Shown one piece after another: positions 1 to 64,000 of a stretch of 64,000 nucleotides of DNA. The DNA lies in NCBI GenBank assembly GCA_951406725.2, contig OX597839.1, positions 37,882,001 to 37,946,000 of the forward strand, given 5' to 3'. Position numbers and translations under genes: made by a program. Origin of the DNA: Octopus vulgaris. Its lineage: Eukaryota. The notes under the pieces were generated by a model. It was not told the origin of the DNA. It worked only from the letters and a program-made list of their open reading frames with translations, and made no database searches. The first letter of the stretch is position 1; every line of letters begins with the position of its first letter.

Positions 1-470
1 TTTCATCCTTTCGGGGTCGATAAATTAAGTACCAGTCACACACTGGGGTCGATATAATCGACTTAATCCGTTTGTCTGTCCTTGTTTGTCCCCTCTGTTT
101 TAACCCCTTGTGGGTAGTAAAGAGTTAGGTATTCGTCTGCTGTAACGTTCTGAGGTCGAATTCCGTCGAGGTCGACTTTGCCTTTCAACTTTTCGGGGAC
201 GTTTAAATAAGTACCAATCACATACTGGGGTCGATATAATCGATTTAATCCGTTTGTCTGTTCTTGTTTGTCCCCTCCATGTTTATCCCCTTGTGGGTAG
301 TAAAGAAATAGGTATTTCGTTTGTCTTTTCGTTCTGAGTTCAAATTGCGCCGAAGTCGACTTTGCCTTTCATCATTTCGGGACCGATAAATTAAGTACCA
401 GTTGCATACTGAACTCGATATAATCGACGGGCCCGCTCCCCCCAAATTTCGTTCCTTGTGCCTAGAGTGG
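1..470 (+). mobile_element. Tandem array (about 3 units) of tRNA-derived SINE family A
   Basis: Repeats of GTTCAAATTCCGCCGAGGTCGACTTTGCCTTTCATCCTTTCGGGGTCGATAAATTAAGTACCAG...GTAGTAAAGAAATA, the same unit seen with its tRNA-like head at 22098, 31336 and 58405; truncated by the window edge. Confidence 0.85.
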
Positions 471-732
471 AAAAGTTTGTCCGTCCGTCTTCCTGCCTGC
501 CTGCCTGCCTGTATGTCTGTCTATCTGTCTATCTGTCTGTCTGTCTGTCCACCTAAGAGCAACGACAGATGTAAACAGATTACTATAGCTCATCAACACA
601 TTCTTCTCTGACCATGACAGCCAATCAGAGAAGTATTCGTCACAGACACCAACCCACCCACCTGGGACACTTGCTTATGCCACGCTTCTTGCGTGATTCG
701 CGCAAGGTACCTTTTCGTTTTCTGCTTTAGAG

Positions 733-881
733 CAGCACTCCGCAACCGGTATGCCGCGGCACACTGAGGCACCGTGAGAAGATGCTAGGTGTGCCGCAGT
801 GTAACGTGTATATAATTTTCCCCCCTATACTTTGAAAAGAATATATGTGCACTGCAAGTGAAAAAGGGTTGTGGGGCACTG
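733..881. mobile_element. hAT (Charlie-like) MITE
   Basis: Imperfect TIRs CAGCACTCCGCAACC / GGTTGTGGGGCACTG; 8-bp flanks CTTTAGAG (725-732) and CTCTAGAG (882-889) match the NTCTAGAN target of Charlie-type hATs. Confidence 0.7.
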
Positions 882-1054
882 CTCTAGAGATCCTCAATCA
901 TTCTGAAGCCCTTCAGCTCCTGACGTTGCAGATCCTTCCATGCAGATCTTTCTTGAGTGAAATCCTTCCATGACTTTTGGGTGACCTTTCAAGTCTTTCA
1001 AAGGTTGCTTTTCGGGGCATCTTTGAATCGTTTACACGGTGCAACAACACCGAA

Positions 1055-1390
1055 TCCTCCTCCAACCTCACCACCATCACCACCATCCGACACCACCACT
1101 ACCACCACCACCACCACCACCACCACCACCACTACCACCACCACCACAACTACCACACCAACACCGTATCCTCCACCAACCTCACCACCATCACCACCAT
1201 CCGACACCACCACTACCACCACTATCATCACGATCTCCACCATCACCCCTATCCGACATCCTACCACCACAACCACCACCACCACCACCACCACCACAGC
1301 GAAGACTGACACCTCCGCCATCACCACCACCCCTGCTACCACCATCGCCGTCATCATTGTTCCTCGCACCATCATCATCATCACTACCAG
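1055..1390. repeat. (CAC)n-rich low-complexity repeat with internal duplication
   Basis: CAC/CAT triplets; the block CCTCCxCCAACCTCACCACCATCACCACCATCCGACACCACCACTACCACC occurs twice. Confidence 0.85.
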
Positions 1391-1434
1391 TTATTGTTTG
1401 TTGAGGAACATCGATATAGTTAGAAGAGAGAGAG

Positions 1435-1475
<41 letters not shown>

Positions 1476-1527
1476 AACGAAGAAAGAGACAGAGTGAGAG
1501 GGCAAAAAGGAAGAATCAGTGAGAACA

Positions 1528-1558
<31 letters not shown>

Positions 1559-1620
1559 AAGAAAGAGAGGTGGAAGCTAAGAGACAGAGCGAGAGAGCAA
1601 AAAGGAAGAATCAGTGAGAA

Positions 1621-1659
<39 letters not shown>

Positions 1660-1727
1660 AAGAGAGATGGAAGCTAATGAACGCTAGTAGGCTGTTCTGT
1701 AAATGTTGACCAACACTGTAACATATC

Positions 1728-1759
<32 letters not shown>

Positions 1760-1784
1760 CACGCACAGGCAGACGAGGGCTTCA

Positions 1785-1821
<37 letters not shown>

Positions 1822-1971
1822 GCAGAACAACATACTACATCGGAGACACAGAACGATAACCCTGACGCACACACATACAACGACGCTCAGACACAGAGAT
1901 AACTGCACGTATATGTACACACGTAAGGAATATACACATAAATGTCGTATAGACCAAAGATAAAACAAAGG

Positions 1972-2007
<36 letters not shown>

Positions 2008-2476
2008 AGAGTGATGGGGAGAGAGAGAGAGGGAGATGGAGAGAGGGAGAGTGAGAGAGTGAAAAGAAATAAGCGGAGTTTGCCAGGCAATACAGGATAT
2101 CCGGGAATTAAAGACAAACAAATATAACGTTTTGTTATTGCGACACACACAAACACGCACACACACATACACATGTACGCACACATACACACACACGTAT
2201 ACACAGACGTGTACAAATACACATACGCGTACACACACATACGTACACACGCACACACATTTATGTAGACTGTCAAGGAAACGATTCTAGGCTTATAATG
2301 TGTGTGTGTGTGTGTATACATATATATATATACATGTATGTGTGTATATATATGTATGTGTGTGTATATATGTCTATGTATATATATATCTGTCTATATA
2401 CATACATATATATATATGTATACATACACACATGCATACAAACATATATACATACATACATATATACATACATGCA

Positions 2477-2510
<34 letters not shown>

Positions 2511-2593
2511 CATATACATGCATATATAAAATATTTGTAAACAAACCAGAAGGCTTTGTAAGTTACGGAGTGACTATGGAAGTCTATTAACAC

Positions 2594-2687
<94 letters not shown>

Positions 2688-2798
2688 TCCGATTTAAAGA
2701 GACGTTTCATACATAAAAAATTGACTGAAAAATGTTGAGCTAACCCGAGCCAGAATCAAACCCACAAATCAACGCTTACAGGGATCCTTGCGCATCCG

Positions 2799-2857
<59 letters not shown>

Positions 2858-3247
2858 ACAAACGTATGTAGGTAAGTAGGTACCTATGAAAAAGCGTATG
2901 GCTTAATGGTTAGGGTATTCGATCGTAATGTGAGTTCGATTTCCGGCGGTGCTACATTTTTCAAACTACACCAGGAGTTTATGTTCAAAGTGAAGATTCT
3001 TAGCAAAGTGCTTAATAAACTATGCTTAGTTCGATGCAGAGTGATATGTGGAAATTGTCGTTGAATCAGGATCAGTGCATAACATGGACCGTCCCTGGGA
3101 ATCGATGATAATTTGGTTGCGTCTAACGTGGCTTTGTTGTTTTAGGTTCCCATCAGCTGCCAGTAACATAGACGTCTTCCCTGCCTCATCACCTGTCCGA
3201 CTCCTCCACTCATCTTAGAAATTAGTATATGTTCCCACCAGAGTACA

Positions 3248-3290
<43 letters not shown>

Positions 3291-3514
3291 ACACACACAT
3301 ACACGTGATGAACTTTTTTTAAAACACAGCTGTTCGGATGTGCAAAACAAAAGTGTGTACATAAGATTTTTATATATGTATATATTTGTGTGCGTGCGCA
3401 AGAAGCATGTATTTATGTCCGGAAAAAAATATTTCGATCACATTCAATATATATGAATTAATTTGTTCTCATTTGTCACAACGTTTACACTAGATGTATG
3501 TATATAAGGACACG

Positions 3515-3584
<70 letters not shown>

Positions 3585-4215
3585 CTATAGACACACACAT
3601 GCACACAGATTTACGTAGGTATAGTATATAGTCAGGAGAGAGAATGAAAGAGACAGTGTTTGCAAAGCAATGCAGAAAGACACACTAATAAATCTTACAA
3701 GAAATATAATCACACACGCACACACACACATTACACCATACACACAAGAAATACAAATATATAGATGCATAAACACACACGCACACACACACACACACAC
3801 ACAGGTACACGGACACACACACATGCATATAGACAAAAGAAAGACGTAGGTAGATGGGAACAGTGAATGCGTTTTTGGGACGGAGAAAGAAATGCGAAAG
3901 AGATCGGATCGAAGATAGAGAGGGGAAGAGAGAGAGATAAAGAGAGAGAGAGAGAGACAGAGACGGAGAGAGGGAGAGAGAGAAAGGGGGGAGAGAGGGA
4001 GTGAGAGGGAGAGATAGAGAGCGCGTGTATGTAGAATGTAATATATATAATATCGAAGTGAACACCAATTGGTCGCCATCATTACAACCAGGACAAACAC
4101 ACGTGATTGATTTCAATCGATTAATGTAATTGTAAGATAAATATTGCTTATTGGTTTCATGACTGGACTGGACGGTGGCGCGTAAATGATGTGTGTGTAT
4201 ATACGTGTGTATATA

Positions 4216-4252
<37 letters not shown>

Positions 4253-4285
4253 CACATAGACACATATATGTATGAACGTATACAC

Positions 4286-4340
<55 letters not shown>

Positions 4341-4500
4341 ACGCGATATTATGTATGTATATATCAGGAATGTATATACAAAGAGATGCATATATATTAT
4401 GTATACAATAGCTATTTATATTAAATATACACATACAAAGTCGCCACCCCCATTCTTTCATATATATACCTATACATGCATATATGCACACACACACAAA

Positions 4501-4546
<46 letters not shown>

Positions 4547-4590
4547 AATATATACATATATATATATGTATATGTATATATATATGTATA

Positions 4591-4641
<51 letters not shown>

Positions 4642-4879
4642 GTGTGTGTATGTGTGCAATAAAGTGTTAGGTAATCTGTAATAAAGTGAGACGGGTGAGA
4701 TTATTAGAGATGAAATAACAACTCGGGTATGTGTGAGGTGGGAGCACCGAGGACGGGGTTTTGGAGTTGGTGGTGGTGGTGGGATATTGGGGGGGGGGGG
4801 GTGCCGTGTGTGCGTGTGTCGTATAATTATATAATTGCTGCGCTTCGAGACAAATCTCGCCTGCTAACGGTTGGTGGCA

Positions 4880-5026
4880 ATCATCGTCGTCGTCGTCGTC
4901 GTCATCTTCCTCCTCCTCCTCCTCCTCCTCCTCCTCCTCCTCATCATCATCATCAACCTCATCGTCATCATCATTATCGTCATTCTTACTGCTGCCGCCA
5001 TCAGCACCATCACTGCCGTCGCCACC

Positions 5027-5057
<31 letters not shown>

Positions 5058-5410
5058 CCACCACCACCACCACCACCACCACCACCACCACAACCACCAC
5101 CACCACCACCACCACCACCACCACCACCACCACCACCACCACCACCACCACCACCACCACCACCACCACTACCACCACCACCACCACTACAACTACCACT
5201 GCCGCCATCACTGTTACTATGACGATCATTGAGTTTGTGGTGGTGGCCATAATGTTGGTGTTTGTATTGGTTTGATGATAATGGCGATGATAACGATAGT
5301 TGGTGGTGTTGCTGTTGTTGTCGCAGTTGCTGCAGCAGCAGTGGTGGTGGTGGTGGTTGTGGTGGTGGTGGTGGTGGTGGTGGTTGTAGTGATGATTGTG
5401 ATGATGGCAG
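4880..5410. repeat. Compound trinucleotide microsatellite (CGT/CCT/CAT/CAC then GTG)
   Basis: Direct reading; it generates the poly-G/H/T/V pseudo-ORFs. Confidence 0.9.
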
Positions 5411-6380
5411 TAATGTTTTGTGATTACGATGGGGATGGGGAGAGAAAGAGATAGAAAGTGATGGAGACAGGCAGAGAGGGTAGAATGAGCTAAAGGGAAA
5501 GAGAAAGAGAGAGAGAAAGAGAATGGCAAAGTGGAGGGGCGGGCGGAGAGACAAATAAAGGGGGGAGGAAAACAAAGAGCGAAGAAAGAAAGGGAGAATT
5601 GAGAGAAATAGAAAGGGAGAAATAGGAAAAGGAAGAGAGTAAGAGAGAGAGAGACAGAGAAAGAGAGTGAGTGAATGAGAGAGAGAGAGAGGGGGCAAAG
5701 AGAAAGATGGATAAAGCGAAGGAGATGGAGGAGAGAGTGAGTGACAGAGAGAGAGAGAGAGAGAGAAGGAAAGAGAGATAGAGATGGTTAATGCGAAGGA
5801 GAAAGAGGAGAGAGTGAGTGACAGAGAGAGAGAGAAAGAGAAGGAAAGAGAGATAGAAATGGATAAAGCGAAGGAAAAGGAGGGGAGAGAGAATGAGTGA
5901 AAGGAAATTTGAATGACTGGGCTTAGGTACTAAAACATGAAGTTTGTGTTTTGGTAAGTTGGCCCCTATTCTTCTAATGTACTCCCGTTATAAATAATGT
6001 AGAGTAGTGATTCTCAACCCGGGTCCATATAGACACTTGGGGTTCATATAAGATTTTTGGAGGTCCATACAAGCAATATAACAGCAACAACAACAACAAC
6101 CGCGATCGTAACAGCGTGGGCGAACACACAAACAGAGCGAAACAGGTACGGTACCAAAAGTCGGGGATCAAGGGCAGCAGCAGCGGCAACGGGGAAGGGA
6201 AGGGGACTGAGGGGAAGATCATAGTACTACTAAGAACAATGACACACACACAGCCACACACATACACCCACACACATACACACACACATACATATAAACA
6301 CAGTTGCAAACGCATACGCATATAAGAATACACGTCGTAGAAGAACAGAATGGAATAAGCGTAGCAAGAGCACATACGAA

Positions 6381-6429
6381 ATTGTTGCTGATGAGGTCAC
6401 AGATGTGTGACGAAAGATTTCTGAATAAT
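6381..6429 (+). ncRNA. Candidate type I hammerhead ribozyme
   Basis: CTGATGA 6388-6394, extra G, 6-bp helix II GTCACA/TGTGAC with loop GATG, GAAA 6412-6415, near-palindromic AGATTT helix III, predicted cleavage after C6421; helix I weak (ATTGTTG/TGAATAAT). Confidence 0.55.
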
Positions 6430-6560
6430 GGACATGAGTTAGAGTAAGAACAGTAATAGATGAGTTAAGAACAGTATATAATGCATGTGTTTATTTGGCA
6501 AAAAAATAAAAATAAACACTGTATACCAGATTAAGCGCTAAGAAGGGACTTGCGCGATTA

Positions 6561-6760
6561 TACTCTTTACTTGTTTCAGCCATTTGACTGCGGCCATGCT
6601 GGAGCACCGCCTTTAATCGAGCAACTCGACCCCAGGACTTATTCTTTGTAAGCCTAGTACTTATTCTATCGGTCTCTTTTGCCGAACCGCTAAGTGACGG
6701 GGACGTAAACACACCAGCATCGGTTGTCAAGCAATGCTAGGGGGACAAACACAGACACAC

Positions 6761-6830
<70 letters not shown>

Positions 6831-6997
6831 CATATATACGATGGGTTTCTTTCAGTTTCCGCCTACCAAATCTACTCACAAGGCATTGGTCTGCCTGGGG
6901 CTATAGCAGAAGACACTTGTCCAAGATGCCACGCAGTGGGACTGAACCCGGAACCATGTGGTTGGTTAGCAAGCTACTTACCACACAGCCACTCCTG
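6561..6997 (-). mobile_element. tRNA-derived SINE family B, full length
   Basis: Reverse complement of AGGAGTGGCTGTGTGGTAAG...GGTTCAGTCCC (A/B boxes), CORE-like CTTGGxCAAGTGTCTT, central (TA)(TG) tract and tail TGAAACAAGTAAAGAG. Confidence 0.9.
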
Positions 6998-7063
6998 TTA
7001 TTATATATTTATTTATATATGTAGATATATCGCAAACATTCACATATAATTTACAGTTTATAT

Positions 7064-7118
<55 letters not shown>

Positions 7119-7300
7119 GGGAGAATTCACAATAAAAAATAAAAGACGAACACAGGTGGTGTAGACAACAAACAGATGTATTATTTTAACGCTGGGGAAG
7201 TGAAAAGTCTTTAACGTTTCGAGCCTACGCTCTTTCACAGAAAGGAACACAGAAAGAAACAAGGAGAGAAAATAAAAAAATGTGTAGTGGCTAGCGATCT
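7119..7300 (-). mobile_element. Penelope-like terminal-repeat fragment with degenerate minimal hammerhead
   Basis: Homologous to 9079-9275 and 15923-16100; minus strand reads CTGTGAAAGAGCGTAGGCTCGAAACGTT (7213-7240); abuts (TA)n. Confidence 0.6.
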
Positions 7301-7369
7301 ATGTGTGTGTGTACACACAGCAAATTCGTATGTATATAAGTATATTTGTATACATGTACGCATAATATA

Positions 7370-7513
<144 letters not shown>

Positions 7514-8349
7514 GTATGTATGTATACATATATATATCTCACAATGTCTTCTTTGATGGACAAAAATCTAAGTAGGATGACAGGATGTAAAGTAGATAAT
7601 GAACAGATGTTATTGCCAGATGTCAAGTTAACAGATGTCATTTAACAGACGTAATTGGCAACCATTTTGTCGAAGCGAGGCCAAAGAACCAGTCTTTGGC
7701 AACAGGACAGAAACATAAAGAAAGCAAATATAATACAGTCACATAATGTAGTCACGTAGTGAAGGCACATGGCCTAGTCGTTAAACGTGTTGCTCTCACG
7801 GCTGCGAGTCGTGGTTTCGATTCCTGAGCAGGGCGGTGTATTGTATTTGCTGGCAAAAAACTTTAAAATATCCACAGGAAATTGTAGATATCCCATTCTT
7901 TGGGAATAGTAGGAGGAAGAAATGTTCACCTCGTTGGATTTTTGAATTTGTTTTTCTTTTGTTTATTGAAACAGGATTAGTGGGTGGGAGCAACAAAATT
8001 GTAACTTTCGAAAAATTACCTATTGCTAAGGGCCACCCTAATGTACATATATATATATATATATATGTATAAATATATAATATATAAACACACACACACA
8101 CACATATTTAAGTATATGGGCTTGGTGATGCAAACAGAAAAATAAAACTCAAAACGTGAATCCCAATACATTTTTTCTTATTGATAATCGGCAGAAGTTA
8201 CAGTGAATAAAGGGCCAAGAGTTTAGTACCAGTTACGCACTGGGGTCGATGTAATCGACTTAATACCCATGTCTGTCCTTGTTTGTCCCCTCTATGTCTA
8301 GCCCCTTGTGGGTAATAAAGAAATAGGTATATGTATGTATTTGGAATGG

Positions 8350-8525
8350 TAAGAGAAAATTGGGGTGAAAGAGTACAATAGGGTTCGCCACCACCCTCTG
8401 CCGGACCTTGTAGAGCTTTAGGTTTTTTCGCTCAATAAACACATACAACGCCCGGTCTGGGAATCGAAGCCGCGATCCTCCGACCGCGAGTCCGCTACCC
8501 TAACCACTGGGCCATTGCGCCTCCA
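8350..8525 (-). mobile_element. 5' part of tRNA-derived SINE family C
   Basis: Reverse complement of GGAGGCGCAATGGCCCAGTGGTTAGGG...GCTTCGATTCCCAGACCGGGCG, matching the full copy at 57601-57978. Confidence 0.8.
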
Positions 8526-8846
8526 CATATACATATATATGCATATTTTATTATTAATCGGGAGAAGTCACAGAGTAACAAAATTGCCATATACGAAGCT
8601 TGATGAATGCCATTGCACGAATATGCAGTGGAACAAAACATTCCACTTTGAAGACTGAAATATTAGACACACATTAACATTATATGTACATTAAAATTAT
8701 ACATACATTAAGATAATTCATTAATTCATACATTAATATTATAAACACATTTAAATCGAATACATTAACACGATATAATTATATATGAACCAATCACAAA
8801 GATGGAAAACAGAGAAATAAAAAATAATATACTACATTGCACTGAA

Positions 8847-8908
<62 letters not shown>

Positions 8909-9020
8909 GTATAAAAATTTTAAATAATAGCGGGTGATAAGGGTGAAAAATTGAATATTTTATTTGATTAATATCAATTTAAAACCAGTGGACTAGCATA
9001 TTAAAATCTGAAGATACAGA

Positions 9021-9078
<58 letters not shown>

Positions 9079-9082
<4 letters not shown>

Positions 9083-9275
9083 AGAATTTACAAAAAGAAA
9101 CAAAAAAAAACAAACGATGAAGACGGGTGTGTAAATAACAAACAGATGTATTAGTTTAACGCTTGGGAAGTGAGAAAGTCTTTCATGTTTCGAGCCTATG
9201 CTCTTCAACAGAAAGGAACACAGAAGTAAACAGGGAGAGAAAACAGATAAAGGTTTAGTGGATAACGATCTAGCA
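9079..9275 (-). mobile_element. Penelope-like terminal-repeat fragment with minimal hammerhead-like motif
   Basis: Minus strand CTGTTGAAGAGCATAGGCTCGAAACATG (9184-9211); abuts (TA)n. Confidence 0.6.
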
Positions 9276-9321
9276 CGTCGAATGCTGGGCAGAGGGGTCA
9301 CACGGGAGAGCTAAGAAGAAG

Positions 9322-9442
<121 letters not shown>

Positions 9443-9443
9443 G

Positions 9444-9985
9444 GGCTCAAACTCAGCCAGAGACTCTGATGGATTCCCAGCAATGCTCCGTAAAACATGC
9501 AAAGGCGCTCTAACAAGATCACCTCATATTCTCTTCCAGAGCTTCCTCGCAACTGGGAGACTTCTCAAAATGTTAAAGAAAGACATAATATGTCCTAGCC
9601 ATAAGGGATGTAGCAGAGCAGATGCTAAAAATTTTAGTCCTGCCTCTTTAACCTCCCACGTCAGGAAGAAACTTATTGCGTTCCCTGAGGATAATGACTT
9701 GCTTCATGACACCCAGCATGGCTTTCGCCTTACACAGCTTTTCCAGCACTATGAATGGGTGCTGAAGCAATTAACGATTCACTCAAACGTCGATGTGATG
9801 AACCTCGACTTTGCAAAGGCCTTTGATAAGGTTGATCACGGGATGATATGTCATAAAACTACGGAGACTCGGCATAAGCAGGAAACTCGGAAAGTAGTTG
9901 CATGACTTCGTAGAAGACAGGAGCCAGACTGTAGCAGCCAACGGAGCTTTCTCCGAGGAGACAGTAATAGAAAGTGGAGTGGCTC
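9444..9985 (+). pseudogene. Non-LTR retrotransposon reverse transcriptase fragment (CR1/L2-like)
   Basis: Translation has [17 protein letters not shown]....NFSPASLTS, QHGFR, VDVMNLDFAKAFDKVDH; it continues after a frameshift as LRRLGI...DRSQTVAANG...SGV; deletions and a stop present. Confidence 0.9.
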
Positions 9986-10121
9986 TGTATTTGAGGATTA
10001 TATCATAGGGAGCAAACGATCGTTTCGATTGTGTCAGCATGTTTAGCTACAGGAAAAGCAACAAAATATGAATCGATCCCTATTGGAGCGATTGTAAAAT
10101 TCAATATACCCGAAATACATT

Positions 10122-10189
<68 letters not shown>

Positions 10190-10194
10190 TCCTT

Positions 10195-10345
10195 TTATTT
10201 GTTTCAGTCATTTGACTGCGGCCATGCTGGAGTACCGCCTTTAATCGAGCAAATCGACCCCGGAACTTATTATTTGTAAGCCTAGTACTTATTCTATCGC
10301 TTCCTCTTGCCGAACCGCTAAGTGACGGGGACGTAAACACACCAA
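10195..10345 (-). mobile_element. SINE B 3' fragment
   Basis: TTGTTTCAGTCATTTGACTGCGGCCATGCTGGAG...GCCGAACCGCTAAGTGACGGGGACG. Confidence 0.85.
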
Positions 10346-10449
10346 TCCCTCATTTAGGTTGACTCATGTACAACAGTTAGGTCTTCCGCATTTTTTTTAC
10401 TGACGGCCTCAGTGTTGTTATCGAGTGTACTTGGGCTTGTTTTAGGAGA

Positions 10450-10760
10450 CTTCTTCTTCTTCTTCTTCTTCCCGCTTCTTCTCCTTCTTCTTCTTCCCGC
10501 TTCTTCTTCTCTTCTTCTTCTTCTTCTTCTTCCAATTCTTCTTCTTCTTCTTTTTCTTCTTCTTCCCGCTTCTTCTTCTTCTTCTTCTTCTTCTTCTTCT
10601 TCTTCTTCTTCTTCTTCTTCTTCTTCTTCTTCTTCTTCTTGTTCTTCTTCTTCTTCTTCTTCTTCTTCTTCTTCTTCTTCTTCTTCTTCTTCTTCTTCTT
10701 CTTCTTCTTCTTCTTCTTCTTCTTCTTCTTCTTCTTCTTCTTCTTCTTCTTCTTCTTCCC

Positions 10761-10791
<31 letters not shown>

Positions 10792-10800
10792 CTTCTTCTC

Positions 10801-10831
<31 letters not shown>

Positions 10832-10955
10832 CTTCTTCTTCTTCCCACTTCTTCTTCTTCTTCCCACTTCTTCTTCTTCTTCTTCCCACTTCTTCTTCTT
10901 CTCCTTCTTCTTCTTCTTCCCGCTTCTTCTTCTTCTTCTTCTTCTTCTTCCTCTT
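10450..10955. repeat. Long interrupted (TTC)n/(GAA)n microsatellite
   Basis: About 500 bp of TTC with recurrent CCCGC/CCCAC interruptions. Confidence 0.95.
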
Positions 10956-11062
10956 CGGTTACTACTGCTTAAACAATTAAAACAAAAGAGCTCACATCCC
11001 TTCTATTACTTACAGCCTACTACCGAGCCTCCACAAGACCAAGAGAGAGAGAGAGAGAGAGA

Positions 11063-11106
<44 letters not shown>

Positions 11107-11347
11107 AAATGTCCTTTGTATTTGAAAACTATGCAAATATTAAAAACAAACATTTCATTTAATTTTCCCACAATTTAATTGTTTTTCATGCTTTACTCCA
11201 AGTTCAGACAGTCGCTAAGACTGAAACCGGTACTAAAATGTTCTTCATGATAAAATTATTTTAGCATTTTCTACCTTGTCTTATTTTCCTTATATATAAA
11301 TATATGTACATACATATACATACATACATATATACATATATACATAC

Positions 11348-11388
<41 letters not shown>

Positions 11389-11429
11389 TATATACACACA
11401 TAAATATATATACATACACACATACATAC

Positions 11430-11481
<52 letters not shown>

Positions 11482-11652
11482 TATACATACATACATATAT
11501 ATATATATAAATATAAATAATATATTCATACATACAGATAAATTCTTGTTATCTCTTTTGTAAGCCACTTCAAAATATTAGGCAAAATATTCCATAAACG
11601 ATATATACCATGGTTACATTATGGAAAATACATAATACACACATACATACAT

Positions 11653-11724
<72 letters not shown>

Positions 11725-12163
11725 TAAAACAAACTGGGAGGAAAGAGACGGAACGAAGTGAGAATTCGAAAAATCGAAAATTCAAACGATGTATACACAC
11801 ATATATATTTCCATAATACACATATACCAGTGTATATCTCTCTATATATATATATATATATATACACATTCGTAATTGTGTGTGAATATTTCAACGTGGT
11901 GACCGAATGGAGGGTGTTGGCAGCGGTTAACTGTTATTGTGTATGAAGTGCGTCTTGTCATGTCTATTATATTATAATTATCCCATTTGCATGTGATCAC
12001 AAAATCTTTAGATAATTGATGACGACACGCACGCAAACACACATACCCATATACAGACACACACACACACACACACATGCAATGCACACATAAATACATA
12101 TACACACATATATATACATACACACATACACACACACACGTGCACATAAATACATACACATAC

Positions 12164-12206
<43 letters not shown>

Positions 12207-12297
12207 CACAATATTTAGTTATATAATCTTATAATATATTCATTCGAATTTTAAAATTCATATTACTGTCTACTTATTATGTGCGAAATGTATGCAT

Positions 12298-12347
<50 letters not shown>

Positions 12348-12351
12348 GCAC

Positions 12352-12416
<65 letters not shown>

Positions 12417-12458
12417 TAGATGGATGGATAGATATATAAATAGAGAGATAGATATACT

Positions 12459-12614
<156 letters not shown>

Positions 12615-13024
12615 AGTATATCTATCTGTCTGTTTATCTATCTATCCAACCATCTATCTAATGAATAGACATACAATTAAAATACTTATACAGGTATTTA
12701 GATATAATGCAAGCATAGAAAATCAATCATTTATTTCTTTAGTATGCTAATATATGAGTTTGTAAAAGCAATGTTTATCAATTCACACACACATACTCAC
12801 ACACATATATATATATATTAATAGGCTAGAAGCCGTCTCTCGGGTGGCATTCAGGCTAGCGCCTGCGGACGGCATTTTTGAGGCCTTCGGTCCCACCGAT
12901 CGGGACACTTTGCAGCCCTCCACTCTTGAGTAATGAAACTTATTTCTGCAAATGTGCAAAGCCCTGATGCTGAGCATAGTTTAAGGAATAGGCGTAAGAG
13001 CGAGGTAAATGCAGTAAAAGTAGG

Positions 13025-13320
13025 TGGGGGTCACTGGTTAGAGCAGCAGACTCGCAGTCGAGGGATCGTGGGTTCGAATCTCAGACCGGGCGATGTGTGT
13101 GTTTATGAGCGAAACTCCTAAGCTCCACGCGGTTCCGGCAGAAGGTAATGGCGAATTTCTGCTGTCTCACACCACAGCTTTCTCTCTTTCTTTCCTCCTG
13201 CATCTAGCAGCTTACCTGTGACAGACCGACGTCCCATCCAAGTAGGGAGCCCACACGTCAATGAAACCGGGAAAGCGGCCCTTATGAGCCAGGCAGGGCT
13301 CGAGAAGGAACAAACAACAA
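13025..13320 (+). mobile_element. Diverged SINE (family C-like head, different tail)
   Basis: tRNA-like head TGGTTAGAGCAGCAGACTCGCAGTCGAGGGATCGTGGGTTCGAATC; tail GAAACCGGGAAAGCGGCCCTT shared with 37790-38015; ends in (CAA)n. Confidence 0.7.
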
Positions 13321-13829
13321 CACAGATATCAGGAATTATATAAAAATGTCAAAAATATTTTATGTATAAGCGATTTATTGTAGAAATTTTAAAGAACAAA
13401 AAATCTGATAGGGACCCTGTTAAAGGCCATTAATAAGATTGCTAGTTTATTTGAAACCCACATCCCGGCCCCTCCTCTGGATTTAATTCTGGTGAACCAA
13501 TGACTTGGACAAATTCGTCTTCTTTGTGATTCTTGCCGTGTTATGGGGGTCTTCTGATATTGTCTTAGACAATAAATTGTCTCGACTTTATTTAGATTCA
13601 TCCACATTTACGTCTCGTAGGTTTCTAAGGAGTTCTGTGAAGTTATTGGGAAACTGTCATTCTTGAAACCCAAAGCTGTAACATTATCGAGTCCTAGATA
13701 TAGGGTTACGAGAGTCGGAAGGGGTGAGATAAATCCTCACACAGGCACAGAGATAGATACATCCTGACGTATAAATATGCGATTGAACACGAATTTACAC
13801 AAACAGATGGTGTGAGATATATGTACGTA

Positions 13830-14230
13830 TGACTACATACATACATATGACTTTACACATCACATCATATATACATACACACGTCCAGACCTCTCATACG
13901 CACTACATACTCTCTCATACACACTCTTAAGTTGGGGCGAGGTCACTTAACCCTGTTATCTCCCCTAATTTCGCTCTTGCGTCTCACGTTTGATCTTTGA
14001 CTTCTGGCCGAAATCAGATCGCCATGTTGATTCGCTAGCCTCTGCACGCATTTTTTTTCTCTCCTTGTTTCTTTCTGTGTTTCTTTTCTGTGTATCTTTC
14101 TGTTGAAGAGCGTAGGCTCGAAACGTAAAAGACTTGTTTTATTTATATTCCTGAGCGCCATACTAATACAATTGTTTGTTTGTATTCCACCTGCCTTCGT
14201 CTTTTGTTTATTTTCATAAAGCTTCCCGTT
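13830..14230 (+). mobile_element. Penelope-like terminal repeat, long copy, with minimal hammerhead-like motif
   Basis: CTGTTGAAGAGCGTAGGCTCGAAACGTA at 14100-14127 with helix I TCTTT/AAAGA; about 400 bp inverted homology to 30196-30620; followed directly by (TA)n. Confidence 0.65.
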
Positions 14231-14472
14231 ATATATATATATATATATGTCTGACTAGCAAGGTGAAGCGGCTGACCTCCCCCGTTCGAAGGTTGTAATG
14301 GACGCAGGCTCGTGTGTCATATAGCTAGCTAGAGGCAATTGCCTCCTGGAGCTACTCAGCGACAGCTTTAGTCTTATATTTATAGACTGCCATATTAGTA
14401 TGGCGATAACTATTAATATCCAGTAACGCTGCCGTAATCTCCTTTAGAGAGACTTAGTAATTTTAATATTTC

Positions 14473-14553
<81 letters not shown>

Positions 14554-14941
14554 TCTGTCTCTGTCTGTCTGTCTCTCTCTCTCTGTAGTATGGTGGTGTT
14601 GGTTTTGGTAGTTAGTGTAGTGACAATGGTGTTTTAAAGGAAATCTGTGGTGGTTTGAGAGAGATTTGGCTGCTCCTTTCAGTTGGTCGAATGACAGCAT
14701 AAGGTTCCACTGCAGTCGGTAGTGTAAAGTGTGGCGATGATGGCGGAGGGGGGGTTGATAGGGCATTGTGGCGATGTTGGGGGAGATAAATAAATAGATA
14801 GATTGATAGATAGATAGATAGATAGATAGAGCGAGAGAGAGAGAGAGAGAAAGAGAGAAAGGAAGATTAGAAGAAATGGCAATCAAAAAGAGCCAGGAAA
14901 AGTGATACATATATATATATTCAATACACACGCACATATAT

Positions 14942-14987
<46 letters not shown>

Positions 14988-15299
14988 ACGTATACATACA
15001 CACACACACATATATATATATATATATGATGTACATATATATATATACAGAAAAAGGGAGGGAGACAGAGAGAGGGAGAAACAGAAAGTGAGAGAAAGAA
15101 AGAATAAAGGAGAAAGAGGCAGAGAGAGAGAGAGAGAGACAGAGAGAGAGACAGAGAGACAGAGACAGAGACGGTATCAGCCTCGTAAAGACAACCGCCC
15201 TCCATCAAAGCTTTGTCCACTTAAGAACCTCCAGGGACGACCATCTCTGTTTTATCGACATCAATAATTTCCAGCCAAGAATCAATAATTATGGTCACC

Positions 15300-15390
15300 G
15301 ACGCCATCTTACAACAGGCCGCGAGTCGTTGTTATTGGCGGCACGTGACATGTTGTCACACGTGACGTACCTTTCACCATTTCCGGTCAT
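15300..15390. promoter_or_regulatory. CpG-rich cluster of promoter-type motifs (candidate)
   Basis: YY1-like CGCCATCTT 15302-15310, reverse CCAAT 15334-15338, two CACGTGAC E-boxes at 15342 and 15359, ETS-like TTCCGG 15381-15386. Confidence 0.3.
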
Positions 15391-15644
15391 TTATCACTAC
15401 CCCCACCGCCATCTGTGCGTCGCTGTATTGCTTTCATTTGCTTTCCAGCCAGTTACGTCTCTCTTTTCCTGCCTTCCATTTTCCTTTATTTCTAAAGGAG
15501 AAATAAACAAAACTCACGCATGCGCACACACGCACACACACACACACACACATGCACACACACACACACACACACACACACGGATACCTTCCCACACATA
15601 CACACATGAATGTACATATATAAGCATGTGTATGTAGTATTATA

Positions 15645-15810
15645 AAAGCATGGCTGTGTGGTAACAACTTTACTTCCCAACCACATGGTCCCAGGTTCAG
15701 TTCCACTGCGTGGTACCTTGGGTAAATGTCCTCTACTAGAGCCTCGGTCGTGTCGACCAAGGCCTTGTGAGTGAATTTAGTAGACAGAAAATGAAAGAAA
15801 CCGACTGTGT
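15645..15810 (+). mobile_element. SINE B 5' half (diverged)
   Basis: GCATGGCTGTGTGGTAA...GGTTCAGTTCCACTGCGTGGTACCTTGGGTAAATGTC. Confidence 0.8.
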
Positions 15811-15873
15811 ATATACGTCTGCATATACATACATACATACGTACATACAGACATATATACAAACATACACACA

Positions 15874-15922
<49 letters not shown>

Positions 15923-15923
<1 letters not shown>

Positions 15924-16100
15924 GTGAGAATTTACAAAAACAAAATAGGCGGGTATGTAAACAGCAAACAGATGTATTAATTTAACGCTCGGGAAGTGAG
16001 AAAATCTTTTATGTTTCGAGCCTACGCTCTTCAACAGAAAGGAACACCAAAATAAACAGAGAAAAAATACAAAAAGGTTTAGTGGCTAGCGATCTATCAT
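15923..16100 (-). mobile_element. Penelope-like terminal-repeat fragment with minimal hammerhead-like motif
   Basis: Minus strand CTGTTGAAGAGCGTAGGCTCGAAACATA (16010-16037); lies within the central microsatellite of a SINE B copy, between (TA)n tracts. Confidence 0.6.
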
Positions 16101-16173
<73 letters not shown>

Positions 16174-17099
16174 CATACATACACACGTGTGTGTGTGTTT
16201 GTGTATTTTCCATCACCATTTGACAACCGATGTTAGTTTGGTTACTTCCAGATAACTTTATCACTTGGTAAAAAGAGCCTATTCCCCTAGTAAATCAAGT
16301 GGTTCTTCTAGTTTTGTCGTTCCTAGACATAGTGGTCACCGTATTTGTAGTAACGCATACCGCAGAGACGCTAAACTTCGTCAGATATTTGTCAGGAGAA
16401 GAAAAAAATAAAAATAAGACAATATCAGAGATCGTTCGGCAAAATACACCTATTTACAGAAAGAAGAAGAAGAAGAAGAAGAAGAAGAAGAAGAAGAAGA
16501 AGAAGAAGAAGAAGAAGAAGAAGAAGAAGAAGAAGAAGAAGAAGAAGAAGAATTTGACGATAAATATTATATCATCGCTTACGGAATTTGAACGCTGTAT
16601 CCACAGAATAACCACTACACCAGAGTGACATCACAACTTACGACCATCTGAATTATCAGCTTGTTAACAGGTATAGTAGAACCGACAGCATTCAAGATAT
16701 ATTATATATACCCAATACGGAATATGTAACTAATATACATGCACACACACCCACACGCACCCCCACATATATATATATATACATGTTATATTATATTGTA
16801 TGTGTGTGTGTATGCACACATATACATGTGTATATATATGCACATGTGCGTATATATAAAGATATATGTATATATATATGCATATGTATATATATATATA
16901 TGTATATGTATATATATATATGCATATGTATATATATATATGTATATATATGTATATATATGTATATATATGTATATATATATATATATATATACACACA
17001 CAGACTCTCTCACACACATACATATATATACATAGATACATACATATACATATATATGTATGAATACATATATATATTATATGTATATGTATATGTATG

Positions 17100-17160
<61 letters not shown>

Positions 17161-17795
17161 ATGTATGTACACATACATACATATGCATAGAAAGACACAC
17201 TCGCACAAGCAACACACACATGACCCCCGTTGCTTTCGTTATTAAGGGACTCTGATGTATTTACTATTTCGTCTGTTGCCAATATGGACTGAAGGAACTT
17301 CCCTATATTGGCAGATATTACGACGTTTAGAAAAAAAAAAGCGTTAAAACAATATCAATGGCGACACCGGAAGTCACTGTCAGTTAGCCGGAAGCGATAA
17401 TCTCTTGTTTGATTAGGTTGATACATTTTATATATTGTTTCAGTTCAGGTTTATCTCCCTCATCTCTCTCTCTTTCTTTCTCTGTCTCTCTTTCTCTCTA
17501 TCTTTCTCTGTCTCCCTCTCATCCACACGCTCAAACGTACACACATTCACACAGACGTTGTATAAATTTCATATTAAATATTACTGTTGTTTCTGATTAA
17601 TGCCTTACGCTGTTTTCTCTATTTGTTAATTATTGTCATATGATTGCAGTATGTGTGTGTGTGTGTGTGTGTGAATTGTTTATTGAGAGAAGAAAAGCAT
17701 TATACAAATAGGTAGCTAAATACGATTTGTGCGTTGATAGATGGTCAAACACTTAAGTATAATATCTATCTATCTATCTATTCATCTATCTATTC

Positions 17796-17869
<74 letters not shown>

Positions 17870-18530
17870 ATATTTGTCTGTCTGTCGGTCTGATAATGTT
17901 TTTATTGTCTTTTTCAATCATTTTCTGCATTCTATCTTATAGCTAATTCCAAGCAATTTGCATCATCAAAGCAGGCCAACAGAAGAAAGAGTGAGAGTGC
18001 ACACACACATACATACATACATACATACATACATACATACATACAAACATACATACATACAAACATACGTACATACATACATACGTACATACATACATAC
18101 ATACATACATACATACATACATACATACATACATACATGTATGCGACAAAATTTCCCTTAACCAGAAACTACAAGAGTATAACCCTTACCAGAATTATAA
18201 TCGCTTTGCGCCATATCAATGTATAATATAATATATACAACGAAACTACTATGAACCAAGAAACTATGATCTCCCAACCAAGTTCAACGCTTCGAGATTT
18301 AAAATTTCAGTGAAGGACAACTTAGAACTTTGAGAACACAAAATACAAAAGACTCACAGTCAACAGGCACGTCAAACGTATGCTTAACGGTTATCATTGT
18401 TGTTTCGATACTTGGACAGGACCATTCAATAAAGTTTTTTAAATCTGAGCACAACGCTCAGATACTTTTGCAAATACTTTTGCAAATACTTTTGCAAATA
18501 CTTTTGCTAACGCTTCATATTCTCTTGGTA

Positions 18531-19794
18531 CGAGGGACGTTCAATAAGTAATGTCTCTGACCCACTTGCATGTGCAATCATTTATATCTCTATAGAGTAA
18601 GTGGCAAATTACAGCACTGAATTAATTGTGGTTTCTGATTTACAGGTGTTTGAACCGAGTCAAGTGTTAAATGGAGCCTGTTGAGTGTCGAGCAGTGATC
18701 CGGTTTTTGTATTTGAAAGGACGCACACCACGGGAGACTTTTGATGAAATGAAAGTAACTTATGGTGATGATGCCCCATCATATGACCTTGTAAAACGCT
18801 GGCATCGTGAATTCAAACATGGTCGGAACTCTGTGGAAACAGCTCCCAGATCTGGTCGCCCCCTTCTGCCATTGATGAGGCATCTGTACGTCTAGTTGAG
18901 GCTGCCATTTTGGAAGATCGACGCATAACTATTCGCCAAATAGCCCATGAGGTCAAGATTAGTACCGGGTCTGTGGAAACTATCATTCATGACCATTTGC
19001 ATATGCAAAAGGTATCTGCCAGATGGATTCCCAGGTTGCTCACGCCTTTCCAGAAGCAAGAACGCGTCGAGTGCTCGTGGGTGAATTTGGAGAGGTGCCA
19101 ATAAGATGAATCAAAATTTTTCAAAAGATTGATTACACAGGATGAAACCTGGGTCCATCACGATGATCCAGAGACCAAAGCCCAGTCAATGCAGTGGAAG
19201 CACCGTGACTCACCCCCTCCAAAGAAGGCAAGGGTGTAGCCCTCCGCTGGTAAGGTCATGCTCACAGTCTTCTGGGACCAGGATGGAGTAGTGATGACAG
19301 ATTTCCTGGCAAAGGGTACCACAATTGCAGGAGCCTATTATGCTTCACTTTTGAGGAAATTAAGAGAAGTTATCAAAATCAAGAGGCGGGGCAAGATCAG
19401 CAAAGGCATCCTCCTCCTGCAGGACAACGCTCCGGTCCACAACTCGCTTGTCGCCAGATCAGAAGCACAGGCGTATGGCTATGAACTCCTCCCCCATCCC
19501 CCTACTTTCCTGACCTTGCACCCTCTGATTTTCCCCTCTTCCCAGTCATGAAGTTGTTTTTGAAAAGAAAGCGTTTCCCAGATGATGCAGCCTTGATTTC
19601 TGAAGTCGCGTTCAGGTTGGAGGACCAAGTTGGGGTCTTCTATAAAAACGGTCTCCAGAGCTGCATCAAACAATGGGAGAAATGCGTAACTCTGGGTGGT
19701 TCCTATGTAGAAAAAGACTAATAACTGTGCCAAGTTTCGTTGCTCTACTGCTATGGGAAGTGGGTCAGGGGCATTACTTATTGAACACCCCTCG
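18531..19794 (+). mobile_element. Full-length mariner element (1264 bp), inactive
   Basis: 37-bp TIRs CGAGGGACGTTCAATAAGTAATGTCTCTGACCCACTT vs rc CGAGGGGTGTTCAATAAGTAATGCCCCTGACCCACTT (4 mismatches); TA duplication at 18529-18530 and 19795-19796. Confidence 0.95.
18671..19721 (+). pseudogene. Mariner DD34D transposase pseudogene (irritans-like)
   Basis: HTH N-terminus (RAVIRFLYLKG...RSGRP), WIPRLL, TQDETWV, VMLTVFWD, QDNA-34aa-YFPDLAPSD, ends GGSYVEKD*; frameshifts near 18865 and 19500, in-frame stops at 19102 and near 19237. Confidence 0.93.
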
Positions 19795-20376
19795 TATAAG
19801 GAATACTGTAGATCAAGTTGGCATAGGATGTAGCAGATGTTTTTTTTCGATAATATTAACATCTGATTTAATAACAATACTTGACAATAATAAAAAGCGA
19901 GAAATAGTTATACATATATAAATAACAAAGCAATATGAAATCCGTGGGAAAATAAAAAACGCCAGATGGGGAAAGCTTTGCGCCATTTTGAAAGAAATTT
20001 AAAATACATACAATGAAAAAAATATCACACCTGAATATATAATGGAATATCTAATGGGGTGTTAGAATATTGAATAACTGAGAAATTCTAGAAAAATTAA
20101 ATAAATTCCTTAAAATGAAGCTTTCGTAGAAAGCTTGATCTTGGCAAAAAAATATTTGAATAAATTTTTTAAATGCATAGGTGCAGACATGGGTCCGCGG
20201 TTTAGGAAGCTCGCTTTGCAGCCCCGTGGTTTTCGGTTGTGCCACTGTTTGGCACCTTGGACAAGTGTCTTCGACTATAGCTCGAGTCGACCAATGCCTG
20301 AAAATGATTCCGGTAAATGGAAACTGTGTGGAAACCCGTGGGTGTGTGGTCAGGTATCTAAATCCTCAAATTAGAG

Positions 20377-20612
20377 CAAGGTTGCTCAACCGGGGTCCAT
20401 ATATAATTTTGCTGTTACAATTTATCTTCAATAGTTTGGTTATACTTCTAAAATACACAAACCAATTGTTTTTGTACAATTTCTAATAATACTTAATTAT
20501 TAAAATACGGTATGATTTTTTTTTTCATGTACATCGAATGGCTCTGGTGGTCCAGTAGAGTAATATAGAAATCAAAGGGGTCCATAGGCAAAAAATTGAC
20601 TGAGAATCACTG
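20377..20612. mobile_element. hAT-like MITE
   Basis: Termini CAAGGTTGCTCAACC...GACTGAGAATCACTG with repeated GGGTCCAT subterminal motifs; related partial copy at about 6005-6080. Confidence 0.55.
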
Positions 20613-21661
20613 ATCTCGAGTAAGGGCCCAATACTGTAACAGATTAGGGTTAAAGGAGCGACAATTTTTCCAGTACCTTGATAAAACCCCTCAGAAATCA
20701 ACGAGGTGTACATGTGGATGTTTCTAAACAACACTGAGACAACTTATTATCTAATATAATATTCCGCCGAGGTCGACTTTGCCTTTCATCCTTTCGGAGT
20801 CGATAAATTAAGTACCAGTTGCGTACTAGGGTTGATCTAATCAACTGGCTCCTTCTCCCCAAAATTTCGGGCCTTGTGCCCAGAGTAGAAAAGATTATCG
20901 AATATAATATTAGACGAACCCATATCAAGAAACGCAAAGAAAGACGACTTTGTTCGAGTCTTTGCTTCACTGGAATAAAATCCTGAAAGAGGACCGGACA
21001 GTGAATTTCAAATAAAGTAGAACCACATTAATGGCAGTACTCCAGCATGGGCACGGTCCCTGACTGGAACGAAGAAGAGATAAAACTGCTCCAGCAACAT
21101 TTACAAATAACTCTTTTCTCTTGTATATCTTTTCTCTTTTACATGTTTCCGTCGTAGGACTGCAGACATGTTGGGGCAACGCCTTGAAGGTTTTTAGTCG
21201 AACAAATGAACCTCAGTACTTAATTTTTTCAAAGTCTGGTACTTATTCTATCGATCTGCTTGTTTCGTGGGGTTCGAACCCTCATCTTCTGTAAGCATGA
21301 CTTGTAAGTGTTGCTAAGGCAGTTTTATTTCCTTGTTTCTCGAAGTTTCTTATGGTGTAAGCAACGTTCAATTCTCAGGGGTAAGAAGAAAGCTTCTAAG
21401 AGGGATAGTGAAATTCCAGTGATTTCTTTGGTCCACTGTTTACAGAAGATGTGAGATCGAATCCTACGGGTATCCAAAGGACTTTTTTTAAAACGAATAC
21501 TTAGACACTATTATTTATAGAAAACGAATATGGTTTAGGATTTATACATGTAATAATTATGTGTTGAGAGTGAAGCTAGGTTATATAACTAATTGTGTCA
21601 GTAATCATTTTGAAAAGCTGGGCTTCACAAAACCAGAAAAAACATGAATAATTATGAAATT

Positions 21662-22040
21662 ATAATTACAGGCCATAAATGAAATTGTAACTACGTATAA
21701 AATATTCTAGACGTTTCGCCAATGGCATGTCGCTAAAAACATCAGCAATTCTTGTAGATGTGATCTTTGGTTATTTTCACCGATGATTGAGAGGAATTTT
21801 CTACAAGGCGTATTTTTTTTATTTATTCTTATCTAATTTTAGCAGAAATCTTAGTTCTAACGGAAAAATAATAAAAGCTTCTAGCAAGTTCCTCTTGGAA
21901 TATGTATTTATCTGATTTGCCAATTTTGCTCAATTATCTGCCGTGTTTATGACGTCTAATATTAGTTTGTATGAGAATTAGATAAAAAAGAAAAAAAAAA
22001 TTCCTATTTTTTTTGTGAAGTTACAAATAAGAGTATGTTG
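21662..22040 (-). repeat. Dispersed repeat (second copy at 32500-32875), possible Penelope 3' remnant
   Basis: About 370 bp of clear identity between the two copies; minus-strand peptide INTYSKRNLLEAFII resembles the end of a PLE GIY-YIG domain (weak). Confidence 0.6.
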
Positions 22041-22097
22041 AAGATAAAAAGTGTTAAGATATAAAGTGTTTGTCTCAATACATTGAATCATAATCAA

Positions 22098-22690
22098 GGC
22101 GGCGAGCTGGCAGAAACGTTAGCACGCCGGGCGAAATGCGTAGCCGTATTTCGTCTTTCGTTACGTTCTGAGTTCAAATTCCGCCGAGGTCGACTTTGCC
22201 TTTCATCCTTTCGGGGTCGATAAATTAAGTACCAGTTACGCACTGGGGTCGATGTAATCGACTTAATACCTATGTCTGTCCTTGTTTGTCCCCTCTGTGT
22301 TTAGCCCCTTGTGGGTAGTAAAGAAATACGTATTTAGTCTTCCGTTACGTTCTGAGTTCAAATTCCGCCGAGGTCGACTTTGCCTTTCATCCTTTCGGGG
22401 GTCGGTAAATTAAGTACCAATGTAATCGACTAGTCCCCTCCCACCTTCAGGTCTTGCGCCTACAGTAGAAAGGATTATTAAGATGGCGAGTTGACAGAAT
22501 CGTCAACACACCGGAAAAAACACTAAGCAGCATTTTGTCCGTTTTTATGCTCCGAGTCTAAATTCCGTCGAGATCGACTTTCATCCTTTTGGGGTCGAGA
22601 AAATAAGTACCAGTTCAACACTGGGGTCTATGTAACTGACTTATCTTCCCCTCACCCCCGAAATCGCCGGCCTTGTGTCAAAGTTTGAAA
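22098..22690 (+). mobile_element. SINE A cluster (full copy plus two further units)
   Basis: Head GGCGGCGAGCTGGCAGAAACGTTAGCACGCCGGG, B box GAGTTCAAATTCC and conserved GCCTTTCATCCTTTCGGGGTCGATAAATTAAGTACC body. Confidence 0.9.
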
Positions 22691-23317
22691 TCATTATCTT
22701 GAATCATAAATAAGGTATGTTACGTCTAGAGGCATAAGGATGATAGCTACGTCATAAGACGTAACTATAAAAGAATAGTCTGTCTTATCGTAAGTCGTAA
22801 ATGCAAATATCATAAATATAACTTGTCATGTGTAGAGACAAAGATGACAGCGATATCATGAGACAAATATGATAAGACAACAGTCATAAAATATACACAA
22901 GTATATACACACATACACACATACACACATATATATACATATATACGAGAGGCTTCTTTCAGTTTCTGTCTACCAAATCCACTCCCAAGTCTTTGGTCAG
23001 CCCGAGGCTATAGTAGAAGACACTTGCCTAAGGTGCCATGATGTGGGACTGAACCCGGAACCGTGTGGTTCATAAGCAAGCTAAAATTTGTCATATAGAC
23101 AGTACAAAGAGTGTGTAGCTTTACGGGCTGGACAAACACATTAATGAATGAAAGTGAAATAAAATGAATAAATGAGAGACGAAACCCAACACCCGCCGAT
23201 TGGATTTTCTCGAAAACATATTTTCTTTTTTTAAAAAATCAATATGAGGTTCCAAACCTCTTACAAGAAGGAGGCACTAAAACCTCTGACTTAACATGTT
23301 TTATTTTTAAACACACA

Positions 23318-23480
23318 GGCGCAGGAGTGGCTGTGTGGTAAGTAGCTTGCTAACCAACCTCATGGCTCCGGGTTCAGTCCCACTGCGTGGCATCTTGGGC
23401 AAGTGTCTTCTGCTATAGCCCCGGGCCGACCAATGCCTTGTGAGTGGATTTGGTAGACGGAAACTGAAAGAAGCCTGTCG

Positions 23481-23511
<31 letters not shown>

Positions 23512-23727
23512 TTGTGTGTCTGTGTTTGTCCCCCTAGCATTGCTTGACAACCGATGCTGGTGTGTTTACGTCCCCGTCACTTAGCGGTTCGGCAAAAAGA
23601 GACCGATAGAATAAGTACTGGGCTTACAAAGAATAAGTCCCGGGGTCGATTTGCTCGACTAAAGGCGGTGCTCCAGCATGGCCGCAGTCAAATGACTGAA
23701 ACAAGTAAAAGAGTAAAAGAGTAAAGA
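23318..23727 (+). mobile_element. SINE B, full length
   Basis: GGCGCAGGAGTGGCTGTGTGGTAAG...(GTAAAAGA)n tail; an opposite-strand 5' half lies at 22945-23085. Confidence 0.92.
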
Positions 23728-24107
23728 GAATTAAAAAAAAAAAATTACACAATTGAGGTTATAAACCACTACAAATAATACAATAAGGTGAGGTTTCAAA
23801 CCATCTAACGAGGCTTTTTCACCTCCTACTTATCGGTATATTCATCATTATCTTCAATGCCGCTTGAGTTCCTGTATCCCGCCATTTCCCATGCCTCACT
23901 CATGTAGGATATGCAAGTCGTGTAAGGGCCACCCAGCCATATGCGACACTCCTCCCCAAATCCTTTAGGCCTTTCCCACAAGGGAAACCTTATGACCTCC
24001 ACAGCTGACTGTGGAGTCCATTCGGGATCCCGTGTGAAGGGCATATCTACTGTCTCTTTATGTTCTACTATTTTTTCCACCTACCTACCTACATGTTTGT
24101 TTGTCTA

Positions 24108-24153
<46 letters not shown>

Positions 24154-24230
24154 CATCCATCCATCCATCCATCCATCCATCCATCCATCTATCTATCTAT
24201 ATCTATCTATCTATCATATCTTTATATATA

Positions 24231-24304
<74 letters not shown>

Positions 24305-24676
24305 TCTCCTGTTGAAGACTAAACACGAGAACTCAGATTTTGCCGAAAGGCGTCCTGCACAAAGGATTTGTACGTGGTGATCAAATGTTCGTGTCACACC
24401 TTAGCTCATTTTGTGCATCAAATTGACGTCGCCTGAACACAATGCAGCGCCCGGTCTAGGAACTGAAATCATGTTCGCTAGACCGTGAGGGCGACAACCT
24501 GAAGACTAAGCCATGCACCTTCACACTCACACAGACACAGACAAAGACATGCACTTACATATAGACAAGGATATGAATTCCAATATGAAATAGAAGCACG
24601 ACTTTATAATGAATAGATCGACCACACCTACTTAACATATGTGCTTTTTATGGTCAATAACACACACACACACACA

Positions 24677-24857
<181 letters not shown>

Positions 24858-24860
24858 GTA

Positions 24861-24900
<40 letters not shown>

Positions 24901-24905
<5 letters not shown>

Positions 24906-25168
24906 TACTTGGAGAAAAGAAAAGAAACGACGCGAGGGCGCTTAGTCATACAATAATTTAATAAATAAAATATATGCATACATACATACATATATGTACG
25001 TACCTACATACTCCGAATGACCCGTCCTTGTTTTCTTTGTATCATCTGTCTGGAGTTTTAGTGAGTCAGCAAAAGTTACTGATAGTATAGGTACTAGGCT
25101 TAAAAAGTAACTTCCGGTATTGCTGCAGTCAAATGACTGAAACAAGTAAAAGAATGAAAGAAATACCT
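24901..25168. repeat. Local near-identical duplication (copy 2 at 27384-27651)
   Basis: About 270 bp beginning AAACTTACTTGGAGAAAAG after (TA)n, offset 2483 bp, differing only near the end. Confidence 0.85.
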
Positions 25169-25171
25169 ATA

Positions 25172-25245
<74 letters not shown>

Positions 25246-25528
25246 TACAGGACACCACAAATAGACGCAGAACTCAACGAGAAACGAAAACATAAAAACA
25301 TGGAAACGGACATTTTTTAACAACGAAAAAAACAGAGCACAAGACAAACAACACAAGGAACATTCCCCTTCATCAGCTGTCCTCGGTTCCACTCCATGCG
25401 TGTTTCGAAGGTAAGGACAGAACACGACCTGCCGAACCGATCCATCCTGCAAACGAATTAAATAAAATTCCTTTGCAGAGGGGTAAAAACAAGGAAAGAA
25501 AAAATGTGACAAGAACAGGTCGTAAAAG

Positions 25529-25629
<101 letters not shown>

Positions 25630-25652
25630 TATATATATATATATATTATAAA

Positions 25653-25684
<32 letters not shown>

Positions 25685-26204
25685 GTATATATATATTAAC
25701 ATATATATATATAAATATTTGTATATATATATAAATATTTGTATATATATATAAATATATGCATATATATATATATCTATATATCTATATATACATATAT
25801 GTATGCATATATACACATACATACATACGTACATACATACATACGCACACACATATACACACTACACGCACACACACGTATATAATGTTGGTCTCTCCCG
25901 TCAAAGGCAATGACCGAGAGTTTAGCTTTTGCCGATCGACCTACATAACTGTCTTGTTTACTAGGGTCAAAGGTCCGTGACGCACATTAACTCACTCTCT
26001 CAAGCAAATCGATGTTACCTGGACAGGTGCATATGTACGACGCGCCAGGCGTTCAGGTGTCGCAGAGTAACATGTGTGCAGATACTTAAGCACTAAGCCA
26101 TGCGCCTCGCACCCCACCACACCCCACACACACATACAAAAAAGAAACTCACATGTACAGGGTTCGGACAAAATAACGGAAACACCTTAAACATATATAT
26201 ACAT

Positions 26205-26576
<372 letters not shown>

Positions 26577-26628
26577 GTGTGTGTATGTGTATATATATAT
26601 ATGTATACATATATATACACATACACAT

Positions 26629-26695
<67 letters not shown>

Positions 26696-26696
26696 G

Positions 26697-26735
<39 letters not shown>

Positions 26736-26832
26736 TTGTGTATATATATATGTATACAGTCATATATATACACACACACACACATAAATATATATATGTC
26801 TCTTTTGCCGAATATACGTATCGGTTGTCAAG

Positions 26833-26872
<40 letters not shown>

Positions 26873-27020
26873 GCGCATCACAAACACACACACACACACA
26901 CACATGTGGTTGGTTATATATATATATATATACATATATATATTCCTTTGAATAATATCAGTGAAATCTTCGAAACATGTGTCGAAAGTAAAAGTATTTG
27001 AATTATACCTGCGTTAAACT

Positions 27021-27072
<52 letters not shown>

Positions 27073-27074
<2 letters not shown>

Positions 27075-27225
27075 CTAATCCAAACATGAAAACACAAAGA
27101 GAAAACACAACAATGCGAGGACGTGAAACAAGTATAGTGTTATTGGACGCTCAGGAAAGGAAAGAAAGAAGGAGGACTTAACGTTTCGGGCGGATCTCTT
27201 CTTCAGAAACATAGGAAAATTGCAA
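27073..27225 (-). mobile_element. Penelope-like terminal-repeat fragment, subfamily 2
   Basis: Minus strand CTGAAGAAGAGATCCGCCCGAAACGTT; inverted relative to 26205-26422. Confidence 0.6.
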
Positions 27226-27308
27226 AGATAATCTGGAACTCGACTGATTATATATATATGAGTACAGGACACCACAAATAGACGTAGAACTCAACGAGAA
27301 ATATAATA

Positions 27309-27388
<80 letters not shown>

Positions 27389-27652
27389 TACTTGGAGAAA
27401 AGAAAAGAAACGACGCGAGGGCGCTTAGTCATACAATAATTTAATAAATAAAATATATGCATACATACATACATATATGTACGTACCTACATACTCCGAA
27501 TGACCCGTCCTTGTTTTCTTTGTATCATCTGTCTGGAGTTTTAGTGAGTCAGCAAAAGTTACTGATAGTATAGGTACTAGGCTTAAAAAGTAACTTCCGG
27601 TATTGCTGCAGTCAAATGACTGAAACCAGTAAAAGAATGAATGAAATACCTA

Positions 27653-27732
<80 letters not shown>

Positions 27733-28200
27733 GGGATGGTCATTGCTGGAACGTCGTCTTCGCTTCAGAAAAACAGAGCAAGAACAACGACACCACGAAG
27801 ATCGATGTACTCATTTGATAATGCTGTCCTAAATAACTGATTTCTGAAGTAGATACACCAAGATTGGATGGCCATCGCTGGAACGATTTTGATGATAGGC
27901 GTGGCAGATCAAAGCTGATCCACGGCCCTTTATTTCTAAGGCAAGGTTATTAACGTACATTTTAATTGAGTAATCAAGCCTCTTCTGGTGAACATCTTTT
28001 AAGGCCAGACACACACACACACACACATACACATACACATACACACACGCACACACACACACATACACATACACACACGCACACACACGCACAAACACAC
28101 ACACACACACAAGTACATATATACAAATATATGCATTATGTATTCATATATATATATATGCATAGATATATATGTACATACACACACGCACACACACAAA

Positions 28201-28247
<47 letters not shown>

Positions 28248-28910
28248 GCAGATATGTATGTACATATACATACATACATACATACATACATACGTACGTA
28301 CGTAAATACATTCACACACACACACACACATATATATATACATATATATATATATTTATGTACATATATACATACATTTACGCACACACATGCATATTAA
28401 CTAATATTAATCAAATATTTTAAGACGTTCATATTTTCCGCCATTATTAGGTCCAACATCTACATTTCTTCCCATCCATTATTCTGTTAATAGTACTTCA
28501 AGCGAAGTGTTATTATCGTAGATATGACATGAAATCGTTGGGAGTGTTTTGTGTTCGAAAGAAATATATATATATTTTGCAGCTTTATATCATGCATTCT
28601 GTGAACGTGTTCCTTATAGATTTCTCTACAACAGACCAATCACGGGTTTACGGCATTTTCGATAGCAAGAATGACATAAGATTGTCTGTGTAACTTGGTG
28701 TGAAACCAACAGAGCAGCGAGAAATACGAGACTGGTTGTTTTGTATTAACAACAAAGGATGTCGCCTGCTTTCACATAAAACAGAAACAAGGAGCGGAGA
28801 GATTTAGCATCGATCCAAACAGATTTTTGAAAGTCGTATCATATCCTTCCCATAGCATTAAGTAAGCATCAAATCCCGCAGTGCACTCATGGAATAATTC
28901 TGCAGACACA

Positions 28911-29203
28911 GGCGCAGGCATGACTGCGTTGTGAAGAAGCTCGCTTTGTATGTAAAGATGTGCTTTCGAGTTCAATCCCATGTATATATATATATATATA
29001 TATGCGTGTGTGTGTTTGTCCTCCTAGCATTGCTTGACAACCAATGCTGGTGTGCTTATGTCCCCGTTACTTAGCGGTTCGGCAAAAGAGACCGATAGAA
29101 TAAGTACTGGGCTTACAAAAAGAATAAGTCCTCGGGTCGAGTTGCTCGATTAAAAGCGGTGCTCCAGCATGGCCGCAGTCAAATGACTGAAACAAGTAAA
29201 AGA
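28911..29203 (+). mobile_element. SINE B with internal deletion
   Basis: Diverged head GGCGCAGGCATGACTGCG plus near-consensus 3' half. Confidence 0.8.
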
Positions 29204-29220
29204 TATATATATATATATAT

Positions 29221-29883
29221 TATATAGAGGGCATTATTACACATAAATGCCGCACGCTAGGAGGGACTCTTAAAATCAAAACTACCAAAATAAACATATC
29301 GTACCGAATGCAAGTCTCGAAGCAAAGTCATTTAAAAACAGAATTTAGCTGCAGTTTTGACTTTAAGAGTCCCTCTAGCGTGCGGCATTTATGTGTAATA
29401 ATGCCTCTATATAATATAAATAAATATTTTCAAGGAAAAATTTACAGATTTTTTCTCTTATGAGGTTTTTCAAGCTGACTACTTGATAATTTCTTATGAA
29501 GATTTTATCCTATTTTTTAATTATAAATTTCACCGGAATAATTCAATACTGAATTTTTGTTCCGAAGACAGCACGTTGTTTACCGAAATGCAACACACAC
29601 ACAGCCCGCCATTTACATAGATGCTACGGTGGATACGATGGTTGTTCGTCTGGTATGTTGATTTTGTTCATTCATTATAAATCTTGAATTCGCTGTACTG
29701 ACGAGTAAGGGACGCAGCTAATGCGTTGATTACGAAATTAGTGGTGATCTTCAACTAAATTCTGTTTTTAAATGACTTGCTTCGAGACTTGCATTCGGTA
29801 CGATATGTTTATTTTGGTAGTTTTGATTTTAAGAGTCCCTCCCAGCGTGTGGCATTTATGTGTAATAATGCCCTCTATATAAT
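29221..29883 (+). mobile_element. Penelope-like element remnant with inverted and direct terminal repeats
   Basis: 29221-29353 is the inverted copy of 29750-29883; 29351-29413 is a direct copy of 29817-29883. Confidence 0.65.
29692..29755 (+). ncRNA. Type I hammerhead ribozyme
   Basis: CTGACGA 29698-29704; helix II GTAA/TTAC extended by GACGCA/TGCGTT; GAAA 29734-29737; helix III ATTA/TGAT with loop GTGG; cleavage triplet AUC after 29749; helix I damaged here but restorable (GCTGTA/TGCAGC) from the inverted copy. Confidence 0.7.
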
Positions 29884-29884
29884 A

Positions 29885-30133
29885 AGGGGGTGGTTGCGAA
29901 CCCTGCTGTACTTTTTTTTTTCACCACAACTTTCTATCACTCTTTCTTCCTGTTTCTGTTGTGCCTGTATTTCAAAGGGGACAGCCTTGTCACACTCTGT
30001 GTCACGCTGAATCTACCTGAGAACTACGTTAAGGGTACACGTGTCTGTGGAGTGCTCACCCACTTGCACATTAATTTCATGAGCAGGCTGTCCCGTTGAT
30101 TGGATCAACTGGGATTCTTGTTGTCGTAACCGA

Positions 30134-30135
<2 letters not shown>
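29885..30135 (+). mobile_element. SINE C 3' part
   Basis: GAGAACTACGTTAAGGGTACACGTGTCTGTGGAGTGCTCA...GTCGTAACCGACG matches the copy at 57601-57850. Confidence 0.85.
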
Positions 30136-30195
<60 letters not shown>

Positions 30196-30620
30196 CGGGA
30201 AGCTTACGAAAATAAACAAAAGACGAAGGCAGGTGGAGTACAAACAAACAATTGTATTAGTATGGCGCTCAGGAATAGAAATAAAAAGTCTTTTACGTTT
30301 CGAGCCTACGCTCTTCAACAGAAAGATACACAGAAAAGAAACACGGAGAGAAACAAGGAAAGAAAAAAATGCGTGCAGGAGCTAACGATTTAACATGGCG
30401 GTCTGATTTCGGCCAGAAGTCAGAGATCAGACGTTAGACGCAAGAGGGATAGTAGGGGGGAATAACAAGGTCAAATGACCTCGACCCAACATAAGGGTGC
30501 ATGTGTGTATGAGAGTGTATGTATGTGCGTATGAAAGGTCTGGTCGTGTGTATGTATGTGATGTGTAATGCCGTATGGTGTAGTGTAGTGTCGTATGGTG
30601 TAGTGTAAATGAGTATGTAA
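30196..30620 (-). mobile_element. Penelope-like terminal repeat, long copy
   Basis: Minus strand CTGTTGAAGAGCGTAGGCTCGAAACGTA 30294-30321; homologous to 13830-14230; abuts (TA)n. Confidence 0.65.
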
Positions 30621-31335
30621 TGTTTTATATTAACTTTTGAATGATGAAATAATGTATTTCACTCATAAAATTAGTTGAATTAATATAGCCATAATAATTA
30701 ATTATTGCTATATATATATATTTATATATATAGCAATAGCAATAATCCTTGGAGTGAAGTTTTAAACATTTACTGCATCACTACACGCGTTTCCCCGAAT
30801 CACATGTCTCTTGAGATCAAAGTCCGTATACGTAGGATGATTACAGTATATTCCGTCGTATCTGTGTTATATTACTCAACCAATCATCGCACTGGTCAAA
30901 AGGGATAATCATCCCTCTGGTTGAACATCCATTAATATCATATCGTCTGAAGAAATGAAGATGATTTACCCAACGCCCACGAATACTAAGGACTACACTG
31001 TAATCATCTCAAGAATACGGACTGTGATCATAAGAGACACGTGACTCGCAGAAACGCGCGTAGCGATGCGGTAAATGTCTATAAATTCCATTCAACGATT
31101 ATTGTTATTTTTACAATATTTATCCTAGGTTATATCGGTACAGCACGATGCAACCCCGCAAAAAGTGTTTCACCAGTCAGCACCATTAAACTGTGTCCGG
31201 CATAATGGAATAGGAACTTTATTTGCATATTCAAAACGTTTCCCGTAAACAAATTAAAAAGGTATATGTGCGTGTGTGTGTCTGTGTGTGAAGGTCTTCT
31301 ACCTCTGATTGACAGCCGGTATTAGCTTGCTTAAA

Positions 31336-32305
31336 GGCGGCGAGATGGCAGAACCGTTAGCACGTCGGACGAAATGCTCAGCAGTATTTCGTCTACCGTT
31401 ACGTTCTGAGTTCAAATTCCGCCGAGGTCGACTTTGCCTTTCATCCTTTCGGGGTCGATTAAATAAGTACCAGTTACGCACTGGGGTCGATATAATCGAC
31501 TTAATACCTATGTCTGTCCTTGTTTGTCCCTTCTCTGTATGTAGCTCCTTGTGGGTAGTAAAGAAATAGGTATTTCATCTGTCGCTACGTTCTGAGTTCA
31601 AATTCCGCCGAGGTCGACTTTGCCTTTCATCCTTTCGGGGTCGATTAAATAAGTACCAGTTACGCACTGGGTCGATATAATCGACTTAATACCTATGTCT
31701 GTCCTTGTTTGTCCCTTCTCTGTATGTAGCTCCTTGTGGGTAGTAAAGAAATAGGTATTTCATCTGTCGCTACGTTCTGAGTTCAAATTCCGCCGAGGTC
31801 GACTTTGCCTTTCATCCTTTCGGGGTCGATTAAATAAGTACCAGTTACGCACTGGGGTCGATGTAATCGACTTAATCCGTTTGCCTGTCCTTGTTTGTCC
31901 CTTCTGTGTTTAGCCCCTTGTGGGTAGTAAAGAAATAGGTATTTCGCCCGTCGCTAGGTTCTGAGTTCAAATTCCGCCGAGGTCGACTTTGCCTTTCATC
32001 CTTTCGGGGTCGATTAAATAAGTACCAGTTACGCACTGGGGTCGATATAATCGACTTAATCCGTTTGTCTGTCCTTGTTTGTCCCTTTTGTGTTTAGCCC
32101 CTTGTGGGTAGTAAAGAAATAGGTACTTCGTCTACCGTTACGTTCTGAGTTCAAATTCCAGCGAGGACGACTTTGCCTTTCATCCTTTCAGGGTCGATTA
32201 AATAAGTACCAGCTACGTACTGGAGTCGATGTGATCGACTTAATCCGTTTGTCTGTCCTTGTTTGTCCCTTCTGTGTTTAGCCCCTTGTGGGTAGTAAAG
32301 AAATA
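31336..32305 (+). mobile_element. Five-unit tandem SINE A array inserted in an old SINE B
   Basis: One tRNA head, then about 184-bp units ending AAGAAATAG near 31569, 31754, 31938, 32122 and 32306; 16-bp direct repeat GGTATTAGCTTGCTTA at 31318-31333 and 32306-32321. Confidence 0.9.
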
Positions 32306-33457
32306 GGTATTAGCTTGCTTACGTTCGCGAGAAACTTAGTGGTTCGGCAAAATACGACCGATAGAATAAGTATCAGGTTTAAACAGAAACTTAAGTACTG
32401 CAGTTGATTGGTCCAACAGATCCTTTCAATGCAGTGCTCCAGCATGAGCACAGCCCAATGACTAGAACAAGTAAACTATTAAAGATATAAGATAACCACA
32501 TAATTACAGGCCATAAATGAAATTGTAACTACATATAAAATATTCTAGACGTTTCGCCAATGGCATGTCGCTAAAAACATCAGCAATTCTTGTAGATGTG
32601 ATCTTTGGTTATTTTCACCGATGATTGAGAGGAATTTTCCACAAGGCTTATTTTTATTTATTCTTATCTAATTTTAGCAGAAATCTTAGTTCTAACAGAA
32701 AAATAATAAAAGCTTCTAGCAAGTTCCTCTTGGAATATGTATTTATCAGATTTGCCAATTTTGCCCAAATTATCTGCCGTGTTTATGTCGTTTAGTATCA
32801 GTTTGTATGCGGATTAGATAAAAAAAGAAAAAAAAAATCCTATTTTTTTGCGAAGATAAAAAATGGAAGCATTTTAGAGTGATGTGTTTAGACAAAATCG
32901 TAAGAGCTATATTTTGAGTCAAAAATATGAGTCATATCTTAAAGCATAGATTATACATGAGTCATGATCTAAGGAAAGAATATGTGTGCTTCAATACACA
33001 AAAAATACGATGCCATGTTTGAAGACAGTCATATCTTAAGGTATACATGTATGTCAATATAATACACAAATATGATGAAGCTTGTTTAAAAACACAACGG
33101 TGTCAGACGTATCTTAAGACATGAAGTGAGATATAAATGTGTCATATCTTAACTCAAAAATATGATATCATGCTTGAAGACATAAAGGCGAAAGTTGTAC
33201 CTTATGGTATAGATCTAAGGCATATCTTATGATATAAGTGATTGTCATATCTTAACACATTGAGACTATACGACGGTCGTTTACTTGGTCCGCTTGCATG
33301 TTAACAGACGTGTGATCTTTATTCGTTCAACATCCTCACATTAACGCAAAGCAAATCGCGGTTATTTCGTCCATTGATCATTACAGCTATATGTATCTGT
33401 AAATGTTTGTATGTCAATGTATATATATATACAAAATAAGCAACAAGAATGACTCCG

Positions 33458-33553
33458 GTAATTTGGTACAATTGTTTCGCACTACATCATTTTATAAAAA
33501 ATTTGAAAGTATTACAGCAGATTTAAGATGCTGAGTACTCATCAGCCAATTAC
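33458..33553 (-). ncRNA. Type I hammerhead ribozyme (best-formed in window)
   Basis: Minus strand GTAATTGG-CTGATGA-GTACT...AGTGC-GAAA-CAATTG-TA-CCAAATTAC: intact core, 5-bp helix II extended by GCATC/GATGT, palindromic ACAATTGT helix III, GUA cleavage triplet, 8-bp helix I with one bulge. Confidence 0.8.
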
Positions 33554-33596
33554 ATAGGTTTTCCATTAATACAAAGGCTTCAAATCTCTGCAGAGG

Positions 33597-33686
<90 letters not shown>

Positions 33687-33928
33687 TGACATACATACTC
33701 ACACGCAAGTATATATGATGGTGGTATATCATTTAGGTTTGTGTGTGTTGGAATATAGGAATTTTCTATTTCTGCATTAATATAAGCTGGTACACATATA
33801 CTTGTTTAATACTTACACACACACACACATATATATACACGCACACACATGCCTAAGTACACATATACAGACACCATCAGACACAGACACTTAATTTATA
33901 CTTGTATATATATACATATGTACATATG

Positions 33929-33997
<69 letters not shown>

Positions 33998-34078
33998 CTA
34001 GATAGATATATACGTATATATATACATATACATACATATATACACACAAACGCACATAGCTTTCTATCTACATCTATA

Positions 34079-34126
<48 letters not shown>

Positions 34127-34168
34127 GACAAGTATTCGTAGAGCACATTTATGTTTGTGTGTTTGTAC

Positions 34169-34217
<49 letters not shown>

Positions 34218-34543
34218 TGTGTGTGTGGCTCAGTATCTCTGTGTATCTGCTAATTTTCATATACGCACACAACAGCTAGAGTATTCGTGAATATGAAAAT
34301 ATTTTGAAATTAACAATGTCTCCAAATGTGTTGTCTCTTATAACATACACTTATGGACTATATTGACTGATATTCAATGACTAAATTTCCATATAATTAC
34401 TATATTTTATAAGCTGAAATAATTTTCATGAAATATTTTATAATTTCAAATAATTTTCAGGAGATATTTAAGAGAATGCTAGACAACACTGGCGGATATG
34501 TGATGAGCGCCTGTCTCATATATTAATATTATCTTTACATACG

Positions 34544-34621
<78 letters not shown>

Positions 34622-34660
34622 CTATCTATCTATTGATCTGTCTCTCTCGTTCATCATTTG

Positions 34661-34708
<48 letters not shown>

Positions 34709-34712
<4 letters not shown>

Positions 34713-35045
34713 GCAGCGTGGAAGGTGTTTGTAAGCCATTTAAGAAACACGCAAAAACCGTTCGATTCACTTCAACATTTAAGTTTAATTTGTCAAAATA
34801 TTTTCGTCGCTATAAGACCGCGACCTGTTCACTGACAAAAATCCGTGCTGCATCTGAGAAAGTAACAGTTAGTTCGTTATATATATATATACGTATGTAT
34901 GTGTGTATCTATGTATACACGCATGTATGCATGCATGCATGCATACATGCGTGTATACATACAAATTAAACTTAAATGTTGAAGTGAATCGAACAGCATT
35001 TGCGTGTTTCTTAAATGGCTTACAAACACCTTGCATGCTGCAATT
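34709..35045. repeat. 85-bp inverted repeat pair (Penelope-like ends)
   Basis: 34709-34793 vs 34961-35045, 5 mismatches; left arm starts at a (TA)n tract. Confidence 0.85.
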
Positions 35046-35103
35046 GTTTTCGTTCCAGCACACGATCTCAGATAAAATCATTTGCTATGCAAGTACATCT
35101 CCG

Positions 35104-35145
<42 letters not shown>

Positions 35146-35240
35146 GACGGGTTCCTTTCAGTTTCCGTCTAATGAAGTCACTCACAAATCATTGGTCGGC
35201 CCAGGGCTATAGTAGAAGACACTCGTATAATGTGTTGCAT

Positions 35241-35638
35241 GGCGTAGGAGTGGCTATGTGGTAAGTAGCTTGTTTACCAACCACATGGTTCCGGGTTCAG
35301 CTCCACAGCGTTGCACATTGGGCAAGTGTCTTCTACTATAGCCTTGGGCCGACCAAAGCCGTGAGAGTGGATTTGGTAGACGGAAACTGAAAGAAGCCCG
35401 TCGCATATATGCACGTGTGTGTATATGTTTGTGTGTCAGTGTTTGTCCCGCCAACATCGCTTGACAACCGATGCTGGTGTGTTTACGTCCCCGTATCTTA
35501 GCGGTTCGGCAAAAGAGACCGATAGAATAAGTACTAGGCCTACAAAGAATAAGTCCTGGGGACGATTTGCTCGACTAAAGGTGGTGCTCCAGCGTGGCCA
35601 CAGTCAAATGACTGAAACAAGTAAAAGAGTAAAAGAGT
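35241..35638 (+). mobile_element. SINE B, full length
   Basis: Head to tail matches the other copies; opposite-strand fragment at 35145-35225. Confidence 0.9.
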
Positions 35639-35814
35639 GGCACCGAACGCAAGACCACATGATAGGCAAGCAAACTTCTTACCCACAATGCCACAGCTGC
35701 GCCTGCTTTTCTTTTTGTTTTTCTTTTTGCTGAAAGGTTGTTGAACTTTTGTCTGTAATCAGAAACAAGCCATTAATTTTAATTATATAAACAAATATGG
35801 ACGGACGAAAATGA

Positions 35815-36580
35815 AAGGCATGGTTGCGCCGGTGAAGAAGCTCGTTCTGCAATCAGCCAGTTTCGGGTTCAATTCTACTGTACGGCATCTTATTAATGCA
35901 AGTGTCTTCTACTATAGACATCGACCGATCAATGACTTTTGAGTGGATTTAGTTGACGGAAACTATTAGGAAACCCGTTGCATGTATGTATGTATGTATG
36001 TATGTATGTATGTATGTATGTATGTATGTATGTATGTATGTATGTATGTATGTATGTATGCATGTATGCATGTATGCATGTATGCATGTATGTATGCATG
36101 TATGCATGTATGCATGTATGCATGTATGCATGTATGTATGTATGCATGTATGTATGTATGCATGTATGCATGTATGCATGTATGTATGTATGCATGTATG
36201 TATGTATGTATGCATGTATGCATGTATGCATGTATGTATGCATGTATGTATGTATGTATGTATGTATGTATGTATGTATGTATGCATGTATGTATGTATG
36301 TATGCATGTATGTATGTATGCATGTATGTATGAATGTATGTATGTATGTATGTATGTATCTATGTGTGTGTATGTGTGTTTTAGTGTTTTTCGTGCCAAC
36401 ACAAACATATAACCGGTGTTGGTTTGTGTATGTCCTTCCAACTTGGCGGCTCCGCAAAAATGACCGATAGAATAAGAACAGGACTTGAAAATAGATACTG
36501 GGGGTAGATTCATAAAATCTTTCAAGGCGGTGCCCCAGTATGGCAGTCACCTAGTGACTGAAACCAGTAAAGATAAAAGA
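35815..36580 (+). mobile_element. Old SINE B with greatly expanded internal (ATGT/ATGC)n tract
   Basis: Diverged 5' half 35815-35980, microsatellite about 35983-36360, diverged 3' half to GACTGAAACCAGTAAAGATAAAAGA. Confidence 0.75.
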
Positions 36581-36681
36581 TACACACACACACACACACA
36601 CTGATAGCTGTCATGGGGGGATCAATATAATTCGGAATAACAGTGATTTGGTCTGTGTTGGTGTAAGGACATAAATATATA

Positions 36682-37100
36682 GGCGCAGGAGTGGCTGTGT
36701 GGTAAGTAGCTTGATAACCAGCCACATGGTTCCGGGTTCAGTCCCACTGCGTGGCATCTTGCGCAAGCGTCTTCTGCTATTGCCCCGGGCCGACCAATGC
36801 CTTGTGAGTGGATTTGGTAGACGGAAACTGAAAGAAGCCTGTCGTATATATGTATATATTTATATGTGTATGTGTGTGTGTGTGTGTGTGTCTGTGTTTG
36901 TGTGTCTGTGTTTGTCCCCCTAGCATTGCTTGACAACCGATGCTGGTGTGTTTACGTCCCCGTCACTTAGCGGTTCGGCAAAAAGAGACCGATAGAATAA
37001 GTACTGGGCTTACAAAGAATAAGTCCCGGGGTCGATTTGCTTGACTAAAGGCGGTGCTCCAGCATGGACGCAGTCAAATGACTGAAACAGGTAAAAGAGA
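36682..37100 (+). mobile_element. SINE B, full length
   Basis: Near-consensus head to tail. Confidence 0.92.
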
Positions 37101-37227
37101 GCGAGAGATATACGTAGATAAATAGCCAGACACACAGACATACGAAATATAGCGATTAAGATCATGGAGCAGGAAGAAGACAAACATATAAATATTACAT
37201 AAAACCAGTCAAGTAAAACGCGTTATA

Positions 37228-37637
37228 TACTCTTTACTTGTTTCAGTCATGTGACTGCGGCCATGCTGGAGCACCGCCTTTAGTCGAGCAAATCGATCCC
37301 GGGACTTATTCTTTTTGTAAGCCCAGTACTTATTCTATCGGTCTCTTTTGCCGAACCGCTAAGTGACGGGGACGTAAACACACCAGCATCGGTTGTCAAG
37401 CAATGCTAGGGGGACAAACACAGTCACACAAACACACACACACACACACATACATATATATATATACATATATACGACAGGCTTCTTTCAGTTTCCGTCT
37501 ACCAAATCCACTCACAAGGCATTGGTCGGCCCGTGGCTATAGCAGAAGACACTTGCCCAAGGTGCCACGCAGTGGGACTGAACCCGGAACCATGTGGTTG
37601 GTTAGCAAGCTACTTACCACACAGCCACTCCTGCGCC
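37228..37637 (-). mobile_element. SINE B, full length
   Basis: Near-consensus; inverted relative to 36682-37100. Confidence 0.92.
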
Positions 37638-37789
37638 TATATATTCTATATCAATGTGAACAGGGTAGTGTTAGTGAAGATAGAATACCGGATCAATTCT
37701 CCTAGTAGAGAAGATCGATTTTGTTATTATGTGTGTTAAAATTCTTCTGCAACAGACGTATCCGTTTTGATGGTCAGTCCACATTACTC

Positions 37790-38015
37790 CGTAAGCAGTA
37801 AAGGGCCGGTTCCCCGGTTTCTCTGGCGTATATATTTCTTCCTGGACGAGATGCCAGTCTGTCGCAGGGTTACCCATTCTTGCCAGCTGAGTGGACTGGA
37901 GTAACGTTAAACGAGTTGTTTTGCTGAAGAATACAAAGCATCGCCCGGTCCAGGAATCGAAACCACAATCTTACGATTATGAGTCCAACACCTTAACCAC
38001 AAAACCATAAGCCTC
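37790..38015 (-). mobile_element. Diverged tRNA-derived SINE
   Basis: Minus strand TGGTTAAGGTGTTGGACTCATAATCGTAAGATTGTGGTTTCGATTCCTGGACCGGGCG...CCCTGCGACAGACTGGCATCTCGTCCAGG. Confidence 0.7.
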
Positions 38016-38703
38016 TACAATAATTTCAGGTTCTTTTCAGAATGAAGTTATTTTTCTCTGTCTTCATCCACGCAGCTGAGAATCAGACAATCATGTGATA
38101 GTTCAAAAGGGGATCACGTGTTAGAGTGATAGACTTGGCGATGGAGCAAAGTAAGATAAAGCAAGAGACAAAAGAATGAAACGCCATATTTTCTGAGCAG
38201 CAGATAATCAGACAATCAGACGATAGATCAATAGAAGACCACATGATGAAATGACATACTTGGAAATGGAGAAAAAGAATGACAAGAAGATAAAGCAAAA
38301 GGCTAAAGGATGGAAAACCAGACGTCCAGACGACCACATAATCAGACGATGAGATTATCAAATACTCAGGCATTAGATTAACAGAGAATCAACGTGCTGG
38401 AATAATCAACTGGGTGATGGAGGAAAAGAAAAACATGGAGATTAAGCAACGGGTCAGATGATGGAGAGCAAAACCCGAGAAATGAGAAACAGAAAACCAG
38501 ACGATCAGATTAAAAAATAGTTCAACAAATGACCACATGATGGAGTTACAGACATGGAGATAAAGCAAGGCATCGAACCGGATGTCTTACGGTGTTTTTT
38601 TTTTCCAGCTTTTTAAGTTCTGAGTTCAAATCCAGCGGAAATCAACTATGCATTTCATTCTTTCAGGGTCGATGAAAATAAAAAGTATGAAGGATCATTA
38701 ATA

Positions 38704-39102
38704 GGCGCAGGAGTGGCTGTGTGGTAAGTAGCTTGCTAACCAACCACATGGTTCCGGGTTCAGTCCCACTGCGTGGCATCTTGGGCAAGTGTCTTCTGCT
38801 ATAGCCCCGGGCCGACCAATGCCTTGTGAGTGGATTTGGTTGACGGAAACTGAAAGAAGCCTGTCGTATATGTGTATGTATATATATGTGTGTGTGTGTG
38901 TGTGTGTTTGTCCCCCTAGCATTGCTTGACAACCGATGCTGGTGTGTTTAAGTCCCCGTCACTTAGCGGTTCGGCAAAAGAGATCGAAAGAAAAAGTACT
39001 GGGCTTACAAAGAATAAGTCCCGGGGTCGATTTGCTCGACTAAAGGCGGTGCTCCAGCATGGCCGCAGTCAAATGACTGAAACAAGTAAAAGAATAAAAG
39101 AA
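38704..39102 (+). mobile_element. SINE B, full length
   Basis: Near-consensus head to tail. Confidence 0.92.
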
Positions 39103-39616
39103 AGAGAAAAAGCCAGGCACTCGATTCTCTGTATTTTGAGTTCAAATCCCACCAACGACCACTTTGCTTTTGATCTCTTTCGGGGTCGATTAGAAAGAAT
39201 CAGTCCAAAGATTCAAATGAAGGGGTTAACGTCGGCGTAAATAAATATATTTCGGGGTAATTGTCTAAAAGTTCCCCGACCCCTAATACTATACACAACG
39301 AATTACCAGAAGCAGTAGATGTATATAGTCGCCTTCTCTCTTGTCAGTGTCCATTCAATTAAGACACTGTAAGGACTCATAATGCGAATCTCTAAGTAGA
39401 TATGGCGTGAATCATCAAACTTATTATACACACATGTAAACTCTACTATATGTATTGAGCACTTTTTTGCCTCGGTTGCAACTCTCAACCTAAACGCTTA
39501 TAAACAGTTGTCCATGCATATATACATATAAATATGAGTATATATATATATATGTATAATCATTTATATATTCGTAGATATTTCTGTTTCCTTCTCCCAT
39601 CTTTCTCTTTCCCTCT

Positions 39617-39689
<73 letters not shown>

Positions 39690-39719
39690 CGTATGAGTTA
39701 TATCTATGCATGAGATAAT

Positions 39720-39757
<38 letters not shown>

Positions 39758-39909
39758 GAATGTATACATTATACATACATATATTAATACATATTTGCAT
39801 TTATATATATATATATATATATATATTTATACATATATTCTTGCATGTATGTATATACATGCACATATATGCATACATACATACATACATACATACATAC
39901 ATGCATACA

Positions 39910-39947
<38 letters not shown>

Positions 39948-39967
39948 CATACATATCCATATATGTC

Positions 39968-40011
<44 letters not shown>

Positions 40012-40780
40012 GACTTCTGACAATGCTGACAGTTTGGTTTGTATAGCGCTGTCATCACTTGACTAGTTCGGACCTTACAACAACAATAACAACAACAACA
40101 ACAACTACAACAGTAAGAACTAGCCCCTCAACCACCACACCACTATTTCCCCTCCTCCCACTAACGTCTCGCTTTTGCATATAACAATATTTATATGATA
40201 GGCATGGTTGTGGTGATGGTGGGAGTGGTGGTGATGGCAGTGGTGGTGGAGGTGGTGGTGGTGGAGGTGGTGGTGGTGGTTGTTGTTGCCGATGTGGTCG
40301 AGGGTGGGCGGAGGGGGTGATGATGCTAGTGGTGGCGTTGACCGTGGCGGTAGTATATATATATATATATATCGATGGCGGTGTTGATATTGGTGATGAT
40401 GGAGTATATATATATATATATATATACACTTGAGCTTCTTTCAGTTTCCGTCTATCAAATTCACCCACAAAGCCTTTAAATTCGGCCTATGAGGCTATGG
40501 TAGACGACACTTGCCCAAGGTGCCACACTGTGGGACTGAACCTGGAACCATGTGGTTCATAAACAAGCTACTTACCACACAACCACTCTTACACATAGTT
40601 TCATGTTTTTGTAATTAAGATCCCAAACTGTTAATATATGAATCACGAAAAGAGTTGAATAACTGTAAAACCTACTTTTTGGCCACCTTGTATATTAAAT
40701 ATTTACAGTTAATCCATATTATCACTTAAATATAAGATATTCATAGTTAATCCATGTCTTCTGACTTTTTACCATTACAG

Positions 40781-41026
40781 CTCGGAATTTACTGAAACCA
40801 AACAACAATGTCTCCTCCCCAGTTTGTGATTCTCCGAGAAATCAATCAGTGAAACCGAGTGTAGCCTGCACTGCGCAAAGCCCTCCAAAACGGCCATCCC
40901 CTCTTACCTCAGATGCAGAATCTTCCAACAACAAGAATCTACCACAGAAACATTCTCACAAGCACCACTACACGTTCAAGGCGGCGACTATACAAGGATC
41001 AGATTGTCGGACCGATGGACTTTGTG
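40781..41026 (+). CDS. Candidate internal coding exon of an unidentified host gene (Ser/Pro-rich)
   Basis: Branch-like CTGAC plus TTTTTACCATTACAG acceptor, donor TG|GTAATG, length 246 (phase 1-1), only one open frame: RNLLKPNNNVSSPVCDSPRNQSVKPSVACTAQSPPKRPSPLTSDAESSNNKNLPQKHSHKHHYTFKAATIQGSDCRTDGLC; non-repetitive and more GC-rich than flanks. Confidence 0.5.
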
Positions 41027-41206
41027 GTAATGTTATGAATCTTGATGCTAATGCTTTTGATTTTGTTTTTTGTTGTTTTGTTGTTGTTGTTGTTGTTGTT
41101 GTTGTTTTATACTTGTTTCAGTCATTGAACTACAGAACATACTGGGACCAGTGCCTTGAAGGGTTTTAGTAGAACAAATCAACCCCCCAGGACTTATATA
41201 TGTATA

Positions 41207-41830
41207 TGAGGGAGTTTCTTCAAAGTTCTTGGCTTTAAGGGTATCCCGTGAAAGAATTGGTTGGAGGCCCAACCTTCTGAGTTCCTTTACAGGGCTTAGA
41301 AAAACTGAAGGACCTCTGACAATAAGTGTGTGAATCCGGGGGGTATCTATATATATATAAAAGTAAGGTTGTGTGGTGTCTGTCTCCTACGATTCCAGAT
41401 TCCTAACTTCTCACATTTTGCAGATTTGAACTTTAACCAGAGCGAAGGTATCTTATAGTGCGTGATTGTCATATCGAGCCTTTCTGGGTAATTAGCGCAA
41501 CGTCTACGATGAGTCTACGATTTAAAAAAAAATTTTACCATCATTTTCTCCCATTTTTAATGCATTTTTTTTTTGCTATTGTATATAAGGGAAGTAACTC
41601 TCTAAAAATGTATTATTAAATCTCAGAACATAAAAAGCTACAGTAACACCTAACTTTGTGGTTAGCCATTATATGAGATGGCTATTATACTTTACATCTA
41701 AAAATGCTTATATAGTTATTTCCCTTACAAACCCGAACAACGCCGGGCGATACTGCTAAGTGTTGAATAAAATCATAATTAACTGATCCTGCTGTATAAA
41801 AAAAAAAAAAAAGCCAGGCGCTTTCCAGCA
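41207..41830 (+). mobile_element. Mariner-derived MITE interrupted by a Helitron
   Basis: Degenerate TIRs (AAAGTTCTTGGCTTT / AAAGCCAGGCGCTTT); transposase C-terminal relic GLEKLKD...NKCVN..GG-Y-VE* is rejoined when 41346-41760 is removed. Confidence 0.65.
41346..41760 (+). mobile_element. Non-autonomous Helitron
   Basis: 5' A|TCTATATATATATAAAA, 3' hairpin CCCG..CGGG then CTGCTAAG|T; inserted between A and T without a TSD. Confidence 0.75.
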
Positions 41831-41929
41831 TGTGTGTGTGTGTGTAGGCATGTATGTATGTATATAAATGTAATTGTATGTGTATATATGTATGTAGATG
41901 TGTGTGTGTGTGAGATCGAATTAAATTCG

Positions 41930-42120
41930 ATGACTGGCACCCGTGCCAGTGGAGCGCTAAGAGACCATCCGAGCATGATTGTTGCCAGAGCAGCTGACTG
42001 GCTTCCGTGCCGGTGGCATGTAAAAATGCCAGTGGCACGTGAAAAAACATTCGAGAGCGAGGTCGTTACTCAGTGCTACTGGACTGGCTCCCTGTGCAGG
42101 TGGCACGTAAAAAACACCAA
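41930..42120 (+). mobile_element. Fragment of repeat family with GTGGCACGTAAAAA motif (same family as 43403-43610)
   Basis: Three copies of GTGGCA(C/T)GT(A/G)AAAA. Confidence 0.55.
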
Positions 42121-42144
42121 TTACTCGTTTTTACTGGCCCTCTC

Positions 42145-42556
42145 TTATACTTGTTTCGGTCATTTGACTGCGGCCATGCTGAAGCACCGCCTTTAATCGA
42201 GCAACTCGACCCCGGGACTTATTCTTTGTAAGCCCAGTACTTATTCTATCGGTCTCTTTTGCCGAACCGCTAAGTGACGGGGACATAAACACACCAGCAT
42301 CGGTTGTCAAGCAATGCTCGGGGAACAAACGCAGACACACAAACACACATACACATACATATATATACATACATATATACGACAGGCTTCTTTCAGTTTC
42401 CGTCTACCAAATCCACTCACAAGGCTTTGGTCGACACTTGCCCAGAGGCTACAGTAGAAGACACTTGTCCAAGGTGCAACGCAGTGGGACTGCACCCTGA
42501 AACATGGTTGGTTAGCAGTTTGAGAAAGCTACTTACCACACAGCCCCTCCTGCGCC
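42145..42556 (-). mobile_element. SINE B, full length
   Basis: Reverse complement of consensus with a small internal duplication. Confidence 0.9.
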
Positions 42557-43163
42557 TATCATTACAGAACGTCACAGCAACAACAACTCTAAAACCAAAA
42601 GATGATGTCTTCAACAGTCTCATGCATCAACTTCGAAACAGACGTAGAGGAAACTCAATACAAATCTTAAAACAAAGGAAATGTTTTATTTCTCTTCCTC
42701 TACTTTCTGTTTTATCATTTTGTTTTTTTGCGCGATTATTTTATGCAAAAAACATAATTTACATTGTTTTTTATTTTTATATTGTATTTTTAAATCAATC
42801 CTGCCTTGTCGTTCACCTCCTCTTCCTTTTCCCACTACTCCTTTCCAGTATCTTTTCCCTCCTATGTATTTTGTTACATTCTTTTCTTCTTCCTTCATCA
42901 CTTCTTGCCTTCTCTTGTCTTTCATTTTCACCTTCACTTCTTTTCAATACTTTCTCTTTTGCAAACACATAAACATATACATTCAGACGTTTTTACATAC
43001 ATATATACATAGACACAGGCATTCACACACACACACACACACACATGTATAATAACAGATGCACATACTGTGCATGTGTACATAAAAATAAATAATATAT
43101 ACATATATATATATACATATATATATCTTTTACTTGTTTCAGTCATTAGACTGCAGCAATATA

Positions 43164-43850
43164 TAGGGTGTCCCCTATAAAAATGTATACACACTTTGAA
43201 TAACTGTAAAAGGAATATTTATTAAAATGCACATCCTTTTCATGAAATAATGTAATCTACAGACATTATTTAATTGCATTTAACCCCACCCCACCCAATG
43301 TGTACATAATTTAAGCGATGCATATAAAGGTAGATTTAATTAAAATACCTTTTTTAGAATTATGTTATCGTCTGTTCCCAAACTGATGTCTGTTCTTGTC
43401 CAGATCATCATCATCATCATCATCGTTTAACGTCCGTTTCTCCATTGCTAGCATGGGTTACTGGACAGTTTGACCAGGGGATCTGGGAAGCCAGAAGGCT
43501 GCACCAGGCTCCAGTCTTATCTGGCAGTGTTTCTACAGCTGGATGCCCTTCCCTAACGCCTTAACCACTCCGTGAGTGTAGTGGGTGCTTTTCTGCGTGC
43601 CACCCTGCACATTGTTGACAATATAAAACTATGGAATTGCAATCAGCAGGTAACATTTCATTGGTACGTGTTGAGTGTTTTCTCATTCAATGGCAGCTCT
43701 CAGTTCAGCCACTGTTGCTGGGTTTGTGGCACACACTTTATCTTTTAAGTATCTCCATCAAAAACAAAAGTCTAAAGGGGTGACGTCTGGTAGATGAGGA
43801 GGGGTATTTTACAAACCCTCTTCTTCTAATCCACCCGTTTGTAAAATCTC
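43164..43850 (-). pseudogene. Tc1/mariner-superfamily transposase 3' remnant with one TIR
   Basis: Minus-strand peptides GWIRRRG..., PDVTPLDFCF*WRYLKDKVCATNPATVAELRAAIE, CNSIVLYCQQC|LDKNRHQFGNRR*; terminus TA-TAGGGTGTCCC at 43162. Confidence 0.75.
43403..43610 (-). mobile_element. Retroposon 3' end with (ATG)n tail (RTE-type), nested in the transposase remnant
   Basis: (CAT)n CGTTTAACGTCC...GGATGCCCTTCCCTAACGCC; splits the codons QQC|LDK of the host element. Confidence 0.65.
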
Positions 43851-43851
43851 A

Positions 43852-44040
43852 TTAACCCTTTAGCATTCAAATTTCTCTAATTAATGTAATCCTTATTCAT
43901 TCACAATGTTCTGAATTAATCATGTGCTATCTTCTCACTTTGAGAGATGTCAATGGTCTGATTGTTTACCTTTTGGAATAACATTGTCGGGTAAGTATGA
44001 GAGGCCACATCCGACCAGTTTGAAGATAATACAGGTAGAT
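43852..44040. mobile_element. piggyBac-like MITE end
   Basis: TTAA-CCCTTTAGCATTCA terminus; opposite end not seen. Confidence 0.45.
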
Positions 44041-44419
44041 TATTGTAGTAAAAATTAATATTAATTAAATTAATATCAATTTAAACCAGTGGCCTAGTGG
44101 CCTAGTATACTTCGTACACATAAACCTCATAATAATGAACAGGAAGGATTACCACACCAGATTCACAGATCCCTGCTAAGGATCAAGCATTAATATGAAG
44201 CTATAGAATAAGCTTACTGTACGTACGCGATGTCAGGTCTCTACATATGTGTATGTATTGCAATATGTCGGTTACACTGACATCGTACGCTCAGTGTCTC
44301 TCCTCGGTGCACTTGCACGGAAATCAACGAAAACATCTTGTATCGTTTGATGAATGAAATAGGAATATAATTTGAACATACGTTAAAGTTGGCCATTTAG
44401 AAAAAAATTGTGAGCGTAT

Positions 44420-44835
44420 ACTCTTTTACTCTTTTACTTGTTTCAGTCATTTGACTGTGGCCATGCTGGAGCACCGCCTTTTAGTCGAGCAAATCGACCC
44501 CGGGACTTATTCTTTGTAAGCCCAGTACTTATTCTATCGGTCTCTTTTGCCGAACCGCTAAGTGACGGGGACATAAACACACCAGCATCGGTTGTCAAGC
44601 AATGCTAGGGGGACAAACACAGACACACAAACATACACATATATATATATACATATATGCATACATATATATGACAGGCTTCTTTCAGTTTCCGTCTACC
44701 AAATCCACTCACAAGGCATTGGTCGGCCCGGGGCTATAGCAGAAGACACTTGCCCAAGGTGCAACGCAGTGGGACTGAACCCTGAAACATGTGGTTGGTT
44801 AGCAAGCTACTTACCACACAGCCACTCCTGCGCCT
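44420..44835 (-). mobile_element. SINE B, full length
   Basis: Near-consensus. Confidence 0.92.
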
Positions 44836-44994
44836 GTATATACACACACACACACACACATTAATATTTAGCAGAAGCAACAGAGTGACTTAAGGGACGG
44901 GAGTTTCGTGCGTTAGCACTTGGTAAGTTTGTTATGTGCTGACGCACTTGAGTGTAACAACAGGGTCAGTGGTGTGACATTTTCTCGGATGTAC

Positions 44995-45393
44995 TCTATC
45001 TTTACTCTTTTACTTGTTTCAGTCATTTGACTGCGGCCATGCTGGATCACCGCCTTTAGTCGATCAAATCGACCCCGGGACTTATTATTTGTAAGCCCAG
45101 TACTTATTCTATCGGTCTCTTTTGCCGAACCGCTAAGTGACGGGGACGTAAACACACCAGCATCGGTTGTCAAGCAATGCTAGGGGAACAAATACAGACA
45201 CACAGACATATACATGTATATACATATATACGACAGGCTTCTTTGAGTTTCCGTCTACCAAATCCACTCACAAGGCTTTGGTCGGCCCGAGGTTTTATTA
45301 GAAGATACTTGCCGAAGATGCTACGCAGTGGGACTGAACCCGGAACCATATGGTTGGTAAGCAAGCTACTTACCACACAGCCACTCCTGCGCC
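44995..45393 (-). mobile_element. SINE B, full length
   Basis: Near-consensus. Confidence 0.92.
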
Positions 45394-45610
45394 ACCATAA
45401 CTTCTTGTTATGTGTATCTCTGTGTCACTTATATCCTACAGCGAGGTATGTCTCTGAAAGTGCAATGCATGTCACATGATTGCATGGAGAAAGATCCCTC
45501 ACGGATACAATTCTTTGATTTCTATTGCTTTCTAGGAGACCCCCTAATATTTATTATTTGCAGCAATGGTGGCCGTCCTGGGTCTGTGTTATTTGTGGTG
45601 GTCTTGTATG

Positions 45611-46302
<692 letters not shown>

Positions 46303-46604
46303 CGGTTTTTGTACTTGTTTTACGTCATTTGACTATCCATGCTTCAGAGCACCGCCTTTTAGAGTGGTGAAACTGAGTACACCAGGGATCACCACCATTT
46401 CGTGCCGTACAGACTCGTGGCGCTTTACCGGGTGTTTTCGCTCAATAAACACACAAATGTCTTGGTTCTGGCGCGCTAATAAATTTCTGAGGCGAAGGGC
46501 TGCAGTAAATAATTCACTGCGGTCGGTGCTTTGTACTAGAGAACGTATTTATTTCAATATTTATATATATATATATATATGCGAATGCACCACCTACACA
46601 CATC

Positions 46605-46644
<40 letters not shown>

Positions 46645-46771
46645 ATACAGTCATGGATCAGATCTAATTTCAATCCGTCAAAAACAAGGATGACATATTT
46701 CTTCCGTGGCCAAACTGTCGTTCTGCTTGGTTGGTTTCCTAAGAGAATATATTCGTTGAGACTGAGTTTTG

Positions 46772-46929
46772 ATTGGTTGGGAACTGTATGACGTCAGTGA
46801 AAAATGCAAGTGAGACAGCTAAGCTGAACTGATATAAAACCCAAACAATTCACAAGATTCACCAAAACTATACGAACAGACACCAACCAAAAGTCATTAC
46901 AGTTGCTCCCATTGGAACACAAGGTAAAA
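46772..46929 (+). promoter_or_regulatory. Candidate CCAAT-CRE-TATA core promoter
   Basis: ATTGG 46772, perfect TGACGTCA 46789-46796, TATAAAA 46833-46839, possible donor AAG|GTAAAA at 46923/46924. Confidence 0.3.
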
Positions 46930-47206
46930 TCTAAAATGAATTCTTCGCTTTTTCAAGAACATGAATTTTTTATATTGAATGCATATCACCACTATGAACT
47001 ACTACATCATACTCTTTAAACATATAGCATGGACTCGCTTTACTATATATGAATTTTTTATATTTGATAGCATGAACTATCTTTTTTATATATAATTTTT
47101 TTTCATAAGGTTCGTCATTTCAAGAACCGAAACATGTTAAATAAATAATGTATATATAAAAATTAAAATTTGTCTAATATAGCAGCATTTTCAAACTTCA
47201 TTTTTT

Positions 47207-47244
<38 letters not shown>

Positions 47245-47468
47245 GTAAATGTTTTTAATTTTCCGTTGATTTCTGAATTACTACTATTTAGCGGTTTGAG
47301 TTTGGCTTCTCGTTTTAGTGAGTTGAATGGCCTATTAAGGCTATTCCTTAATATTATTGTTGAACGTACATTATATAGTCTGTTGACTATTTTTTCTTTC
47401 TCACTAGACCGCTAGTGGCGAAAAAATTTCTATTGAATTTTTTGCTATCCTTATATTGATTAAAAAAG

Positions 47469-47546
<78 letters not shown>

Positions 47547-48268
47547 GAAATGAAGAAAATGCTGACAAAATAATTTAAGTAAGGGAGAGTGTATTTAATT
47601 AGGTGAAAGTTCTTTTTACCGGTTGCGCATTTGTTATGCTTATCAAAATATATTTTTTAAGAGAGATAGAGTTCCTTTCTGATAGATTTTTTTCTCTTAT
47701 CTGACTTTATGTTGGGTTTGCTGTCTCTTATATGTGAAAAAAGAGGCTCCAGAGTTGTTAAAGATTTTCTTGGTTTCGCACCTAAAATTTCTTGTGGACA
47801 ATGGTCAATACAATTTTGATTGGTCATTATAAAGGGGTCACGTGAATGTTTGAATGGAAGTTGGTGTTGGGGTAAGAAAATAGGCTCCAGAGATGTTAAA
47901 ATTTGGCTGGTATCGCAACTAAAATTTCTTATTGGTCATAATAAAGAGGTCACGTGAGTGTGGTCATAATAGAGAGGTCACGTGAATGTTTAGAATGAGT
48001 GTTGACGTAGGTGGTGTATGGAGTTTTCGAAAATAGCGTTGTTGAAAATTCTTCTTGTTCAGGCTGGTCAGTAGACGTCATGTGGATATTTTAAATAGCT
48101 TTTTAGCGCGTAGTTAAGGAGTGTATTTTCCGCTTGTATTTTCTTCATTTCCTTTTTTTATATATCACAACTCGTGTTCCACATCTCCTTTTTTAAATAT
48201 ATATATATATATATATATAAATATATATATACATATATATATAAATAAATCAATAAATAAATAAATAA

Positions 48269-48323
<55 letters not shown>

Positions 48324-48324
48324 C

Positions 48325-48535
48325 ATAGCTGATCCTAACATGAACATCGAAAAAAACGCAACAACGCGAGGACGTGGGACCAGTATAGTGTTATTGGACG
48401 CTCAAGAAAGGAAGGAAAGAAGGAGGATTGAACGTTTCGAGCGGAGCTCTTCGTCAGAAACATAGAAAAAGGAAAGGTCCAAGGAAGGGAAGACGGAAAA
48501 AGAAAATCGCCAACGATACACACGCGGTCACATTG
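48325..48535 (-). mobile_element. Penelope-like terminal-repeat fragment, subfamily 2
   Basis: Homologous to 26205-26422 and 27073-27225; adjacent to (TA)n. Confidence 0.6.
48431..48457 (-). ncRNA. Minimal hammerhead motif with canonical core
   Basis: CTGACGA-A-GAGC-TCC-GCTC-GAAA-CG-TT; palindromic ACGT helix III as in PLE minimal hammerheads; helix I weak. Confidence 0.6.
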
Positions 48536-48746
48536 GAGTGCAAGAAATGATGTAAGTGTGTGTATGTGTGGGTATGTGCGTGCGCGCAGGTCTGTGTGTG
48601 TGTGATGATAGCACGTGTGTGTGTGTGATGATAGCACGTGTGTGTGTGTATGTGTGTGTGTGTGTGTGTGTGGTTGTGGCTGTTTATCTATGTGTGTGTT
48701 TGGGCTTAGCATCGTTTTTAAAGTCATAGGAAGAATTTATAGTAAT

Positions 48747-49331
48747 TTTGATTATTATGTGTGGGGCACAGTTGAGCAAGAGACAAAAAAAAAAAACTCC
48801 TTTTCACCGGTTTCAACTCTGATCATGTAAAATTTTAAAAATCGAACAGATTTAACCTAATAAAGCCTCTACACCTTAAGGTCAATTTCAATCCAACATC
48901 GAGGTCGCAATCTCTTTTTTTAATATGAACTCTCAAAAAAAAATTACGCTGTTATCCCTATGGTAACTTATCTTCTAAGCAAAAAACTTGGTTTATTATT
49001 CAAATAAATTCAAAATTAACGAAGTTAAAACAATACTTTAAATTAATTTTATTCCTTGATCACCCCAACCAAAGTTATTTGAACCGAAGGCAAGGATTAT
49101 GGCAGAGTTCACCAACTTAAAAAAGGAGACAGATGAGAATTGTTGCAGGAGATTCCGAAGTCGTCTGGAGGCCGTGGTTGAAGCCAATGGCGATTCCATT
49201 GAATAAATTTACTCTTTAGTATTTCAAGATACTTTTATGTAATTTTGGTAAATATATATTTGTTAAAACGATATGCCCGTGTCATTTACATTTTCGTTTA
49301 ATTTAGACGACAATTTATTCGCCGCACCCTG
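48747..49331 (+). pseudogene. Tc1/mariner-superfamily (maT/DD37D-like) transposase 3' remnant split by a NUMT
   Basis: DYYVWGTVEQET before the insert; EPKARIMAEFTNLKKETDENCCRRFRSRLEAVVEANGDSIE* at 49081-49206; terminus ...GCCGCACCCTG|TA at 49331. Confidence 0.8.
48801..49080 (-). pseudogene. rrnL: NUMT: mitochondrial 16S rRNA 3' domain fragment
   Basis: CCGGTTTCAACTCTGATCATGT (16Sbr primer-site-like), ATCCAACATCGAGGTCGCAA, ATTACGCTGTTATCCCTA and CACCCCAACC occur in the correct rrnL antisense order. Confidence 0.93.
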
Positions 49332-49449
49332 TACATGTGTGTGTGTGTGGGTGTGTGTGTGTGTGTGGGTGTGTGTGTGTGTGAGCGTGCGTGCGCGTGT
49401 ACATCTGTTTCTGCACCTTTATTTTACCTATATATATATACAAATATGT

Positions 49450-49835
49450 GTGTGGCTGTGTGGTAAGTAGCTTGCTAACCAACCACATGGTTCCGGGTTC
49501 AGTCCCACTGCGTGGCATCTTGGGCAAATGTCTTCTGCTATAGCCCCGGGCCGACCAATGCTTTGTGAGTGGATTTGGTAGACGGAAACTGAAAGAAGCC
49601 CGTCGTATATATGTATATATATATATGCGTTTGTGTGTCTGTGTTTGTCTCCCTAGCATTGCTTGACAACCGATGCTGGTGTGTTTACGTACCCGTCACC
49701 TAGCGGTTCGGCAAAAGAGACCGATAGAATAAGTACTGGGCTTACAAAGAATAAGTCCCGGGGTCGATTTGCTCGATTAAAGGCGGTGCTCCAGCATGGC
49801 CGCAGTCAAATGACTGAAACAAGCAAAAGAGTTTT
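49450..49835 (+). mobile_element. SINE B, nearly full length
   Basis: Near-consensus, first bases missing. Confidence 0.9.
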
Positions 49836-50424
49836 AAAAAAAAGAGTTATATATATATATATATATATATGCATGTGTAAAGACACACACACACACATAC
49901 GCGATAATATATAAACATATACACACGCGTTATCTAGTATATATTACAAAGATCACCATTTTAAAGTTCAATCTTTTATCCTTAAGGATTTCTCATATTT
50001 CCTTATAGGTCCTTTTCTGCTTACAGCGGAACAATAGTGTTTCTATAGTCCATTAGTCCATTAACTCTGAACAACGTCTCGGTCTCCTCATCAGAATGGA
50101 ATAATGGTAAGCAGCATGTTGGTGATATGGCTGAGGAGATCTTGAACTGTTAATGGACTAATGGATTTTGGAAGGTTATTGTTCCAGATATACGTTAAGG
50201 ATTATTAAGGAAATATTTGTTTAATATAAACATGCTTGAAAGAAAAGCTGTTCCATATATACACGCTCATATACACACATACCTATCCGTCTCACTGTCT
50301 GGCTGTCTGGCTGTCTGTTTGTTTGTGTATCTAACTATCTGTTTGTCTGTCTGTCTGTCTGTCTGTTTATATATCTATGCATCTGGCTTCTCTATATGCA
50401 TGTATACATGTATATATAACTCTC

Positions 50425-50837
50425 TCTTTACTCTTTACTCTTTTACTTGTTTCAGTCATTTGAATGCGGCCATGCTGGAGCACCGCCTTTAGTCGAGCAA
50501 ATCGACCCCGGGACTTATTCTTTGTAAGCCCAGTACTTATTCTATCGGTCTCTTTGCCGAACCGCTAAGTGACGGGGACGTAAACACACCAGCATCGGTT
50601 GTCAAGCAATGCTAGGGGGACAAACACAGACACACAAACACACACATATATATATATATATATCTACATATATACGACTGGCTTCTTTCATTTTCCGTCT
50701 ACCAAATCCACTCACAAGGCATTGGTCGGCCCGGGGCTATACCAGAAGACACTTGCCCAAGATGCCACGCAGTGGGACTGAACCCAGAACCATGTGGTTG
50801 GTTAGCAAGCTACTTACTACACAGCCACTCCTGCGCC
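50425..50837 (-). mobile_element. SINE B, full length
   Basis: Near-consensus. Confidence 0.92.
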
Positions 50838-50940
50838 TTATATATACAAATATATAAACATGTGTATATATATATATATACACATATAGACACACACACA
50901 TACATACATACATACATACATACATACATACATACATACA

Positions 50941-50971
<31 letters not shown>

Positions 50972-50972
50972 G

Positions 50973-51050
<78 letters not shown>

Positions 51051-51548
51051 CATACATACATACACAAACATACACACACACACAAATTTGCTAGATTATA
51101 CCTTATTTCCGTTAGAACGGAGCGCTGGTTATCTGTACTTTAGCCTCCAATATGTCCGACACAATTGACATTTGTACTGCAAGACATAGCACAACGGTGA
51201 CATAGAGGCACAGGAGTCCATAATGAAAAAAAATAATACGCTTCATAAAGAATATGGCAGAAGTTTGTGACAAAAAAATAGAAAACCAAAAAATAAAAAA
51301 AAAAAACGGAAGAGAGAAAAAAATATATAGTCGGGTGTTTTGAGATGTCTCTAATTTGGATAATGGTTGAACAAGTGTGTTTCGATAAAAGGCAAAGGAA
51401 CTGAATATTCCCTGCGAGTATTAAGGCGTGCTGGCACCTCGTGAAGAGGGATCATTCTGAGAAAAGGCCGAAAGCGCTAGGATCTCCAGTCGACAGCTGA
51501 TTAAGATATGATCCAATAGAGCAAAAAGAATGAAAAAAAGCTCTATTA

Positions 51549-51622
<74 letters not shown>

Positions 51623-51626
51623 TGTG

Positions 51627-51710
<84 letters not shown>

Positions 51711-51743
51711 ATAAACATATATACGTAGCTGTATGTCTGCCTG

Positions 51744-51874
<131 letters not shown>

Positions 51875-51920
51875 GTCTGTCTGTCTGTCTGTCTCTGTTT
51901 CTCTGTCTGTCTATCTATCT

Positions 51921-51964
<44 letters not shown>

Positions 51965-52572
51965 ATATCTATCTATCTTTTACACATATGTGTGTGTGTG
52001 CGTATCTGTCTGATTGCCTGTACGTTTGTAAGTGTACATTTCTATATTATATTGTATTACATTTCTATACTATATTTACAAGCGTGCATACATATACACT
52101 CTAATATGCGTGTATAATATACTTTTTTATTCAGTCATTTGATTGCGGCCATGCTAGAGCACCGGCTTTACTCGAATGTATCGACCCCGGGACTTATTCA
52201 TTGTAATCCTAGTATTCATTCTATAGGGCTCTTCTGCCGAACCGCTAAATTACGAGGACGTAAGCACACCAACATCGGTTGTCAAGTAATGATAGGAGGA
52301 CAAACAAATACACACACACATACAAACACACGCACACTCACACGAACACACACACATACACACACATATATATAATATAAATCCTGTTCTGTGTGTGTGT
52401 AAAAGATTATAACGGCCATATTTCCCAAGTGATTTTCTCCAAACTGGGTATATACATTACTTATGTCCCAGGGATGGTTTTAGACAGTTGAAATTTTTAA
52501 CATAATGTGTAACGGGTCCCCTGGAGAGAGCGCAAGAGATAGAGATAGAAAGAGAGAGAGTGTGAGCTAGAC

Positions 52573-52625
<53 letters not shown>

Positions 52626-53014
52626 CTAATAGACAGATAGACAGACAGACAGACAGATTAGTAGGTAAAGGGAAATATAGACAGAGAGCTAGACAGTTAT
52701 AACAATGTAGTGGCCGACAGGTAGACAAAAGGCTGCATAAAAATAAAGATGGACAAACGGGATAGATAGATAGATAGATAGAAAGATAGATAGAGAGGTA
52801 GATAGATATTTAGAGAGGTAGAGAGATAGGTAGATAGATAGATAGATAAAGAGGTAGAGAGATAGGCAGATAGACAGATAGATAGACAGATAGATAGACA
52901 GGTAGGTAGATAGATAGATAGATAGATAGATTAATAGATAGATAGATAGATAGATAGAAAGATAGATAGATAGAAAATAATAAGCATCATGACATATTCG
53001 TTTATGTATGTGTT

Positions 53015-53145
<131 letters not shown>

Positions 53146-53894
53146 CAAACACACATGTACATGTACAGACACATAGAAAAATAGAATGACAGGTAGATTC
53201 TTAATTAGATAAAATCAGTGACCGACAGATGTGTGAAGAACCTTTTTAAGAATTCGTGTCAGAATCGGTTCTCTAACGTTGTTACATCTCACCCCCACTT
53301 TCCTCCTCTCGCCCACCATTTCATTCACTAACAATTCCTCAACAAAACATGAACTCACAACTCTACGCACACCTATAAGGCTACACATACATACATACAT
53401 ACATACATTCATACATACATTCATACATACATTCATACATACATACATACATTCATACATACATACATTCATACATACATTCATACATACATACATACAT
53501 ACATACATTCATACATAGATACATTCATACATACATACATACATACATACATATGTAACGTACATGCAAATAAACATACATGCGCACACACATGCACACA
53601 CACGCATATATATATATATGTGTATATATATACATACACATATATTTGTCAATATATAGATACATGTACTATATATATAATTATACATGTATATATATAT
53701 ATATATATATGCATAAATGTAAATATGTGTAATATATATCCATTTATTTTTGTATATATCTGTAGATCTATATTTATATATATGTATGGATATATTCACA
53801 TATATATGTGTATGTATATATATTTATATATGTATATATATATGTGAGTGTGTGTATACATAAATATGTATATATATATATATATACATATGTA

Positions 53895-53935
<41 letters not shown>

Positions 53936-54039
53936 GTATGCATTTATATATATATATGTATGTATGTACGTTGGTATACACATACGTATACAAATTGTAT
54001 TTTGTATGTTCATATAGACGGACGACTGCTTAAAGCCAC

Positions 54040-54114
<75 letters not shown>

Positions 54115-54272
54115 CACACTGACACACACGCACACACACACACACTGACATATGTGAGCTTGTTTCGGGAACAGAGCGTAAAAACTGAATTACAGAAAAA
54201 ATAAATTGAAGCGTTGTTACTGGACAATGGATTTGTTTTAATTGGAGTTTGTTCGAAGCTTCCCAAACGCAA

Positions 54273-54320
<48 letters not shown>

Positions 54321-54483
54321 CCCATCCCAATTATGTCACCTCAACAGTTTTAATAATCCACTACGTACCAGGCACACGATATAATAAACGTTCATGAAAG
54401 TCGGTGGCGTAAACCTCACCAAATATTTTGTGGGATGCAAAGTATGTCCCTATCGACCCTCTGCAGAGTTTACAACATATTTG

Positions 54484-55121
54484 GGATCTTTTCCTTTTGA
54501 ACGGCAGATGTCAACACAATTTCTAGTTAACTAAACACTTTTAAACTTCGTATACTGGTAGAATGTGTTTATAAAACATCATTTTCTCTTGGTTTTATTG
54601 AGAAAATTCTATAGTTTGTAAGATATTTCGTCTGAAAATCCGTAGCATTTCGGCAATTTTAACTAATCGATTACCTCCATTCAACTAAAATCATTTGCTG
54701 CGTCTAAAACTGAGACAACATCCTGTAACTAACCCTAAACTCTAACCCTAACCCTAATTTTTTTTCTTAAATGTTAAATTAATTTAATTCCATTGCTTTA
54801 GTTTTTTTACACGCGTAACAATTAAATTAATTTAACAATTAAGAAAAAAAATTTAGGGTTAGGGTTAGGGTTAGGGGGGAGGTTTAGGGTTAGTTACAGG
54901 ATGTTGTCTCAGTTTTAGACGCAGCAAATGATTTTAGCTCAAAAGAGAGCATAGGATTGGTTCAAATCCGAAAAATTAAACTACGTTAAACAAACAAATT
55001 ACAATTTTCTCAAGAAAGCCAAGAGAAAAAAATGTTTTATTTTGACACATTCTACCAGTATACGAAGTTTTAAAGTGTTTAGTCAACTAGAAATGTTCTG
55101 CCGTTCAAAAGGAAAAGATCC
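54484..55121. mobile_element. Foldback MITE with internal telomeric repeats
   Basis: Termini GGATCTTTTCCTTTTGAACGGCAG / CTGCCGTTCAAAAGGAAAAGATCC; arms inverted over about 300 bp; (CCCTAA)n and (TTAGGG)n near the centre; perfect 8-bp TSD CATATTTG at 54476-54483 and 55122-55129. Confidence 0.9.
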
Positions 55122-55486
55122 CATATTTGAGATCACAAGGGCTTGTAGGTGGGAGGCCATCAGTCTGGCTGGGAAAATAGCAGAAGTTGTTTGAAGGTGG
55201 CTATAGAGAAGGAAGTAAGGAGCCTTGGAAGGGATGGTGCTAACTGTCCTTACTTGTACATGAGGCCGCATTCACACGGAATGGGTTGAAGAAGCTCTGC
55301 GTAAATTTTTGGAGTTTTAGTGGTAATACAAAGTCACATGTGGCCCCCTTCTGTCAAATGCATAAGATGTGGCCCCCCTACTGTCAAATGCATCAACACT
55401 TTGGAGCTGCCTGACCCGTTGCAGCCCATTTTATCGTCGGTTGTTAATTGTGGCAGAGAATTTGCTGACCAAGACACTGCCGATGA

Positions 55487-56168
55487 CACTGCGTAACAAA
55501 GTTATTTTTTTTGTCTCTGGTCAGTAAGTGTTATTTTCTACTTACTTCAATCTAGAAATCAAAGGAAATGACTACTATTCCCTTCAAACTTTGCTTTTGT
55601 AACCTGGACACCAATGTTTCGAAACTGACCTATTTTCCATTCCATTTCAGACAGATTCAGTGCTGGGTTGCTGAAGCAGAATATCATTATAGTAAATATT
55701 CTGCTCAATAACTCAGATTTGCTCGTTGTCTTTGGTCACTAAAGTGTTATTTCCTATTTGCTTCAATCTAAAAATCAAAGAAAATGACTGCTATTCCCTT
55801 CAAACTTTGCTTTTGTAACCTGGACATCAATGTTTTAAAACTGACATATTTTCCATTACATTTCAGATAGATTCAGTGCTGGGTTGCTGATGCAGAAATA
55901 TCATTATAGCAAATATTCTGCTCAGTACCACAGATCTGTTTGTCAGTTGCTTGATCTTAACCACTCGAGTGGCTGACAATATGTGCAATATGAGTAGGAG
56001 TAGTGGGGGAGTATCATAGTCATGTGTTGAGAGGGATTCTTTGGAGTTTGAATAAATGTAACAAAAGCAAAGTCTGAAGGAACTATTACCCATTTTTCAT
56101 ACTTTCTAGAGGTCAGCAAATGGGAAACAACAGTTGCTACTCAAAGACAAAAATCGTATTACACAGTG
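55487..56168. mobile_element. Tc1-like MITE with internal tandem duplication of about 215 bp
   Basis: Ends CACTGCGTAA / TTACACAGTG; 55515-55725 duplicated at about 55730-55945; 56057-56150 is an inverted copy of the left arm. Confidence 0.65.
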
Positions 56169-56407
56169 TTATAGGAGCTTCGTTTTGGAGCGCGTTCTAA
56201 AGACATACTTAAAAAAATAGCTAAGTGGTGTCTCACTCCCAGTGATCTTCCAGAACGCTAGATACCAATCCGGAATATTTGAGGGCCCGTGCTAACTGGA
56301 CCTAGGCTGGGGTTTGATGAATGTTGGCTGGGACACTTGGGTGAGAGCGTCTAATAGTGAAACTTGACCTCCCTCTACGTAGGCGGAAGACTATCAGGTT
56401 TTGTGTG

Positions 56408-56640
56408 TATTTCTTTACTACCCACTAGGGGCTAAACATAGAGTGAACGAACAAGGACAGACAAAGGGATTAAGTCGATTACGTCGACCCCAGTACGTAA
56501 CTGGTACTTAATTTATCGACCCCCGAAAGGATGAAAGGCAAAGTCGACCTCGGCGGAATTTGAACTCGGAACGTAACGGCTGACGAAATACGGCTACGCA
56601 TTTCGCCCGGCGTGCTAACGGTTCTGCCAGCTCGCCGCCT
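56408..56640 (-). mobile_element. SINE A monomer with TSD
   Basis: Complete head to tail; 13-bp TSD CAGGTTTTGTGTG at 56395-56407 and 56643-56655. Confidence 0.92.
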
Positions 56641-57600
56641 TACAGGTTTTGTGTGGAGGTAAGAAAAACTGATTCAAGATGAGCGTGGGTGAGGGGTTGC
56701 CAGCCCTGGAATGGTCACTGCTACCTGGTGTGTTGCTAACTGGACACAATGACCCAAGCTGGAGGCTTGATCAGCTCTGGCTGGGTTACTGATATACCTG
56801 GGTTGCCTGGGTGAGATTGTCTCATGTCGAAAGACCCGAAACATCTAACGACCCCAGCAAACATCACCGCTCGTATGTCCAGGGGCATAGGAGGACATCT
56901 TATAGTTGGGTGTTTGAAGATGTCCCTTCTTTGGTAAGGATGTTGCATCGAAATCAGTGTGTGGGAGTGGTGGTGGGGGGTAGGGGCAAATTATACTAAC
57001 ATGGTGATATAACATGGTGGTGGTGGTGGTAGTTGGTCAATTCTGGTTATTCTATGATGGTATCAATCTTTGTTTGTGGCTGGATGCAGGTGTGATAATC
57101 AATAATGTCAGAAGGAGCTGACAAATACTGATGATAGCACCATCTGTGTCTAAAATATCTTATAATGTAAACGTACGCGCGCATACACACACACACACAC
57201 ACGCATACACACACACACATACACACACACACACACACACACAAACACACCCACTCTCTCTCTCTCACACACACATATATGGGCGAGCTGGGTGAGTCGT
57301 TAGCACGCCCGATAAGATGCTTAGCGGTTTGTCGTCCATCCTTACGTTCTGATTTCGAATTCCATAGCGCCCAACTTTTTGCCTTTCCTCCATTCGGGGT
57401 CGATTAAACAGACACCTGTTGAGAACTGGAGTCGTTGTAGTCGGCTTACCCACTCCCCAGACTTTGCTGGCATTGTGCTGGCAAAATTTGAAAGCAATAT
57501 CAACGTAATGTTTGTGACCATAAATTGACGGGAACTTTCGATAAAAATCTTTTAATTTCCATAATACTGAAGGTAAGTTATACACCATAAAACGGGGGAA

Positions 57601-57978
57601 GCACTCCGTCGGTTACGACGACGAGGGTTCCGGTTGATCCGAATCAACGGAACAGCCTGCTCGTGAAATTAACGTGTAAGTGACTGAGCACTCCACAGAC
57701 ACGTGTACCCTTAACGTAGTTCTCGGGGATATTCAGAGTGACACAGAGAGTGACAAGGCCGGCCCTTTGAAATACAGGTATAACAGAAACAGGAAGTAAG
57801 AGTGAGAGAAAGTTGTGGTGAAAGAGTACAGCAGGGATCACCACCATCCCCTGCCGGAGCCTCGTGGAGCTTTAGGTGATTTCGCTCAATAAACACTCAC
57901 AACGCCCGGTCTGGGAATCGAAACCGCGATCCTATGACCGCGAGTCCGCTGCCCTAACCACTGGGCCAATGCGCCTCC
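57601..57978 (-). mobile_element. SINE C, full length, with TSD
   Basis: tRNA-like head GGAGGCGCATTGGCCCAGTGGTTAGGG...GGTTTCGATTCCC; 13-bp flanks ACACCAT(A/G)AAACG at 57582 and 57979. Confidence 0.9.
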
Positions 57979-58404
57979 ACACCATGAAACGAAGGACGTT
58001 CTCGTGTGGGTTGATTGAAAACAAGGCACCGGAGGATATCTGTGTGCATCACTTCGGATGTGACATCTGCAAAAGGACACGAACAAAAAAGGAGCGGTCG
58101 ACACCGACGGGAGATGCCAGGCAACCGAACAAAACGACATACGACTCATGCAGATATATAGAGACATGTAACAAAAGACGTTGGACATTTAAGTGTAAGC
58201 CCGAACAGTACGTTTTGTAAACGTGTGTCCTTCTCTTCAGATTTTCAACACTAGGGGAGGGTGAGATCTTTATATCCCAAACTCTCCTCTTTCGTTCTCC
58301 GTTTCAATTATAATATATTTGAAGACACAGCGGCTACTGTCGCGAAATGTTTTGCTGGCTCATGCAGCTGGTTCTTTTCTGGGATTATTTCGACCGACAT
58401 TGAA

Positions 58405-58848
58405 GGCGGCGAGCTGGCAGAAACGGTAGCACGCCGGGCGAAATGCGTAGCCGTATTTCGTCTGTCGTTACGTTCCGAGTTCAAATTCCGCCGAGGTCGA
58501 CTTTGCCTTTCATCCTTTCGGGGTGGATAAATTAATTACCAGTTACGCACTGGGGTCGATATAATCGACTTAATCCGTTTGTCTGTCCTTGTTTGTCCCT
58601 CTGTGTTTAGCCCCTTGTGGGTAGTAAAGAAATAAGAAACGGTAGCACACCGGGCGAAATGCGTAGCCTTATTTCGTCTGCCGTTACGTTCTGAGTTCAA
58701 ATTCCGCCGAGGTCGACTTTGCCTTTCATCCTTTCGGGGTCGATAAATTAAGTACCAGTTACGCACTGGGGTCGATATAATCGACTTAATCGCTTTGTCT
58801 GTCCTTGTTTGTCCCCTCTGTGTTTAGCCCCTTGTGGGTAGTAAAGAA
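58405..58848 (+). mobile_element. SINE A dimer
   Basis: Second unit starts at AGAAACGGTAGC directly after the GTAAAGAAATA tail. Confidence 0.9.
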
Positions 58849-58865
58849 GTATTTCGACCAACATA

Positions 58866-59312
58866 TTCGTTCGAAATAAATGTTACACAATTTAATCCCA
58901 GAAAAAGGGAAACCTATACTTTTTTTCTCTTTTTTTTCTCTTAACGAGGACAACAGTTCAAATCCCACACCTTCTTGGGGGGGGGGGTGACACGTAGCAA
59001 CAAAGCCTACAACGTTCGAAATTAATTTTTTTCACGCAATAATAAAATATAGAATCCCCCAAAAAACGGGAAACCTATAATATATATTTTTTTCCTCACA
59101 ACGATGACAACAGTTCAAATGTCGCCCACGCTAGTGGCGGATTCCACAATAAACCCTACAACGGCTAAAATTAAATCTTTTTTTTCTCAATAATAATTTG
59201 CTTATCCCCAACAACGGGAAACCTATAATATTTTTTTCCCTGTTAATGAGGATAACAGTTCAAATTCCACCTCCGCGGGGTGGGGGACACGACAATAAAG
59301 CCTACAACGGCT
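58866..59312. repeat. Diverged tandem repeat, 3 units of about 150-160 bp
   Basis: GGGAAACCTATA at 58907, 59068 and 59216, each followed by AACAGTTCAAAT and CCTACAACG. Confidence 0.8.
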
Positions 59313-59695
59313 TTAAGAAGTTCAGTATTAATAATATTAATAAGTTCAATATTTCAACAATTGCTTTCGCCCGTCGCCGGGAAAAAGCACAAAAATTTTC
59401 AAAGTTCAACAATGTTTAACATTTCGAAAATATTCAACAATAGGCAACAATTCCAATAGAAAAAAAATATCCACGTGCAACAAAACTTTTGAGTCACCGC
59501 CAAAAAAAAGATGTCTGTCTACGACAAAGGTAAGCAAGCTACTTACCACACTGCCACTCCTACACACATACATAAACATGTCTACGCAGCATATATAAAC
59601 AGGCATACGTACACACATACAAACAAAGACGCAATACATATGTCCAGCCTGTCATTCTACAACCTCACCCTGATGACATGTCCAGACCGTCAAAC

Positions 59696-60103
59696 GGATC
59701 TTTTCGGTTTGAACGGCAGTTTTTAACATAATTTCTAGGTAACTAAAAAATTTTAAACTTCGTATACTGGTAGAATGTGTTTATAAACATCTTTTTCTCT
59801 TGGCTTTATTGAGAAAATTCTATAGTTTGTAGGATATCTTTTTTCTTCAATTTCTGCAATTTCAACCAATCGATGACGTCCATTGAGTTAAAAAGCATTC
59901 TGTGCCGTATGAATATGTCCCTCGTTTAAGAAACAGATTGGGTTTATTTACATTTGTGAAGAAAAAAAGATATCCTTTCCCCACCCCTAACCCTAACCCT
60001 AAAAGAAATTGAAATGCAATAGATCGATTCTAGGGTCATAATTATGGGTGACAATTTCATATGACACCGCTAGAAAAAACTGCCGGTCAAACCGAAAAGA
60101 TCC
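59696..60103. mobile_element. MITE related to 54484-55121 (asymmetric form)
   Basis: 29-bp TIRs GGATCTTTTCGGTTTGA(A/C)CGGCAGTTTTT; left arm homologous to the foldback arms; internal (CCCTAA)n. Confidence 0.85.
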
Positions 60104-60279
60104 GACAAAACTAATGACTCTTCGGAGTGTTGGATATGTAGAGCAGCGCCCAGATCTTTGTTGAGAAAGCATTGTGCGTTAAATTTGGTGGGTCAGCGTT
60201 CAGATCTTTGACCAGGTACAAAAATTCTGTCGCGTTACATTAACAGGACTGACCGAAAGACTTAACAAAATAACCGGAC

Positions 60280-60363
<84 letters not shown>

Positions 60364-60364
60364 T

Positions 60365-60525
60365 ATACGACAGGCTTCTTTCAGTTCCCGTCTACAAAAT
60401 CCACTCACAAGGCTTTGATCGGCCCGAGGATATTCTAGCAGGCACTTGGCCAAGGTGCCACGCAGTGGGACCGAACTCAGCACCAAAAGATTGGGAAGCA
60501 AGTTCCTGATCGCAAAGCCACGCCA
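60365..60525 (-). mobile_element. SINE B 5' half
   Basis: CGACAGGCTTCTTTCAGTT...AAGGTGCCACGCAGTGGGAC. Confidence 0.8.
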
Positions 60526-60591
60526 GTGAATGTGTTTATCTTTATGTGTGTGAGTAGGTATGTGTGTCTGTGTTTTTGCGTGTGTGCGTGC

Positions 60592-60636
<45 letters not shown>

Positions 60637-60643
60637 AACACGT

Positions 60644-60703
<60 letters not shown>

Positions 60704-60765
60704 AATGTATGTGTGTGGTATATATGTATATATATACACATATATATGTATACAAATATATATTC

Positions 60766-60804
<39 letters not shown>

Positions 60805-61583
60805 CGCTTATATACAAATATATATATATATATGTGTGTATATAAATATAGATACATACATACATACACACACACATATATATATACATATATACAGACA
60901 CACACACACACATATATATATACATACACATCCATATATACATACATGTTTACACACACGTATATATACATATACACACAAACATACATATATATATATG
61001 ATTGTATATATACATATATATACATACACACACATATATATAGAGAGAGGTAGATATATAAATGCATTCACACAAATACAGGTGTGTACCTTTCTCACTC
61101 GCTGTGCGCATGTGTGTGTGTGAATGTGTGCATATATATACACACATATACACACAGACACACATATATATACACACACGTATATATATATACATACACA
61201 TATATATACACACATATATATATACACACATATATATACACACACATATATACACACACATATATATACACACATATATATACACACATATATATATACG
61301 CACATATATATACACACACATATATATACACATATATATACACACATATATACGCACACACATATATATACACACATATATATATACACATACATATATA
61401 TATATACACACACATATATATACACACACATATACACACACACATATGTATACACACACATATATACACACACACATATATACACACACACATGTATACA
61501 CACACACATATATCCACGTTGATTAAACATTTACACGCAAACGACCACACATCCTTTTTCGAAACACACACCCACACACACAC

Positions 61584-61627
61584 TTAACGTTCACTCATAC
61601 ACGAACACAAATATAGCCACACACACA

Positions 61628-61692
<65 letters not shown>

Positions 61693-61724
61693 AACGTTCA
61701 CTCATACACGAACACAAATATAGC

Positions 61725-61762
<38 letters not shown>

Positions 61763-61822
61763 AACACACACACACAGACACACACACACTTAACGTTCAC
61801 TCATACACGAACACAAATATAG

Positions 61823-61898
<76 letters not shown>

Positions 61899-62067
61899 AA
61901 CGTTCACTCATACACGAATACAAATATAGCCACACACACACAAACACACACACACACACATACACGCACACACACACACACACACACACTTAACGTTCAC
62001 TCATACACGAATACAAATATAGCCACACACACACAAACACGCACACACACATACACGCACACACACA

Positions 62068-62108
<41 letters not shown>

Positions 62109-62140
62109 AACGTTCACTCATACACGAATACAAATATAGC
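61584..62140. repeat. Composite minisatellite: six 34-bp units separated by (CA)n
   Basis: TTAACGTTCACTCATACACGAA(C/T)ACAAATATAGC at 61584, 61691, 61790, 61897, 61990 and 62107. Confidence 0.95.
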
Positions 62141-63022
62141 CACACACACACACACTGACACACACACACTGACACACACACACTGACACACACACACACA
62201 CACTGACACACACACACACACTGACACACACACACTGACACATACACACAGACACAGAGCAGACGAATAAAGAACACCCACACAGACGCACGCGTCGAGG
62301 CGCGCGCACACACACTCACGTTCACGCTCACACTCACCCCCCCTCCTCCTCCCCAAACTCAGCAGAGCGCCTCACAGCACTCACCGTCAGTCAGTGATAT
62401 TTCTACAGTGAGTGTGGAGTGTTACAAACTCTCACATTTCTTCATATTTTGGGCTGTCTTTTTTTGCTTTTTTTTTGTGTGTGTGTTTTCATTTTTTTTT
62501 TTTCAAACATTGGATTTTCATTTTAAACTACAACAACTAAAGCAACAACGACACCAGCTACAACTACAACAATAACGACAGCCAGAACAACAACAACAAC
62601 AACAGCAACAACAACAACAGTATATAAGACTGTAGAACCACTTTTAAAGGTATGTGTGATATTTAGATTTATATATTATATAATATATACAAAACTTCAT
62701 TTACATAAGTTTATATTCATATATATACATATATGTATACATACATATATATGTATATATGTATATATATGTATATATATATATGTATATATATATATAT
62801 GTGTGTGTGTGTGTACATATATGTACATATATATATGTGTATATATGTATATTTATGTATATATATATATGTATGTATATTTATGTATATATATGTGTAT
62901 ATATATATATATTTCTGTATATATGTGTGTGTATATATATATGTATATATATACATACATACATATATATATATATATGTTTATACTGTATAACTATATA
63001 AATGTATCAATGCAGGTATTTT

Positions 63023-63067
<45 letters not shown>

Positions 63068-63147
63068 TCTCACAGTTATATACCTGTGTTTGTGTGTATA
63101 CATATATGTATATATATATATATACTCACAGTTACATATAGGTGTTC

Positions 63148-63203
<56 letters not shown>

Positions 63204-63556
63204 ATATATATATATGTGTGTGTGTGTATTTATGTTTGTGTACATATATGTGTGTGTGTCTGTGTATTTGTAAGTATGTATGTATATCATAGAGAGAAGC
63301 AAGGCAAAACTTCGATGTCACTGTTAGGACTCCGTTGTCAAAGTTAATAAAGATGTTCTCTATTTTTAGAAAGTATTAAGTTTTCAGTTTAATAACAATT
63401 CTTTTTAATATAACGTGATATAAAATTTAACATTTACATACATACATATAATATATATATATACACATATATGTATATACACACACACATTTATACATAC
63501 ATGAACACACACATACAAATATATACACACACACACATATATATACATACATACAT

Positions 63557-63603
<47 letters not shown>

Positions 63604-63618
63604 AATGATGACATATAT

Positions 63619-63661
<43 letters not shown>

Positions 63662-64000
63662 CACATATATGCACACACACACATACACACACATATATAC
63701 ATACACGCACACACACACACACACACGTAGTCCGATGATAGCTATAACAGGCCGAAAGTTCAAAGTCACTGTCAGTACAATTCTTGTCAAAAAGAAAAAT
63801 AAATTTGCACTCCACAAAAGTATGGAGAAATACCACCCGCCCCTCAAATTAATGTACATATTTTTGTTTTTGAATTAGAAGGCTGTACTCCAGCATGGCC
63901 GCAGTCAAATGACTAAGATAAGTAAACGAATAAAAGAATAACTCTACACACACACACATGGACGCACACACACACACACACGCATTCTATAAAGTCGCAC

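Follow-up and report, generated by a model that had tools for sequence, protein, structure and literature searches.

A Hammerhead Repeat Family with Penelope-Like Insertions in Octopus vulgaris and the Position of Its 5' Ends Relative to the Predicted Cut

A hammerhead and opposed arms beside a TA tract

The 64,000-nucleotide stretch of Octopus vulgaris DNA analyzed here (the window), from a 2.8-Gb genome at G000:C26:37882001-37946000, contains a single complete hammerhead motif of the repeat family under study, a type I hammerhead with a two-part helix II on the plus strand at 29692 to 29755. By motif reading, CTGACGA lies at 29698 to 29704, GAAA at 29734 to 29737, and the AUC triplet (ATC in the DNA) at 29747 to 29749, followed by the 3' strand of helix I (strands at 29692 to 29697 and 29750 to 29755), with the predicted cut at 29749/29750; an earlier note made from the letters alone had placed this core correctly. 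The features of the type I class are present, namely, a CUGANGA and GAAA core, an NUH triplet (AUC or AUA in the family), and three helices with helix I open. The ribozyme of the direct copy in the window is nevertheless decayed, with two changes in helix I and two in helix III, and folding with the core forced open indicates that helix III and a proper helix I no longer form. The helix III self-duplex is calculated at -14.4 kcal/mol in L003, one of the nearest family members, versus -2.8 kcal/mol in the direct copy of the window. An Rfam scan of the 64-kb window returned zero matches at the gathering threshold.

Units are numbered here from the first base 3' of the predicted cut (+1). To the right of a (TA)n target tract (29203 to 29220), an inverted arm on the minus strand (29218 to 29354) runs from about +146 of the unit down to the predicted cut (segment -1 to 146 of L001). 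Its local alignment to the plus strand at 29749 to 29884 spans 137 columns at 96.35% identity (E = 1e-59), which confirms the claim of the earlier note that an inverted duplicate ends at the predicted cut. The homology of the arm ends at -1, and the AG at 29353 to 29354, a 2-nt microhomology that spans +1 and -1, matches both sides, so the true end of the arm is +2, +1, or -1. In place of the TTCAAC of the direct copy, the arm carries TGCAGC, a strand that pairs at all six positions (one G-U) with GCTGTA; the view that TGCAGC is the ancestral helix I allele gains support from L002 and L003, the nearest family members, which carry the same allele.

The direct part of the insertion, about 530 nt on the plus strand, consists of a 5'-truncated unit (29353 to 29527, about +70 to +250, with a tail region of about 104 nt) and, head to tail with it, a second unit (29528 to 29884, about -240 to +135). 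A partial direct copy had been described as ending at 29413; it is present (29353 to 29416 versus 29819 to 29884, 92.4% identity) but continues through 29527 into the next unit. The second unit has a deletion of about 25 nt near 29620 that takes out a TATA-like motif found in other copies. In place of the expected +136 to +250 tail, positions 29885 to 30137 (plus strand) hold a fragment of an unrelated abundant repeat, identified by very high contig depth and with its upstream continuation in loose ends. Because this fragment follows +135 directly, the right-hand tail was probably lost after insertion. The copy in the window is itself an ordinary decayed insertion.

Other repeats also lie in the window, whose SINE motifs and abundance of microsatellites have a cephalopod-like look. 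At about 15544 counted on the minus strand (about 48390 to 48460 on the plus strand), a different repeat has a minimal hammerhead-like motif (CTGACGAAGAGCTCCGCTCGAAACGTTC) that recurs in L182. A decayed non-LTR (LINE) reverse transcriptase (RT) fragment with QHGF and DFAKAFD motifs occupies 9315 to 9905 (plus strand), and SINE-like units of about 185 nt form a tandem array at 31298 to 32000.

A dispersed family with two fixed 3' ends

The unit is about 490 nt long and noncoding and has hundreds of copies in the genome. A DNA search for the family returned 2687 candidates (40 scored), one exact 22-mer of the unit has 402 genome matches, and the family is present in the sequencing contigs of four runs; no contig there reaches across the window junction, an absence that carries no weight for or against it. 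Tandem units lie head to tail at a spacing of 485 to 496 nt, for example, in L139 (three anchors, 492-nt spacing), L100, L101, and L102. We found no description of the family in the literature, a scope outside which lie repeat databases (Repbase and Dfam), supplements, and subscription papers.

Paired changes in helices I and II distinguish several subfamilies. From 86 distinct motifs, 49 were picked, and two irregular ones were removed; among the resulting 47 diverse copies, 92.2% of cells are paired (slid controls, 20 to 43%), although related sequences inflate such cell counts. Two-sided changes occur in 10 of the 20 hammerhead pairs (helix I, 4 of 6; helix II, 6 of 10), and the 82 cells with two-sided changes were reached by none of 500 shuffles. 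The invariance of the core is due in part to the pattern with which the copies were collected. Judged by this covariation, the hammerhead lies above chance at the family level, its structure being kept by compensatory changes. The family helix III is a 12-nt near-palindrome that would permit a strand swap between two units, an arrangement described for dimeric hammerheads in the available text of PMC4209133. Three otherwise intact copies (G000:C4:4372375, C1:21763174, and C5:4260375) carry 1- to 2-nt indels at or beside the predicted cut (an extra TA, a missing -1, and a missing +2); these could be ligation-junction variants or ordinary decay.

The 3' ends of the family are fixed at two places about 104 nt apart, at about +146 (short) and at +232 to +250 (long), and the 5' ends of the arms are variable. 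In a sample of 100 of the 402 exact 22-mer matches (those listed, fetched as 98 distinct contexts), 86 of 108 outer 3' ends are followed by (TA)3 or more within 24 nt, and 30 of 32 insertions pair a long with a short end. Among 104 insertions with opposed arms, a few of them segmental duplicates, both outer ends could be classed in 90, which comprise 86 long/short, 3 long/long, and 1 short/short case, the last being the window. The expectation for long/short if the two ends were independent is 45 (P = 2e-21). The signature of Penelope-like element (PLE) insertion is thus present in the form of an inverted 5'-truncated copy, a partial tandem, a tail on one end, and an AT/TA target, and the Penelope-like layout seen earlier in the window alone now has the support of the arm alignment, the 86/90 end rule, and the TA targets.

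The two arms of an insertion do not behave as parts of one folded cDNA. The direct part in the window holds sequence that is missing from the 137-nt inverted arm, so a fold-back copy of that arm is impossible. Of 85 two-ended insertions, 40 have a short-ended arm whose 5' reach exceeds that of its long-ended partner by more than 15 nt, a pattern for which two separately primed cDNAs are needed. These same observations leave the proposal that reverse transcription switched template at the ribozyme end without support. Rare variants shared within a locus (inverted pairs, 71 in 14,011 bases compared; tandem pairs, 37 in 8,778) were compared with regard to a circular or a linear multimeric template, a signal that is swamped by later divergence.

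Arm breaks around the predicted cut

The earlier note had read the junction in the window as run-off of reverse transcription at the ribozyme-made 5' end of the RNA. Arm breaks elsewhere in the family were counted in three tallies. The first used patterns equally sensitive to any break between +31 and -15; among the matches listed (100 of 272 and 100 of 107), rows judged broken by eye were fetched; left out were the window itself, rows intact but for small indels, and, of the three duplicated C12 loci, two. A set of 84 intact natural copies served as the reference for placing ends by anchored alignment, under three scoring settings. In this tally, 102 of 106 arms broke in range, over 46 positions. 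Exact +1 breaks numbered 5, versus 2.2 expected (P = 0.07; confidence interval [CI] of the fold change, 0.7 to 5.1), breaks at +1/-1 numbered 6, versus 4.4 expected, and breaks from +2 to -3 accounted for 12 to 13 of the 102, versus 11.1 expected (P = 0.31 to 0.43; fold CI, about 0.6 to 1.9). Between 19 and 21 of the 42 sliding 5-nt windows are as high as the one from +2 to -3, and position +14 has 8 breaks.

The second tally, which overlaps the first, covered the main subfamily genome-wide, with all 88 of 88 rows listed and read by eye; 4 were dropped as intact or spurious and 23 because they broke at the anchor edge (+9/+8). The remaining 61 breaks fall over 22 positions, with 3 at +1 (2.8 expected) and 15 from +2 to -3 (13.9 expected). 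A third list of patterns gave 76 rows with 32 true breaks by eye, and once the window is taken out, positions +1/-1 account for 8 of 31 breaks (P = 0.03) and the block from +1 to -3 for 10 of 31 (P = 0.30). For the subfamilies that lack TGTAAC, which include that of the window, 6 of 17 breaks in this tally lie at +1/-1 (P = 0.014), a group chosen post hoc; with two further row lists added, the count is 6 of 27 (P = 0.11). An early 2- to 3-fold excess at the cut, seen with patterns targeted to it (10 and 11 places), was gone once cut and control positions were placed in the same search.

Across the family, 91 of 98 arms are continuous across the predicted cut. Together with the flat tallies, this indicates that 5' ends in the family are not set by the predicted cut. 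The histogram of 5' ends is near-uniform, largely the outcome that the earlier note had itself named as counting against its reading, and with no significant excess at the cut the run-off reading of the junction is left unsupported. A weak excess at the cut of up to about 2-fold over 5 nt may exist, as may a minor run-off route, and the post hoc counts offer a hint of a cut-site excess in the subfamily group of the window. Because other copies have no significant excess of breaks there, the position of the window junction at the predicted cut is likely a coincidence; its agreement with the cut is not shown to exceed chance. In the literature (supplements and subscription papers lying outside this scope), we found no other test of copy ends against a hammerhead cut besides that in PMC11167929.

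Several arm junctions carry repeated 7- to 17-nt re-copies of the sequence that follows the cut (L150, L301, L149, L145, and L253). In L150 (G000:C15:23458572-23458648), three successive short re-starts begin exactly at +1, and in L149 and L301, re-starts lie at -3/-2, beyond the predicted cut. These short re-copies resemble end re-alignment by an RT or a repair polymerase.

Mobilization and comparison with known systems

The genome encodes Penelope-like elements with RT and GIY-YIG domains in frames of 781 and 574 amino acids, whose RT scores lie just below the Pfam cutoff. A GIY-YIG search returned 6136 candidates, with matches in 148 of 150 scored. The linked RT and GIY-YIG frame that the earlier note had suggested looking for was not found at the loci fetched, through 5' flanks, tblastn, or GIY-YIG loci: 66 free 5' flanks had nothing in common between independent loci except duplicates and simple repeats; tblastn with two PLE proteins against 235 unit-bearing loci gave matches in 8, none extending the unit on its 5' side; and among 50 GIY-YIG loci taken from the 148 listed matches, three contain the unit, never as a terminal repeat. 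The best resemblance between the repeat and a PLE terminal repeat (pLTR) in those 50 loci, between the short 3' end and the 3' end of PLE L193, is no better than that of shuffles. Two candidates were rejected: the GIY-YIG matches about 2 kb from units in L196 and L198 are separate insertions that face each other and are not contiguous, and the sequence upstream of L004, considered as the end of a frame, belongs to a different hammerhead repeat family.

We also found other elements in the course of these searches. A young Penelope-like family (L206 to L209 and L214, e.g., G000:C16:20835000-20842500) has many intact 781-amino-acid RT and GIY-YIG frames and an overlapping upstream frame, which joins the main frame where the sequence is rich in T. 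Its pLTR is long, with TGACGT/ATTGG motifs that recur, and the family also has a variant of the hammerhead-like motif (TTGATAA...GAAACATGT) and a choice of two 3' ends separated by about 40 nt. L199 (G000:C14:47992500-48002000) represents a second PLE family, with a partial 574-amino-acid frame and a hammerhead with a palindromic AGTACT helix III; its tail is on the inverted arm and absent from the direct arm, an asymmetry shared with the ~490-nt family. Another hammerhead repeat family (L061 to L090 and L004; 532 candidates) has a palindromic CACGTG helix III, and L004 is a chimera of it and the family of the window. In a single case, the long 3' end of a unit directly adjoins a similarly oriented fragment (L019:1208-1403) that encodes GIY-YIG and comes from a third PLE family, which could be a hint at the mobilizing partner or a chance target.

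The reading that we favor, with a probability of about 0.62, is that the window holds a decayed copy of the ~490-nt hammerhead repeat, which a Penelope-type RT supplied in trans placed in a TA tract, with one cDNA per DNA end and a 2-nt microhomology join that fell on the cut by chance. A Penelope-like protein carrying out two-strand target-primed reverse transcription would cut within the (TA)n target and prime one RNA-templated cDNA per DNA end, from start sites at about +146 and about +250; the cDNAs would extend to variable lengths and be joined by microhomology or short palindromes. The hammerhead RNA presumably cleaves itself in vivo. Given that arms read through a conserved ribozyme, the template would have run on across the cut, probably as a circle closed by re-ligation or as a multimer that stayed uncleaved. 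The direct ribozyme would have decayed, and the right-hand tail been lost, at a later time.

The same family and the same two-ended insertion would also accommodate run-off at the ribozyme-made 5' end for the arm in the window and for at most a few percent of arms overall. The microhomology interval includes the exact predicted cut, about 20 other arms end within +2 to -3, L150 re-starts three times at +1, and the 6/17 count in the subfamilies lacking TGTAAC leans the same way; against this, two unbiased tallies give no significant excess, positions +14, +16, +9, -10, and -13 are struck as often or more, L149 and L301 re-start past the cut, and for the element of PMC11167929 the available text reports no RNA-seq reads with a start or stop at the hammerhead cut. 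Given the absence of a significant excess and the 91 of 98 arms that cross, we consider run-off rather unlikely for this copy.

Much further from what was found is the possibility that the unit is the pLTR of an autonomous PLE whose frame-bearing copies were missed, the window being its 5'-truncated remains. The layout, the tail, and the preference for TA all match PLEs, and coding PLEs exist in the genome; however, the upstream side of a unit is taken up by a further unit, by a TA tract, or by unique flank, and the 66 flanks, the 235 loci, and the 50 GIY-YIG loci described above all speak against it, making it quite improbable. We give almost no credence to a single cDNA that folded back or, at the ribozyme end, changed to an antisense template, or to an inversion after insertion. 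At some junctions the sequence is palindromic, almost perfectly so, about GAATTC or helix III, and self-priming has been proposed for palindromic PLE junctions (PMC3846280, as far as its available text goes), but the fold-back version is largely refuted by the sequence that only the direct part contains and by the 40 non-nested insertions, and a random rearrangement would not pair a +146 end with a +250 end in 86 of 90 insertions.

A narrower form of the favored reading, which we put forward tentatively and without leaning toward it, is that of a retrozyme in which a dimeric Penelope protein copies a circular, re-ligated RNA through two strictly coupled primings, one per DNA strand and 104 nt apart, with run-off at the cut (the window and L150) reflecting a minority of linear templates. 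If so, the 86/90 end rule and the read-through of a conserved, presumably active cut would be genomic evidence that PLE machinery mobilizes animal retrozyme circles. Copies ending at the cut would have tied cleavage to template choice; in this family most templates were continuous across a conserved cut site, which favors circles or uncleaved multimers. The main by-products of the analysis are the negative test of ends at the cut and the end rule with its unusually long tail of about 104 nt.

R2- and HDV-type systems embody the idea that genomic copies owe the position of their 5' end to a ribozyme that cleaves itself. Unlike those, the family described here has no significant peak at the cut, and most arms read through it.

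On sequence grounds, and for the loci tested, the locus appears to belong to a new non-autonomous Penelope-type retrozyme family with PLE-like insertion rather than to an autonomous PLE, and the family fits the DNA-level definition of a non-LTR retrozyme, RNA-level features aside. Such retrozymes are described, in the available text, as tandem noncoding type I hammerhead units with circular RNAs (PMC7229834, Cervera and de la Pena 2020), and their derivation from PLE pLTRs has been proposed (Li et al., bioRxiv 10.64898/2026.07.22.740005, available in part). Like those of animals, the units here are noncoding, low in GC, arranged head to tail, each with a type I hammerhead, and dispersed as monomers to short multimers; a PLE origin and a circular RNA intermediate, proposed for the animal elements, would apply here as well. 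It differs from the animal retrozymes as described there in its unit length (about 490 nt versus the 150 to 450 bp quoted), in a helix II of two stems and a helix III that is a 12-nt near-palindrome, and in its inverted arms and two-end tail rule.

The available accounts of PLEs report inverted 5'-truncated copies, a tail of 30 to 40 bp at one of the two ends, and insertion at (TA)n (PMC8557442, PMC3846280). Like the EN+ PLEs Neptune and Poseidon (PMC8557442, PMC3846280, PMC11167929), the family combines a partial tandem with an inverted 5'-truncated copy, a tail on a single end, (TA)n or AT-rich targets, a hammerhead in the repeat, and microhomology at 5' junctions. Unlike them as described, it has no frame in the loci fetched, a tail of about 104 nt versus 30 to 40 nt, and a repeat unit that abuts itself directly. 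According to the available text of PMC11167929, the purified Anolis PLE protein is a predicted dimer that, in vitro, cleaves AT-rich DNA on its two strands and extends both; synthesis begins at two internal positions, which mark the limits of the tail. This activity is independent of hammerhead cleavage, and whatever the hammerhead may do in the Penelope/retrozyme cycle, it was dispensable in vitro. The layout of the octopus family fits such two-strand priming from two internal starts. The near-strict rule of one long and one short end is a countable in vivo match to the two in vitro start sites, and the family supplies a short noncoding RNA with which priming from two start sites can be tested.
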